Assembly (NCBI GenBank): GCA_963768425.1
Contig: CAVYHV010000013.1
Location: 39,555-103,554 of the forward strand
Reading direction: 5' to 3'
DNA from: Candidatus Bathyarchaeota archaeon
GTDB lineage: Archaea > Thermoproteota > Bathyarchaeia > Bathyarchaeales > Bathycorpusculaceae
Length of the DNA stretch: 64,000 nt
Positions 1 to 64,000 of the stretch are shown here, one piece after another. Made by a program: the position numbers and the translations under genes. The notes under the pieces were generated by a model that was not told where the DNA came from, made no database searches, and worked only from the letters and a program-made list of their open reading frames with translations. Every line of letters starts with the position of its first letter. Position 1 is the first letter of the stretch.

Positions 1-402
1 GCCATCAAGCCAGTTACCGAATACGTCAATCCCTCTACTGGCATTTTCAATCGTAAAATTTGAAATGAAAAAATTACCCTCATTTAAATTAACCTCAATT
101 AGAGATAAATTGAAATATGGATAACCTAACCCGTAACCTATCAAGTAGGTGGTATCTGGATTTTCTCCAACAAGATTAAGCGCTTTACTGATATCTATTG
201 TCTCATTATAATAAACTCCGCTCTTAACGAAGACAGTATCTCCAGCACTTGCATTATTAATTGCGTCTTGAATGGTTAGGTACTGGTCTGGAACAACAAG
301 GGTTCTGGTTTGTGCTCTTGCGGTTGAAGATGGTATTAAAACTAAGGACATTGTGAATAATAGAACGAGCAACAATGCGAAACTCGTGTTCATACTGCCC
401 AT
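1..402 (-). CDS. Secreted NosD/right-handed beta-helix surface protein, N-terminal part (runs off window edge)
   Basis: Read by hand from ATG at 402: MGSMNTSFALLLVLLFTMSLVLIPSSTARAQTRTLVVPDQYLTIQDAINNASAGDTVFVKSGVY. Signal peptide plus the VPDQY.TIQ.AIN.A..GDTVFVK.G.Y motif typical of beta-helix protein starts. Absent from the ORF track. Confidence 0.85.
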   Translation of the reverse strand, partial: MGSMNTSFALLLVLLFTMSLVLIPSSTARAQTRTLVVPDQYLTIQDAINNASAGDTVFVKSGVYYNETIDISKALNLVGENPDTTYLIGYGLGYPYFNLSLIEVNLNEGNFFISNFTIENASRGIDVFGNWLDG

Positions 403-452
403 GCTTCATAATAAGAAATTAAAAGCGATAAAAGGATACTCGTCAACACTCC

Positions 453-470
453 TTGACTAAGCTAAGTCAA
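453..470. repeat. Dyad site A, TTGACT-AAGCTA-AGTCAA, followed by AGTTTC
   Basis: Perfect 6-bp inverted arms with a 6-bp spacer; one of five copies, each upstream of a gene. Confidence 0.9.
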
Positions 471-493
471 AGTTTCCTTACTGACAATGCCAT

Positions 494-1252
494 CTACGCT
501 AAAGGTAATTCACCAATCCATATTGCGTCAAGCTGAAAACCTGTAATTTCCTCATGACTTGTAACAGCCAAATAAATAGAAATGGTACCTTCATCTCCAC
601 CATTCATCCATGTTTCAGACCAAGCATCAGGTGGCAGGTCAAGATGCACCAAATCAGTTGAGTTAATTTCTTTAGTTCCGCTGAATATCTCCGCTGTCAT
701 GAAAGCATAGACTTGCGCCGATTTCGGGGCAACAGTTCCATTTGAGTAGTACAAAGTTATCTGGTTTGGCGGCAGGTTCTGTACTGAATAATCGTTTCGA
801 AGCGTAACATTGATGACAATACAAGGCTCCCCCTTAATGACAGCTATTTTCCCCGCTGGTTTTCCGTTTATTATTCCCATGCTAGTTCTAGTATCAAATG
901 GGTAAGAACCAGAGCTGACGTTTGCGGAAACTACGAAGATTTTGCTAGTGTTTCCTCTAAAAGTAAGATAATAGCCTGTGGTTGGTTGGATTGGAGCAAT
1001 AGAGGGCTTTACAACGCGTGAAGAAGCCGAAATGACAACCGCAATGTAAGAAAAAAAGAATCCACAAAAGACCATGATTACGATTAAAGCTGCAACCGCA
1101 TATTTGTATTTCTGCCATTTACCAGATTCTTGCAATTTACCATTTACCCTGCTTAACCATTTTTCATAGTTGCTTTTTAGACTATCTTTTAGAACATCAA
1201 ACGTACAAATCGTTGGGCAGGGACTATACACCCAACCGTGGGAAAAGGTCAT
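494..1252 (-). CDS. Hypothetical membrane-anchored protein; true start probably downstream of 1252
   Basis: One hydrophobic segment (AVAALIVIMVFCGFFFSYIAVVI) then a beta-rich domain. The N-terminal MTFSH is just the translated tail repeat. Confidence 0.7.
   Translation of the reverse strand: MTFSHGWVYSPCPTICTFDVLKDSLKSNYEKWLSRVNGKLQESGKWQKYKYAVAALIVIMVFCGFFFSYIAVVISASSRVVKPSIAPIQPTTGYYLTFRGNTSKIFVVSANVSSGSYPFDTRTSMGIINGKPAGKIAVIKGEPCIVINVTLRNDYSVQNLPPNQITLYYSNGTVAPKSAQVYAFMTAEIFSGTKEINSTDLVHLDLPPDAWSETWMNGGDEGTISIYLAVTSHEEITGFQLDAIWIGELPLA
1238..1251 (-). repeat. Post-stop tail motif TGACCTTTTCCCAC; other copies at 1968-1981, 4119-4133, 7383-7397
   Basis: Same ~14-mer at or just after the 3' end of four unrelated genes. 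Confidence 0.85.
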
Positions 1253-1551
1253 TATGTATTATTCTTTAAAGGGTTCTGTTTTGTTTCTTTGCTTATTAGC
1301 AGTTTTATTATGAAGCATACATTTACTACCAAAAAGAGAACGAAGACATAGAATGGAAAGTTAGCCATTGATATTGCAATCGGAACAATAACTTGTCCTG
1401 TCTGTGCTGGTGCTAAGCCAATGGTGGTTAGAGTGTAGCCAGTTACTACTGAACCGTTGATTTCTGAGAGCATTAGTTGGCTGGAAAGATAAAGAAGCAA
1501 ACCTATCATAACATTGGCAGTGAGGATGACAGCTGTAAACCTTTTTGTCAT
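1252..1551 (-). CDS. Small two-TM membrane protein
   Basis: 99-aa ORF with two hydrophobic segments. Confidence 0.7.
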   Translation of the reverse strand: MTKRFTAVILTANVMIGLLLYLSSQLMLSEINGSVVTGYTLTTIGLAPAQTGQVIVPIAISMANFPFYVFVLFLVVNVCFIIKLLISKETKQNPLKNNT

Positions 1552-1669
1552 GTTTAGCCTATCTCTACGCTATGCAGATTTAAGAGTTATCCACTCTGTA
1601 ATAGCGAAGTTTCTAACCCTTGAATTACTCGTTAATAGCCCTAATCGTTTAAAGCATTCTGGAAACTTC
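1549..1669. repeat. ~120-bp intergenic module, copy 1 (start codon, promoter, GAAGTTTC...GAAACTTC inverted repeat)
   Basis: Aligns with 1844-1958: catgttta..tctacgct...cagattta...aatagcgaagtttctaac.cttgaatt.ctcg.taatagccc...aaacttc. Confidence 0.85.
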
Positions 1670-1674
1670 AACCA

Positions 1675-1846
1675 TTACGTTCCTTTTTTAGAATGTTTCT
1701 TTAGAGAAATTCTTTCCATAATTGATGCTTGACCATAACTGGTTGGTCCCCTAAATGCTGGGTTAGGTTTACCCCTCAAAGCTTTTACTTGTCTCTTAGC
1801 TGTTTTTATTTTCTTTTTTGATTTGTTTTGTCCTCTTCTTTTCCAT
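1675..1846 (-). CDS. Small Lys/Arg-rich protein (~56 aa) with one frameshift in an A-run
   Basis: Removing one A from the homopolymer gives MEKKRTKQIK-KKIKTAKRQVKALRGKPNPAFRGPTSYGQASIMERISLKKHSKKGT*. It fills the space between the two 120-bp modules. Confidence 0.5.
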
Positions 1847-1958
1847 GTTTAATCTCTTTCTACGCTTTTCAGATTTAAAATTTATCTCCTTACAAATAGC
1901 GAAGTTTCTAACTCTTGAATTTGCTCGGTAATAGCCCAAAGCACTTAATGTAAACTTC
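1844..1958. repeat. ~120-bp intergenic module, copy 2
   Basis: Direct repeat of 1549-1669; partial third copy AAATTCAAGAG...GAAAGTT at 7443-7463 on the opposite strand. Confidence 0.85.
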
Positions 1959-3272
1959 TGGTATGCTGTGGGAAAGGGTCACTTGCTTCAAGTTAGCTGT
2001 TTTTTGATGCTTTTTATGATACACAGTAAGACTTACTCCGACAGCAATTACTATTACAGTTACGAGAATCGCTATCACGAACTCAGAGGAAAAAGGTTCT
2101 GACTTGGCAACGGTAAAATCGATAGTTTTGGAAGCACCCATTATTCCAAAAGTGCTGTTAGCATAAACTGTAATGCTGTGTGAGCCATAAGCAATGTTTG
2201 GTATGGTTGTGTTGCCGTTGATTGTGACATTAATTTGTTCGTCAAGGCTATAGCCTACCCAATTAAACGGCTTATCTATAGAGAATGCCAAAGAAACGTT
2301 AGCATTGTCATACACCTTATTCAATGGCGACATAACTGAAACTTTAGGCGGAATTATTTCCTGCTCATAATTTGCAAGAAAAGACGAATTGACGGGTCGA
2401 ATAAGCGGATAACGGTCTATATTCTGTGAATCTAGCACGTATGGGCTATCACTTATTCCTGTGTTGCCAATTTCTTTCCCCGTTTGTACTCCCCAATAGT
2501 TTCCACCAGCAGGAAAGCCACCATCCCAAACGTTTACGGAATTAGGAGTATAAGGAATTCCACCCAAATCGCCATTACTAGCCTGCGTTCCATACGGTAT
2601 GTCCATGAGGTTATTGTGATAAATAGTGTTATTAGAAGCATGCCAAAACCAAATTCCGCAACTTGTAAGACCGTCTTGACTTGCGTTATCCACGATGTCA
2701 TTATTAGTAATCAAGTTCTTTTGCGTATTATCAAAAAACATTCCAGTAGCATCATTCAAGATTAGATTTCCAGTTATGATGTTTGAATTTCCACCTTCGA
2801 CATCAATACCATTGAATGCCTCACCGTTCAATTCCCAAAGGCTCCATATACTGAAAATGGTGTTGTTTACAATCATAACATTTGAAGAATTGGATAACAA
2901 AATACCGTCCTCAGCCCCACCATCTTCAGGGTAGACAACATTGGAACCAAACTGATTTCCTGTAATAACAAAACCATTTACTGTTATGTTTGAATCTGCA
3001 TATAACAAAAGACCATTGGATAAGCTAAATCCGTTTCCATCAAGTACAATGTTGCTTCTATTCACGGTTATGCTTCCGTCTATGTTACTCGTCAAATTAT
3101 AGGTGTTTCCAGATGGAACTATTGGTGCTGATGTTGGAGTTATGCTTCCGTCAACGTTTATTGTGACATTGCCTTGATATTGAGCCTTAACTGGTTGAAG
3201 ATAAACTACATTTGAAGCTATCAGGCATAGAAGGACTAAACTGAATGCGATAATACCTCTACTTTTTGCCAT
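1908..3272 (-). CDS. NosD/CASH-type beta-helix surface protein with Ig-like domain and C-terminal TM anchor
   Basis: Signal peptide, TINVDGSI.P start, Asn-rich beta-helix repeats, NTIYHNN...WD.G...GNYW...IDRYPL, WVGYSLD Ig-like domain, TM plus basic tail. Confidence 0.9.
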   Translation of the reverse strand: MAKSRGIIAFSLVLLCLIASNVVYLQPVKAQYQGNVTINVDGSITPTSAPIVPSGNTYNLTSNIDGSITVNRSNIVLDGNGFSLSNGLLLYADSNITVNGFVITGNQFGSNVVYPEDGGAEDGILLSNSSNVMIVNNTIFSIWSLWELNGEAFNGIDVEGGNSNIITGNLILNDATGMFFDNTQKNLITNNDIVDNASQDGLTSCGIWFWHASNNTIYHNNLMDIPYGTQASNGDLGGIPYTPNSVNVWDGGFPAGGNYWGVQTGKEIGNTGISDSPYVLDSQNIDRYPLIRPVNSSFLANYEQEIIPPKVSVMSPLNKVYDNANVSLAFSIDKPFNWVGYSLDEQINVTINGNTTIPNIAYGSHSITVYANSTFGIMGASKTIDFTVAKSEPFSSEFVIAILVTVIVIAVGVSLTVYHKKHQKTANLKQVTLSHSIPEVYIKCFGLLPSKFKS

Positions 3273-3321
3273 AATTCTACATTCAAGTTGTTTGCAATAA
3301 AAGCGTTCTTGTATACGTTTC

Positions 3322-3339
3322 TTGACTAAGCCAAGTCAA
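3322..3339. repeat. Dyad site B, TTGACT-AAGCCA-AGTCAA
   Basis: Context gtttcTTGACTaagccaAGTCAAagtttc. Confidence 0.9.
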
Positions 3340-3390
3340 AGTTTCTGGACCAAACCTTGCGGTGGTCATTGCGCGATTACCGTACCACAG

Positions 3391-3996
3391 TCAAGCTTCT
3401 TGTTCTTTGTTGGATGAAGATAGGAAGTTTACGCCTATAGCTATCATCCAAATAAGTTGTGGATAAATTATCATTCTTTCCATACCGCCCACGCCAATTC
3501 CCAAGTAGCTTGGACGTGCACCAAAATAAAGCACGAGAGCGACAAGCGATACAACACCCAATATTACGGAAAAATACTTGAAAGGACCCCTGATTATCTT
3601 GTACGAGGCAATTGCGGCTATGCTCCAAAAGACAAAAACCATGAATGCGCCGATGGTGTGAATGACTGGGGTTCCATGAACAATAAATGAGTTTTCAGGA
3701 AAAATACCCGCTAAAAGATAGCCTAAACTTCCCAGAAAAATGGAAGCTGTGATTGCCCGACTCTTGAATTCACGGTGAATAAAATATACACTTATTAGAG
3801 CCAATAAGCTTAGCAAGATTGTCGATGGGTCCTCAATTATGGCAGAGGGTTTACCCCATACGCCTAGGTCGCTTATGTAGTTCAAAGACGTGCTGTAATT
3901 TGGATAAACCGCTTGTGCGAGTAAAATTGCTATGGTATGCTGTGCAGCGGCAATAAAAAGTAAGGCTCCAGCCAGTGTCTTGTTGCTATAATTCAT
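3391..3996 (-). CDS. DUF998-like multi-pass membrane protein
   Basis: YPNYS...NYISDLG, GIFPE, HTIGA and G.GGMERMIIYP motifs. Confidence 0.8.
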   Translation of the reverse strand: MNYSNKTLAGALLFIAAAQHTIAILLAQAVYPNYSTSLNYISDLGVWGKPSAIIEDPSTILLSLLALISVYFIHREFKSRAITASIFLGSLGYLLAGIFPENSFIVHGTPVIHTIGAFMVFVFWSIAAIASYKIIRGPFKYFSVILGVVSLVALVLYFGARPSYLGIGVGGMERMIIYPQLIWMIAIGVNFLSSSNKEQEA

Positions 3997-4066
3997 AACT
4001 CGAAGGTAAACTGCTTAATTATTTAAAGCTTGATACTGATTAAAAAAGCCTATTCGTAAAGGTTTC

Positions 4067-4084
4067 TTGACTGAGCTAAGTCAA
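4067..4084. repeat. Dyad site C, TTGACT-GAGCTA-AGTCAA
   Basis: Context gtttcTTGACTgagctaAGTCAAtttttc. Confidence 0.9.
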
Positions 4085-4130
4085 TTTTTCTTGACCAAGA
4101 GATTGAGTGGGTACACCTTTGGGAAAAGGT

Positions 4131-5052
4131 CTATTGATTTAGTTTAGCGGTTTTTTGATGCCTTCTTCTATAAAAAACCAAGCTCAGAACTACTACTACT
4201 ATGACGAATACTGCCGCACTCAAGGCAATAGCTATACTTAACGTTGGCTGGTTAGTCGGTGGAGGCAAAAAAGCCTCAGTCTTCACAAGATAGATATTGC
4301 CCGACATGGGAATATTAGACGCAAAATATCCGACTCCCAGTATAGCAAGTGCACCGTCAGAGGTTTCAATCACCGAACTTACCGTAAGAGAAGCAGGTAG
4401 GCTTGGAGCATATCCATAAGGAAGTGTATAGTTCAAATTTAATACCCATTGGGTGTTATTGTTGGAATCGGTCTTAATTATGAATCCACCTGTCCAAAAA
4501 ACGAACCCATCATCGCTTGTTCTAATTTTTTCCGATTGATGAAGAAGTTCCACCCAAATTTGGTACGCTTGAATAGTTCTTGTTAGATTCAATGTTTCCT
4601 TCGGAATCCATTTTGATAACGGTTGGGTATGACTCATGAGGAGGAAGTTCATAATTACCCCAATTCCCTGAAACTTCAAGACCACCATCGCTTGTCTGCT
4701 TAATTGCCGTTCCAGCAAAGTTACCGATGGTTTTTGTCCAATTGACATTTCCTAAAGAGTTAACCTTGTAAACCGTTGCTGGTACAAAAGTATCTTGAAA
4801 TCCCCAACCTTCGTCCATGAAGGCGTATCCACCATCACTTGTTTGAATCAGATTGGATACAGCTTCAACACCTGAATTATTGAAATAATTACCTGTACTG
4901 TTAAAATAATTATCATAGTTTTGTTGCCAAGCAAGAGCTGGGGCTTGATTGTTTGACTGAGCTTTGACAATGGTTGGTTGAAGATTGAGTAAAGGTGTTA
5001 GAAGTAAAATAAGAATACCCATTAAAGCCAAACGTTTGTTCATTCTACTCAA
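4131..5052 (-). CDS. Secreted, C-terminally anchored beta-propeller-like protein (frameshift near 4520)
   Basis: ORFs 4522..5052 and 4131..4748 join; repeated (Q/E)TSDGG...K.DS.GN..W blades; signal peptide and TM anchor. Confidence 0.8.
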
Positions 5053-5111
5053 TCTCTTCCTTAACCTGTCATGGGAACTATGCAGCGATAAAAGATTCCA
5101 GTAAAAGTTCC

Positions 5112-5129
5112 TTGACTTAGTTTAGTCAA
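5112..5129. repeat. Dyad site D, TTGACT-TAGTTT-AGTCAA, 5 bp from the IS end
   Basis: gttccTTGACTtagtttAGTCAAcgttt|GAGACCGTG. Confidence 0.9.
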
Positions 5130-5134
5130 CGTTT

Positions 5135-6802
5135 GAGACCGTGTAAAAAATCGCATAACGACCGCTTGATAGCTTGAAAATTACACAGCACTATTCTCGC
5201 TTTTTCTTTTTCTTTGTTTATCTTTTAACAAGCGCACCGATTAGAGCTTCAACTCCAAGAATGTTCAAAGCTCTCCTCAAATTATAAGAAAACAAAAGCA
5301 ACCCAATTTCCCCACTTACCTTCCTAAGACCTCTTAGCAACAAATAAGGAGCACCAAAAGCCCTCTTAACTGTCCCAAACGTATGCTCAACCACCTTTTT
5401 GCGCTCATCCATAACTTCTGGATGAGATCTCATTCGTTTTCTCATATCGTCGACAACTTGCTCATGGACCCAGCGCCAAATCAACCGCCCCTTTTTGTTG
5501 CCTGTACATTTAGTCATAAAAAACTGGCAAGAAAAACAAACACCCTTCAAGCACTTGTAAATTCGCCTATCCACCCCATCCTGAACTGTACAGCAGTGAA
5601 AGAACAGGCGCTGTCCAGCCGGGCAAACATACAAATCAGCATCATTGTCATAGCGGAACTTGTCAGCGGTAAACTCTGGCGAAACTATACTTCCACCGCT
5701 TCCCGACCTCTTCACCGCAACAAATGGTGTAACTCCATTATCGACGCACTGCTTGATCTGCATAAAATCAAAATAACCCTTATCCCCAAGAGCATCAATC
5801 TGCTCAACACCCAGTGTTTCTTTAGCGCTTATAGCCACGCCGCTTAATTGATTTAGGTCTGAGGCTTCGTTAGTCACCAAGTAGTTAACGATGAGGTGGT
5901 TTTTTGAATCTACAGCTGCCTGCATGTTATAGCAGGATTCTACTCTGCCATGACTCATCATCTGTCGACAATCCGGATCGGTCAAAGCAACCTCGTTTTG
6001 ACCACTCTTTTGCATTCTGTCAAGGATTGCTTCAGATTTCTCTTTTTTCTCAAGTAAAGCTGCAAGCTTGTCTACTTCAAAAGCTTTAGCTTCTTTGCCT
6101 GCTTCGCTACTGGCTTGGTGCTCGTCAGATGCTTCCTTCTCATCTTGGGCATCCAACTCTTCAAGATAATGTTTTACTGATTTTTCCATGATCTTTATTC
6201 TTTTCGCAAGCGCTTTTTGGTTAAAGGCTTTATCGTTGGAGTTGACGGCCTTTAGTTTGGTGCCGTCAACGGCTATTTGTTGTGCCCCATAGAGACTGAG
6301 GTCTTTTAGGAAGGCTACAAAGTCCTTGAATAGGGCACCTATTGCCTGTGGGTTGTCTTTTCTGAAATCCGCTATTGTTTTAAAGTCAGGTGTTAAGCCT
6401 TTGAGTAGCCACATTGCTTCGAGGTTTGTTTTGGATTCTCGTTCTAGCTTTCTGCTTGATCGGATGTGGTTTAAGGCCTCCGTAGAGGTAGAGTTTGCAG
6501 AGGTCTTTTGGGTTGTATGATGGTCTTCCAAGATCTTTTGGTGTTGAGTGGGTGAAGCCTAACTTTTCCATGTTAAGCGTGTTTACGTAGGCATCGATGA
6601 ATCTGACCGGGTTGTCCGTTTGTACGTATTCTTCTATGGTTTTAGGCAGCAGGAACGTTTGGCTTCTGGATAAGCCTTCTACATAGCTGTTGGTTTCGTT
6701 GTCCATTTGTCTCACCTTACCCTTTGTGAGCCATTGCTATGTGTCTAGATTTAAGGTTAACGGGATTCTAAGCGATTAAGAGAAGACTTTTCACACGGTC
6801 TC
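5135..6802 (-). mobile_element. IS1182-family insertion sequence
   Basis: Terminal inverted repeats GAGACCGTGTAAAAAATC and GACTTTTCACACGGTCTC enclose the transposase; no direct target duplication. Confidence 0.9.
5218..6715 (-). CDS. IS1182-family DDE transposase (frameshift near 6480)
   Basis: GRPSYNP..L.KLYLYG, PDFKTIADFR, IAVDGTKLKA, YNMQAAVD, DKGYF, YVCPAG, VEHTFGTVK. Confidence 0.92.
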
Positions 6803-6807
6803 AAACT

Positions 6808-6825
6808 TTGACTTAACTTAGTCAA
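6808..6825. repeat. Dyad site E, TTGACT-TAACTT-AGTCAA, inverted relative to A-D, 5 bp from the IS end
   Basis: GGTCTC|aaactTTGACTtaacttAGTCAAcgaag. Confidence 0.9.
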
Positions 6826-6881
6826 CGAAGTTTTACGAAAGGCCTTTTATCGTTTGAGAATTCGTTAATAAATTAAAGGTA

Positions 6882-7385
6882 ATGAGAGAAGAAAACAATG
6901 AAGACAATCAGTGCCATAATTGTAGCCCTTGTCATGGTTCTAATAGTTTTTGCAATAATAGGTTCAATGTCTTTGTGTATCCAATCGTAGCGGGTCAGAA
7001 ACTAACTCTCCCAAATGAACAATGGGTACAATACAAACAGGGTTGGAAACTGATTTCATTTCATTATGTGCAATATGGTGCCATTTCCGCTATACTTTAT
7101 GACCAGTTGTACGTGGAAGCTGATAATTACCCTTTGAATAATGGATTTCCAGTGGGTCTCTACCCTATTACTCGAGGAGCTACCTACAATATGGATGGCA
7201 CGATGAGAATAACGATATCAGAAATAAATTCGAATTATTTGGTTATATCTATCAGTTCTTCATTAAAAACATCCTTTTGGCAAACCACCAGCATAATATA
7301 CATAATAGTAATCGAAATCTTGTTAGCCGTAATCATCGCACTACTGCTCCTGAGAAAACGAAAAACCGCTAACCTGAGTGAGTAG
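6882..7385 (+). CDS. Membrane-anchored hypothetical protein; probable signal anchor MKTISAIIVALV in another frame from 6898
   Basis: C-terminal TM plus RKRKTANLSE; N-terminal frameshift likely. Confidence 0.7.
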   Translation: MREENNEDNQCHNCSPCHGSNSFCNNRFNVFVYPIVAGQKLTLPNEQWVQYKQGWKLISFHYVQYGAISAILYDQLYVEADNYPLNNGFPVGLYPITRGATYNMDGTMRITISEINSNYLVISISSSLKTSFWQTTSIIYIIVIEILLAVIIALLLLRKRKTANLSE

Positions 7386-7879
7386 ACCTTTTCCCACGAA
7401 AAATTGAAGAACTCACTGTTGCCATAGACTTAAACACTCTGGAAATTCAAGAGCACGAAAGTTAAAAGTTATCTTCACCGAAAGATGAGTCAGGGAGTCA
7501 GTTTGAATCTTTTTCTGACCACGTTTTTTGTGTTTTTAACTTTTTGCCGAGAGAATAACAGTTCTACAAGGTGCTGGCTTCGGATGAAAGACCTAGGGAT
7601 TTTGCTTTAGAATGGTTTCGATCATATCGCCCTGAATTCTCAGTTCCTTTGAAAGAAATCGACGAGAGGGCAAACTTCTTCAAAGATAGTCAGTTAGTTT
7701 ATTAGCTGTAAACCTACAAAATATTTTTTATAAATAAAAATTAAACATCTTGATTCAAATTTTTCATAGTGGTAGAACCTAGAAAAAAGTACTAATAATG
7801 GTCCTTTCTTGTGCAAAACAAAAAATGGTCAGATAAGAAAGCTTAAGTGTTAAACCATCCATAAAAGTGCAGAGCGCTC

Positions 7880-9048
7880 ATGAAGTTGAAAGGTTCGCCT
7901 CTTAATCTGAACGTTTATGAAGCTTCTGAAACGCTGACAAACAAGCATTTTCAGCAATTCAAAACGGTGGATTTTGAAAGATTCTATCTTCCTGAGAGCA
8001 TGCGACCTTTCACTGACCTCATCCCTGTTGGCAAGAAAGAGTTTATCGCGGATGACAACCGGGGAGCAGTTTCTACTTTACCCGCATTAAAATAGACGGC
8101 ATGGACTTTTACCTATCAGTTAAAGGCATAGGTTCAACCACTAACCCGTTTTCAACTCAGCTCCTCGGCAAAGACGAAATATGCAGCCTGCTAAAGGATT
8201 CCATACTGAAAGACAGAATCGTGAATTCCGAGGGAATCGCTCCAAGATACCTTACGGGGGAACTATGGTTAAGAGGCTCTCCATATGGTGGACAAGGACT
8301 TGAGCACGCGGCTACTGCGTTGAGGGTGTCAGAATTGGCTGCCCTTACGTCTATTCACGGATTTAGAGTCGCGCCAGTTCTGAAAATCGTTTTCCTTCCC
8401 CCAGACCTTGAGAATGAAATCAAAAAAATATTTTGGTACCGCAGATTCGCGGGCAAAATAGTTCAAGAAATACGGCTGGTTCCTTCTAACGTCCGAATTT
8501 ATTTTCACGCAGGGAGCACAGTCGGAGGCAACATACACTCAATTTTTGACTTGTTTGGATTGGACAACAACGATAAAGCAGTTGATTTTCTGAAAAATTT
8601 CGTTAAAACCGGCATCGCCTACCTAACCCTGTTCCCCCGGACACTAAAGAAAAACGAAGATGGAACTTTTTCTGGCTTGGATTTCTATGATGTCTGGCTT
8701 GACAAGGACGCAGTGCTCGCTCCAGATGGCACTATTTACTTCGTTGATCTTGAAGGGCTGGAATGGATAAATGTGGAGGAAAAGAAAATCTTGGAGAAGA
8801 TTGAGGACCAGATCTACAGGTCCCTGTACGAATTCATGTATGCGTATGAACAGATAGAACGAGAACGATTTGCAAGGTTCGGAGGTGTGGCTGACAGAAA
8901 GCTGCAGTTTGAATATCTTCTCAAGCAAACCCTCAGGGATGATGAAGTTATTGGCCTTGCAAGTGAGGGACAAAGTCTTAAGCTGGTCATCGGTAACATT
9001 CTTGGGGAACAACGTTTAACTAAAAAATTCCCAATCATGGACTGGTAA
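7880..9048 (+). CDS. Kinase-fold protein resembling SelO/YdiU (frameshift in A-run near 8090)
   Basis: DNRGAV..YLSVKGIGSTT, RLVPSNVRI and DVWLDKD...GTIYFVDLE occur in the order of SelO GDGRA..QLKG.G.T, RVAPSH.RFG and HGVMNTDN...TIDYG. Confidence 0.65.
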
Positions 9049-9058
9049 TTAAAATGAA

Positions 9059-10608
9059 ATGCAACGACGTAAGAATATTTTTCTCCCAGGTAGCTGGGAA
9101 ATCAATTTCAATGCAGATTCCGCAAGCAGACCTGGATTTTTCTTAAGTGGCGGCTACCTTTCTGTGATGCAAAAAGAAGATTATGATCAGGCTTTAACCG
9201 AAGTTTCAAAATTGACGCAAGAGAACGTGGACTTGGCGAGTGAAGAGAACTCAGAAAGGGGCGCGAAGACCGCTCTGGACGAAGAGGAGAAGAAAACTCA
9301 TTCTATAAAGTTTCTTTTTGAAGGAAAAGAGAACAAGGAAGCTGAACGCGAGAAAGTCGATAGCGAAAAGAACGTTGTCTCAAAAATGGACGCTGACATA
9401 GCTGAACGAGACAACAAGATAAAAGAGCTAATCCAGAAGAAATCTAATATTGACAGAATGGTGCCCTACGAGCGGAAAATATGTGTCGCTCACGGGCTTA
9501 GGCGTAATCACCTTAAACGATCTCAATGTCAGAAACTACAGGGTTTCCGCCAACGAGTTCTCAGACTTCATCGAAGAAACCACGGAAACTACCGATGAAC
9601 TCAGAACCATAGCATACAAAGCCAACTTCTATGCGAACAGGTTCAAAGCTGAATTTCCAGAAGCCGACCTTTCCCAGCTTTGGAGCGTCTCAGTGGGATT
9701 GGGAAAGCTTCAGGGCGACCCCGACCAAATCAGCCAAAGATTCCTGCAAGCGACTGGCAGCCTGCAGCATTTCAAATCCACCGTCGAAAATAAGATGATG
9801 GCGGCGGAAATTATGACTGCCTTCAGGGGCAACCAATCTCAGCCGTTAATGGATTCCGACTTGCAGAACCTTTCAGCAACCTTGGGAAACCTTGACAAGG
9901 AAGTCAGACACGACAAGGTTCCAAAAGAGTTGTCGGTTGGGGTCGCATGCCATTATTCTATTCGGAAGAAGATTTGACGGAACATTCCCTACTGACAGAT
10001 TTGCGCAATTTTCCAAAATGACTTCTTCACCTGAATCAGCAGCAATTCTAGCCGTGGTAAATGTCCCTTCAGACCAGCTGACGGCTAAATTCCAATCTTT
10101 CAGGTCAATGTTTGGATCCTGGGGGTACGAATTGTCGGAGGACACCGAACTTGCTTCTGCATATTTATCGATTTCAGATTTGGGTCCCGGCGAAGTAAAC
10201 ACGAAGTTGACAATAATCGTCGACGCCCTTAAGAACTACCTTGAGTACCCCCTCGTCGCTTCCGCGATACTTGCGTCGATACCAACACTGGAAGCAAACG
10301 AGACCCTTGACTTGATGCAGAAAGCCTACTCTCTGCTTGGAACCCAAGCCACAGATCTGTTCCCCCCTGAACTACTGAGCCTTTCAGTTAGGATGATTCA
10401 TGGAATCAAGAACGAGTTGGTGAAAGAACTTGATCCAACCGCGAAGCTCACCAATACCCCGATGCAGTTCACATACATCCCGTCAAACATATTCTTCTTC
10501 TATTATGGACCGCTGATTGTTGCACATTCATATTATTACTCCACTTTCAGCGGGATTGGAGGCTTCCATCCTGCACATGTGCACGGTGTAGGAGGATTCA
10601 TGGGTTGA
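9059..10608 (+). CDS. Hypothetical helical protein with N-terminal coiled coil (two frameshifts, three ORFs)
   Basis: ORFs 9059..9598, 9450..9977 and 9892..10608 overlap consecutively; ends GIGGFHPAHVHGVGGFMG. Confidence 0.7.
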
Positions 10609-11624
10609 CCTCGAAATCGCTTCTTCTAATTCTCGTACTTTCGGTGTTCTTAGCGGCTTACCCAGTCTTCGCCGCTGCAACATATGTGCCCCATCAAGGC
10701 GATTACTTCAACTATCACGAAGTGGAGAACCTTGGAAGCGGCACAGGCAGCTACGCTGGATACACTGAGCAGACAGTCGTGGATGGAAAGGAAACGATGA
10801 ACACTGTCGATGCAAACGGAGTGGTGTCTGCCACATATGGCTACTCATATACTTGGAGCAACAGCTCTGGCTCGACCGAAACTGGCAGCCAGTCGGGAAC
10901 ATTTACTTTCTCATCAGCCAACTTCTTTTACATCAACGGAACTGACGATCAGACAGGGTATGTTAACCCAACGGTCTGGTTTTTGATGGATAACTCAATT
11001 TCTCAGGGGGGCACATTCACTATTCTTAGCACTGAGATGACGGTCACATCCAGGAGTTACAATTACTACCTTTCTTCGCAGGACAAAAACGTGAACACCG
11101 TTTTTGCTCAGGGCGCCTCAAGCTATGATAGGAACGATAATTACGGACAATTTACCGCCACCTACACATGGAAAGCCTACTTTGACCCAACCACGGGGTA
11201 CATTATCGGGTACGAATACGTTGAACACGATACCAACCCTTCAGGCGACGGATTTACGTGGACCGACAACCTCTACGTGACCTCAACCAGCTACTCGCTG
11301 ACTGCAGCTGTAGCAGGCAGTTCAGGCGCACCTGTTAATGTCGACCTCATAGCGGCAATAGTGCTGGTTATCGTAGTCATTGTGATCCTAATTATTGCGC
11401 TTTCGAGAAGAAGCAGAAGAAGCCTTCCGAAGCATAGTTCCCCGCAAGAATATTCCCCGCCGTCACAGCCACCACCGGCACCTCAAATTGATTTGACTCC
11501 GAAGCAACCGCCGGTACAGCAGATCGTGATTAAAGAGGTTGTGAAGGTAAAATGCCGTTACTGCGGAGCACTAATAGACTCCACAGCTCAAACTTGCCCT
11601 GTATGCGGAGCTCCCAGAACATGA
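10605..11624 (+). CDS. Secreted-domain TM protein with Pro-rich linker and cytoplasmic zinc ribbon
   Basis: Signal peptide, TM, then KCRYCG...TCPVCGA. Confidence 0.85.
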   Translation: MTSKSLLLILVLSVFLAAYPVFAAATYVPHQGDYFNYHEVENLGSGTGSYAGYTEQTVVDGKETMNTVDANGVVSATYGYSYTWSNSSGSTETGSQSGTFTFSSANFFYINGTDDQTGYVNPTVWFLMDNSISQGGTFTILSTEMTVTSRSYNYYLSSQDKNVNTVFAQGASSYDRNDNYGQFTATYTWKAYFDPTTGYIIGYEYVEHDTNPSGDGFTWTDNLYVTSTSYSLTAAVAGSSGAPVNVDLIAAIVLVIVVIVILIIALSRRSRRSLPKHSSPQEYSPPSQPPPAPQIDLTPKQPPVQQIVIKEVVKVKCRYCGALIDSTAQTCPVCGAPRT

Positions 11625-11737
11625 CATGGTACTAAATTTTTGTTTCCTTCTTTCTACCTAAATCCTTTCTAAAATACAGAAAAACCTCTCCATTTACGCC
11701 CATGTTCGCTTTCATGACGTTTCCTGAAGAAGCTATG

Positions 11738-12325
11738 TTATAACGGGAAATTTCGCAGAACGTTGAATGGGCACTGCTTTGACTTAAGCCAGAGAAGTCG
11801 CGCGTTCAAAATATCTTCACCCATTCCTATTCTCCTAAATTGAGGTTTCACATAAAGAGAGTGCAGTCTTCCAACACCATTCACAAGTGAAACCCAGCCT
11901 AACCCAGCAATTTCGTTCTTTAGCCTAACAAAAAAGCACATATCTCCGTTCTCAAACGCAACACTTACCCATCTTTTGTTTATCCCGGGGTGGGTCGAAG
12001 CCATAAATCGTTCTATTTCACTTACGTTTTGCTTCTCCACCGTGGAAATTTCATAGCTGAACTTGTGAGAAAGGGTAAGATTCTCTATATCTACGGCATA
12101 AATATCGTATAATTCGTGTTCATGCTCAGTTTTTAGCTCAGAAAAGACCCAGTTGAACGGTTTTAACGCGTAAAAGTAGTCAAATACCTCTCTTGACCTA
12201 GTGTAAATTGATCCGCTTTTCTCCGAGTCGTCATACATGAATAAGCCTGAGGTAACTCCTTCGGAAGTCCTAGTTACATAAGCTTCACCGCCTATTTCCA
12301 GGATTTCTTTGGTGTGATATTCCAA
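11738..12325 (-). CDS. GNAT-family acetyltransferase; both ends probably frameshifted
   Basis: LHSLYVKPQFRRIGMG acetyl-CoA motif A. Confidence 0.8.
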   Translation of the reverse strand: MEYHTKEILEIGGEAYVTRTSEGVTSGLFMYDDSEKSGSIYTRSREVFDYFYALKPFNWVFSELKTEHEHELYDIYAVDIENLTLSHKFSYEISTVEKQNVSEIERFMASTHPGINKRWVSVAFENGDMCFFVRLKNEIAGLGWVSLVNGVGRLHSLYVKPQFRRIGMGEDILNARLLWLKSKQCPFNVLRNFPL

Positions 12326-12756
12326 GTAAGGTTCAAAAAACGAAAAGTCAGCAGGAAAGACAAAGTTAATGTCGGATGACGCTCATTAATTGGGAAACTT
12401 GCATTGCTCATATTACCCTTTTACAAATATGAATTTCAGCCTGATAAAACTTGAGTTCTCACTCAATTTAAACAGCTTAACATGCAAACGGAACCCTACA
12501 AGGTAGGATTGAGGCGTTTTTATATATAGTTTGAAAAGCCCACTTTACTTGCGAAGTTATGCATATCTTAACACGTCGACTAACTAATTGTTCACAACAT
12601 TTTTGACGTAAATAGTTCTCATTACGCGGATGTTACCTGTGATTAACTCATTTCTTGAAGCCATTTTCTTGTTAACAAAATATGACGCAAGCGAGAGAAC
12701 GAAAGCTTTAAATCTTTTTCGATGTGTCCGTGTTTGGCGGGGAGAGGGGCAATTTT

Positions 12757-13866
12757 ATGCAAGTTAAGAGTTTGAAGCTTTTAGGTTTAGTAGTCATCAT
12801 GATTTTTGCTTTGTCAGCAGTCAGCATGGTTCACGCCGTTCCAAAGCTTGCAGTTTCCTCCAAGATCACAGCAGTGACAGCTGGTACCGGCATGGCCTAT
12901 GATCCCACCAAAGGCGAAATATTTGTGCTAGACAAAAGTGGCACGGTTACCGCTATATCTGACAGCACAAACAAAGTGGTTGCAACGGTTAGCATACCCA
13001 ATGGGTATGGTTACTATAACGGCATGGCTTACGATTCGGGGCAGGGTGAAATCTTCGTCGCCTCAGGCAATGCCATAAGTGGTGGAACCCCCATGATTAC
13101 GGTTATATCAGATAGCTCCAACGGCATAGTTGCAAACATAACATCAGGTAGTTGGTGGTTCCCCTATGGTGTGGCTTATGATTCCAGCAAAGGCGAGATA
13201 TTCGTAACGGATGCAGGCAACGGCCAAAATGTCTTAGGAAATGTCTACGTTGTGTCAGATAGCACCAACACCGAAGTTCAAAGCATAGGTGTGGGATATT
13301 TCCCTGAAGCGATAGCTTATGATTCGGGGCGGGGCGAAATCTTCGTCGCTAACTCTGGCTCTAGTAGCGTCTCAGTCATATCCGACAGCTCCAACGCTGT
13401 AGTAGCAACCATTAATGGGGTTTTCGCTTCGGGCTTAGCTTATGATTCCAGTAAAGGAGAGATATTCGCAGCAAACGGCTACAACGGCGTTTCAGTGATA
13501 TCGGACAATACGAACACAGTTGTTGCAAACGTGACGGGTCCATCGGGAGTCCAGGGCATAGCGTACGATTCTGCAAAAGACGTAGTATTCGTAGGCAACT
13601 CAGTCATATCGGATAGCAACAATGCCGTAGTTGCCCAAGTTCCCAGCGCACTTGGGTTGATAGTTTATGATTCAAGCAAAGGCGAAATAATCGGAGGCAC
13701 CAATACCGAAACCGATATCTTTTCAAATTCATCCTTTACAATAAAGGTGCCCGAATTCAGTAGTGCAGCACTCATTTCACTAGCCGCAGTGATGGCGGTT
13801 GTGAGCTTAGGCGCGGTTACGTTTAGCAGGAAAAAGAGTCGAAAAATCGATTACAAATCGACTTGA
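12757..13866 (+). CDS. YncE-like beta-propeller surface protein with PEF-CTERM sorting signal
   Basis: Seven (A/V)YD...G(E)IFV...VISD..N.VVA-type blades; C-terminal VPEF + TM + RKK. Confidence 0.88.
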   Translation: MQVKSLKLLGLVVIMIFALSAVSMVHAVPKLAVSSKITAVTAGTGMAYDPTKGEIFVLDKSGTVTAISDSTNKVVATVSIPNGYGYYNGMAYDSGQGEIFVASGNAISGGTPMITVISDSSNGIVANITSGSWWFPYGVAYDSSKGEIFVTDAGNGQNVLGNVYVVSDSTNTEVQSIGVGYFPEAIAYDSGRGEIFVANSGSSSVSVISDSSNAVVATINGVFASGLAYDSSKGEIFAANGYNGVSVISDNTNTVVANVTGPSGVQGIAYDSAKDVVFVGNSVISDSNNAVVAQVPSALGLIVYDSSKGEIIGGTNTETDIFSNSSFTIKVPEFSSAALISLAAVMAVVSLGAVTFSRKKSRKIDYKST

Positions 13867-14062
13867 TTTCAATTAGACGCACCCTGTGTGTTTCCTTTTT
13901 TTGTACTGTTTTTTAGAAATAAATGCCCTAATGAGAATTATTGGAAAAGCACGTCGATTTTAACAAAAAGCAATCGTTGCTTTATAAGCGACTTAGTTGT
14001 AGTTTACATTAGACTTGTAAGAAGCAATTCTTGCAAAGTCGATGGAGAAGGTTGAGGCTTTA

Positions 14063-14203
14063 ATGTTAGGTAATAAAGTGATTTATGGAGAGACATTTAA
14101 GTGCAGATTGTGTTCAGCGAAATTTCAAAATCCTGAAGAATTAAGAATTCACCGAATGGTTGATCATAAAGGGCACTCGCTTACGCTTACTCTCAAACGT
14201 TAG
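14063..14203 (+). CDS. Stand-alone C2H2 zinc-finger micro-protein (46 aa)
   Basis: MLGNKVIYGETFKCRLCSAKFQNPEELRIHRMVDHKGHSLTLTLKR matches F-x-C-x2-C-x3-F-x5-L-x2-H-x4-H; below the ORF-track cutoff. Confidence 0.8.
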   Translation: MLGNKVIYGETFKCRLCSAKFQNPEELRIHRMVDHKGHSLTLTLKR

Positions 14204-14356
14204 CCACGGAATTCTTCTTGAGATTACCTCTTTAGCAAAATTTTTTGTTTTCAATAGTTTCAAAGAGTCCATGATGGTAAACATGTTATTCTGAAGCAAT
14301 TACTTCTCATGGTGATTGATTAAATTTGATTTCTGAGGCGCTAATCAAGCTCAGCC

Positions 14357-14716
14357 ATGGCAATGTTAATTAGGAGTAGCCTAACCTTATTGCCGAAGAT
14401 TATCATGAGCAAAAGTCTTGCTTTCTGGTTCATCCGAGACGGCGCAAAAATAATTCAATGCAGCAAAGATGACTTTGACAAAGCAATCACCGAAGGAAAA
14501 AGTGTAAAGTACCACGGCTACGCCCACAAAAAAGCAGAAAAAATAGCAGAAAAGCTGGAGGAATCTAGGATGGCGCTTCTGGCAAAACCCGACCTGCCTA
14601 CTAAGTTCCGCGCTGTTTTGACGTGCCCAAAAAACGTCGTTGAAGTTCAAGTTATAAGGGTTGATGACGAACAGTTCTGGGAAAAAGAATCAAGACGCCC
14701 AAAATACCAAGTCTGA
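14357..14716 (+). CDS. Hypothetical protein
   Basis: 119-aa ORF with plausible composition; start may be the internal MSKS. Confidence 0.6.
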   Translation: MAMLIRSSLTLLPKIIMSKSLAFWFIRDGAKIIQCSKDDFDKAITEGKSVKYHGYAHKKAEKIAEKLEESRMALLAKPDLPTKFRAVLTCPKNVVEVQVIRVDDEQFWEKESRRPKYQV

Positions 14717-14805
14717 ACCTGTTTGAATTCTGATTAGAAACCCAACTTCAGGATCGAGAATTTCGTTTCCCGATAAGGTTAAACGTCTAAAGTTGCAACA
14801 ATGTA

Positions 14806-15222
14806 TTGAAGGTGTTTTTTGTTTTAATTGGCGCTCAACCGACGTCAGTCAAGAGAAGGATTTTAGAATTCATCTGGGACGCGAGAGCCGGGCCTGTTTT
14901 GCTGCTCACCATAGGAGAAAAGCGACTTGGCTTTGCGTTTTTCTGCCACCGAAGGCCGGAAAGAAGCTTTGTAATCCAAGGTCACACGTTTCCTCTATGT
15001 TCCCGATGTACAGGCTTGCTTCTTGGTTTTTTCGGTTTCATTTCGCTTGCACTCTTTAACCTGCAGATTCCTTTGTTTGTAGCGCTTATGATGCTGGCGC
15101 CTTTAGCTGTCGACGGGACTTCTCAACTTACAGGTCTCAGAGAAAGCAACAACTTACTTCGGTTGCTAACAGGCTTCCTATTTACGTTTGGATTTCTGTC
15201 GCTTGTGGCGGTGAAATTGTGA
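14806..15222 (+). CDS. DUF2085-like membrane protein
   Basis: CHRRPERSF...FPLCSRCTG...DGTSQ..G.RESNN.LRLLTG. Confidence 0.85.
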   Translation: MKVFFVLIGAQPTSVKRRILEFIWDARAGPVLLLTIGEKRLGFAFFCHRRPERSFVIQGHTFPLCSRCTGLLLGFFGFISLALFNLQIPLFVALMMLAPLAVDGTSQLTGLRESNNLLRLLTGFLFTFGFLSLVAVKL

Positions 15223-15740
15223 GTTCAAGAGCCAGAGAAGAAATTTACACTTGCGTTGGCATCTTGCTATTCATTTTTGCCATTGCATTATATGTGGTTT
15301 GGGTCTATTACGGATTCTTACCCTTTGCACTCGGCGCCTTCGTCATCTTAATATTCGCAGTCTATGCAGTTTACAGCTCCCGGAAACAAAAAAAGAATAA
15401 GCCTCAAACAACAAGCCAACCGAATTTCAGCGCTATGAATAACGCCTCTCCCGAGCAACGCGAGAAAATGATGGAGCTGGCTGGCTTCACAAAATACACC
15501 GGCGAAGACGACACTACCCACTGGAACCCTCCTTCTGGAGCTATCCCAGAGTGGGCTAAAGCCGAGAAAATCGATGTTGTAATGAAAGATGGATCCTTGG
15601 AAATTGAGGTGGAAAAGCAAAGCCCTAAAATCCGGTGTTCTTACTGCGGCACAGTGTATGATGAAAAGCTGGATAGGTGCCCAAACTGTGGGGCAACACG
15701 TCAGGGTAACGAAGAGCAAGTGAAAGAATCAACGCTTTAA
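15219..15740 (+). CDS. Two-TM protein with C-terminal zinc ribbon
   Basis: Two TMs; RCSYCG...RCPNCGA. Confidence 0.8.
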   Translation: MSSRAREEIYTCVGILLFIFAIALYVVWVYYGFLPFALGAFVILIFAVYAVYSSRKQKKNKPQTTSQPNFSAMNNASPEQREKMMELAGFTKYTGEDDTTHWNPPSGAIPEWAKAEKIDVVMKDGSLEIEVEKQSPKIRCSYCGTVYDEKLDRCPNCGATRQGNEEQVKESTL

Positions 15741-15850
15741 ACTTGTACTGGGCATCGGAAACAAAAGTAAACGTAGATATCTGCAAGATGGTGGAAAATC
15801 AAAGGGTTTTTCTATCTTTCCTCATTTGATATTCCCTCGAGGTAAAACGT

Positions 15851-16207
15851 TTGAGTAAAACAAATGTTGAGAAGATTTCCACTTATCCTGACGTTATTAC
15901 TAGTCTACCCGAAGCGAAGGTCGCATGTGAAGGCGGCAAAGCCTGGATTTTGCAGGCGGAGTCAACCCAACTTGTCTTTTTCCAGTTTGAGAATGGTGCA
16001 GACATGCCCGCGCACAGCCACATCTATCCGCAGTGGGGAATGGTTATCGACGGCGAAATGGAGTTGACCATTGACGACAAGCCGCAACGATTCAAGAAAG
16101 GCGACGAATATCTTGTTCCAGCCGGGAAGCCTCATTGTGCCAGATTCTTCAAAAACACAAGAGTGATGGATTACTTCTCTGAGAAAAACCGGTATGAACA
16201 CAAATGA
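15851..16207 (+). CDS. Cupin-domain protein
   Basis: PAHSH..QWGMVIDGEMEL...GDEYLVPAGKPH. Confidence 0.9.
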   Translation: MSKTNVEKISTYPDVITSLPEAKVACEGGKAWILQAESTQLVFFQFENGADMPAHSHIYPQWGMVIDGEMELTIDDKPQRFKKGDEYLVPAGKPHCARFFKNTRVMDYFSEKNRYEHK

Positions 16208-16383
16208 TCGTTCGAGGAAAAATCCCAAAATTCAAAGCTAACGTTTCACGCATTGTTCTGTCGCAATGTCAAAATGATGGGTTTTGCTATAATCGCAGTT
16301 TTTACAATCGTCCTTTATGTCTTGACCAAACGGACAACCTTTCAAATCAGCCATACCTTTTCAACCTCTAAGCTTGAAACTTT

Positions 16384-16459
16384 TGGTAGCCCGGGAGAGA
16401 CTCGAACTCTCGTCAAGGGCTCCAGAGGCCCCTATGCTTGACCGCTACACCACCGGGCT
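16384..16459 (-). tRNA. tRNA-Gln(CTG), intronless, CCA encoded
   Basis: AGCCCGG acceptor stem, anticodon arm GGGGC-CTCTGGA-GCCCT, T arm GAGAG-TTCGAGT-CTCTC, ends CCGGGCT-ACCA. Confidence 0.97.
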
Positions 16460-16495
16460 TCGAGCAGAACACAAACAAGTTAAGAATATTTAACT

Positions 16496-16720
16496 TTAAT
16501 GTTGCTTTGAATCACCGTTGTTCTTGGCCTTCGTCGCTTCCCGAACACAGTAGCATTCTTGGCTAACCCTATTGTAGCTTTCGCAATGCCAAAGCGTGTC
16601 AACTATTGCGCTTTTGTTTTGGGCGTAACGGGTTGAACAGAAAACTTTGGCGGGGTAATCGTAGCTGTTGTGGCTGTCGCAGTTGCCGCAGTACTTGTTT
16701 TCATCTTGGTCGTCAACCAT
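16496..16720 (-). CDS. Small Cys-rich putative metal-binding protein
   Basis: YCGNC..H...FC...WHC...ECYC. Confidence 0.7.
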   Translation of the reverse strand: MVDDQDENKYCGNCDSHNSYDYPAKVFCSTRYAQNKSAIVDTLWHCESYNRVSQECYCVREATKAKNNGDSKQH

Positions 16721-16724
16721 GTTT

Positions 16725-17747
16725 TTAGCTTCCTTTCTCAGATGGTTGTTCAAACTGGAATAATGGTTTGCGTTTGAAGTTTTCGCCTAAACGTTCAGTT
16801 GCTGAGGCAACGAGGAATGGAAAAATCATTAATGCTTCGCCGATGACCATAACGTGATCTGCTTCTCCTTTCATTTTTCCCCAACTTACAGTTTCCTCCA
16901 ACGTTGAACCAGACAAGCCGCCTGTTTCAGGTCTATCCAACGTGATAACTATGCCGTAATCTAAGCCTTTTTTAGACGCAACAGCCGAAGATTGTATCGT
17001 ATTGCGTGGGACTCCGCCGCCGATAACTATCATGCCGTTTTTAGGTGATTTGCTGCAGATTCCGCAGATTGTCGGCACATCCTTAAAAGCGTCTAACAGT
17101 AAAACGGGCTTGGACTTTTCCTGTGCGGCGTGGAGCCAATGAATAAATCCAAATTCTGAGTCTCGCACTGATGGCAAGAAGATTGGTACATTTTCTTCGT
17201 ATGCTGCTCGAAGGATTGAGTTTTTGTCGGTCAGACGTTTGCCTATTTCCCAGGTGAACTCGTTTGATGCTAAGCTTTCGCCTTTGCGTTCGCGGGCGAT
17301 GTCGTCGTAGATTTCGGACATTTTGACGTCTAATCGAACGTAGTCTTCTTCAGGAACAAGAATGTCGTAGATACGGAAAAGGTGATACTTGTAGAGTTCA
17401 GCGTCGTTTGCCGCCCAACTTGCCTTGTAGTGGTGCCCGCCTACGGCTTCGATGGCGTCATGAACCATGCATGCCCCTGTGCTGACAACCACGTCGACAA
17501 GCCGTTTCCTTATCAAATCCGCTACAAGCGTACGCATTCCCGCCGGAACCACTGCGCCTGAAAGAGCCAAAAAGATGGTGCAGTCTTTGTCTCTGAGCAT
17601 CTTCTCATAGATGTCGCATGCCGTTGACAATCTGCCCGCGCCGAGGGAGCCTGATTTCTTGAATTGCTGCATCAACTGGTCGACGGTTAGTGCCCCGTCT
17701 ACTTTGATGTGCTCGACTGGATTTTGCAAGTAATCTTTCCTTTCCAT
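16725..17747 (-). CDS. dys: Deoxyhypusine synthase family protein
   Basis: LSGAVVPAGMR, VSTGA..VHD, DSEFG, GGGVPRN, GGLSGS..EE.VSWGK. Confidence 0.92.
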   Translation of the reverse strand: MERKDYLQNPVEHIKVDGALTVDQLMQQFKKSGSLGAGRLSTACDIYEKMLRDKDCTIFLALSGAVVPAGMRTLVADLIRKRLVDVVVSTGACMVHDAIEAVGGHHYKASWAANDAELYKYHLFRIYDILVPEEDYVRLDVKMSEIYDDIARERKGESLASNEFTWEIGKRLTDKNSILRAAYEENVPIFLPSVRDSEFGFIHWLHAAQEKSKPVLLLDAFKDVPTICGICSKSPKNGMIVIGGGVPRNTIQSSAVASKKGLDYGIVITLDRPETGGLSGSTLEETVSWGKMKGEADHVMVIGEALMIFPFLVASATERLGENFKRKPLFQFEQPSEKGS

Positions 17748-18147
17748 CCAAGTGCGCCTAGATTGTATGTTACTTATGGATATGGAAAAACCTTTTCATA
17801 TTTAAAGTTGAATCAAATGGGGAATAATGAGTTGCTTGAAAGTTAGACGTTTTATCCAACTGTATTTCTAAGGTGAGTTTTTTGGTTGGCTTTCGTTCTA
17901 TTCGTTTAGGTTAGGTGGCTAGTATTCAAAACCTGTGATAGGCAAAAAAATGTACTATTCAAACAATTATAAGGCAAGTTTTACCCTAGGAAAAGATGTG
18001 AAGCTAAGGTAGTCCAAGAAAAAAACTCAAGCAAAAGAAGCTTGAAAAGGAAGCATCCGGTTGGGCGCAATATGGTCTGTGGTTTATCGCTTTATAAGGA
18101 AGGTTGCGTAGTAAAGTGCAGTTACAATGATTAAATGGTGATGGAAA

Positions 18148-18435
18148 ATGTCGGAAAAATCTAAAATTGTTTTCGTTGGAAATAAGATGCCTATGGACTA
18201 TGTTCTCGCGATTATTACAGGGCTATCGGCGAGCGATGGTAAAGAGATAACTTTGAAGGCTAGAGGACAAGCAATAACTACAGCTGTTGATGCGGCAGAA
18301 ATAACGAGAAATCGATTCATAAAAGACCTGAAAGTACGCAAAATCTTGATTGGAACAGAGGAGATGCCGCCGAGAGAGGGCGAAACTCGAGCACGTATGG
18401 TTTCAACAATTGAAATAATGCTTGCAAAAGATTAA
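18148..18435 (+). CDS. albA: DNA/RNA-binding protein Alba
   Basis: VFVGNK.PMDYV, LKARGQAITTAVDAAE, VSTIEI. Confidence 0.95.
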   Translation: MSEKSKIVFVGNKMPMDYVLAIITGLSASDGKEITLKARGQAITTAVDAAEITRNRFIKDLKVRKILIGTEEMPPREGETRARMVSTIEIMLAKD

Positions 18436-18755
18436 GAAAAACCGTGAAACACGTGCTGTCGTGTTCCAATATTATACGTTGAGAACGTATAGCTCATAAG
18501 TGAGAGAAAGGGTATTGAAAGGTGCTAGGCAAGCATCTAAAATTTGCCGCTGCAGAGCCTTTCTTAAACTTCTTTTAGTTTATTCTCAGAAACGTAATAT
18601 TTACCGTTTACTTCAACGAAGACTCCGTTTTTACAAAACAGCCTATGCATCGCATCCTTAAACCTCGGAGGAAGACACAGAGAGTTATTTGAGCAAATTT
18701 ATTTAGGGTATTCAAACAATTCAGAAACTCGCAAGAAAGGTCCGCAGGGTTCAGT

Positions 18756-20585
18756 TTGAGAATGGCTAAAATCAAGAAGGCTTCAATTTTTCTTATGATA
18801 GTTCTGCTTTGTTCACCCTTGGCCCTCAGTTTGCAGGGGCACGCGCAAACGGAGCCAACGCTTGCAGGAACAATCAACAATGTTCTAAGCAACGTTAACC
18901 TCGAAAATGTTAGTCCAGAGTGGGGTACAATTTATTCTCAAATATTCGGTCTTTCTAATCAAAGTATTTTTGATACGCTCATTCAAGAAGCAGTCAACCA
19001 AAGCGATTGGCAAGATGCAGTTTGGGTCGCAAGGCTCGCGGAGCTAAATGGTTACAATTCACAAATATTGACTAACTGCTTGATCGCTGCATTGGAAAAC
19101 ATGCCGATGTGCGGAAGCTTACCTGTTACATGTTACACTGCAAATCAAACCGTAACAGCTTATCCGCCGGAAGAGTTTTGCGTGTACGACAGATACATGG
19201 TCAACGCTTATCGTTATGCTCAAGAACTTGGTGTTCCAGGGTGGAACATTACTCAGGCATTCATAGATTTTGCCAAAGCATATATGTCTGCACTAAAAGG
19301 CTCGCGCAGCCTATATGGAGAAATGCTTTGGATAAATCCCGCATTGAACTTTTCAGCTTCTTACTCAGGTCGATATTATGATGAATACGCAGAAACTTTG
19401 GACATGTTTCTAGAATTTGCCACAAATAGTGTTAGCGGCAATATTACAGTAAACGGGTTATCGTTAAACGCGACGTCCTTTATGGACAACATGTGGATTG
19501 CCGTGCAAAATCTCTGGAACGGCGAGTTCTATGACTATAACAACGAGGGAATTGGGATATCTCCATCAAGCAACACCATTGAGTGTGAAATGGGCAATTT
19601 CGCCCAGGTAATAGAAGAGTACCAGAATTACCGTGGGCTTCTGCCTTATTTCAGCAACGTGATAAACGACTTGGAGTACACTTGTTTAGCTTCGGGCTGG
19701 AACTCACCGATCTGGGCTTCAACTGGAGCAATAAAACATTCTACGGGCAACTTACAAGTGCGTTTACCTGAAACACTTGCAGCTTTAATAGCAATTCAGA
19801 TGCTTTATCCCGATTTCAACGCAACAATACAAAACAACTTTCAATCAATGCTTCAAACCGGTTGGCAAGGACTAACCAACAGCACTTTATACAGCAACAA
19901 TCAATTCCAATTCGACGCAGACAGCTCTACAACAACCTCGCCAGAAGCTTACTCAGACGATGCTTCATTGCTAGGCGCCATGACTCTGTTCTTAGACGGA
20001 ATCATCCCTCAAACCGGAAGCTTAGCAATGACAGCAAGCAACGAACGATACGAAGATTACCAAACATGCTTTCCAATCAGTCAATGGCAATTTGACTATC
20101 AAAACCAATCAATACGAATACCCGTTCTGGCAGGAACTTTATCATTCACCTTCGGTTCCCAACCTATTAGCCAGCAATTCCCCACAAACGGAGTTTACGA
20201 AATACAGTTTTCACCTGACTGGAACAGCATTGCTTCAGTAACAAGAGTCGCAGACTTAACAATGCCCCAGCTAAAGCCTGCAACCTTACAAACACAAATC
20301 CTGCCAACCCCAACCCCAACATCAACTCCGACCCCAACGCCTCAGCCAACCGCAACCATCTCCACTACGCCAACCTTGACCAACCCACCAACGAAGGTTT
20401 TCTGCGTTTTCCCACAATATAATATTTTTCGCCGTCGGGCTTACCCCAACGTTACTTGTCTTCTTAGCGGTTACGTTTTACATCAAAAAGAAAAAAATAG
20501 ATCGCAACACCGAGAAAGTTTAAACGTGTTTAAACAATTCATAGGAAAGTCTTATCTACAAAACCTCACCTTTGCAGAAGGATAA
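18756..20585 (+). CDS. Secreted helical protein with Pro/Thr linker; C-terminal anchor probably frameshifted
   Basis: Signal peptide, GRYYDE motif, [13 protein letters not shown] linker. Confidence 0.75.
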   Translation: MRMAKIKKASIFLMIVLLCSPLALSLQGHAQTEPTLAGTINNVLSNVNLENVSPEWGTIYSQIFGLSNQSIFDTLIQEAVNQSDWQDAVWVARLAELNGYNSQILTNCLIAALENMPMCGSLPVTCYTANQTVTAYPPEEFCVYDRYMVNAYRYAQELGVPGWNITQAFIDFAKAYMSALKGSRSLYGEMLWINPALNFSASYSGRYYDEYAETLDMFLEFATNSVSGNITVNGLSLNATSFMDNMWIAVQNLWNGEFYDYNNEGIGISPSSNTIECEMGNFAQVIEEYQNYRGLLPYFSNVINDLEYTCLASGWNSPIWASTGAIKHSTGNLQVRLPETLAALIAIQMLYPDFNATIQNNFQSMLQTGWQGLTNSTLYSNNQFQFDADSSTTTSPEAYSDDASLLGAMTLFLDGIIPQTGSLAMTASNERYEDYQTCFPISQWQFDYQNQSIRIPVLAGTLSFTFGSQPISQQFPTNGVYEIQFSPDWNSIASVTRVADLTMPQLKPATLQTQILPTPTPTSTPTPTPQPTATISTTPTLTNPPTKVFCVFPQYNIFRRRAYPNVTCLLSGYVLHQKEKNRSQHRESLNVFKQFIGKSYLQNLTFAEG

Positions 20586-20609
20586 ACCTGAAAAACGGAG
20601 TCCATGTTG

Positions 20610-21380
20610 ATGCCTACAGTTAAGAGCATTTGACGTTGCAATAATCGGTTTATGCGCGGCCCTATACGCCGTTGTCGGACGCTTAACGGCTGGAGTGACA
20701 TTTCTCGGCGTCGGATTTTTGCCTGCGTGTTGCTATTCCAGCAATTTTTGCGGTTATTATATGGCCCATGGGTTGGCGGCATAGGCGGAGCGATCGGCAT
20801 TTTCATTAGAGACATGCTGGTCCATGGGAATTCCACTTTTGAGCTTGTCAGCATGGGGTTCCACCCAACTTTATATTATTCTTCTTAATCGGCTACTTAG
20901 CGCACAGAAATTTGGACCTAAAGAAAGACTCTGATGGGCTTAATGACGGATAGCCGCCATCGCGCTTGTTGTTCCCACAGTGATTTTTCTGCCGCAGATC
21001 GCATGATTACACCGGTTTGTCAAACCTTGAAGCTTATTCTCGTCTTTTCATTTACTTAGACTTAGTTTAGTAGCTATTGGTGTGGTTTCATTGCGATATT
21101 GGCAGGAATGGAGAAGTTTCGCCGTCGCTCTGTTGTGGCGCAAGCTGCAGGCGCTGCTTTACTTTCAGCCACGGTATGGGCGGTTAGCCCGCTTTTCCTT
21201 TCGTACTTTGGAAAACCATTCCCTATTTCTTGGGTTCTTCCATTGTTCGTTTGGACTTTCGCAACCGAAATACCGTTTATTTTGCTTGTCGGACCGCCAG
21301 TAATCAAAGCATGCTACAAGGCTTTTCCCAGCCTCGCCCAAAGACAAAGGAGTAGCCAAGAAGGGAAAAAAATCGCTTAA
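20610..21380 (+). pseudogene. ECF transporter S-component, multiply frameshifted
   Basis: Fragments AALYAV, AIPAIFA..YGPWVGGIGGAIGIFIRDML, EIPFILLVGPPVIKA. Confidence 0.7.
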
Positions 21381-22318
21381 AGGCAAAGCCAAAACTGCAA
21401 GGGCATTTCGCTCCAGCGGCGATCTCGAGCTTTTTTGAAATCCACGACACCGAAGCCGACAAGCCTATCGTTGATTTGGAAAAAGTGGGTGCGAGAGGTG
21501 GAGGATTTGGGCTTCAGAAAGGAGTACTAACCAAAGTCACTGTCAAAGAGGCAAAGAGATCCAGAGTCAAAGTTTTCATAAATTCAAAGCCAGCTGAAGA
21601 AGCAAAAACAACGAAGAAAATGGTTGAGAAACTTCTGTGCGGGGTTAATGAAAAATACGAGGTTACTGTTGAGCATAAAATTGAGGTTCCCATCGGGTCA
21701 GGCTTCGGCACAAGCGCTGGCGGCGCATTAACTGCAGGATTAGCCCTCAAAGAAGCGTTGGATTTGCCCTTAACCTACAACCAAATCGGCAAGATGGCTC
21801 ATATTGCAGAGATTGAGTGCGGAACAGGTTTGGGAACAGTTAGCTCATTAACATTTACCGGCGGCTGCGTACTAGTCGTTGAACCTGGAGCCCCCGGCAT
21901 ATGCCAACTTGACCGTATCCCAATAACCCCAGACTACATGGTCGTAGCTGGCTTTTTCGAATCACATATGCCTAAATCCGTGTTAGGGAACCCCGAAAGA
22001 AAGAAAGTAATCAACCGTTTTGGCAAAGAAACCTTGGAAGCAATCCTTGGTAATCCAACTTTAACCAATTTTCTCGACAAATGCTGGGAGTTTTCCGAGA
22101 ACGCGGGTTTTGCAACCCCAAATGTTCGACGACTAATCAAGATCGCCAAGAAAGCGGGTGCGGTTGGTGCGTCGCAAAACATGCTTGGCGAAGCTGTGCA
22201 TGCTTTAGTGCTTGAAGAAAACGCTCAAGCGGTAGTAGAAGCTTTTAAGGAGGTTTTACCCTCTGAAAAAGTGTTATTGAGCAAAATCGATTTCCAAGGC
22301 GCTAGGCTGATAGAATGA
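21380..22318 (+). CDS. Pantoate kinase, GHMP family (5' end frameshifted, start approximate)
   Basis: APAAISSFF upstream of the called ORF; PIGSGFGTSAG, AHIAEIECGTGLG, SQNMLGEAV; adjacent to coaD. Confidence 0.88.
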   Translation, partial: KAKPKLQGHFAPAAISSFFEIHDTEADKPIVDLEKVGARGGGFGLQKGVLTKVTVKEAKRSRVKVFINSKPAEEAKTTKKMVEKLLCGVNEKYEVTVEHKIEVPIGSGFGTSAGGALTAGLALKEALDLPLTYNQIGKMAHIAEIECGTGLGTVSSLTFTGGCVLVVEPGAPGICQLDRIPITPDYMVVAGFFESHMPKSVLGNPERKKVINRFGKETLEAILGNPTLTNFLDKCWEFSENAGFATPNVRRLIKIAKKAGAVGASQNMLGEAVHALVLEENAQAVVEAFKEVLPSEKVLLSKIDFQGARLIE

Positions 22319-22809
22319 GACGATTCAAAAAAGTCGCAGTTGGTGGAACATTCGACGAATTGCATATGGGTCACAAATCGTTGTTAACCCGAGCTTTTGA
22401 AATTGGAGAAAAAGTAGTGATCGGTTTGTCTTCTGACAACTTTGTAACTAAAATGGTTAAACCCCACGTAACTGCCTCATATGCAGAAAGATATGCGGAG
22501 CTTGAAGCTTTTTTGAAGAAATCAGGCTTAGCTGCCAGAGCGGAAATTGTCCCGTTAGATGACCCTTACGGCTTAACTATATCGGGTAAAGGTTTGGAAG
22601 CCTTAGTTGTAAGCAAAGAAACTGAGTCTGCGGCTCGCAAAATCAACAAGATACGCGTTAAGGTACCGCTTCAACCGTTAAAAATTGTCACCGTCAGTAT
22701 GGTTCCCGCAGAAAACTGCGGCTCCATTTCAACAACACGGATCAGAAGCGGAGAAATAGACCGGAACGGACGCCTACTCGAAAGAACGCAAAAGACCGCG
22801 GCAAAATAA
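22315..22809 (+). CDS. coaD: Phosphopantetheine adenylyltransferase
   Basis: VAVGGTFDELHMGH, DDPYG, LVVSKET, ISTTRIRSGEID. Confidence 0.92.
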   Translation: MRRFKKVAVGGTFDELHMGHKSLLTRAFEIGEKVVIGLSSDNFVTKMVKPHVTASYAERYAELEAFLKKSGLAARAEIVPLDDPYGLTISGKGLEALVVSKETESAARKINKIRVKVPLQPLKIVTVSMVPAENCGSISTTRIRSGEIDRNGRLLERTQKTAAK

Positions 22810-22839
22810 ACATATTGTTCAATTAGTTTTTTGGTTTTC

Positions 22840-23775
22840 CTATAGAATTTCTCCAATAACGTTAACGGGTTTTCTGATCAGTGATGTTAAGTCTTCCAGT
22901 CTTTCTTTTTCGATAGAGGCTAACACCACAGTTGCTGGTCCAGCTGATTTATTCAAATCCAAGGTTTTTGCCTCCGTCAGTTTCAGTTGTCTGCCTACAG
23001 CGTAGGCGATCATTCTGGCTTGGTCAGCAATTCCGAAGGTTCCAACTGGTGCGATATCATGGACATATTTTTTCTGTGAAAGCTGTATTATGTTTTTGAG
23101 GTCTGCAATTTCGCCTTTCGCCTCGGCTGAAATCACTTCGTCGCCGACCTTTGGCTTACCGATTGCAACTACCAAGTCGCCGGGAACTGTTTTTCCTAAC
23201 CTTAACTCTTCTTCGTTTGCGAATCCGACAACGGTTAAGCCGGCGCCAGTTTGCACCGTTTCAAAGTTATCTTCAGTGTTTTCCATAAGCACCTGGTCTG
23301 GGTCGAGGCCAAGGGTTCTTGCTTCCTTCCGAATCCCATCTAAAATGGCGTTTCCGGTCGGTTCTTTCTCAACGCCTAAGGTGACAGATAAAAGAATGGG
23401 AAACGCGCCAGTCGCAATAACGTCCATTAAGCTGACTCTTGCGAGAAATTTCCCCAATATTTGGCCGTCAACTTTGACTTTGTCTTCTATTTTAGGTCCG
23501 ACTGCACCCGACGAAGTTGAACCCGCTACAATCGCGTGTCCTGTGGGAACTTTAACGATTGAAACGTCTCCTCTTCGCGTATAATTTAGTTGGGCAGGCT
23601 TCACTTGAAAAACTATGGGACGTAGCATCGTGCCAACATTTTCTACAAGATGTAAATAGACAGTTAACGCTTGGCGCATGACTTCGGAACGGGTCAAACC
23701 ATGTTTGCTGGCTAGCCTATCGATGTCTGAAGCAACTTTTTCAGGCAAACGGACATTTATAACTTCCATCAACAA
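22840..23775 (-). CDS. RHH/CopG domain fused to an AIR-synthase-related, alpha-ribazole kinase CblS-like domain
   Basis: INVRLPE...IDRLA...TRSEVMRQAL; SSGAVGPK..D.VKV...GKFLARVSLMDV.ATGA; TEDNFETVQTG.G.TVVG; KSAGPAT. Confidence 0.75.
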   Translation of the reverse strand: MLMEVINVRLPEKVASDIDRLASKHGLTRSEVMRQALTVYLHLVENVGTMLRPIVFQVKPAQLNYTRRGDVSIVKVPTGHAIVAGSTSSGAVGPKIEDKVKVDGQILGKFLARVSLMDVIATGAFPILLSVTLGVEKEPTGNAILDGIRKEARTLGLDPDQVLMENTEDNFETVQTGAGLTVVGFANEEELRLGKTVPGDLVVAIGKPKVGDEVISAEAKGEIADLKNIIQLSQKKYVHDIAPVGTFGIADQARMIAYAVGRQLKLTEAKTLDLNKSAGPATVVLASIEKERLEDLTSLIRKPVNVIGEIL

Positions 23776-24008
23776 TCAACCACTAACAGTGCTCTAATCG
23801 CCGTATCCTCTTAATCTTTGTTGTCCAATGCCGATTTTGATCCCGCCTGAGTATTGAAGCGGTTTTTTGTGTTTTGGGTGCTTAACTCTCTTAAAAAAGG
23901 CAAGGACGCCTGTTTTGTCACTTGAGAGAGCAGCAAACGAGTGACTAGCACAAGAGTTATATGCGTCATACAATAGAAAACATGGAGTAAAAAACATGGG
24001 GGATAAAT

Positions 24009-24992
24009 TTGAACAAGAAAATTCTAGCCTTAAGTCTCATTTTAGTTTTAACAGCAGTATACTTAACTTCGGTTTCAGTTTCCACAGTTAAAGCTCAAAC
24101 AACCACCCAGCAAACGGGTCGGTGGATCACTGCGTACACTGTTAAGAACGCCAACAACGGAGCAACAATAATAGACACTGCCTCAAATCAAAATGGATAC
24201 GTATTGGAAGGCGACGAGCTGTCTGTTACTGCAACCATCGACATCAGCCAAAGCAGTCCTTCCACCAGTCTGTCGTTGACGACAAGCCTCCAACACTCGG
24301 CGTTACAAGGTAACATGTACTGGCAGCTTGATTCAACAAACTATAACTTAGGTAACTTTAACCCCAATTCTCGAACCATAACGTTCCCAGAGAACGAAGG
24401 CACCCTCCAGATTACCTGCTATGGATTGGTCCCAACAGGGTCAGTGACTCAGACCGGTCCCAATGGAATAACGTTGGACATTCCAACCCCCCTCAACCTG
24501 ATTGTCCTTGAAGACCCAAGCGGAGCAACCCTTGACCAAGTCAGAGTTAACATCACAGACGCAGCAATCGACAATTACTTGAATGTACTCAATCAAAGGG
24601 AAAACACGCTCAAAGGTTATAAGAGCTCAGGCGTTGACTCGGGGTTCATACAAATCTACCAAAACGTCATCGCCGCATCGCAAGTTATGGAAGGGCAAGG
24701 CTTTGCCGCAGCAGCAACCCAAATGCTTAACGGCTTAAGCGTGAGTTCGCCCCCATCAGCAAGCACAGCAGAATTGCTCATACCGATTGCAGGAGTCATG
24801 GCAGCTTTAGCGGCTGTGTTCGCGTTCCTGTTTATTCGAATAAGAGGCAAGGTCAGTTACTTCCAACTTGTCGTTGAAGACCAAATTAAAGACTTAGAAG
24901 GCTTAACATTAAGAATATCAAGAATTGACCGAATGGCATCGTCAAACTTGGATTCAGTGAAAGAGCGGCTCAAAAGATTAGTCGGGATGTGA
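24009..24992 (+). CDS. Secreted-domain, single-TM protein with short cytoplasmic coiled coil
   Basis: Signal peptide, beta-rich ectodomain, TM, LVVEDQIKDLEGL tail; abuts the tubulin-like gene. Confidence 0.85.
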   Translation: MNKKILALSLILVLTAVYLTSVSVSTVKAQTTTQQTGRWITAYTVKNANNGATIIDTASNQNGYVLEGDELSVTATIDISQSSPSTSLSLTTSLQHSALQGNMYWQLDSTNYNLGNFNPNSRTITFPENEGTLQITCYGLVPTGSVTQTGPNGITLDIPTPLNLIVLEDPSGATLDQVRVNITDAAIDNYLNVLNQRENTLKGYKSSGVDSGFIQIYQNVIAASQVMEGQGFAAAATQMLNGLSVSSPPSASTAELLIPIAGVMAALAAVFAFLFIRIRGKVSYFQLVVEDQIKDLEGLTLRISRIDRMASSNLDSVKERLKRLVGM

Positions 24993-24995
24993 TAA

Positions 24996-27677
24996 CCTAC
25001 GAGAATCTACCAGAATAGTGTACAAGTAATCGGACTAGGTTCAGCAGGAACCAACATCGTAGAAACCTTCCTTAACCACAAAAAAACCAAGGAGCTAATG
25101 CAAAACGACCTCACCAGGCTCTCTCTTTTAGCTATAGACATCGCAGATCCAGAAATCAGAAGCCTGCAAGAAACCTATGAGGGAATCGAAAAATCAATGG
25201 TGAAAGCGGGCATACCCGCTGAGAGAATGCGCCTAATCGCCCAGTCAGTCAAATTCCCAACCGCGGAAGCAATGTTCGACTTCATCAACCAGAAATACGG
25301 AGAATACCTCATAGCCGAAGGAGCCAAACTCAACTTTCACCCTTGGCTGGAATCCACAATGGCTATTCCACCAATGGCAGGAGGCGCCGGCAGACGAAGA
25401 GCCCTTGCCAAAGCAATATACGCACTAAACTATTATCAACTCGGAATCGTCAAGAACTGCATTAACAGCTTCAAGGAACAAGCCCTCTCAGGAATCATTA
25501 CACCAACAGTGGTTATATGCTACGGACTCGGCGGAGGAACAGGCAGCGGAGTATTCTTCGATTTTGCAAGACACCTTCGAAAGGTTTTGGGCTCAGGCGT
25601 CGCAATCATAGCCTTCGTAATTACCCCATGTGGCGGAGACGACCCCCCAGCGAAAGGATGCTCAGCCTTCACATCTATGAATGAGCTTTCCCTGTTCCTC
25701 AATAAAGATTACAACGAATACGTCGTCAAAGAATACGGCGAATGCTACCGAAACCCACTTAACGCACTTATCTACCTGCCACTGCTACCTGCATTCTCGA
25801 AAGTAGGCAACATTGTCAGCGCCCGAAGAGAAATGGACGACATGGTCGTAGATATGCTCTACGTTTTAATGGACTTCGACTTAGCAGACTTAATGGGCGG
25901 AATCGGCACAGAAGTCGGGTTAACCTACAACTCAGCACACACACTGGGAATGGTAAAAGTAAATTACCCAGTTGAAGAGTACATTTCAGCCTACAAACTC
26001 AACTTCGAAGGCATCCAGCTACTTCAAGACCTGCGAAGAGAAAAACTTGACATCCTCGACGAAATAGGCAACATCATCTCAGTCGACCATGATGTAGCAC
26101 GCGAACTCTTTAGAAACTACCTCATAAAAGCAGGCACATTTAACGAGGAACAATTCGAGGACAAATTGAAAACCGAAATCACCAGTAACCCAAGGCTCGA
26201 AGACGATCTCGCACTGCACGTCAAAGGCGTTGAGATACAGGTTAAAAACTGGCTAGCCGAAATCATGAAGCTTCTATCAACCATAAAACTTATGGGAAAA
26301 ACAGGCCCCATCGAAGATTCCATCATAAACTTGACGCTGAAAAAGGAAGGCTCAAGAAAACTGGACAACCTGGAATCTTTGCTCACCACTTTGACGAAGA
26401 GCCACTTGGAATTCCGCGAGAAAAAAGCACTTATTGTGGAACGACTCAACCAACTGATTCCCAGCTCGCAAGTGTTCACTGTTAGGCAAAAGAAGATTCT
26501 CGAAGATTTAGTCAATCTAGCAGAGATCGCTGAGCGAGCACTTGATTTGCAGCAGTTCTACGATGAAACACGATACTTAACTGACGCTCTCATTAGGTAT
26601 TATCAAGTTCTTCCTGAAAGCCAAAACGAACTTAACGACCTGAGAGACATTCAAGCCGAACTCTCAACAATCTACCTCATAATACAGCTCATGCTCAGAA
26701 CCCCAGCTGACGAGGCAAAGATGATTGATGAACACGTGACCTACATCAATGAGATATTGGGAAGACGCATGCAAAACCGTGGCAACTACGACAACGAAGT
26801 TGCGAGAGTACAAGAGACAAAGAAACGTAAGGAATTCGACAAAGAAAAGCTTGAAAGGCAAAATCGAAGATTCTTCGGCGGAAAACGATACGCCAGAGAA
26901 CAGCTTATGGAGCTTGACAGAGACCTAAAACGCATAGAGTCAGAAGAAGCCTTCGCCATTGAAAACCTCAACAAAGTCGACAGTATAATCAACCTCTACG
27001 AAACACTGGCAAAACGTTTCGAATTAACATCAGAGTACCGCAAGAGGCTCAACAAGATTGTTGACATAAACGAGGAATACGAGGAAATGGTCAACCAAAT
27101 CACCGCGCCGAAGAAGTACTTCGAAAAATCCGCGGACCTGACAGAAACCGAGCAGCTCAGAATTATATTCAAGATACTCACTGAACAAGAAGAAGGCCTC
27201 ACCAAAGAAGTGATCAACAAAGACATTCTCGACCTAGAGCACTTCAAAGACTACATTAGAAGTATCATCAGAGCCTTCAAGACACCAACCATCATGGGGT
27301 ACAAACCAACCTACAAGACAGACTACATCTGGGTCACCATAGTTTCGCCGCCGAACATGTGGACCGAAGACTTATCACAAGAAGTCTACACTGCGTTAGC
27401 AGGATACGTCACAAGCGAAGTATCAAGAACCATCACTGTGCGAGTCATCGAATCACGAGACGCATGGACAACAAGAGTGCTAGTCATCGGCGGAAGAGGA
27501 AAACCCGAAGACATGGAAGCATACGACGAAATGCAGCTACTATACAACAAATCAAACGACTTCGAAAGACACCTATCCAGAAGCTACCTGCTTGAACACG
27601 GAGTCTCAGCCGGACAAATCATCAAAAAACTAAACCAGGAAAACGGCGTACCAATCAATAACGGCAATAAGAAATAG
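24996..27677 (+). CDS. FtsZ/tubulin-superfamily GTPase with large coiled-coil insertion (start approximate)
   Basis: In-frame VQVIGLGSAGTNIV upstream of the called ATG; AIDIAD, AGGAGRRRALAK, GLGGGTGSG, DFDLADL; C-terminal TRVLVIGG. Confidence 0.88.
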   Translation, partial: PTRIYQNSVQVIGLGSAGTNIVETFLNHKKTKELMQNDLTRLSLLAIDIADPEIRSLQETYEGIEKSMVKAGIPAERMRLIAQSVKFPTAEAMFDFINQKYGEYLIAEGAKLNFHPWLESTMAIPPMAGGAGRRRALAKAIYALNYYQLGIVKNCINSFKEQALSGIITPTVVICYGLGGGTGSGVFFDFARHLRKVLGSGVAIIAFVITPCGGDDPPAKGCSAFTSMNELSLFLNKDYNEYVVKEYGECYRNPLNALIYLPLLPAFSKVGNIVSARREMDDMVVDMLYVLMDFDLADLMGGIGTEVGLTYNSAHTLGMVKVNYPVEEYISAYKLNFEGIQLLQDLRREKLDILDEIGNIISVDHDVARELFRNYLIKAGTFNEEQFEDKLKTEITSNPRLEDDLALHVKGVEIQVKNWLAEIMKLLSTIKLMGKTGPIEDSIINLTLKKEGSRKLDNLESLLTTLTKSHLEFREKKALIVERLNQLIPSSQVFTVRQKKILEDLVNLAEIAERALDLQQFYDETRYLTDALIRYYQVLPESQNELNDLRDIQAELSTIYLIIQLMLRTPADEAKMIDEHVTYINEILGRRMQNRGNYDNEVARVQETKKRKEFDKEKLERQNRRFFGGKRYAREQLMELDRDLKRIESEEAFAIENLNKVDSIINLYETLAKRFELTSEYRKRLNKIVDINEEYEEMVNQITAPKKYFEKSADLTETEQLRIIFKILTEQEEGLTKEVINKDILDLEHFKDYIRSIIRAFKTPTIMGYKPTYKTDYIWVTIVSPPNMWTEDLSQEVYTALAGYVTSEVSRTITVRVIESRDAWTTRVLVIGGRGKPEDMEAYDEMQLLYNKSNDFERHLSRSYLLEHGVSAGQIIKKLNQENGVPINNGNKK

Positions 27678-27679
27678 AA

Positions 27680-28849
27680 TCAAGTAGGGACTTCCGAAGA
27701 AGTTTCCTCATCCTTCTTTATACCCAAGTTTTTCATCATACCCAACCACTCTTTCTTATCTACTAAACCTTTTTGCGTTGCGCGGCTCTTCAGGCTTTTA
27801 GACCTTTTTTCATAGTCAAGGAACAATTCAGTGGTGTCGAAGCCGCCGACCAACAAAACTACGTCAAGGCGGTCGCTTGCGTCATCAACGTAAACGGGTT
27901 CAGTGATGTAAATCGTTTTGAGGTTAGCTTTTTCCTTAAACCAAGTAGCTACTGCCAGCTCGATTTTTGCCCTCGGAAGCTTATCTTTCATACTCAGCGG
28001 CATGCGAACGAGAACGTAGGCAAGCGAAACTGTGGATAGGTCGAAGTTTAGAAGCGGCTTAACCAAGGTTGCGTCTAAGATGTTTTCGATTGAACCGTAA
28101 ATCTTAAGGCTTGCACCAGGCGCCAGCAGCACAGAGTACATTTTGGTGTTGAATATTCTTGATTGCTCGCACAATTCTTCAACAAGCGCTTCCTTAGAAA
28201 GGAACAAGTTGACCAAGTAATTGGCAACCAAGTTTCCTTCTATGAGCGAACCGACCCTGTCGACGCCCTCGTATTTTTCAAGCATATCCCTTTCCAAAAG
28301 CAGAAGAGTAGCGGCGTCTTTGTCCGCGCAAATTCCCATTGACGCAAGCGCATTGAAATATGCATCTGACGGCTGAATTTTCGACGGCAATATTGCGATC
28401 GAAAGCGAGTTTATGTTATAAGCTTTAAATTTCTCAATTAAAGTAGGTAGAGAAGCGCTGCCGATGCCATCCCATACTGAAGCAACCATGATGGCGCTGT
28501 GCAGTTTATCTGTAGGCTTCTTCTTTAGGCTGTCCATCAATGTTTCATCCTTTGAAACAAAGGGTAAAACGTTGTACCAGAAGTGAGTTTCAATGTTTGC
28601 GTCTTCAAATCCCAAAACCAGATGTGCATTAAACTCCTTTGGAATCCATGTGTAAACTTCCTCGCTTGATTTTCCAAGGAGAACCTGCAACGTCAACCCA
28701 GCTTTGTCAATGTAAGGTTGTTTGAGCAACACTTTAATCGGGTATTCTCCGATGTATACCGTGGCTTGCTTTGGAAGAAGCGGCTTTAGGGTTTCAATAT
28801 GCTTTCTAACACTGTCTAATACGTTAAATGCTTTTTTAGTCTCAGTCAT
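27680..28849 (-). CDS. Degenerate FtsZ/tubulin-like protein
   Basis: VYIGEYPIKV (T1 position), ASVWDGIGSASLP (signature position), SIAILPS..FNALASM, LLLLERD, DVVLLVGGF. Confidence 0.7.
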   Translation of the reverse strand: MTETKKAFNVLDSVRKHIETLKPLLPKQATVYIGEYPIKVLLKQPYIDKAGLTLQVLLGKSSEEVYTWIPKEFNAHLVLGFEDANIETHFWYNVLPFVSKDETLMDSLKKKPTDKLHSAIMVASVWDGIGSASLPTLIEKFKAYNINSLSIAILPSKIQPSDAYFNALASMGICADKDAATLLLLERDMLEKYEGVDRVGSLIEGNLVANYLVNLFLSKEALVEELCEQSRIFNTKMYSVLLAPGASLKIYGSIENILDATLVKPLLNFDLSTVSLAYVLVRMPLSMKDKLPRAKIELAVATWFKEKANLKTIYITEPVYVDDASDRLDVVLLVGGFDTTELFLDYEKRSKSLKSRATQKGLVDKKEWLGMMKNLGIKKDEETSSEVPT

Positions 28850-28910
28850 CCGAGGTACCTACGTAACCTTTAAGAAGCTTTCACCTAAAATAAGGTTTTA
28901 GGTTACTAGC

Positions 28911-31330
28911 TTGAAGAGACCATCGCTTAAGATCTCCGGGTTGAAAACTTGGTATGCGGATCAAAAACAGAAACGAAAAGAAGAAGAGATTGAGCGAAAG
29001 AAGCATGAGTCTCCGATGCTGAAAATGCTTGCGTTCGTAGTAACGCTTGTTGCAATGGCCATTGGCATGTCTATTCTGCCTCTGTTCCCGCCCCCGCTAC
29101 CGATTTTTCTTGCAGTGCTTGTGGCTTTTCTAGTCTACCAATACCCAATAGTCGGGATGCCCATCGGCGGCGCCGTGATCGGGTTAGGCTTACTTTTCAA
29201 TTTGTCTCAACCCGGATTTTACTTTATCTCTTATCTGGATCAGAACAGATTCGATTAGGATTTGTAGTTGTGACTATGGCACTGTTAATTGGTTTGCCAA
29301 TAGCTTTCAACCGCTACAAGAGCGTCCTCGCCATTGATTTCGGAATACTGGCGGTTGCAGCGCTTTCTTCTTCCTCAACGTATTTCTTGGCGATCCCATT
29401 GCTTTTTGCTTCAGCAGTGTACTTCAAAAGACAGGTCGTTTTAACTGTTGTATTCTACGCCTTGCTCACGATTCCTCTTCAAATCGTCCAATACTACCAG
29501 TACACTGTTGCGCCAATTCTTCAGTCTGATTGGTGGAATGTGCCCGGCACAAGTCCGCCGATTTTTGTTTCGTTACAGCAAATTTTTTCGAGCCTTGGTT
29601 CATCAATAGCTCAGTTTCGACTCTTTGACGTATCCCAAGTTATTTACAACATCACCGGTCAGTTAACTTGGATTCCAAATGCAAACATAAACGGACACAA
29701 CCTTGGAAATGCAATGACGCAGTACCTTGATTCAGCTCCTGGCTTGATCATGTTCGTCGATTATCGTTGTAGGTCTTGCCATGGGAGGAATCTATCTTCA
29801 CAAGACTACTTATCAGATCAGGTTCAGGAGGGTTAAGCGACAAACTTTTGCCCATTTTCACTGCAACTATCGCCGCCGCTCTATTCTTTATCCTTATGGG
29901 CGCTCTGGCAACACCGCTGGCTTTTTCAGCTGACACAAGCCCGGGAACGCTGATTCTTGGAACCTTAGCCACTCTTCTCTTCACGCTTCCAATTGCCTTC
30001 ATAAACACCAACCCCAAACAAACGACGACTCCCCAAATGATCACCGATAAACTCAAAGGACTCATCGCCAAGGCTCATGCTCTTGTTGATCAAATAGACA
30101 ATGTCAAAGCCAACATCCCTGTTGTTGTAAGCGTGCCTGAAGGAAAAATCTCCATCATCAAAGACAATCTTGAAGATACCCTGAGGAAATCTGAAAGCCA
30201 ACTCTACGATCCAGTGGAGATGGACAAGAAATTCGCTGAACTTGACCCCGTTGGCGAAGAAATTGATGCAGTTGACTCAGAGCTAAATGCCCTTTTGGCA
30301 GAGTACCAGATTTTCGTTAATTGCGAATATTCTAACTGGATAGGCAAACTAATGGACATCGGCTTGGACGTACAATCCACATTGACGGCCGATTATCTGA
30401 AGGCGATGACTCTTGATGAAAGGATAGACGCCATTAAGCAGATTTTGGAGGCGGGAAGAACCCTTGCCAAGAGACGTGATGCTGACGGCTGAACCCATCT
30501 ATTTCGTTGTGAGGTCTCTTTACGACCCAAGCCTGCCTGAAACAAGCAGGGCAATTGAATTCACTACCCAAAAAATCGAGGCAAAAGAGTCGCCATGGAT
30601 CGCAATAGAAGCCTTATACAACTCTCTTAACAACTGGAGCAGGCAATACGGCGATGACATCTTATCTTCAATGAGGTACCTCAAAGATTCCCTAACGCCG
30701 ATAGCTAACTTGAGCGGTGAGAGCGATGTGTTGCCGCCTGTTTTCGGCGAGAATCTTTCTAAAGTTCTTGATTACGCCAAAAAAGCCGAGGGCATGCGCT
30801 TGCTGGTGGGCAAGAAAGCTGAGAAGCAGAAACTAAGCATCGTCGACGTTATCTCCCTGAAAGACGACATACAAACATTTCTTACCATCGCCCAAGATGT
30901 TCTCTCCATGCTTTACACTGAACTGGTCAACTGAAGAAGACACAATTGATCGTCTGCTTCCCACAAAAGAATACCTCTGGGAAACAAACAGCAACCTACG
31001 CGAACGTCTAAAGAAAGCAACCGACGCCCTTGCCAATTCGTCCGACTACAAGATCAACCAAATAATGGAGAACCTGCCCAAAAGCCTCGCTTACGTTGAT
31101 GAAACAGTGCAGACACTGGCCGTTTACTCGGAACGAAGAGAATTCCTCCTCAACTACCCTACAGCAGAAGCAGCAATTGAAGAACAGCTCAAAACCAAAA
31201 ATCGTCTAACGCCAAAAGACCTTCCCTTCCAACCCGGTTTGCAGGAGAATACCTAAGACTCTACTATAGCCAGCGGTTCAGCGAATTCTCCTTCGACAAA
31301 GACAGCATGCAACTAACAAAAAGAGACTAA
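28911..31330 (+). CDS. Large multi-TM protein with C-terminal coiled-coil/helical region (about five frameshifts)
   Basis: Consecutive ORFs 28911, 29270, 29776, 30464 and 30897; final frame ends YLRLYYSQRFSEF...KRD* at 31330. Confidence 0.72.
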
Positions 31331-31421
31331 CGCCACCAACAAACGCCCACCATTTCTGAACGTTAACGTTTTTATATTTCAATCTGCCTAATACTTATCA
31401 GTAAGATTCTGAGGAACCAAA

Positions 31422-32096
31422 ATGGCTTATTTTTCTGACCGAGTAGATGCTGGAAAACGCCTTGCCGCAGCGTTAACGGATTTCGAGGGAAAAAACGCTG
31501 TTGTTCTTGCTATTCCGCGGGGCGGTGTTGTCGTTGCCTACGAAATCGCTAAAGCGCTCAACCTGCCGCTCGACGTCATTATCCCGCGAAAGATAGGTGC
31601 TCCCGACAATCCCGAGTTGGCGATAGGCGCCATGACTGAAGACGGAACCATCATAATAGACAAAGATTAGTCGCTTACCTTGGTGTAACCGAGTCTTACA
31701 TAAAGCAGGAAAGCGAAAGGCAAAAACACGAGATTGAACGCAGACTCAAAATGTACAGGTCAAGATGAACCTTACCCAAACCTCAAGGGAAAAGACGTTA
31801 TCATCGTTGACGATGGGATAGCTACGGGCTCCACCATGAAGGCAGCCCTGGCTTCCGTCAAAAACAGAGGCGCAAAAACCGTAACCGTTGCCATACCTGT
31901 TGGTCCCCCCGACACCATCCGAGAACTGGAAAAGCAGGCGGATCGCGTCTTATGCCTCTACACGCCCGAATATTTCGCCGCAATTGGACAATTCTACCGC
32001 GACTTTGAACAAACCAGCGACGAAGAAGTCACTGAACTGCTCAAGCAAAATAGGCAGATAAACCGCGGGAAACAAGCAGGAATGGTGAGGGCATGA
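31422..32096 (+). CDS. Phosphoribosyltransferase-family protein (frameshifted)
   Basis: DRVDAG, LAIPRGG, RKIGAP.NPELAIGA, IIVDDGIATGSTM. Confidence 0.9.
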
Positions 32097-32743
32097 TTCA
32101 GCAGGAAATGAAAATTCCTGTCGGCAAGGTTGTTGTCGAAGGAAACTTAAACGTTCCTTCGGGAGCGATTTGCATCGTGTTGTTTGCCCATGGAAGTGGA
32201 AGCAGCCGCTTCAGCTCGCGGAACCAATACGTTGCAAGAGAGTTTAACAAAGCCAAAATCGGCACACTGCTTTTTGACCTGCTGACCAGCGAAGAGGAAG
32301 AGCAAGACACCTTCACAGCCGAGTACCGTTTCAACATAGGCATGCTGGCCGAACGCCTCGTAGGAGCAACTGAACATCTTAAAAAAGACAAACAGACAAA
32401 AGACTATCCCTTCGGGTATTTCGGAGCAAGCACTGGCGCCGCTGCCGCCCTAATAGGAGCCGCAAAACTTCCCAACGACATCACCGCTGTCGTATCCCGT
32501 GGAGGACGACCCGACCTTGCAGCAGAATACCTCCCAAGAGTCGCTGCGCCAACCCTTCTGCTCGTCGGCGGCTTAGACACCGAAGTCATTGAGCTAAACA
32601 GGGAAGCAATGGCTCAGATGAAATCCGAAAAGAAACTCGTGATAATTCCAGGTGCAACCCACCTTTTCGAAGAACCTGGAAAACTTGAACAAGTCGCTAA
32701 AATATCAACCGATTGGTTTCTGAACCATTTAGAGAAGACTTAA
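32093..32743 (+). CDS. Alpha/beta hydrolase, dienelactone hydrolase-like
   Basis: FAHGSGSSR, GYFGASTG, SRGGRPDLA, GATHLFEEPG. Confidence 0.9.
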   Translation: MIQQEMKIPVGKVVVEGNLNVPSGAICIVLFAHGSGSSRFSSRNQYVAREFNKAKIGTLLFDLLTSEEEEQDTFTAEYRFNIGMLAERLVGATEHLKKDKQTKDYPFGYFGASTGAAAALIGAAKLPNDITAVVSRGGRPDLAAEYLPRVAAPTLLLVGGLDTEVIELNREAMAQMKSEKKLVIIPGATHLFEEPGKLEQVAKISTDWFLNHLEKT

Positions 32744-32819
32744 AAAAGCGAGCAAAAGAAATAGAAATACGTGCGCGATTGTTGACGCTTACTGCGTCAC
32801 TATTCCTAAGCAGGTTTAA

Positions 32820-33558
32820 TCATTCAAGTATTATTCTTGCGTCGACGGTTTTTGCGCCGGTTTGGTAGGCGAGAACGGGGTTGAGGTCTAACTCTTTGAT
32901 TTCTGGGTTCTCTGTGACAAGGCGCGAGACGCTCAATAAGATGGCGATTAGGGCGTCGATATCTGCGGGCGGCGTATTGCGGAAACCTTTGAGAAGTGGG
33001 TAAGCTTTGAGTTGCGTAATCATTTCTTTGGCGTCATCTGAGGTTATTGGGGCGATTCGGAAGTTCACATCTTTGAGAAGTTCTACAAATATTCCTCCGA
33101 GGCCGAACATGATTGTTTGTCCAAACTGGGGATCCTTGATCGCGCCGACGATGGTTTCAGTTGATGATGGAGCCATTTCTTGGACGAGGATGCCGACAAT
33201 TTTCGCGTTCGCGTTATACTTCTTGACATTTTCCAAAATTTTTCTGTAAGCGCTTCCCAACGTCGGAGGCATTTTTCAGGTTGACAATGACTCCGCCAGC
33301 GTCGGATTTGTGGATAACGTCAGGTGATACAATTTTGAGCACAACTGGGTAACCGATTTCGGCTGCGTATGCTGCGGCTTGAGTTTCATTTGAGGCAACC
33401 TTGAATTTGGTTACGGGGATACCGTATTCCATGCAGATTTGTTTGGCTTCGGGTTCAAGAAGCGCTTTTCTGCCTTCTTTTTTAGCTTGATTTATGATTT
33501 TTGTGGTTTGCTTCAAACTGCATTCTTCCATCGAGGCTAATCTTTCGTGTAGTGACAT
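32820..33558 (-). CDS. ADP-forming acetate/acyl-CoA ligase beta subunit, ATP-grasp (frameshifted)
   Basis: GYPVVLKIVSPD.IHKSDAGGV, DPQFG..IMFGLGGIFVE, ELDLNP. Confidence 0.9.
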
Positions 33559-33721
33559 AACTTATTGGGTTTAAATTTGTTTTGTCGCGGAGGGTTGGTT
33601 TGAGAAATGCGTAGCTTGGTGTTTGTTGTTTTGGTGTGGTTGCGTAGAACACTTCAACATTAGTGTATATTGAGACATAATATTTAATAGGTTACAAACG
33701 TGATTCCTAAAACAGATCCAT

Positions 33722-35440
33722 ATGCCAGACCAAAGCCTCAAACAAAAACTGAATCAAACCTTTGCCAAGTTAAAACCAAAAAAGAAACCAACGAAAACGC
33801 AAAAACCAGCACCCCAACAGAACAAAAAAGAAAATACTAAAAAGAAATTCAAAATGCCAAAAATATTCTCCATTTTCAAAAAGAAAAAGGTTGAACAGGA
33901 TCTCCCAACGGTAAACAAGGCTTTGCCCAAGTCTTTGAAGGTAATTGACAAATATTCCCTCTACGAACCCTTTGCCCAGGTTTTTATCGTTCAAGAACCT
34001 AAAACAGGCGAGTACAAATACATTCTTGACGAGCTTCAACTCGACAACTTTGAGCAAGGAATATACAATCGGGTTCTTGAAATATTGCTTGCTGAAATCG
34101 AGTCGCCCAAAGAGGAAATCGCTGATCCTAGAAAATTCTTTGCGCAAGAAGCCAAGAAAATCGTGGACAAATATCGAATTAGCCTCGGTTGGTTGCCCGA
34201 TGTTTCATGGTATAAAATCCTCTATCATGCAGAACGGGATCTGGTGGGCTTTGGCAAAATTGATCCGCTGATGCGTGACCCCAACATAGAAGACATTTCT
34301 TGCGACGGCGTTAGTAAGTCAGTTTATATTTGGCACCGAACTTTTGAAAGCATCGAAACTAACGTTCAATTTGAAAACGATGAAATCCTCGATAACATGG
34401 TTGGCAAACTTGTACACATGGCAGGGAAACACGTTAGCTCCGCCTTCCCAATAGTCGACGCATCACTACCTGGCAAACACCGTTTAGCGGTTTGTTACCG
34501 CCGGGAAATCACACCCTTCGGCACAGCCTTCACGATCAGAAAATTCCGCGATGACCCATATTCAATCATCGACTTGATCAACATCGGCACTTTCACTGAA
34601 GAACTCGCCGCCTACCTCTGGATATGCCTTGAAAATCGCGCTTCAATCATGATTCTCGGCGGAACAGCCGCAGGCAAAACCACCGCGTTGAACGCTATGG
34701 CGTGCCTAATTAAGCCGGGAAGCAAAATTATCACAATCGAAGAAACCGCAGAGTTAAACTTATCACATGAAAACTGGGTCTCGCTTATTAGCCGTCAAAG
34801 CTACGGTTTAGGCGGAAACAGTGTCGGTGAAGTTCCCCTTTTCGATTTGGTCAAAGCTTCAATGAGACACCGCCCTGACATGCTGATTGTAGGCGAAGTC
34901 CGAGGCCAAGAAGCGTATGTTTTATTCCAAGCCCTAGCAACGGGACACGGCGGCATGTGCACTATGCACGCGGAAAATTTGGATTCAGCCGTTAAAAGGT
35001 TAACTCAGAAACCAATGGAAATTTCTCCTGCTTACATTCCGCTGATGAACGTTGTCATCTCCGTTCAGCGTGTCCACTTGGTTAAGTCTGGCGTGAAAAA
35101 AGCTTACAGACGAATACTTTCAACTAATGAAATCGCTGGTTACGAAAACTACGTGAACATTTTCACTTGGGATCCAGTTGCGGACCAGCAGGTATCTTTC
35201 GTTGGCAAAAGCCCAATGTTTGAGTCAATTGCAAAACGTGTTGGCCAAACGACGGCGGAGTTGGTTGAAGAGACAAAGAGGCGAAGCGAGGTTTTGCATT
35301 GGATGCGGCAACAAAAAATCCGAAGTTACAAAGAAGTAGCTCATATAATCGCAGAGTACTACGCAAGACCAAAGGAATTTTACGAAAAAATCAAGACGGG
35401 CGAGGAGGAAAAACTGGTTGCCGCTGAGCCAAAAATTTGA
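33722..35440 (+). CDS. Type II/IV secretion (pilus assembly) ATPase
   Basis: IEDISCDG, Walker A GGTAAGKT, TIEETAEL, RHRPD..IVGEVRG, TGHGGMCTMH. Confidence 0.95.
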   Translation: MPDQSLKQKLNQTFAKLKPKKKPTKTQKPAPQQNKKENTKKKFKMPKIFSIFKKKKVEQDLPTVNKALPKSLKVIDKYSLYEPFAQVFIVQEPKTGEYKYILDELQLDNFEQGIYNRVLEILLAEIESPKEEIADPRKFFAQEAKKIVDKYRISLGWLPDVSWYKILYHAERDLVGFGKIDPLMRDPNIEDISCDGVSKSVYIWHRTFESIETNVQFENDEILDNMVGKLVHMAGKHVSSAFPIVDASLPGKHRLAVCYRREITPFGTAFTIRKFRDDPYSIIDLINIGTFTEELAAYLWICLENRASIMILGGTAAGKTTALNAMACLIKPGSKIITIEETAELNLSHENWVSLISRQSYGLGGNSVGEVPLFDLVKASMRHRPDMLIVGEVRGQEAYVLFQALATGHGGMCTMHAENLDSAVKRLTQKPMEISPAYIPLMNVVISVQRVHLVKSGVKKAYRRILSTNEIAGYENYVNIFTWDPVADQQVSFVGKSPMFESIAKRVGQTTAELVEETKRRSEVLHWMRQQKIRSYKEVAHIIAEYYARPKEFYEKIKTGEEEKLVAAEPKI

Positions 35441-37142
35441 GGCACTTTCATATCGCCTGTTCGGGCATCTTGCACAATATTTTCAGGAGCATATTTTCCC
35501 GATTAAGAACTCTTTAGAGAAGGGACGGGTCAGAATCTTTCATGACACTTACATTTCAATGATGTTCTTTGCTGTTCTGCTTTCTCTTCCTGTTTCAGCG
35601 TTGGGCATAGTGCTTGTTGTGTTCACCCACATTATGCCATTGCTAATTCTGGTTCCAATTCCTCTTTTCATCGTAATCGGATTCCTGTTTATGCCTACAT
35701 CCAAGGCCAGTGACAGAGCGTCAGGCTTGGAACGTGAGATGCCTTTTGCAGCTGCATACATCAGCGTTATGGCTTCAGGAGGCATCGCGCCATACACCAG
35801 TTTTAAGCGGCTATCTGAAGTTGACTTGATGCCCGCAATGAGTATGGAAGCCAGAGACATAATGAAAGACGTAGAAGTCTTCGGTGTTGACCCATTAACC
35901 GCCCTTGAAGAAGCAGCAAAAAAGAATCCGCTGGACATATTCAAAGACTTTCTAAGCGGCTACGCTTCAACAGTAATCATCGGCGGCGACATCGGGCACT
36001 TCCTTGAACGTAAAGCAGAAGACATATTCAAAACCCGTGCTTTACGCGTTAAAGCGGCTGCCGAACGCCTCGGAATGCTGCTGGAAACTTTCATCATCGT
36101 CATGGTCATGATGTCACTTTGCTTCTACATTCTGTTCGCAGTGCAACAGATTCAAGGAGGATCCAATGCTGTCCCGAACCTTTCCACTTTCTCGGGAATC
36201 CTAATGTACACTTACCTTTTCACGCCTCTGCTCTCCGTAATGTTCGTCTATATGGCACACAGCATGCAGCCCAGGACACCCGTGATTGAAATGAAGCCTT
36301 ACAAAATCTTCGCCGCTTCCTCCGCAGTTGGCATACTCGTGTTGATGCTGCTAACCAACTTTATGGGCGCGGTAAAACTACCTGTCTTTACTACCCTGAT
36401 ATCATGGGGGCTTGACTTGCCCATAGCAATAGCAGCAGCACTTTGCATCTCTGCAGCTCCAGCTGGAATCGTGCACATGAAAATGGCTAAGAAACAAGCA
36501 AGCATAGAGGCAGGGGTAACAAGTTTTCTGCGTGACCTAACGGAAGTTCGAAAAACGGGTCTATCACCGGAAAAATGTATCGAAAGCTTATCCAAACGTG
36601 ACTACGGCGCCTTCAGCAAGGAACTACGGAAAATCAGCGCTGAAATTTCCTGGGGAATCCCCCTTAAGCGGGTTATGATGGATTTCCTGCATCGGACGAA
36701 AAGCTGGATGGTTCAGATAGTTATGTTTCTGCTGGTGGAAACTGTTGACGTAGGCGGCGGAACCATTGCAATGGTTGAATCGTTGGCTAACTTTAACAAT
36801 TTAACTTCAGAGGTTGAGAAAGAAAAGAAGATGTCGGTTCGCCCATACATAATGATGCCGTATCTAGCCGCGATTCTCCTTGTCGCAACGACAACAATGA
36901 TGCTGGGTTTCACAACTGGCTTCGGGATCACATCAACGGGTGTATCTACCACAAGTGCAGCGGCGAAGGGGATGGCGCAGATGATTTTCCTTACGTCAGT
37001 GGTTTTTAACTGCTTCCTCATCGGCATAGTCGCCGGAAAAATCAGTGAGGAATCCATAGCTGCTGGATTCAAGCATGCGGCAGTTCTGGTCGTTATAGCG
37101 GTAGTTGCTGCAAAGTTGATTCCGATGTTCGTGAAACTTTGA
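35418..37142 (+). CDS. TadC/FlaJ-like T2SS-F membrane platform protein
   Basis: Two T2SSF repeats with TM bundles, directly after the ATPase. Confidence 0.92.
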   Translation: MPLSQKFEALSYRLFGHLAQYFQEHIFPIKNSLEKGRVRIFHDTYISMMFFAVLLSLPVSALGIVLVVFTHIMPLLILVPIPLFIVIGFLFMPTSKASDRASGLEREMPFAAAYISVMASGGIAPYTSFKRLSEVDLMPAMSMEARDIMKDVEVFGVDPLTALEEAAKKNPLDIFKDFLSGYASTVIIGGDIGHFLERKAEDIFKTRALRVKAAAERLGMLLETFIIVMVMMSLCFYILFAVQQIQGGSNAVPNLSTFSGILMYTYLFTPLLSVMFVYMAHSMQPRTPVIEMKPYKIFAASSAVGILVLMLLTNFMGAVKLPVFTTLISWGLDLPIAIAAALCISAAPAGIVHMKMAKKQASIEAGVTSFLRDLTEVRKTGLSPEKCIESLSKRDYGAFSKELRKISAEISWGIPLKRVMMDFLHRTKSWMVQIVMFLLVETVDVGGGTIAMVESLANFNNLTSEVEKEKKMSVRPYIMMPYLAAILLVATTTMMLGFTTGFGITSTGVSTTSAAAKGMAQMIFLTSVVFNCFLIGIVAGKISEESIAAGFKHAAVLVVIAVVAAKLIPMFVKL

Positions 37143-38047
37143 TTTGGAGCGGAACAAAAATGGGATTAAAGACGTTTAGAGGTAAAGGGAAACTGCTGCG
37201 TAAAGACCGTAGAGGACTTAGCCCAGTCATATCCACGGTTATCATGACAGCCGCAATCATTGTGCTGGTTTTGGTTGCGATGTCATATGGGCAGAGTTAT
37301 CTTACCTTAAGCATCGCTCAAAACGAGTTCAGCACCAACCAGCAGTTTATGCTTACAACAGGGCTTCAGATTGACAACGTCGCTTGGATGATAGGTCGAG
37401 CTCAGACCATACAGTATTCAAGCACTTATGGAAGCGTTCAGATTTTACCTGACGCATTGACATACACCGTTCAGATGTACAGCGGACCAACGGGCTCAAC
37501 TTTGGTGAATACTACTACTCTTCAGACAGGCATAATCTTGTACAACGTGCCTACGACAGAGTATTCGCTTGGCAAGAACTACGTGCATCCTATCGGGACT
37601 TCAAACAGTTCTTTTTTGCAGTCCGGTTCAGCGGCACCTGATAGTTACGCTTACTCTATCGAGAAGTTGCCGATGAGCGACGGAAACTTCCTCCGCATAG
37701 TTGTTGTCCCCACGATTAGGATGATGACCACCAAAGTAGGTAACACGAACTACGCTGAATTCTACATGCCGCTACTTACGAACGGTAAAAGTCCGGGGCT
37801 TTCCCAGTCCGTATCTTTGATTTGCCAAAACGTCAATCAATATTTGCAAAGCGGGATAACTAAGGTTACGATCACTGCAAGTTTTCCATTGGCATCCAAA
37901 GGCTTTGATTCAACTTTCTTCCCATTTCAAACCACCACGCAAACTGTGACGTTGGATTCTACTGTGCAGGTTTACGTGGGCGAGGTATCCGTCTCGAGTA
38001 GGATTGTACGCTTAAATGGAGTGACTCTGAATGCAAGGAACTATTGA
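37139..38047 (+). CDS. Type IV pilin-like protein
   Basis: Class III signal RKDRRG|LSPVISTVIMTAAIIVLVLV. Confidence 0.85.
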   Translation: MIWSGTKMGLKTFRGKGKLLRKDRRGLSPVISTVIMTAAIIVLVLVAMSYGQSYLTLSIAQNEFSTNQQFMLTTGLQIDNVAWMIGRAQTIQYSSTYGSVQILPDALTYTVQMYSGPTGSTLVNTTTLQTGIILYNVPTTEYSLGKNYVHPIGTSNSSFLQSGSAAPDSYAYSIEKLPMSDGNFLRIVVVPTIRMMTTKVGNTNYAEFYMPLLTNGKSPGLSQSVSLICQNVNQYLQSGITKVTITASFPLASKGFDSTFFPFQTTTQTVTLDSTVQVYVGEVSVSSRIVRLNGVTLNARNY

Positions 38048-38510
38048 ATACATGATTCTGATTCCGGTTCTAATTCTCCAGATATTCCTTTTCCCTATGT
38101 TTGTCAGCGTCGCAATGGGGCAGTGGACAGGAGATCGCCAAACGCTTGAACTTCAAGAAACAGCCAGCAGCTTAGCCAGCGTGATTGAACAAACTTACCT
38201 TTCACTCAATCATACCTCTATCTTGAGCTGCAAATTCAATAGCACCCTTCCGTTTCCGGCAACAATTGAAGGCTACAATTACACGGCTATCGGGTCGTTG
38301 CAGTCCATTTCGGATTCCACTTATGGCTCAAGCAAAGTGCTGAGCGTAACTATGAGTTTGGTAGGAAAGCAACTCTCAACATCGACTGAGGTTACTCTTG
38401 GGCAAAATGTTGCTTGGGTAAATTCGGTGCTTGTCGGTAACCCGCCCACTGCCTGTCTGGTTGCTGAGAAATTTGCTAACCAAACCATCCAGCTGTCATT
38501 CGGCAGCTAG
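38031..38510 (+). CDS. Minor pilin-like protein
   Basis: MQGTIEY (Q-x-x-x-E) followed by a hydrophobic helix. Confidence 0.8.
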   Translation: MQGTIEYMILIPVLILQIFLFPMFVSVAMGQWTGDRQTLELQETASSLASVIEQTYLSLNHTSILSCKFNSTLPFPATIEGYNYTAIGSLQSISDSTYGSSKVLSVTMSLVGKQLSTSTEVTLGQNVAWVNSVLVGNPPTACLVAEKFANQTIQLSFGS

Positions 38511-38548
38511 CGGAGGATTATGCACTGTCAAGCGTAACGATCGACCAC

Positions 38549-39770
38549 ATGGTTTCAATAATCATCTTCTTAGCTGCGATATTGCTCTTCATTGGTCTCT
38601 TCACCAATACCATCAACACTGCCATAGTCTACGAGCAACATCAAGGAACTGCAACGAAATGCAGTGACCTTCTTGACAGCATGCTACTTAATCCCGGCAG
38701 CCCAAGCAGCTGGGGACAAAGCGATGTAGCTCCCTCAAGCTTCGGCGTACAGGATCCAGAGTTCACTGAATACCAGCTGAGCGCTTTTTCGCTTATGCGT
38801 TTAGCTGCCTCAACGGGCGATTTGGTTGAATACGATAAAACATCTAACACATTGTACACAAGTGTGACAAATGGGGCAGGCGCGGGTTTGTTGACTCCTA
38901 ACGCCCAAGCCTTAAACTACTACCACGGCTTTGCAGCTGCTTGGGATAAACGGCACCTACGGCTTCCAACTCTCATTAACACCGGATGTCACGGTGACAG
39001 TTAAACAGGCTGATTCCAACCCGCCATTGAGCTTCTCAGTGAGCGCAACGGGCGCAGGTTTTCCTTTTGCCGGTGCATCGATAAGTTACTGCCTTATCAT
39101 AGTCACTTTAGGTCAAACTCAAGCTCAATACCCATCCTACAAAATACTAAACGGCACGGCCTTGGCCGATCAGCAAGGAGCAGCTTCCATTGTTTTCCCA
39201 ACTGTCACTCAGCCTAACCCAATCTACGCGTTTATTGCCTACACACATTTAGACGGCATCGTGGGCGTAGGCTACACTGCAAGCACACCAACAACAGACC
39301 CAACTGTAGTACCCATTGCACAAGACATGAAAACTGATTCTGTTGCGTTGGCTAACAGCTACGACCTCAACAACTCTGGCTCAGCTGGCTACCCACTGAA
39401 GTATAACGTTACATTCGTTATTTCAACGCAAGATTACCAACTTAGTGAATTGTCTCTTGGCTCGGGTAGCAGCCCAGGATTGGTGGGCACAGTTACTTCG
39501 GGTGTAAGCAACCCAGTCCCGACTATTTCTCTGCCAGCTTCAGCAACAGGCATTCTAATAGTTACGTATCAGCAAAGCGCCACATTAGGCGGTGTGGTAA
39601 TGATGCCTTGGGGCATGAGCTCCCTTGCGTTTCCGGTGAATTTCGGCGGAAACCCGTCGCGGCAGTCGTGGGTCGCAACCGATTTGCGTCAGGTAATGAT
39701 TGGCGACGTTGCCTATCAGGCTAAACTATCGCTTTGGAGCACCAAACCAATAGGAGTGACTGGCTTATGA
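38549..39770 (+). CDS. Pilin-like/accessory protein (frameshifted; start slightly upstream)
   Basis: TIDHMVSIIIFLAAILLF helix, LLNPGSP..WG; ORFs 38549 and 38931 join. Confidence 0.75.
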
Positions 39771-41099
39771 TGCGTACCGTCGAAGTCCTGATGGTTATAA
39801 TCATCTTAACTGGCGCTTTTATGGCGTCAACGTACTTTGCAGTTTTGCCTTGGCCTCGTCAAGTTTCTCCCCTGGATTTAGGACGCCTCTCACTTACGAC
39901 GCTTGAGACTCTTAATTCTGGGAACGCCTTAAGCGAAGCTGCCTTTGACACGGGAAATGCAACAGATTGGGAAAACTTGCAGGTTGCTCTTTCAGCTTCC
40001 CTGCCTCCGAACGTCATCTACAACCTTACGGTTTATAACGTAAACAGTGCCCAGGGCGGCTCAACCCTATACACTTCTCAACAATCAATCTCCAACGCAG
40101 CCAATTTAGGCATTAGCTCAGACGCAGCCTCGTACCTCGTTTCTTCATCCAACGTCACTTTTAACCCAACTCCACAGAAAATCGGTGAAACTGCAAGTGG
40201 CGGCGGCGGAATAACATTGTACATTCTGAACTGTAGCGATTCGAATGGATGGTGGATTACAGGTTACAACGCTCAGAGTTTGGCTGGCGACCTTGAAAAC
40301 TTGTTGTCACCTTACTTTGCTCGAACAGTAATGGTGCAAACCACGGCTCAACTGGGAACATTGTTGAATGGAACTCCGCTGCAAGGCGAAAGCCTTCAAA
40401 ACGCAGTTATCATTAACACCTGCGGGGAAGCAGTGCCGATTCCAAGCGCGTTTTCAGGGTCTCCTTATTCAACTGACGGTTATGCACGGTACTGTTACTT
40501 TTTAGGTCAAAAGGTCAACCAATACAATTGGACATGGACTAGCATCGTTGGGTGGCCTTTCTATTACGTGACTAACACTGCTTTGTTTTCTAACAGCCAA
40601 AATAGTTGGGGCATTTACGGCATGAACATGGTTGGCGACCTCCTGGATTAAACGCATTTCTTGAAGGAATAGACAATCAACCATATGCGTCCGGCATCCA
40701 GCACAACAGGCAGTCCTGGAGTAGTAAACTTGTCAAATGAAGCCGTAACGGATTGCAACTACTACGGCATCTATCCTTCAACATACCAGACTTCAACGCG
40801 TGCGCTGCCCACTTCTATCCAAGCCCAATTCCATCTTACTGCTCACAACCTACGTTTTTAATACAGTAAACACGGTATGGAACCCAGGCGCTGTATACAG
40901 GCACACAGTCACCGTTAACGGGAAGACACAGTATCAGGGTGGATTCTACGCGTTGGGTTTAGCCCGAACTCCCGACATCAGGCTCACAGCCCTTGGCTTG
41001 CTCTGTGACTATCACCCTAGAATCTACAGTTCAGACTTCAACAGCTACGATACTTCGCGTCTAGTTGTTCTACAGCTTGGTTTAGTGGGAGGAACATAG
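39767..41099 (+). CDS. Pilin-like/accessory protein (frameshifted)
   Basis: MMRTVEVLMVIIIL N-terminus; continues through 40800..41099 ending VVLQLG. Confidence 0.72.
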
Positions 41100-44000
41100 A
41101 TGAAAAGTCTGAGAATGAATCGGAAAGGCCAGTTTTCAATTATTGCTTCCCTTTTTGTTGCGGTCATCCTTATCACAAGCGTAATGGTAACATACTCCAC
41201 AATACGTTACAACTCCACGGAAACCAACCCGCAAATTATGAGCGCCGTCGACGAAACCAACCTTTCCCTAAAACAAGTGCTTGGCTTCACAGTTGGTTAC
41301 TATGGCTCTATCCTTCAAGTTACCGGGAACTCTTCTTATGCTTACGACCAATCCGAAAGCTACCTTAACAGTGGCCTAAACAACATAGTTGATGTGAACC
41401 CGGAATGGGGCACCTCTTTTACCGTCACTGACTCTGTCGCTGGGAACAAACTGGTTTACAAATTCAAGTTACAGCCGAGGGAAGTTTGAACGTAACTTAC
41501 GACCTAACAGGGATAGGAGTATACGGCGTCGCCTACTCGATATCATCTGAACTAAGCGTACAAGTTCTACATTCGTCTTCAAACAATCAAGTTTGCTTAA
41601 CAGTTACCCAAGATGGCGATCAACCCGTAGTCAGTTTGGGCACATCAAGCTTCAAATTCTATCAGTATCAAGACTCAAACCTAACGTGGAATATGGTGGA
41701 TCCGCCCTCCTCACCCGTCGGTCTCAAGCGACGGAACATACACGATTGACATTCCAGCCAAAATTAACCCTCAATCCTTCATAATTCAAGTGCAAGATTC
41801 GCGCGGCATAATGGTGGCTGCTTCCTCCTTTAGCCACTACACTGGAACCCTGACTTTTAACAGCACATCGCAAGCGGCGGAAACTATGTAGACCAATACA
41901 ACACGCGTGTTGACGGCGTTTCCGACCAAGGAACTCATAGCAACTTTACAGTGCAACAGATACCGCCAAAAGGCACCTATGACACCTTGACGGAGGCGAA
42001 CATAGCAACAAACCAACAATCTTATCATCCAACTAACTACGGTCTCGTAGGTTCAACAACTCTTGTCTCTGGTTCGCCCAGCAACCTAGTGAGCGATGAT
42101 GGATCTTACATGACATTCGGAAGCTATGCGAGTTCGACAACGTCACAAACACTCTATACTCACCAGTCAACTACCAGCATAGGCGGCTCAAGTTACTATA
42201 CTTATTTAACTTCTGGCGCAACTTCTTCCGGACTAACCTTAAGCGCATCCATGTCAAGTTCCAGTGTTCTACTAGGCAAAGCAGTTTACAGTCTTCAAGG
42301 GATCGCTTCAATACCCGCAAATACTTGGACATTTAACTATAGAGCATGGAGAGACAGCGTTTCAACGGTAACTTACGATGCTGAATCATCAACAACGTCC
42401 AGCGGCAGTTCCTCATTATCTTGGAGTCATACAGTAGGAAATGGCAACAATCGACTTCTGGTTGTCACCATTTCAACGTCAAGAGGCGGCAGTGCATCGG
42501 CTCCCCCAACAGTCTCATCCATAACATATAACAATATAGCAATGACTCTAGGACCAAACAATGCCTATGCTTCTACCACAAATCCCCAGGTCAGGTCGTA
42601 CATTTATTACCTTGTGAATCCACCCATCCGGAAGCCATACTATCCAAGTTTCTCTCTCAGGTACTTCAGGCAGCACTTACGCTGTTGGAGGAGCGGTGTC
42701 ATACTCTAACGTAAACCAATCAAGCCCCATACAAACCCAAAATACCTCCCAAAACTATGGATCAACGCAGTCAGTATCAGTTTCCACGACAAACGTTGGT
42801 CAAGCGGTCTACGCTAGCATAGGAAGCTACTCAGGTTCATCATATACTTTAACTGCGAACAGTGGTCCAAACTCAAGATGGAGCCAAACATCACATAACT
42901 ATAAGGGACAAGGCGAAGACCAGATAAACCCGTCAGTTGGGTCAATCCCATCCAGCTGGCAAACTGGAGCAACAAACGTCGGCTATGTTTGCCTCGCGGT
43001 AGTAATCAACCCAGCCGCAACAGTCGCCGTTGGAAAAATTGATGTAAACATCCTCATAAGGGAAGCCAGCGGTACCGTAAGGCAAACTTTGGCATCCGGG
43101 GTTGCGCTCTCAGGCGCTTTGACAACCTCCGCTTCCACGCTTTCAGCAACATACAACTTTGCTGCTTACACAGTAGCAAGCCAAACAGATTATCTTGAAA
43201 TAGACTATTATGTCAGCGCATCAACCACGGATTCGACTAACGCATATTTGATGATTGATAACAGTGGTCTAACACTTTCACAGCAGACAAGCATCGGTAA
43301 CGTTTTGGTTCCAGCACAATACACTTGCGAAGCGTCACTTTCTGGGACCTCTAACTTGAACAACTGGAACAGCATCATGTGGGAAATAGATGCCGATTCT
43401 ACCGTGGCCAATTCAGCCGCTGTCTTCCAACTTTACAATTACGCATCAAGCCAGTATCCAAGCAGCGGAAACGGGTATTTCACAGCAACTTTAGGAACAA
43501 CAATAACACCGAACAGCCAAACCATCACAGTGAACCCAACTCAGTTTCGAGATTCCATCGGAGACTGGACGATACGGTTTACGGTAACAGCTTCAGCGCC
43601 CTTTAATATTAACGTAGATTCGTCTACCTTTACGAGTGGGGTCGCTACTTACGGACTTAATCTCGAAGAGCAATGGACAAACCTCAACACAACATTGCTT
43701 CTTCATCCTGCACTCTGCATTTACGCAGGCTCCATGGGCTCGAACCAAGTGGCTGTGGATGCTTGGAATGGGGTTTCATGGCAGACTCTCTCAACGGGGC
43801 TCGTAACCGGCTGGAACAACATGTCAATTAATTCCTATCTTAACTTCTGGCTCGACCACTTTCACAATAAAATTCACTAAGACAGGCGACAGCTCACAAA
43901 ACAGCTGGCAGGTCGCTTCCGCGCTAATAAGACCCGAATCAAACCAAGACCTATTTACTTCATTAAGTAACCCAGCTGCGACAGTCGCTGTTGAACTTCT

Positions 44001-45118
44001 GCAGAATGGAACCATGATTTGGCTAGGTCAAAACTTACAGATTACCACACAAGCAATTCCTGTCCCGCCAATACCCGTGAAAGCCCTTCACGTTAACGAA
44101 ACAATAAATGGCAAAAACGAACAAGTGCCCTTCCAAATTGAAGATTGGGCTTCATCCTACACCGTTCCGTTGGGCTTGACAAATAACGCCACAGTCTTCG
44201 GCAACAGACAAATGGTTGTTTTTCTCGTCAACACTCACGTTTCATCCTTTACCTTGTGGTGGAACGGCAGTAGCCAAGCAGTCCAAACTTCCTTAGCCTA
44301 TGCTGATACTAATTTCAAGAGTGACAACCCCAACAGCAACTTCATCAGTAACGGTCAGCTAAACATCCAATTCGGCGGCACCCCATTTACTGCAACATCA
44401 ACCTTAGTTGATAGCGGAACCTCCGACACAGCTACCATCATGCCACAAATAAACACCCAGAGCAGCACTTTCGGTTCAGGAATAGACTACGTGATATACA
44501 ACGGGGTAGTTCGGGACATAGTGCACCAAGAAGCTGAATGGAGTGGCGGAGTAACTAACTGTCCTAATTTTTACGCCAACTGTGTACTTTCCCTGCCTGC
44601 GAATGCCAACTTACTTCACTTACCAACTCAGTCTTATGTTCCTTAGTTCAACGCCGACTCGCACAATAAGTCAGCTATGCCCCCTCTCCTTAACTTCTTC
44701 AATCAGCACGTTGGAGACTGAAAATGGGACCATGCAAGGCGACCCAGTGGTAGCTAGCGGAACCCAGTTGTTCAGCTCCACTCAAACTTGGGTCCATCAT
44801 TGGAGCGAATTCATAAACGGAAACACAGGCGCCGGCATCATGTATACGGACGCGTTTAACCATGGGCTATACGTTTTCGACAGCATATCACCTGCAACGC
44901 CAAGAGGAGCCTTAAGCGCAAACGCCGGAACGGGAACAATCTCGCTGCTTCCAGTAACGGTCAATCCAGTTACGTTCCAAAATGCTTTAGATGTAACATG
45001 GTATGGTGCAGTAGTGACTTTTGACAGTTCTACGCTTCCTATCTACAATGGACCTCAGCCTGGACTTTGGGTGCTGGCTGAATTACCCCCGACCATCGCC
45101 ATAACATGCGGAAACTAA
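41100..45118 (+). CDS. Very large pilin-anchored Ser/Thr-rich adhesin-like protein (several frameshifts)
   Basis: Class III signal NRKG|QFSIIASLFVAVILI; consecutive ORFs 41100, 41486, 41951, 42696, 44014 and 44582. Confidence 0.72.
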
Positions 45119-45212
45119 CCGCTTTTTTTAAATCCTTATTTGGGCTAAGTACTCAAAGTTCATATATCTTAAATCGCAATTGACGTTCTAGCTTTAACCG
45201 AAAGGTGACAAA

Positions 45213-46031
45213 TTGAACTATCAAATGCTCCTAATCGGGTCACAGGTGGTAGTAACCGTTACAATCCTGCTTTACTCGTCATGGAGCGACTACAAAACCC
45301 GAGAAGTAAGCAATTGGGTTTGGGCAATATACGCACCGATAGCAATTGCTCTTAGCGTATCCGATCTTCTGCTTTTTGATCAATCCAAACTTGTCCTTTT
45401 CGGCGTAAGCGTAGGTTTCACTGTAGGCTTAGCGTTTTTGCTTTTCTATTCAGGCGCGTTCGGCGGCGCCGATTCGAAAGCGCTCATGTGTATCGCTTTT
45501 TCCCTGCCTTTTGCACCAGTTGTATTGTTTACGCCCATCATAGCAAACAGCCTGTCGCCTGTCTCCCAAGTTATTTATCCAATGACCATCTTCGGTAATG
45601 GGGTCTTGTTTGCGGCAGCCAGCTGCGTTTACATGATTCTTCGCAATTATGTTTGGCACACGAAAAATAAGAAAGAAATGTTTACAGGTTCACTCGCGCA
45701 TGAGTCACCTTGGAAAAAATTTCTAATCCTGATAACAGGCTACAAAGTGACTATTGCGAAGTTAAAAGAGAAATGGCACATTTTCCCAATGGAAGACGTT
45801 GAAACTGAAGGCGAAAGCGCGCTAAACCGAAAATTGGTAGTTATTCCGAGTGAGGATGGACGAGCCGGAATCGTTGAACGCTTATCTAATGCCGCTCAAG
45901 CTGGAAAAATCGACACTTACGTTTGGGCAACTCCGGGATTACCTATGCTCATATTCATCACAGCGGGTCTAATCTTCGCCCTTATCGGCGGGGACTTAGT
46001 TTGGATGCTAGTTCGATTTATCCTTGCTTGA
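45213..46031 (+). CDS. Prepilin peptidase, A24 family (FlaK/PibD-like)
   Basis: SDYKTREV, GGADSKAL catalytic Asp motif, VWATPGLPM. Confidence 0.92.
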   Translation: MNYQMLLIGSQVVVTVTILLYSSWSDYKTREVSNWVWAIYAPIAIALSVSDLLLFDQSKLVLFGVSVGFTVGLAFLLFYSGAFGGADSKALMCIAFSLPFAPVVLFTPIIANSLSPVSQVIYPMTIFGNGVLFAAASCVYMILRNYVWHTKNKKEMFTGSLAHESPWKKFLILITGYKVTIAKLKEKWHIFPMEDVETEGESALNRKLVVIPSEDGRAGIVERLSNAAQAGKIDTYVWATPGLPMLIFITAGLIFALIGGDLVWMLVRFILA

Positions 46032-46265
46032 AAAATCAAGAGTTTCAATGTAAATACTCTTGCCGCGTTTTGAATAAGACACAAAAGCAATCAAAGTGAG
46101 AACAGAACCGAAAGCAACCAACCCGAGGCTGTAGCCCTGATAGGGGTAAGACCCCCAGTTTAACGTCACGCTTGAGTTACCAGTTTGGTATGAATAAAAG
46201 AAAGCGCTAACCACGAACAATAAAAGCGCAAGCGACAGAAGACAAACTTCCGTTTTGAACTTCAA
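46008..46265 (-). CDS. Small two-TM protein
   Basis: Two hydrophobic helices flanking YPYQGY. Confidence 0.65.
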   Translation of the reverse strand: MKFKTEVCLLSLALLLFVVSAFFYSYQTGNSSVTLNWGSYPYQGYSLGLVAFGSVLTLIAFVSYSKRGKSIYIETLDFSSKDKSN

Positions 46266-46329
46266 ATACCTTTACCCCAATCTCCTTTTCACTAGACAAC
46301 CTTTTATTGGATAGGCTGTTTTAAGCTTT

Positions 46330-47463
46330 TTGGAAATACCGCTTAGGAGCAGCCTCATGTCCATAGTGGAATGCAAAAAAGAACTGGAAAACCTCGTAAA
46401 GCAGCAACCAAAAGAATGCAAGGTCACGGTTCTTCCTGATTTCTTCTTGGACCGCCTTATCAATCTGGATTGGAATCCAAAGCAATTTTCGCGGTTAATC
46501 GAGGACGTTGCAAAACACAAAGGCGGCAGCATAGATCGTATCCCTCAAGCCGACATGCAGGGTGGAAACGCAATTAACGTAGCATCAGCCCTGGCAAACC
46601 TGGGCGCCAAGGTCACGCCGATTGTGTGCACCAGCGAATGGGGACTGCAGCTGATAAAATACTTTTTCAGGAACACGGAAGTTGACACTTCACACGTTAA
46701 GGTATTGGGAAAAGCGTCTATAACGACTGCGTTGGAGTTCAAGAACAAAGACACAAAAACAAATGTTATGATACGCGACTTAGGCGCTTTAGAAAATTTC
46801 GGACCAGACAACCTCAATGAAGAAGATTACGCTGTAATCGAAGATGCGGACTACACATGCCTTTTCAATTGGGCTGGTACACTGCTAAATGGAACACAGC
46901 TTGCCCAAACAGTATTCAGCCGAACCAAAAAACGGGGAAAAGGAAAAACTTACTATGACACCGCCGACCCGACGCCAAACCTTGCTGCCGTCCCTGACTT
47001 AATCAAGAAAATCTTTCAACCCAACTTAATCGACGTTTTAAGCCTGAATGAGAATGAAGCCATCGTGTATGCCAGACTGTTTGACGGCGCTTTTGTGGAC
47101 AAAAAGGAAAGTTTGCCCTTTGAAGAGTTGGCGATGGAGGCCGCAAGGGTTTTGGCTAAGCATCTGAAGGCGAGAATTGATTTGCACACTACAGCTTTTG
47201 CGGCTACTTTGAAGGGGAAAACGGAGGTTGTTGCGCCCACTTTCAAGGTCAAGGTTCTGCGGGCAACGGGCGCTGGCGATGCTTGGACAGCTGGCAATAT
47301 TGTAGGCGACCGCAACGGTCTTTCAGATATGTGCCGGTTGACGTTGGCGAATGCAGTTGCAGCCTGCTACCTGTCAGATCCCGAAGGCAAACATCCAACT
47401 TGGGAAAAAGTTGGGTCTCTCCTCAAAACATCATCTCTCCGGGATCTTTCAGTAAGTTCATAG
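46330..47463 (+). CDS. PfkB-family carbohydrate kinase
   Basis: QGGNAINVA, LSLNENEA, ATGAGDAW. Confidence 0.9.
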   Translation: MEIPLRSSLMSIVECKKELENLVKQQPKECKVTVLPDFFLDRLINLDWNPKQFSRLIEDVAKHKGGSIDRIPQADMQGGNAINVASALANLGAKVTPIVCTSEWGLQLIKYFFRNTEVDTSHVKVLGKASITTALEFKNKDTKTNVMIRDLGALENFGPDNLNEEDYAVIEDADYTCLFNWAGTLLNGTQLAQTVFSRTKKRGKGKTYYDTADPTPNLAAVPDLIKKIFQPNLIDVLSLNENEAIVYARLFDGAFVDKKESLPFEELAMEAARVLAKHLKARIDLHTTAFAATLKGKTEVVAPTFKVKVLRATGAGDAWTAGNIVGDRNGLSDMCRLTLANAVAACYLSDPEGKHPTWEKVGSLLKTSSLRDLSVSS

Positions 47464-47641
47464 ATGTTTTGGGATGTTTCTGGAGACCAATCGCATTAAA
47501 TTCAAGTCCGATTTCAAGAAAGCAATCCAAGAACAAAGAAAAAGTTCGCAGGTTTTTTCAGCGCACCAAAAGAGATCCTCTTAAGGTTGGAAACCAGCTG
47601 AAAGCAACTGTGTCATCGATGTGTTGGGTTGGTCTTTGGTT

Positions 47642-48280
47642 TTAGTCTATGAGCAGCAGGGCGAAGGATTCTGGGTTCTTCGTAAACGGAAAGTGACATT
47701 CGATTCCGGCGTTAGCCGCAGTTTTCTTCACGTTTACTCCAACGGCGTCTTCTGACCAACGCGCCAACTCGGGGTGCACACAAATCCTCGTTTGAGTGTT
47801 GCATTTGTCGCAGAGCTGACAGGTTCCTGAAACGAAAGAGACAGCCAAGCTGTAGCCTTCTTTCATTGCTGCCTTCTCCAAATCAACAACTGCCTGCAGC
47901 ATCTTTTTCTTGTCTTCTTTCCAGTCAGCCCAAAACTTCGCCGCCCTCTCCTTAACTTCCTTCGGCACAGACGGGTCTGATTCTGCAACATTAAGGTTTT
48001 TCATCAATTCTGCATCCGAGGTGGCTTTTGACTTGAACTTCATAAACATTGCGTATTTGTACTCGCCAACGATTTTTCTGAACTCCTCAGCCGACGGCGT
48101 GTAAGGTGGACAAGCTAAGGTTTTTCCGTAGTTTGTGCAGCCGATTTTGCATTTTAGAACCACGCGGTCTTCAACGACAACTTTCTTGGTTGAAATGACT
48201 TTGGCGTCGGCAGCACCTTTCTCTAAAGCTAGTTTGGACAGAAACTTGAATTTCTCTTTCGCCTTTTTGGGCGACATCAT
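47642..48280 (-). CDS. DUF2284-like metal-binding protein
   Basis: KC..GC.NYGK.LACPP, GTCQLCDKC...C.HP..AR.S.DAVGVNV. Confidence 0.85.
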   Translation of the reverse strand: MMSPKKAKEKFKFLSKLALEKGAADAKVISTKKVVVEDRVVLKCKIGCTNYGKTLACPPYTPSAEEFRKIVGEYKYAMFMKFKSKATSDAELMKNLNVAESDPSVPKEVKERAAKFWADWKEDKKKMLQAVVDLEKAAMKEGYSLAVSFVSGTCQLCDKCNTQTRICVHPELARWSEDAVGVNVKKTAANAGIECHFPFTKNPESFALLLID

Positions 48281-48387
48281 TTTTCACTTGGTTCTTTGGC
48301 TGAATGCTTCTTTTGATATAAACGTTTAGCGAAGCTAATAAGAAAACGTCGTCCAAGAACTGCGTGAGGTAACTTTGTGTGTAGTGC

Positions 48388-49624
48388 TTGGTTTTTTTAC
48401 ATGCTAGTGAGCGCAAGGATAATATACTGAATCGTCAAATCATGTTTTTGCACTGGGGGGTTGTTGGTATCAAAAGCAAAATCAGCAGCATCGGGTACAT
48501 CAACAAAATCCAAGAAAACATCCTAAGTATCAAGCACAGAGAACTTTCACCCCTCTTTAACGAGTTAAAAGCTGCTGACTGCGTTATCTGCGGAGGATCA
48601 GGCAGGTCACTTTACTCGCTCAATGCTGCTTTAAGTCAAATCGCGCTAAGTCAAGCAGGCTGGCGAAACAAGGTAGTTTTAACCCCTGATGATCCAGGGT
48701 TCCCGGGCAAAAGCATGTACGACGCTGCAGCTGACTTGGCGAGGCGCTACAAGAAAACGTTGCTTCTCATTAACAGTGGCAGCGGCTACTCTGACGATCC
48801 TTTGGTGATGGCTCAGGATTTAGCCCAATACATAGAAGAGAAGAAAACAAACAAGTTCTCCATGGGTCTATTCACATCTGCCCCTGACTCGCCCTTGGGT
48901 GATATAGTCGGCAAATATGGTAACGTCGTTGAGCTTAAGGGCCGCGGCAAATCGAAACCAGGCACCGAGTACAGCGAAACAGGCATGATGGGCGACATAT
49001 TCGAACTCGGCACCCTTGAACTTCTCAACAGCATGGTTGAAGCGGTCTTTCGAAACCTTGAAGTTTCAGATGTTTTCCAACTTTGCGTTGACGAACTTGA
49101 AAAAATCGGCGACATCATCGATTCAAACGTTAACTCAGAAACGTACACGCAGCTCGTCGACTTGCTTGAAAAACGAACAAACGTTTTCCTCGGCGGAAAA
49201 GGCACAGCTAACGAAATCGCCAAAATGACTGGCGTCAGACTTTTCCACATCAAAAGCTTCCTAGGCGACAACGTTTACATCACCAGAGGCGTGAATACTC
49301 CTCATCCGAGGGCAGGCGACCTTGAAATACTAATTTCTTACTCAGGCGAAACAAGACCAGTAATCATATGGGCTGACGTCATCAAAAAATTCGCTGGAAC
49401 AGTCTTCGCGATAACAAGCGCCAAAGACTCAACGCTTGGCAAAGAAGGCAGACCTTAGAGTTGTCCTTCCTGAAGAAGTCAAGCCGCTTACCCCAAGACG
49501 CTTCTACACACGGGCAGCCTTCGCTTTAAGCCCAGTGCCAGTTAAGCTTGCTGAACGGCTCGGTCAAAGAGGCCTAAACCTTCCCGAATACATCATCAGC
49601 TGGTACCATTCAGTAACCCAATGA
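48388..49624 (+). CDS. Tandem SIS-domain sugar-phosphate isomerase-like protein (frameshift near 49440)
   Basis: GSGRS, INSGSG, second domain GDLEILISYSGET, AITS..DSTL. Confidence 0.8.
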
Positions 49625-49821
49625 CTAAGCTAATCCTTGCTTTTCTTACACCATTGTTTTTCCTAAGATTTTTGTAACAAAGTAGCCAGTGCTTCCTATG
49701 GGTAGTTCTTTCGAGAATGCAACAAATTGTCACATTTCATAATGTTAAGTTATTTGACACCTTGAAGGGTACCCCCTCCCATTCTCTTGTGTGTACAAGC
49801 CGACCGGTCGGTCAAATGTAT

Positions 49822-49855
49822 ATACACTTTGTTGATACACTTTGTTGATACACTT
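49822..49855. repeat. Tandem 13-bp repeat ATACACTTTGTTG, about 2.6 copies
   Basis: Direct reading. Confidence 0.85.
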
Positions 49856-50037
49856 GAGAAGAGCGTTGCCCAGCATAGTGTCATTTCGCTTTGACCTGCT
49901 ATTTTAGGTCGGTTCCAGGATTAATTCTATGACAAAAGAATTGAAAGAAGTTTTTCTTGAATTGAACTGGGTAATCTTCGCTTGTAACGCAGCCTATTAA
50001 ATCAGTCAACCTTCTACTTTGAGCCATAAAAAAAGAA

Positions 50038-51167
50038 TTATGGTGGATTGCTGCCTTCCTGCAACCAGAACAACTTTCTTCTAAACGCCAACACCACGAT
50101 AAACAATGCAACCGCTATGGACGCGGCAGCTACCAACGAAATCTCCGAAGACGTGCTCTTGGTACTCTGAGAAGAGACCGCCAGTCCCGCTCTTGAAATG
50201 GCCGTACTCGAATTCGCATCAGTTGTCTAATTAGATGATGTTTGATTCGCGTTTTGAGTTAACGTAGGAATCATGCGCGGGAAGCGGTCGATTATCGTTG
50301 GGTCGATTCGGATTAGGTAGGATGTGTCGCCGACGCTTGAGTTGCCGATTTGGGTGGCGTTCGGGTACTTTGCCGTATAGTCGCTCCAATAGTTCCCGCT
50401 GAGCCGTTATCCCATGGAGGGAGCGTTCCTGGGTCTGTTGGTCCCAATGCATCTGAGTTGGTCGAGACGATTGTCGTGTTCAAGTTGATAATAAAATTGT
50501 TGTCGTAAATTAGATAGCTGAAGTCTTCATATGTGCCGAGGGTGAAGCAGATCCCGTTTTCTGTAAAGTTATTCTTTATCACTGTGGTCTTCAGAGTCGG
50601 GAAAATCATTATGCCACAGTAGTTGTAAGCGATCAGGTTTTGCGAGACAAGGTTGCCACTGCCTTTTATGTACACGCCGTAGATGTTGTCCGAAAGGCAA
50701 TTGCCGCTGACGATGTAGTTATCAGCGTATATTGCGATGGCGTTCTCAGTTCTGCTAATGTTGTTGTCCGCAACTGCGTTTCCATCGTAAGCTCCAGCTA
50801 CTCCCGTTTCCCAACCTGAGATCACAAAATCCTGAACGGTCACGTTGCTACAGGTTAAATCTATCGCAGCCGTGTCTTCCAACCCTGCAACTCCCGGTGT
50901 TCCCCAGCCGTCTGCACCCTGAAGAGAGAAACCTTCACCGTCAAGCACAATGTTGCAGCACAACACTGTAATAGGTGAATCTTGGATGTTTCCCATAAAT
51001 CTGTAAACGTTTCCTTGATGCTGAATCAAACTGGTTCCCGAAACCGAGCCGTCCGCGTTAATGACTATGGCTCCGGCGGACTGAGCTCTAACTCCAAAGC
51101 TGGTTAAGTTTAGAATAGACAGGCAAAGCAAAACACAAATAATCGTTAACTTCCGGTTCGTTTTCAT
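50038..51167 (-). CDS. NosD-type beta-helix surface protein (frameshifted C-terminus with TM anchor)
   Basis: MKTNRKLTII signal, VINADGSV, IYDNNF, WDNGS.GNYW, NDNRPL, LVAAASIAVALFIVVLAFRRK. Confidence 0.8.
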
Positions 51168-51280
51168 TCCAGATTCAGGCCTTGTATGTCTAAGGAAGCA
51201 ACACCCATCTTTTAGCTCTCCCAAAGGAACAAACTGTTCTCTCAAAAGAACAGTCAAAAAACGATGAAATCGCGCTAATG

Positions 51281-52699
51281 TTAGTTCAGCCAGAGCGGTC
51301 TGCCCGAGAGAAATTCGGTCAAAAACACTGCAAAATCGACGTTCTCAGAGTACACTCCACCTATTTCGCCGTTAACCATAACCCTGAGTTTCTTTCGAAT
51401 CGATTCAGCAATCAGGTCAGCCACGCCAGCGTTCTTGCCTCCATTCAGCAAGCTTGTCCAATAAAAGAGCGACGATGTCGGTTGTTTTGCGAGGCAACAA
51501 TACCACCCAGCGCCCATCCTCTACTGTGGGGCCTGAAATAACTTGCTCGTTTACGGTGTACTTCGCCAAAAAAGATTCACATTCGGGTTCCCGTTCAAGC
51601 GGTGGACCCAGGTGCTTTTTGATGTTCGGAAGAACTTGCTGCTCCAGCTCGAAAACGAAGACGCTGAGGCTTTTTTCGTTGCTCCAAACGGATTCCTTGA
51701 TGATTTTGTAGTCGCTTAGCTCTATTAGCTTATGCAGTGAACGCTTTGTTCTGTAGAGTTGACCCCAGAGAACATCGGGGACAGCGGGGACTTGATCAAT
51801 CACAAGAAATAACGTGGATGACCCGCGGCTTTCAATCTCCGATTTTAGACGTTCAAGCGGCAAGGCTGCGGTTTTAGACGGGAAAAAGAAAGCGTTGCTT
51901 GGTGTTTCGCAAGAATGCCCTAGAAGCAGCCATGAAATCATATAGCTTAACAGGTTGAACTGCGGAAGCGACATTTCTTCCTTTGTCCACTGGGTCAACA
52001 ATCACCATCGGTTCTGGGAAAAGCAGAGATACCTCATGTTGCCTCCCAGCGTAATAATTTTCGATGTCGATTACTAACCGTCTATTATAGTGTGCAAAAG
52101 CTTCCAAGGTCTGCGCGAATGACCCATATTTCATTACCAGCAGCTCGCAAAGATAGCCACTGAAACCGCCGACCTTTATTTCAGCTCCGTAGACGCCTGT
52201 TCCTTGCATGAACCTTTTCAGAAGCCTTACTTCGCTGCGCATCTCTGCAGTAAAATGTTTCTTTATGTAGTCGGTATGGTAAGGTGTTCTGTCTGTTGCG
52301 CTTTGCCATTCGCCTGGCTTAGCATCATAGCATGGGACGATGTCTACACGGTATCCTTGAACGAATACTTCAAGGTAGGGATGCTCGGCGAAACGTTCAA
52401 TCTGCTCATATTTGCCCGCTGCTTTTTTGGCTATTCTTAAACCTACTTCTCCCAAGGTCTTTCCTCTGGATTGAGGTTGGCAGCCGCATGAAAATGTCTA
52501 TGTCTGGGTTTTCTCGAAGCCACGTGTCTTTGGCAACCGAACCTTCAACTCGTACAATCGCCTCAATCCCCTCTTCCTTGCAAGCGGAAGCTACTTTCAG
52601 CTCTAGCTCTCGGGTTATAGCATCCACTTTGGCTTTGTCACTCTTTTGTGGCGTGATTTGCTGCAGAACTTGCTTGGTAACGGCTTCAATTTTCTGCAT
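51281..52699 (-). CDS. cca: Archaeal CCA-adding enzyme (frameshifted into four ORFs)
   Basis: EGSVAKDTWL...DIDIF, AEHPY, DIVPCY, ATDRTPYHT, GFSGYLCELL, DPVD..RNVA. Confidence 0.93.
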
Positions 52700-52704
52700 T
52701 GCGG

Positions 52705-53286
52705 TTATTTTTGCTCCTGTGCTGGGCAGTATTCTCTTAGTGTCGAGTAAGTTGGACCTTTAGGCGAAAGCTGACTTCGCTTGAGGCGAAGGCAATCGGC
52801 TTTTATTATGCCAAACTCGTAGTCAGCTTTCTTTGTCACCGATTCAGCTAGGTTCTGCTTGTTTACGCCTGACCTTACCCGCGCGATAGTTAAATGAGGA
52901 CTAAATCCGTAAGCGTCTGCCGCAAACCCCAGGGCGCGAATCTGAGGTTCCAGTTGCGTGAAAATGTTTTTGAGTTGTTCCACTCCGTCAGTCATTCCTG
53001 CCCAAACAACACGGGGATAGTTGAGGCTGGGAAAAACGCCTAGACCGCAGAGCTTAATGGTGAAAGGCGTAAACTTTACGTTCTTCATTGCTTCATAAAC
53101 TTTGTCAACCATGCTTGGGCTGATGTCGCCTAAAAACCTGGTCGTGATATGGATGTTTTGAGGGGCTACCGGTTTCAAATCTGCGCCTGTTTCAGTCAGA
53201 AGTTTCTGTGCGGCAGCAAGCCTGTTGAGTACTTGTTCGTTTTGCATATCAAACGCAATGAAGCTTCTGATCTGTTCAGACATCAC
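52705..53286 (-). CDS. thpR: RNA 2',3'-cyclic phosphodiesterase (2'-5' RNA ligase family)
   Basis: Two HxT motifs, HITTRFLG and PHLTIARV; next to cca. Confidence 0.93.
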   Translation of the reverse strand: MMSEQIRSFIAFDMQNEQVLNRLAAAQKLLTETGADLKPVAPQNIHITTRFLGDISPSMVDKVYEAMKNVKFTPFTIKLCGLGVFPSLNYPRVVWAGMTDGVEQLKNIFTQLEPQIRALGFAADAYGFSPHLTIARVRSGVNKQNLAESVTKKADYEFGIIKADCLRLKRSQLSPKGPTYSTLREYCPAQEQK

Positions 53287-53607
53287 TTGTCCCTTCAGGT
53301 ATTTTTAACGCATAACTTTCATAAATGCTTTCTAATCGCAGCTTTTTGGCGAGTATTTGGTTTTCTTTTTCTTTCTTTTCGCGTCGTCTGAATTCTCTTC
53401 TTTCTTCACTATTCCTATGGCTTCCACTTGTAAAAGCATAGTTTAATGAAAAATCCTCCTGTCCACTTCTTGCACAATGTTACGCTGAAACATATTCGAA
53501 GTTTTATTTGGAAATATATAGTAGGATGGAATTTAGTCAACCGGTTTTTGCTTTATGGATAGTTTTTAATTGAAGTTAATGTTATAGAACCAAAAAAGGG
53601 TTAAGTT

Positions 53608-54174
53608 ATGAGCGCTGACAAAATTGTTGTGGGTTTAGCAGGGATGCCTGGTTCGGGTAAATCCCTTGTTGTTGACGCCGCACGAGAGTTAGGTTACGAA
53701 ATCGTTGTCATGGGAGACGTTGTCAGGGCGGAAACAATTAAGCGGGGCTTTGATTTAACCGCGCACAATGTGGGCAGAGTTATGCTGGAACTTCGCGCAG
53801 AAGGCGGAAATGCCGTAGTGGCCTCAAAATGCATTCCCAAAATTGAAGAGCAAAGTGGTGACAAAGTTCTTGTTGATGGATTGCGAAGCCTCTACGAGGT
53901 TGATACTTTCAAGACACATTTCAATAAATTCTCCGTTGCAGCAGTGCACGCTTCACCTGAAACAAGGTTTAGCCGTTTGTTCAGCCGGCGCCGAAGCGAC
54001 GATCCCAATGTGTGGGAGGTCTTCTATGAACGTGACATGCGCGAACTTGGCGTCGGGTTAGGCAACGTTATTGCGATGGCTGAGCAGTTGATAGTTAACG
54101 ATAATAGTGCTGAAGAAGCTAAGGAAGCAGTTAGGAAAGCACTGGGAAGGATTGAGGCGAAATGGATCAAGTAA
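53608..54174 (+). CDS. UPF0200 P-loop nucleotide kinase-like protein
   Basis: GMPGSGKS, MGDVVR, DGLRS..E, RDMREL..G.G. Confidence 0.88.
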   Translation: MSADKIVVGLAGMPGSGKSLVVDAARELGYEIVVMGDVVRAETIKRGFDLTAHNVGRVMLELRAEGGNAVVASKCIPKIEEQSGDKVLVDGLRSLYEVDTFKTHFNKFSVAAVHASPETRFSRLFSRRRSDDPNVWEVFYERDMRELGVGLGNVIAMAEQLIVNDNSAEEAKEAVRKALGRIEAKWIK

Positions 54175-54563
54175 CAGTTCATGCGGAAACGGAAATTAAC
54201 CCGACCGAAACCGAAGAAAAAGTCAAAACCGCCGTCTTCAACATACTGAGCAACGTTTCTATAACAGTCACGCCCGATGGCAAATGCAGCGTTCTGAAGG
54301 CTGATGCGTCTGGGCAGGATTCTCTTTTTAAACTTCGCAACTTACTGCGAAACGATAGAATTCGTGACGCCGCCCGAAAAGCCCTGTTCCATGGCATTCG
54401 AGGAAACTTTATCAGCTTCTGCTTAAACAAGCAGGTAGCTTTTGCGGGGCACGTCTCTTTTTCGGAAGAGACAGCCGAGTCACCTTTAGGTCCCATACTT
54501 GTTACAATTACAAGTGATAATCCAAGGCAGCTAGTCGAGTGGCTCGCTGAAAGTACAAGGTAG
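54162..54563 (+). CDS. UPF0201 protein
   Basis: NPTE.EEKV, IRDAAR, LNKQVAFAG, SPLGPI. Confidence 0.88.
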   Translation: MDQVTVHAETEINPTETEEKVKTAVFNILSNVSITVTPDGKCSVLKADASGQDSLFKLRNLLRNDRIRDAARKALFHGIRGNFISFCLNKQVAFAGHVSFSEETAESPLGPILVTITSDNPRQLVEWLAESTR

Positions 54564-54574
54564 GCAACGACAGG

Positions 54575-55591
54575 ATGGCTGAAAGGGCGCAGGTAGCAAA
54601 AAACGGTGCAGTTCTGCTAGGTGAGAGCGTAGCTTGTGACGCGTTTGACGAGCATCGCCCCCTCCGGATCGTAACCCATGCGCATGCAGACCACCTTGGT
54701 GGCTTACGTAAAAGCGTCAAATGCTGCCAGAAAATTTTGATGACCAGTGCCACAAGAGACCTCGCCGAGAAACTTGACCACACCCTTAAACTTAGAAACG
54801 ATAGAATACAAACGTTAGCGTACGGCGAACCCATTCTGTTTAGCGACGAACGCATAACATTGCTTAAAGCCGACCACATTTTGGGCGCAGCGCAAGTGTT
54901 AGTTGAGGATGCCGGCGGCATACGAATTGTCTACAGCGGCGACTTCCGCGTTGACGGAACACCAACAGTAGAGTGCGACGTACTAGTCGTTGAGGCAACA
55001 TACGGGAGCCCATCCTGCAGACGCAAATTCAACGTGGATGTGCGTGAGCTCTTTGTCTCCATGGTTGAAAGACGCCTGCGCGGCGGATCCGTTTACGTTT
55101 TCGGGTACCACGGGAAACTTCAGGAAGCCATGCAGCTTCTAAGAGACGCTGACGTTTCGGTGCCCTTCGTTATGCCTGAGCGTGTCCATGAAATCACAGA
55201 AGTCTGCAAACACCATGGCATGCGAATCGGCGATATGTCGCTTTCAACGGATACAGACGGACACCGTCTTTTAGAAGACAACCTTCCGTGCGTCGCGTTT
55301 TACCACATGAATGCCCGCGGCTCTGTGGGGTTACGTAATGCACGCATCTGCCTCAGCGGCTGGGAATTCAACACGGCGTGCAAGCAAATCGGCGATAGGG
55401 AATATCTGGTTGCTTTGAGCGATCATTCGGATTTTGACGGGTTAATCGAGTACGTGGAACGCTCAAAAGCAAAACTAGTAATAACAGACAATTATCGGAG
55501 TCACGGCGCGGTTTTGGCTAAAGAAATCCGCAAAAGACTAGGAGTCTCCGCGTTCCCAATGCCTAGAACTCCTGGTCAAACCACATTGTAA
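54575..55591 (+). CDS. MBL-fold, beta-CASP-like nuclease
   Basis: THAHADH, HILGA, YSGDF, EATYG, LSDHSDF. Confidence 0.9.
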   Translation: MAERAQVAKNGAVLLGESVACDAFDEHRPLRIVTHAHADHLGGLRKSVKCCQKILMTSATRDLAEKLDHTLKLRNDRIQTLAYGEPILFSDERITLLKADHILGAAQVLVEDAGGIRIVYSGDFRVDGTPTVECDVLVVEATYGSPSCRRKFNVDVRELFVSMVERRLRGGSVYVFGYHGKLQEAMQLLRDADVSVPFVMPERVHEITEVCKHHGMRIGDMSLSTDTDGHRLLEDNLPCVAFYHMNARGSVGLRNARICLSGWEFNTACKQIGDREYLVALSDHSDFDGLIEYVERSKAKLVITDNYRSHGAVLAKEIRKRLGVSAFPMPRTPGQTTL

Positions 55592-55679
55592 GCCATTAAT
55601 ATCCTGTTGATTTTGGTTAAGCTTAAAAGCTCAAAGTGGAACTACTCTTTCAATTTACACTCACACAAGGTAATGGAAA

Positions 55680-56951
55680 TTGACTAAAACATCCGTAATT
55701 TCAGGTTTCTATAAGCTTCCGTTAAAGGAACGTTTAGCTATCATTAAAGATTTTGCAGGTTTAACCGACGAAGAAATCGCACTGCTTGAAAACACCGGTG
55801 CAGTTGCTTTTGACACAGTTAATCATATGGTAGAAAACGTGATTGGCGTTTTCCCTGAACCATTAGGTCTTGCAGTTAACTTCCAAATCAATGGCAAAGA
55901 TTATCTTATACCGATGGCGACTGAAGAGCCAAGCGTCATAGCAGCTGCCTGCTACGCGGCGAAAATGGTCCGCGACGGAGGAGGTTTCCACACAAGTAGC
56001 ACAGCGCCAATAATGATTGGTCAAGTTCAAGTTGTTGATTTAAAAGACTCTTTGCAAGCGAAAAAACAAGTTCTTGATGCCAAAGCGGATATTCTAAAGA
56101 AAGCAAACGATCAAGACCCGGTGTTGAATTCTTTCGGTGGCGGGGCCAAGGATCTGGATGCGAAGATCATCGAAACCACGATGGGAAAAATGCTTATCGT
56201 CGAGTTATATGTTGATTGCCGCGACGCAATGGGCGGGAACGCTGTAAACACAATGGCTGAAGCAATAGCTCCCCAAATTGAAGAGTTAACGGGAGGTCAT
56301 GTTTACCTGCGCATCATCTCTAACCTGGCTACTAAACGAATGACGAAAGCCTGGTGCTCGATACCTAAAGAATCCTTGGGTGGAGAAGCAGTGGTTGATG
56401 GCATCGCTTATGCTTCTGCTTTCGCAGCAGCTGACCCTTACCGTGCTGCAACACATAACAAAGGTGCTATGAATGGTATCATCGCCGTTGTTCTCGCCAC
56501 AGGAAATGACCATCGTGCTATCGAGGCTGGAGCCCACGCATACGCCGCATTGAATGGACCTTACACGAGCATTTCAAAATGGACCAAAAAAGCGAACGGC
56601 GACTTGGAAGGCGTCATTGAGCTACCAATGGCTGTGGGATTAATCGGCGGCGCAGTTAAAACCCATCCTGTAGCCCGGGTCGCCATGAAAATCCTAGGGG
56701 TTAAGACGGCCAACGAGTTTGCGGAAGTCTTGGCAGCGGTCGGATTAGCCCAAAACTTGGGTGCTCTTCGAGCATTAGCAAGTGAGGGTATCCAGCGAGG
56801 TCACATGTCACTTCATGCAAGAAACATAGCAATCACTGCCGGAGCAAAAGATGAATTGGTTGACTTGGTGGCTCAACAGATGGTTAAGGAGCGCAAAGTT
56901 CGAGTGGATAGAGCCAAAGAAATCATTGAAGAGCTTGATAAGAAGAAATAA
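55680..56951 (+). CDS. mvaA: Class II HMG-CoA reductase
   Basis: ENVIG, PMATEEPSV, DAMGGNAVN, ATHNKG.MNG, GIQRGHMSLH. Confidence 0.93.
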   Translation: MTKTSVISGFYKLPLKERLAIIKDFAGLTDEEIALLENTGAVAFDTVNHMVENVIGVFPEPLGLAVNFQINGKDYLIPMATEEPSVIAAACYAAKMVRDGGGFHTSSTAPIMIGQVQVVDLKDSLQAKKQVLDAKADILKKANDQDPVLNSFGGGAKDLDAKIIETTMGKMLIVELYVDCRDAMGGNAVNTMAEAIAPQIEELTGGHVYLRIISNLATKRMTKAWCSIPKESLGGEAVVDGIAYASAFAAADPYRAATHNKGAMNGIIAVVLATGNDHRAIEAGAHAYAALNGPYTSISKWTKKANGDLEGVIELPMAVGLIGGAVKTHPVARVAMKILGVKTANEFAEVLAAVGLAQNLGALRALASEGIQRGHMSLHARNIAITAGAKDELVDLVAQQMVKERKVRVDRAKEIIEELDKKK

Positions 56952-57016
56952 TCAACTCCAAAAGAAGAACACTCAACGAAAAAAACGTTTTCCAGCATCA
57001 GTTTGCCAGCTTTGCA

Positions 57017-57063
57017 AGTCTATCCTATCGCATAACTGTAGTCTATCCTATCGCATAACTGTA
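57017..57063. repeat. Perfect 23-bp tandem duplication AGTCTATCCTATCGCATAACTGT x2
   Basis: Direct reading; lies between convergent genes. Confidence 0.9.
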
Positions 57064-57073
57064 TGTAGTGAAA

Positions 57074-58093
57074 TTAACTAGGTTTTTGCTTCGCTGTTTT
57101 CCTTGATTGCTTTACGGTCTGATGGTTTCTAGCATTTCTGCTCATGATTTGCTTGGCTACGACTACTGCGGCTGCTGCAATTACTATTGCGATGATGATT
57201 GCAATGGCTATTGGGAGGATTGATGAAATGTTTGATTTGGTGTTCGATGATGAAGATGGAGTGGTCGGGGTATCAGTTGGTCCCGTGGTTCCTGTGGCTT
57301 GAGGGGAAGCTACGGGCGCTGCTCCTTGAAGAATCGGTCCTTGAGTTTGAACTAGCAGTTGATAGCTCTTGATTTGCAATGCTGCCGGGACAACCGACTG
57401 GTTCAAATCCAAAGCGGCAATTTCGAACGTTGTTGTATTGCCTGGTGTTAACGCTGTTGGGCTTAGGTAATCTGTATATCCTACGCCAATCACCGAGCCT
57501 GTAGAGTTGAAGAATGCTCCTACAACCGTTAAGTTTGTTGCTGTCTGGTCACCTGTATTTTTTATTACTCCGTTAACTACGTAGGCGCCTGTGTATCCTG
57601 CTGTTGTGCCGATTGACCCTTTGCTGCTTGTGATGGTTAAACCTTGGTATTGGTAGTTGCTTGTTGCGTTAGCTGAAGCAACATTGAGCCGAATACTGGA
57701 TAGTTCTCCAGCTTGAATCACATCATACCAGGTTGTGGTTGAGGCGGTGTTGGGCGAAATAAATTCCATGTAAAAGGGCGCTTTCTGTTGTGGTAATAAG
57801 TCTGATACCCAAACTTGGGTACCTGAATCTCCTGCGTCCGCGCCTCCTGTACCTATTATTGTTCCAGTCAGGGAAACCGATGAAATCGTGTTAGGACCCA
57901 CATTTTGAACAAGACCAACAACGTCAAGGTAACCTTCGGAATCAACGTAATAGCTGTAGTTTACAACTTTGACATCTGCAGTTTGACTATACGTCTTTGG
58001 AACAAAAACCAAACCAATGGAAAACAGCAATAACGCAACACAAAAACAAACTATCTTCTTGCCCATGAAATCTCCCTCTCCGAATTGATTCAA
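57074..58093 (-). CDS. FxLYD-like tandem Ig-domain membrane protein
   Basis: Signal peptide, two V.G.(V/I).N.G...L.P domains, Thr/Pro linker, TM. Confidence 0.75.
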   Translation of the reverse strand: MNQFGEGDFMGKKIVCFCVALLLFSIGLVFVPKTYSQTADVKVVNYSYYVDSEGYLDVVGLVQNVGPNTISSVSLTGTIIGTGGADAGDSGTQVWVSDLLPQQKAPFYMEFISPNTASTTTWYDVIQAGELSSIRLNVASANATSNYQYQGLTITSSKGSIGTTAGYTGAYVVNGVIKNTGDQTATNLTVVGAFFNSTGSVIGVGYTDYLSPTALTPGNTTTFEIAALDLNQSVVPAALQIKSYQLLVQTQGPILQGAAPVASPQATGTTGPTDTPTTPSSSSNTKSNISSILPIAIAIIIAIVIAAAAVVVAKQIMSRNARNHQTVKQSRKTAKQKPS

Positions 58094-58499
58094 TAACGCA
58101 TCCTAACAACTTTGTAGTATAAAGCTTTTTTTCAAAATTGAAACCCAAAGTCTCCCAAAGTGATTTCCCAGAATGTAACGTCTTCCGCCTGATTTTTAAC
58201 CAAAGATCAATCTCTTCAGTGTTTTAACATAGCGGAGGATGAATTCCGCCAGGAGAATCAACACATTTGTCATAAAATTGAAGAAATAATGCTTGCCCGT
58301 TTTATTTCGGGGAAGATTCTCGAGTTTGCGCATCAAGATTTAATTCCCAGTTGAGATTAAAAATAATGATTCAAATAGATTTGTGAGAGCAACTCTCGTA
58401 GGTTGAAAGCAGGAACTTGAAGAATTTCACCAAAAAACTCCAACTTCAGCGGCTTTGTTTGCCAATTGATATGTTAAATACAAATCCGAGGCGTGTAAA

Positions 58500-59540
58500 T
58501 TGAATGAGGCAAATCTCGCCAAAATCTTTGTGATTCTGCTAATCCTGCTCATTGCTTCGGTCGCTATTGGAGTCTACTTGGGGTTCCCATCAAATCCTGA
58601 GAGAAAGATAGATGAACCCATTCCACTCGCCCTCAGTTGCCCCCACGCTTAGCCCAACTCCGACGCCCACATCAACCCCCGCGCCGACCTTTACCCCCAC
58701 TCCAACGGCAACGCCCACACCTTCGCCTACATTTGAGCCTACTCCAACACCTACCGTTGCTCCGACTCCTGTTTTGACCCCATCCCCAACTCCTTTACCG
58801 ACCCCTCCCTGACTCCTTTACCGACACCGTCGCCGACACCATCACCGACGGCTACGCCAAACGCAACAACGGCAATAAACTGGGCGGGCTACGTGGTTTC
58901 CTCTGACCTGCAAAACCCTCAACCCGCCGTCACTGGAGTCAACGCATCCTGGGCGGTTCCTACAGTTACAACTTCTGTTAACAACACGTATTCTGCAATT
59001 TGGATAGGCATAGGCGGCCAATTTAACAATGACACTTCTCTTATTCAATGTGGGACAGAGCAGGATTCAAGAGACGGCTTCGCAAGATATTATGCTTGGT
59101 ATGAGATTTTACCGCAAAACGCAATTAATATTCCAGCCTACATAATTACCGTTTCGCCAGGAGACCAAATGCAAGCTTCAATTCAGCTTGCGAACGGAAC
59201 AATCAATCAATGGGTTATCAATATAACAGACATAACAACATCAAACTCTTTTCAGAGATCTGTGTTATACAACTCCAGCCAGTTAACAGCAGAATGGATA
59301 ATTGAAAGACCCACTGTTGACAATGTTATTTCGCAGTTGACGAGTTTCGGAAATGTGACCTTCACAGGCTGCAACGCAACAATTGGCTCAGTGTCAGGGG
59401 ATATTACCAGTTTTCCTTGGACAGCAATAAACATGGTTTCGTCAGCAGAGTCTGGAGGTTCGCCCGTGCAGTTAGCCGACGTTTCTGACCTTGCCCCTGA
59501 CGGGTCAGGGTTCACCGTTTACTGGCTCGGTTCTGGGTAG
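58500..59540 (+). CDS. Family G1 glutamic peptidase with N-terminal anchor and Pro/Thr stalk (frameshifted)
   Basis: [38 protein letters not shown]. Confidence 0.88.
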
Positions 59541-59660
59541 AAAAATCAGCTCCTAATAGTTGAAAGTTTTGTTGTTTAGCCTCTTTTGGAGGCAGGTTCT
59601 TTCGTTATTAAATGGCGATTTCTCAACAGTCGATTCTATTTTTTCTTATCAAGCGTGCGT

Positions 59661-60098
59661 TCATCGGCTATTGTCAGCTAATGGATATCTGCTCATAGCT
59701 GCAAGCATTACTTCACTGAAAGACTTTTTGCTGAGGTGGCGAGCAAAATCTGAAGTGGCAATTATGCCAACCAAAACGTTTTCTTTCGTCACCGGCAGTC
59801 TTCTTATTTTGTACTTGACCATTTTCCTCGCTGCATCTCTGAGCGAGGTACCCTCATCGATTGTTATGAGAGGATCTGACATTACTTCAGATATTTTAGT
59901 TTCAAACGATTTTTTCTGCGCCAATACCCTTCTAACTAAATCCCTTTCTGTAACTATGCCCTTAGCCACAACGCCATCCATTACCACTAGATCACCGACG
60001 TCTTGTTGGTGCATTAGTTTTGCAGCCTGAAGCACCGTTCCTTGAACATCAATTGTGATAACGTTTGTTGTCATAAAATCTTTTACAGTTGGCATCAT
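59661..60098 (-). CDS. CBS-domain protein
   Basis: VKDFMT, GIVTERD, IRRLPV, GII.TSD. Confidence 0.92.
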   Translation of the reverse strand: MMPTVKDFMTTNVITIDVQGTVLQAAKLMHQQDVGDLVVMDGVVAKGIVTERDLVRRVLAQKKSFETKISEVMSDPLITIDEGTSLRDAARKMVKYKIRRLPVTKENVLVGIIATSDFARHLSKKSFSEVMLAAMSRYPLADNSR

Positions 60099-60400
60099 TT
60101 ACAACTCTATAGTGATCAGTATAAAAGTTTTGCGACGGTAGCTTTCTTAGAAAAAATAGGAGATTTTCTTTTCTTTTATTTGTTAGCCTTTTTTCGAAAA
60201 TTGAGACCAATAATCCACCAATGTTGGTAATCTGTCAACATAAGATAGCATAATAATTAGGTTTGAATTGTCGACAGCGATCTTAAAGCGATTTTGTCCG
60301 AAAAAAGTACATCTGGACTAAAGTTAAACTGATTGTAAGCACATCCAGAATTTCCGTTAGGGTCAAAAGATAAATAACTGGTTTGGTTTAATGGTCTTAG

Positions 60401-60775
60401 ATGATAATTATGTCTGGTCCTGAGGATCTGAAAAAAATTCTTGGTCCAAACGAGACTGTTGAAATGTACATTCAACAGAAAATCTATCACCCCAAAATCA
60501 ACATAGATTCTGTTGTCATTACAAATGAACGCATAATTCTGCGACATCCTCACGCGCTTGGCTTAAAGAAGGATTATACAGACTTCAACTACAAGGATTT
60601 TGCCAATGTAATCTTGGACAAAGGAGTTTTGCGGTCCACTATCAAATGTGCTCTCAGATTCGGGGGCGAGCCCTTATCTTTAAATGACCTTCCAAATGCC
60701 GATGCAGAGAAAGCTTACGGAATCATAAGAGAAAACATCAGCAAAACATCGCCCGCGTCGCCTGTAACCCCGTAA
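60401..60775 (+). CDS. Bacterial-type PH-domain protein
   Basis: L.PNETVE, SVVITNERII. Confidence 0.75.
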   Translation: MIIMSGPEDLKKILGPNETVEMYIQQKIYHPKINIDSVVITNERIILRHPHALGLKKDYTDFNYKDFANVILDKGVLRSTIKCALRFGGEPLSLNDLPNADAEKAYGIIRENISKTSPASPVTP

Positions 60776-61199
60776 AAAATCTGACATGCAATAAAATAAA
60801 AAATTTCAAACCCCTTGGCTTGATGGAAATTTCCTCTAAATGTCTGATTGTAAGCAAAAAATAGTGTTTGGGTTTTTCCTTTAAATTTTTACCACAATAT
60901 GGCAGCGATGATGATCTAATCGCGAATAGCGTTGCGGATAGTATTATTGATTTGATCCAGCAGATTATCATTGCGATGAAAGCTATCTATTTAGTAAAAT
61001 CTGGGCGCTGCTGCGGCAAGCTTCACATAGTCGTTCAAACACATCGTCGTTTAAACCGTCGGTCTAACCATGATTTGAGAAATGAGGATGAGGGGCAGAC
61101 AGGGTTGCCCCGAGGCAAAAGTGATGGAGCTAAAATCTTGTCTTATAAGCCTACTTTTAGCTTATTTGCCTAAAATAAGCTTGTAATGAGGCTTAAAAG

Positions 61200-61244
61200 T
61201 GCTGCGGGTAAAATTCGAACCTGCGAACCCCTGAGGGAACGGAT
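61200..61244 (-). other. Degenerate 3' half of a tRNA-Leu (att-like scar)
   Basis: ATCCGTTCCCTCAGGGGTTCGCAGGTTCGAATTTTACCCGCAGCA: long variable arm, T-loop and acceptor 3' strand; no 5' half. Confidence 0.72.
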
Positions 61245-61252
61245 ATCCATCT

Positions 61253-61510
61253 TTATTTATCATAGACTGTTTTGCGGTGACCAAAAGTTCGAACATTTAC
61301 TGTTCGGTCAGATATTTGATAAATTATTCTGTAATCGCCGACTCGAAATGACTTAAGCTCGCTTAAACGTCCAACTAACTGTTTACCAGCAAGAGGGTTC
61401 TCTTCTAGAATCTTTAATTCCTTTAGGATTCGAATTTGGCTTTGCCTATTCAGTTGCTTAAGCCTCTTAAGAAACTCTCGTGCAAAGATGATTTCAAAGT
61501 TCTTTTTCAT
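61253..61510 (-). CDS. RelE/ParE-family toxin
   Basis: F.KRLKQL, L.ENP..GKQL.G, FRVGDYRIIY, GHRK.VY. Confidence 0.92.
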   Translation of the reverse strand: MKKNFEIIFAREFLKRLKQLNRQSQIRILKELKILEENPLAGKQLVGRLSELKSFRVGDYRIIYQISDRTVNVRTFGHRKTVYDK

Positions 61511-61724
61511 CGATGCTCAGTTCATCCAGCATCTCTTTGTAGGTAAGCACCTTGCCTTCTTTTAGGTCTTTTAGGCTTCTGTCAATGCTCTTCATCAATT
61601 TCTCATCGCTCAGGACTTCCAAAGTTTCCATAAGTTCCTCAACAACAGTACGGAGTTTTGGAAGCTCTTCAGCGATAACCTTGAGGTTTTTCTTATCTTC
61701 GTCAGTAAAAACAGTTTCAACCAA
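61494..61724 (-). CDS. Antitoxin cognate to the RelE-family toxin
   Basis: Acidic 76-aa ORF overlapping the toxin; ETLEVLSD..LMKSI.RS..DLKEGK. Confidence 0.85.
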   Translation of the reverse strand: MVETVFTDEDKKNLKVIAEELPKLRTVVEELMETLEVLSDEKLMKSIDRSLKDLKEGKVLTYKEMLDELSIDEKEL

Positions 61725-61864
61725 GCCAAGTCACCTAGTACTCTTCCTTATCTAACGATCTTTGTATCTATTAAAATTTCTCCAAACTAACGGCAAATCA
61801 GCTTGTTTTGTTTTCCTAGAAATTTTCTTGCATAGTGGGTTTCTATTTTGTGTTAGCAAGATAT

Positions 61865-62419
61865 CTATTTGATGAGTTCTTTTCCTATGTCCCAGGCTTT
61901 GGCGATTCTTTTGCCAAGGTTCCAGTAACTTCGGTCATTCATAACAAACAAGATTGGTTGTACCTTTTCAAAATCTATTTCTTCGTCGGTGAGGACAGTT
62001 TCGTCGCAGTGTGTGGCTTTTATTTTGCCTATGAATATGTCGTGATTTGGAAAATCAACGGTTTTTATGAGTTCGCATTCCATGTTGATGCTACATTGTT
62101 CAATCATTGGGGCGGTTTTGAGTTTTCCATAAAATGTTTTGAACGCGTCTGCTTTGTTTTTGTCTTTTCCTGAAACTAAGCCGCAAAAGTCAGTTTCTTT
62201 AACCATTTTTGTTGATGGAAGGTTGATGCTGAAGGTTTTGTTTGCTTTTATGCCCACATTAGTGTAATGAAGTTTGTTCATTCCTAACGAAACCGATTCA
62301 AGATCCATTATGCCAACATGAGCAATGGTGGTGTAATTCGGTTTTCCATTAACCAACGCTCCGACTAACGTGGTTGGCATCGGGTACAGACAGTTTTTTG
62401 CTCCAAGCTCAATCTTCAT
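61865..62419 (-). CDS. Flavin reductase-like FMN-binding protein
   Basis: YPMPTTLVG, FSINLPS, CGLVSG, APMIEQC..NMEC, HDIFIG. Confidence 0.9.
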   Translation of the reverse strand: MKIELGAKNCLYPMPTTLVGALVNGKPNYTTIAHVGIMDLESVSLGMNKLHYTNVGIKANKTFSINLPSTKMVKETDFCGLVSGKDKNKADAFKTFYGKLKTAPMIEQCSINMECELIKTVDFPNHDIFIGKIKATHCDETVLTDEEIDFEKVQPILFVMNDRSYWNLGKRIAKAWDIGKELIK

Positions 62420-62653
62420 TTTGTTTTCACTCTCAAAAATTTTTTTATCTCTAACTGAACCATTGTCTGTCATAACATATTAGTCTTAGGTGCAAGATTT
62501 ATTATAAAAAACCTGTTTTCCGCCTGTTTGCCAAAATAAGCCTCATGAAAAGGTTAAAAGTGCTGCGGGCTAGCTTCACACCGTTGTTTAAACCGTCGGT
62601 TTGAACTATAAAATTGCGAATAACAAGTTGATCGGGGGGATTTGAACCGTACT

Positions 62654-62778
62654 GAGAGTGTCTGAAAACTAATTTAACTTTCAGAAAATTGCTTATTTTA
62701 TGTAAATAATACTGGCTTACAAAAAAGATTCGAACATATTTGTAGCAATTTTTGAACTCAATTTGAGTTTTTACACAC
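62654..62778. mobile_element. Possible MITE or IS remnant
   Basis: Imperfect inverted ends GAGAGTGTCTGAAAACT and AGTTTTTACACAC; no ORF. Confidence 0.4.
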
Positions 62779-62791
62779 CTATGTGAAGTCT

Positions 62792-62967
62792 CTTATTTAG
62801 TTTACCTTTTCCATGTTTCGCTTCCACTTAATTCCTCACTTTTCCTTTCAGTCGATTGAGGCATACACCTATTCGCCCACACTAAAGAGGCAATATGGCT
62901 ACGCATCCAGGCTTCCTCAATCAGTCTGACGTCCACCAATGGGGACAGTGTGAAAAACGAGGAAAGT
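62792..62967 (-). ncRNA. Candidate bridge/seekRNA of the IS1111-type element
   Basis: ~175-nt non-coding region 3' of the transposase with complementary GATTGAGG/CCTCAATC and pyrimidine/purine outer arms. Confidence 0.55.
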
Positions 62968-63956
62968 TTAGGCCTGATCATAATAAGGGCGCTTATTCTT
63001 CAACACTGAATAACAGCACATCAACAACTTACGAGCTGCCGCCACAGTAGCAGCTCTTCTTCCTCTTCTTTCCGCTATTCCCTGATACGCCCTCGTTATG
63101 GAAGTATCGTACTTGTGAACATGCGTCTGAGCGGCTTCCACCATCACCCAACGCAGCCAACGGCTACCCTCCTTAGTGATCCCGCCATGCCTAACCACCC
63201 CACCAGAAGCATGAGTAGACGGCACAAGACCAGCATAACCACAAAGCCTCTCACCAAACGGAAAACGGTTAACATCGCCAATCTCACTCTTCACTAGCAA
63301 AGCAGAATAATAACCAATTCCTGGAACAGTCATCAAAAGCTTAACATCCTCATCTTCCTTAGCCAAACCCTCAAGCTGCCTAGAAAGCACTTTTATTTCC
63401 TCATCAAAAATGTCCATGATCCTAAGATAAGAATCAACAGACTCAAACTTCAAAGAGCCCAACCACTCAACACCTTTCCTAGAGAATAAACCATGTTCAG
63501 AAGGCCACTTGATTCCTTCATACGTCAGAAAACTCTTAATCTTCACACGAAGTTTGACACGTTCTCGGACCAAGAAAGCCCTTCGCCTCACTTTCTCTCT
63601 CAAATCCGACGTTTCTTTGCTTGGCACGTATGCAAGCGGCAACGCATCCAACCTCGCCAATTCAGCAATAACTTTGGAATCAACCCTGTCGCTTTTAATC
63701 CTAGCCTCCGCAATATAACGCGTCTTCTTAGGATGAGAAACCACAACATCAAATCCTTCGCTTGCCAGTTGCCTATAAAGCGATGCTACTGAAGTGGAAG
63801 CTTCCATCGCCACCTTGCCAACCTTAAAATGCGAAAGTACGACAGCACTTTCTCATTGGTCATTCTCGTTTGATTGATTATTTTTCCTTCAGGATTCAAA
63901 ATAGTCGCATAAGTACTATCCTTATGCACATCCAACCCACAAACAACGGCGCTCAT
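62968..63956 (-). CDS. IS110-family DEDD recombinase/transposase (frameshift near 63830)
   Basis: GLDVHKD, MEAS, KSDRVDS, VPGIG, EIGD..RF, YAGLVPS..ASGG, A.ARKL. Confidence 0.93.
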
Positions 63957-64000
63957 GGTATGGCTTGAGCGCCGCCTGCCCTTAACACTTCCCATACCAT

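What the first reader, a model, noticed from the sequence alone, without database searches (positions are those of the whole stretch)
1..7463. Candidate gene-cassette array: unrelated cargo genes joined by shared boundary modules
Seen: eight unrelated, mostly membrane or secreted genes are separated by short spacers built from the same parts. Five genes are preceded by (G)AAAC(T/G)TTGACT-N6-AGTCAA (site C has GAAAAA), two by a 120-bp module containing GAAACTTC, and four end in GACC(T/C)TTTCCCA. Left of the IS all are co-oriented, and the array continues off the left edge. Inference: heterogeneous single genes with shared flanks are how integron cassette arrays and pdif modules are built. The sites do not match canonical attC (RYYYAAC...GTTRRRY), so this may be an undescribed archaeal cassette platform for diversifying surface proteins. 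No recombinase gene lies in this window.
Basis: partly seen in the sequence, partly recalled or inferred. Interest (0 to 1): 0.88.

Follow-up and report, generated by a model that had tools for sequence, protein, structure and literature searches.

The report
Shared promoter module of surface-protein genes
The repeated boundary motifs are most likely a genus-wide promoter and regulator-binding module, plus a shared gene tail, in front of and behind about twenty secreted surface-protein genes of an uncultured soil archaeon; they do not look like recombination sites of an integron-like cassette system.

Summary
The window has five exact TTGACT-N6-AGTCAA palindromes, two ~110-nt modules and four GACCYTTTCCCA motifs, all in 1-7396.

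The cassette-platform reading is only partly supported.
- The palindrome belongs to a ~55-nt module: TAGTCAAG-AAAC-yTTGACT-N6-AGTCAAG-AAAC-CTTTACG-AAnAG-CCTTTTAT.
- A TATA-like element lies 19 nt downstream and an ATG about 50 nt downstream, followed by a signal peptide.
- The genome has about 22 copies on 10 contigs. 27 of 60 sampled congeners carry the extended motif; a reversed control scores 0 in 61 genomes.
- No integron integrase or serine recombinase was found, and no tyrosine recombinase lies on this contig.
- The spacers do not fold like attC, and the N6 cores differ, 16 distinct of 20.
- The 3' motif is the conserved tail (TM helix, RRHRKTANL, stop, T-tract) of a paralogous anchor.

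Gene order is not conserved. Two units are 88% and 96% identical to other species against a 71-79% background, so single genes do turn over here.

IS1182- and IS110-family elements insert specifically into the module. The scan noted IS1182 in such palindromes before on other DNA (e1-6368037, e1-6369140).

The parts
1..402 (-). N-terminal 134 codons of a 375-aa secreted NosD-like beta-helix protein with a TM helix and RRHRKIANL tail. The rest of the gene lies left of the window.
   Evidence: Its paralogue L025:4566-5786 hits NosD_copper_fam.
427..484 (-). Module 1, copy A. Upstream half-site, palindrome 453-470, second half-site, and the BRE/TATA-like CCTTTTAT at 427-434. The ATG is 50 nt from the palindrome.
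   Evidence: family D1.
494..1252 (-). Membrane-anchored protein with no Pfam family. It has paralogues on contig C19. The true start is probably internal, near 1135.
   Evidence: The start is inferred by eye from the paralogue's N-terminus.
1239..1250 (-). 3' motif GACCTTTTCCCA behind gene 1252-1551.
1252..1551 (-). 99-aa small membrane protein. The family is widespread in the genus.
   Evidence: blocks 1243-1591 at 83% in G043 and 79% in G059.
1544..1652 (-). Module 2, copy 1: a second conserved promoter / 5' region (TTAAAT box, GAAACTTC).
   Evidence: D3, D11. One search gives many 81-93% matches in congeners.
1796..1846 (-). 16-codon remnant ORF: a start region fused to a relic of the basic tail. 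It looks like a collapsed unit.
   Evidence: Sequence. (D13) links 1796-1818 to the tail-coding stretch 1993-2015.
1839..1948 (-). Module 2, copy 2.
   Evidence: D3, D11.
1908..3272 (-). 454-aa secreted NosD-like beta-helix protein. In place of the family's stop codon it reads GTG, so it runs 24 codons on through the 3' motif at 1969-1980.
   Evidence: The unit 1993-3357 is 88% identical to G016.
3299..3353 (-). Module 1, copy B (palindrome 3322-3339).
3391..3996 (-). DUF998 polytopic membrane protein. It is an outsider to the family: the block 3356-4046 is 96% identical to G049, where it has no module.
4044..4098 (-). Module 1, copy C (palindrome 4067-4084, GAAAAA variant). Its TATA region is a hybrid with the incoming DUF998 block.
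4120..4131 (-). 3' motif behind gene 4131-5052.
4131..5052 (-). Frameshifted surface-protein gene, present as two ORFs with the break near 4530-4540. The orthologue in G052 is an intact 309-aa protein.
   Evidence: Contigs of runs X1 and X2 cover the break with no differences.
5089..5134 (-). Module 1, copy D (palindrome 5112-5129). Its upstream half is cut off by the IS. GTTT at 5131-5134 abuts the IS.
5135..6802 (-). IS1182-family insertion sequence of 1668 bp with inverted ends GAGACCGTGT... Its transposase is split into ORFs 5218-6531 and 6386-6715.
   Evidence: (NF033551, 305.7 bits against a cut-off of 270). Contigs of X1 and X3 lack one base at 6473.
6803..6855 (+). Module 1, copy E (AAAC 6803-6806, palindrome 6808-6825, CCTTTTAT about 6843-6850). 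It faces right.
   Evidence: I1-I3.
6882..7385 (+). Frameshifted surface-protein gene. The signal-peptide ORF starts at 6898 in another frame. It ends in a TM helix plus RKRKTANLSE.
   Evidence: A contig of X2 covers 6892-7042 with no differences.
7385..7396 (+). 3' motif directly behind the stop codon.

Best explanation
The shared boundaries are the conserved 5' and 3' ends of independent transcription units that belong to one regulon of secreted, C-terminally anchored surface proteins. The organism is an uncultured archaeon whose congeners are labelled Candidatus Bathyarchaeota.

The 5' module is an operator plus core promoter. It has three to four hexamer half-sites of alternating orientation, 12 bp apart: AGTCAAg / cTTGACT / AGTCAAg / cTTTACg. 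These lie directly upstream of a BRE/TATA-like AAnAG-CCTTTTAT. The start codon follows about 27 nt after the TATA, so the mRNAs would be leaderless or nearly so.

I infer that a dimeric DNA-binding regulator, still unidentified, binds these dyads cooperatively. I also infer that it acts on TBP/TFB recruitment, more likely as an activator (about 60:40) because the sites lie upstream of the BRE.

The 3' motif is the nucleotide-level conserved end of a paralogous anchor: TM helix, RRHRKTANL-like tail, stop codon, then GACCTTTTCCCA. Its T-tract may serve as the terminator.

The array grows and shrinks by duplication, deletion and occasional insertion of foreign genes, not by a dedicated site-specific recombinase. 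Because the module is abundant and conserved, two IS families use it as their landing site, which explains the IS in the window.

Shown: motif architecture, geometry, distribution, gene class, absence of integron parts. Inferred: regulator binding, activation, terminator role.
For: Geometry.
- All 20 exact palindromes of the genome, plus 2 one-mismatch copies, share the extended module in one orientation relative to the next gene.
- TTTTA/TTTAA starts exactly 19 nt after the palindrome in 27 of 43 instances (14 own, 29 from congeners).
- It starts within +16..+24 in 34 of 43, against 2.6% of 5000 random genome positions.
- The start codon lies at +49..+51 in 12 of 22 own sites.
- The consensus over 43 instances is conserved at 70% or more outside the searched pattern: upstream AGTCAAG, downstream GAAAC, TTTAC and CCTTTTAT.

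Gene class.
- 20 of 22 own sites are followed by an ORF with a hydrophobic signal or anchor N-terminus. The 2 exceptions are an IS110 transposase and a 23-codon stub.
- At least 15 of the 22 end in a TM helix plus basic tail, judged by eye.
- In congeners, 23 of 30 instances have an ORF of 50 aa or more starting 25-130 nt downstream, and 21 of those 23 have such an N-terminus.
- The genome background with the same test is 511 of 2565 ORFs, 19.9%.
- Domains are extracellular types (NosD/beta-helix, GH32/43-like propeller plus Ig) or unknown.

Distribution.
- The palindrome occurs in 14 of 18 congeners but in 1 of 12 genomes of other families of the order.
- The asymmetric motif AAAC-N-TTGACT-N6-AGTCAA occurs 14 times in this genome and 66 times in 27 of 60 congeners. 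Its reversed control occurs 0 times in 61 genomes.
- Sites occur singly (C9, C10, C14, C28) as well as in arrays.

Dyad arms are fixed while the N6 varies: 16 distinct of 20.

3' motif. 7 of 8 exact copies follow the tail codons and the position where the family's stop codon lies, within a conserved stretch of about 40 nt.

An exosortase/archaeosortase-family gene is present.
Against: - There is no transcript or binding evidence. No RNA run was listed.
- The regulator is not identified. The only lead is a Tfx-like HTH gene (sub-threshold) that lies 1.3-3.5 kb from modules in 4 genomes.
- 9 of 43 instances lack the TATA-like element at the expected place, and 7 of 30 congener instances have no ORF by my test.
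- The orthologous promoter in G016 has lost two bases of the right arm although the gene is intact.
- Units do move. Blocks 1993-3357 (88%) and 3356-4046 (96%) exceed the 71-79% background, and they end at module edges or at the TATA. A recombination role for the conserved ends is therefore not excluded.
- Two tyrosine recombinase genes lie beside modules in the C30 cluster, and one lies 4 kb from the C28 site.
Confidence: 0.8

Rival explanations
1. The palindromes are recombination sites (attC-, pdif- or dif-like) of an unidentified recombinase acting in trans. The array would then be a true site-specific cassette platform.
For: - The TTGACT-N6-AGTCAA geometry (inverted arms, 6-bp core) resembles tyrosine-recombinase core sites. 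That resemblance is recalled knowledge.
- Gene order differs between species, and two units show recent inter-species exchange.
- Three of five tyrosine recombinase genes lie within 5 kb of a module.
Against: - No homology block ends in the core. The palindrome travels with the downstream gene (1993-3357), or is left behind (the block starts at the TATA, 4046).
- 16 distinct cores among 20 sites, and all five in the window differ.
- Arms are 6-8 nt, not 11, and all sites are co-oriented with their genes.
- Spacers fold no better than shuffles in 9 of 10 folds.
- IntI model: best score 89.5 bits against a cut-off of 265. No serine recombinase was found, and no tyrosine recombinase lies on C13.
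- The C30 recombinase family is multi-copy (53 of 61 genomes match). By my manual comparison of the places listed, only one of the palindromes listed for the 18 congeners has such a gene within a few kb (G007:C56).
- G012 has 5 palindromes and no match to that family.
Confidence: 0.05
2. The module is a selfish or structural repeat (REP-like palindrome, or MITE/IS-derived sequence) with no regulatory role. It would sit in intergenic DNA and serve only as an IS landing pad.
For: - At least 12 of 15 IS1182-family copies in 12 genomes, and 3 of 3 IS110-like left ends, lie in the module.
Against: - The module has a strict orientation and a fixed distance to a TATA-like box and a start codon.
- It is restricted to signal-peptide genes: 20 of 22 sites, against a 19.9% background.
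- The arms are conserved while the core varies.
- The copies flanking IS elements differ from each other as much as other copies do, so they are not part of the IS.
Confidence: 0.06
3. The shared flanks are only leftovers of recent tandem duplication of one gene family, with no selection on the motifs themselves.
For: - Several array genes are paralogues, and their signal peptides and tails are alike.
- Homology often extends from the module into the signal-peptide codons.
Against: - 50-60-nt module matches at 80-97% recur in many congeners, while neighbouring core genes are 71-79% identical.
- The arms are invariant and the N6 is free.
- The unrelated DUF998 gene now sits behind a module.
- Module instances lie on 10 contigs of this genome.
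Confidence: 0.07

Closest known systems
Archaeal regulator-binding sites upstream of BRE/TATA (recalled examples: EarA sites before the Methanococcus fla promoter, Ptr2, TrmB-family TGM sites)
   Same: Short dyad or repeated half-sites lie at a fixed position just upstream of BRE/TATA, are shared by a set of functionally related genes, and are conserved within a lineage.
   Different: The sequence (AGTCAAG-AAAC-CTTGACT units at a 24-bp period) matches no motif that I can name. The regulator is unknown. The regulon is a fast-evolving set of surface proteins in an uncultured group. These comparisons are from memory, not from a call.
Integron cassette arrays, including archaeal integrons (Ghaly et al. 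2022, PMC9668308; passages read)
   Same: Tandem, mostly co-oriented short genes with repeated intergenic elements. The content is accessory, part of it secreted, and the order is variable.
   Different: The paper defines integrons by attC sites that fold as single strands, an IntI with its additional domain, and attI. None of these was found here. The repeats here are 5' promoters with their own TATA-like box, not 3' attC sites.
pdif (Xer) modules of Acinetobacter plasmids (recalled)
   Same: Single genes or small gene sets bounded by short inverted-repeat sites with a 6-bp centre.
   Different: pdif sites are 11-6-11 and alternate in orientation. Here the arms are 6-8 nt, all sites are co-oriented with the genes, the cores differ, and the breakpoints lie outside the core.
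Insertion sequences with repeat-specific targets: IS1272 of the IS1182 family targeting inverted repeats (PMC5678879, abstract read); IS1111-attC and REP-targeting IS (recalled)
   Same: The IS1182-family element inserts into the 4-bp centre (AAAC) of the AGTCAAG-AAAC-CTTGAC dyad.
   Different: The target here is an operator of a surface-protein regulon. A 4-bp duplication is seen in 2 of 3 own copies, whereas the abstract reports no duplications for new IS1272 insertions.
Archaeosortase sorting signals PEF-CTERM / PEFG-CTERM
   Same: A C-terminal TM helix plus basic tail; some members carry P-E-F/L before the helix. An archaeosortase-family gene is present.
   Different: The best scores (15.5 bits against a cut-off of 25, and 13.5 against 23) are below the curated thresholds. 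Most tails lack PEF and carry RRHRKTANL instead.

Membership tests
Integron (bacterial or archaeal) | Integron integrase IntI with the IntI-specific additional domain, next to the array | tested here: not met
   TIGR02249 in the whole assembly: best score 89.5 bits against a cut-off of 265. PF00589 matches lie on C30, C14, C28 and C8 only, none on C13. The assembly is 91% complete.
Integron (bacterial or archaeal) | attC at the 3' end of each cassette, folding as an imperfect single-stranded hairpin | tested here: not met
   Ten DNA folds of the spacers, both strands: z-scores from -2.63 to +0.45, and 9 of 10 are no better than shuffles. Only a 6-bp hairpin forms. The element lies 5' of the genes. 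The attC covariance model of IntegronFinder could not be run.
Integron (bacterial or archaeal) | Cassettes mostly promoterless, read from a common promoter | tested here: not met
   Each unit has its own TATA-like element at +19 from the palindrome (13 of 14 own instances within +16..+24).
pdif / Xer modules | 28-bp 11-6-11 sites in alternating orientation around each module | tested here: not met
   Arms are 6-8 nt. All six array copies are co-oriented with their genes.
pdif / Xer modules | Compatible (identical) central regions between partner sites | tested here: not met
   16 distinct N6 cores among 20 sites. The five in the window all differ.
Regulator-controlled archaeal promoter (operator plus BRE/TATA) | Fixed spacing and orientation relative to the TATA box and the start codon | tested here: met
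   TTTTA/TTTAA at +19 in 27 of 43 instances and within +16..+24 in 34 of 43, against a 2.6% background. ATG at +49..+51 in 12 of 22 own sites.
Regulator-controlled archaeal promoter (operator plus BRE/TATA) | Shared by functionally coherent genes and conserved across species | tested here: met
   20 of 22 own sites and 21 of 30 congener sites precede signal-peptide ORFs, against a 19.9% background. The motif is in 27 of 60 congeners; the reversed control gives 0.
Regulator-controlled archaeal promoter (operator plus BRE/TATA) | Mapped transcription start and a protein that binds the site | not testable with these tools
   No RNA run was listed. No binding data exist. The regulator is unidentified.
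IS1182 family | Transposase above the family cut-off, with terminal inverted repeats | tested here: met
   NF033551 scores 305.7 bits against a cut-off of 270. The ends are GAGACCGTGT... / ...ACACGGTCTC. The transposase is split in this copy.
PEF-CTERM / PEFG-CTERM archaeosortase substrates | C-terminal domain scoring above the curated cut-off | tested here: not met
   Seven tails tested. The best scores are 15.5 bits (cut-off 25) and 13.5 bits (cut-off 23). A sortase-family gene is present (TIGR04178, 60.1 bits against 23).

The most novel reading that the evidence does not exclude
The conserved 5' module (operator, promoter and signal-peptide codons) and 3' module (anchor tail, stop and T-tract) may do double duty as portable homology arms. 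They would let these archaea swap, delete and capture single surface-protein genes between loci and between species without any dedicated recombinase.

This would be an integrase-free 'promoter-cassette' system that places newcomers such as the DUF998 gene under the regulon's control. Two IS families have specialised on it.
Probability: 0.18. Interest if true: 0.65.

Novelty: new member of a known kind. Interest (0 to 1): 0.4.

Why it matters
These uncultured soil, peat and sediment archaea have almost no experimentally known gene regulation.

- A clearly delimited operator-promoter module in front of about 20 secreted proteins per genome gives a concrete handle. It predicts a regulon, a binding site to fish for the regulator, and strong native promoters for future genetics.
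- It also shows how a first-pass 'cassette array' pattern can arise from a shared promoter and a shared anchor tail. This is a useful caution when searching for integron-like systems in archaea.
- The specialisation of IS1182- and IS110-family elements on this operator, and the unit-wise exchange between species, suggest that the surface proteome of these organisms turns over quickly.

Tried and rejected
Recombinase at the array end. None was found within 10 kb to the left. That stretch holds a TetR regulator, an ABC-2 transporter, a chagasin-like inhibitor and a papain-like protease. There is none on contig C13.

Recombinase linkage elsewhere. Two paralogous 299/300-aa tyrosine recombinases sit beside modules on C30. 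They score far below the XerA and IntI cut-offs. The family is multi-copy in 53 of 61 genomes, and by my manual comparison of the places listed it is not linked to palindromes in congeners. I rejected this as a dedicated partner.

Reads.
- No listed holder is on record as RNA.
- The four DNA runs laid (X1, X2, X3, X6) gave only 78-407-nt low-depth contigs.
- No contig bridges a whole unit, and no excision joint is supported.
- The single 'opposite strands' joint, 3326/6814 in X6, links two palindromes and has a 36-nt side. I treat it as a repeat artefact.

Known RNA families and tRNA genes: none in 1-8000 at E up to 1, and no tRNA gene in C13:38055-46187 (L013; window 1-6633).

Regulator hunt.
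- TetR, TrmB-like and HTH_45/Sso10a-like genes near arrays are not consistently linked.
- The Tfx-like HTH160 is only a lead. It has no PDB relative at E up to 5.

The metagenome scan returned only 5 loci, 4 of them short contigs of 1.3-3.4 kb.

Literature. Searches on Bathyarchaeia promoters, surface proteins, archaeosortase and IS1182 targets found no report of this motif. Supplements were not opened. The data files of Ghaly et al. 2022 could list archaeal MAGs of this group with integrons, and I could not check that.

IntegronFinder could not be run.

Full report
WHAT IS IN THE SEQUENCE

The window is G000:C13:39555-103554 of a 2.96-Mb, 33-contig assembly with about 44% G+C. Related loci carry the title 'Candidatus Bathyarchaeota archaeon'.

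Positions 1-5052 hold minus-strand genes. Positions 5135-6802 hold an IS. Positions 6882-7385 hold one plus-strand gene.
- Five exact TTGACT-N6-AGTCAA palindromes. The expectation is 0.21, and no shuffle reaches 5. None lies in the other 57 kb.
- Two copies of a ~110-nt module, 1544-1652 and 1839-1948.
- Four exact GACCYTTTCCCA. The expectation is 0.71, and 2 of 100 shuffles reach 4, so this is weak alone. Genome-wide there are 8 copies against 0 for a reversed control.

The array continues about 1.1 kb to the left, with one more module and two more genes.

THE PALINDROME IS PART OF A LARGER, ORIENTED MODULE

The genome has 20 exact palindromes on 9 contigs. Relaxing to 2 mismatches and asking for context gave 25 rows. 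I kept 22 on 10 contigs. I dropped C6:313544, C9:10012 and C14:15469, which by eye lack the BRE/TATA-like consensus.

Put in gene orientation, the sites align over about 55 nt. The consensus of 43 instances (14 own, 29 from congeners) is TAGTCAAG-AAAC-yTTGACT-N6-AGTCAAG-AAAC-CTTTACG-AAnAG-CCTTTTAT. Conservation is 70% or more at most positions outside the searched pattern. Read this way, the module holds hexamer half-sites of alternating orientation every 12 bp and ends in a BRE/TATA-like box. Naming it BRE/TATA rests on my recalled knowledge of archaeal promoters.

Geometry.
- TTTTA/TTTAA starts exactly 19 nt after the palindrome in 27 of 43 instances.
- It starts within +16..+24 in 34 of 43, against 2.6% of 5000 random positions.
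- The start codon follows at +49..+51 in 12 of 22 own sites.
- That is about 27 nt after the TATA, the usual distance to an archaeal transcription start (recalled). The mRNAs would be leaderless or nearly so.

WHAT THE MODULE DRIVES

- 20 of 22 own sites are followed by an ORF with a hydrophobic signal or anchor N-terminus, many of the form MGxxGKSFALILILIMTISS.
- The two exceptions are an IS110 transposase inserted behind the palindrome and a 23-codon stub.
- At least 15 of the 22 end in a TM helix plus a basic tail, judged by eye: RRHRKTANSKQ, RKRKTANLSE, RHRKTGNL, VRKRTPKK.
- In 30 instances from other genomes, 23 have an ORF of 50 aa or more starting within 25-130 nt. Of those, 21 have the hydrophobic N-terminus.
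- The same crude test marks 511 of 2565 ORFs genome-wide, 19.9%.
- Where domains are recognisable they are extracellular: NosD-like beta-helix, or a GH32/43-like propeller with Ig domains. Many proteins have no family.
- The tails resemble archaeosortase signals but stay below the cut-offs. An archaeosortase-family gene is present.

DISTRIBUTION

- The palindrome is in 14 of 18 congeners, at 0-9 copies per genome. It is in 1 of 12 genomes of other families of the order, and that one hit lies in a context without the module.
- The asymmetric motif AAAC-N-TTGACT-N6-AGTCAA occurs 14 times here and 66 times in 27 of 60 congeners. Its reversed control occurs 0 times in all 61 genomes.
- Sites occur singly as well as in arrays.
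- The module is therefore a lineage-wide cis element tied to one class of genes.

THE 3' MOTIF AND MODULE 2

Seven of the eight exact GACCYTTTCCCA copies follow a stretch of about 40 nt conserved at the nucleotide level. It encodes ...H-R/Q-K-T-A-N-L... and reaches the position where the family's stop codon lies. The motif is therefore the end of a paralogous anchor tail plus a T-tract just behind the stop. The terminator role is my inference.

In gene 1908-3272 the stop codon is replaced, and the ORF runs on through the motif.

Module 2 is a second conserved promoter and 5' region (TTAAAT box) of a small-membrane-protein family. It also matches many congeners at 81-93%. One of its two copies drives only a 16-codon relic in which the start is fused to a remnant of the tail (sequence, D13).

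Fusions of module 2 directly onto module 1 occur at C17:232265, in L003 and in L099. This fits deletions between units.

TESTS OF THE CASSETTE READING

- Recombinases. The integron-integrase model scores at most 89.5 bits against a cut-off of 265. There is no serine recombinase. The five tyrosine recombinases over cut-off lie on C30 (3), C14 and C28, not on C13.
- C30 cluster. Two paralogous recombinases lie beside modules on C30. Their family matches in 53 of 61 genomes, with up to 12 copies.
- By my manual comparison of the places listed, only one congener palindrome (G007:C56) has such a gene within a few kb. G012 has five palindromes and no match.
- Folding. Spacers folded as single-stranded DNA give z-scores from -2.63 to +0.45. 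Nine of ten are no better than shuffles, and only a 6-bp hairpin forms.
- Cores. The N6 cores are 16 distinct of 20, and all five in the window differ. This argues against pairwise strand exchange between sites.
- Synteny. Pieces of 1-5133 find their best matches in different genomes and at different loci:
  - 1993-3357 in G016 at 88%;
  - 3356-4046 in G049 at 96%;
  - 4144-5134 in G052 at 75%;
  - 1243-1591 in G043 at 83%.
- Flanking genes are not shared.
- Background identity. The neighbouring 20 kb of the window matches the same four genomes at 71-79% over long stretches, with one ~370-nt piece at 84-87%. The 88% and 96% units were therefore exchanged recently.
- Breakpoints. The block ends lie outside the palindrome:
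  - The G016 block includes the whole module.
  - The G049 block begins at the TATA and ends 35 nt after the stop.
  - In G049 the DUF998 gene has no module and lies between two response-regulator-like genes, so named from their N-terminal sequences, not from a family search.
- Mosaics. A metagenome contig (L098) has the same beta-helix gene body at 85% with a different 5' end.
- Together these show unit-wise and mosaic turnover. They do not show site-specific exchange at the palindrome.

THE IS

- The element at 5135-6802 is an IS1182-family IS (305.7 bits against a cut-off of 270).
- Its two other copies in the genome sit in (A/G)GTCAAGAAAC | AAAC-yTTGAC. That is the 4-bp centre of the first dyad of the module, with AAAC duplicated.
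- Across the genus, 12 of 15 copies with a readable end have GTCAA or TTGAC within 12 nt of the end. Two more lie in degenerate versions and one does not.
- The window's copy has GTTT on the left and AAAC on the right, with a palindrome facing outward on both sides (I1).
- This is what recombination between two IS copies inserted in two divergent modules would leave, either as a deletion or as one end of an inversion. That is my inference. It also explains why the gene to the right is inverted relative to the rest.
- An IS110-family element has 3 of 3 left ends directly after (A/G)GTCAAGA.
- Earlier notes of this scan on other genomes saw IS1182 in such palindromes and read them as REP-like or dif-like. 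IS1272, of the same family, is reported to target inverted repeats (PMC5678879, abstract).

MECHANISM AND VERDICT

The best-supported reading is a regulon. An unidentified dimeric regulator binds the phased half-sites upstream of BRE/TATA and controls about 20 surface-protein genes. It is more likely an activator, given the position upstream of the BRE. Binding and the sign of regulation are inferred.

The regulator lead is a 160-aa HTH with sub-threshold Tfx likeness, translationally coupled to a 273-aa membrane protein. It lies 1.3-3.5 kb from modules in G000:C17, G001:C4, G010:C19 and G016:C4.
- Close orthologues are found in 8 of 9 genus genomes with 3 or more palindromes.
- They are found in 3 of 10 genus genomes with fewer.
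- These genomes are kin and the loci may be one ancestral locus, so this is weak evidence.

The cassette idea survives only in a weaker form: conserved gene ends that favour homology-driven or illegitimate exchange of single units.

Compared with the definition used for archaeal integrons (attC folding, IntI with its extra domain, attI; PMC9668308, passages), none of the defining parts is present.

I rate this a new member of a known kind, a lineage-specific operator-promoter regulon. The side finding, IS targeting of that operator, is tidy and testable.

Noticed in passing
window 5131-6806; G000:C6:125432-127111; G000:C10:172599-174309; loci L041-L050: The IS1182-family element inserts into the AAAC centre of the AGTCAAG-AAAC-CTTGAC dyad and duplicates those 4 bp. 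12 of 15 copies in 12 genomes have the half-site within 12 nt of an end.
   Followed up: yes
window 5131-5134 and 6803-6806: The window's IS copy has GTTT on the left and AAAC on the right (an inverted, not direct, duplication), with outward-facing promoters on both sides. This points to IS-IS recombination (deletion or inversion) between two insertions.
   Followed up: partly
G000:C30:117271-118350, C6:173380-173836, C28:19290-19502: An IS110-family (RNA-guided) element has all three left ends directly after (A/G)GTCAAGA of the module. The C6 and C28 copies are fragments. Its guide RNA was not examined.
   Followed up: partly
window 6473: Contigs of two other runs (X1, X3) lack one base here, which would join the two transposase ORFs. 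The window's copy is frameshifted or carries an assembly error.
   Followed up: partly
window 4530-4540 and about 6960-6990: Two array genes are frameshifted. Independent contigs (X1, X2) cover both places without differences, so the breaks look real.
   Followed up: partly
window 3356-4046: The DUF998 gene block is 96% identical to G049:C3, against a 71-79% background. In G049 it has no module. Its junction with the module lies in the TATA region, at a short stretch of shared letters.
   Followed up: yes
G000:C17:229399-230696 (L029:3400-4700): A coupled pair: a 160-aa HTH protein with sub-threshold Tfx likeness, and a 273-aa polytopic membrane protein. It lies 1.3-3.5 kb from modules in four genomes and is a candidate regulator.
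   Followed up: partly
G000:C30:105944-106840 and 110302-111201 (L025:2942-3841, 7300-8202): Two paralogous tyrosine recombinases (68% identical), each about 0.2-0.7 kb from and diverging from a module-driven gene. They sit in a region that also carries plasmid- or virus-like genes. The family has up to 12 copies per genome in the genus.
   Followed up: partly
G000:C13:38452-38724 and C1 about 60-300: Stub proteins of 80-90 aa that consist only of signal peptide, PT-rich linker, TM helix and tail. They look like units without a central domain.
   Followed up: no
window 7880-9048: ORFs 7880-8095 and 8101-9048 are adjacent in different frames and may be one interrupted gene. I did not examine it.
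   Followed up: no
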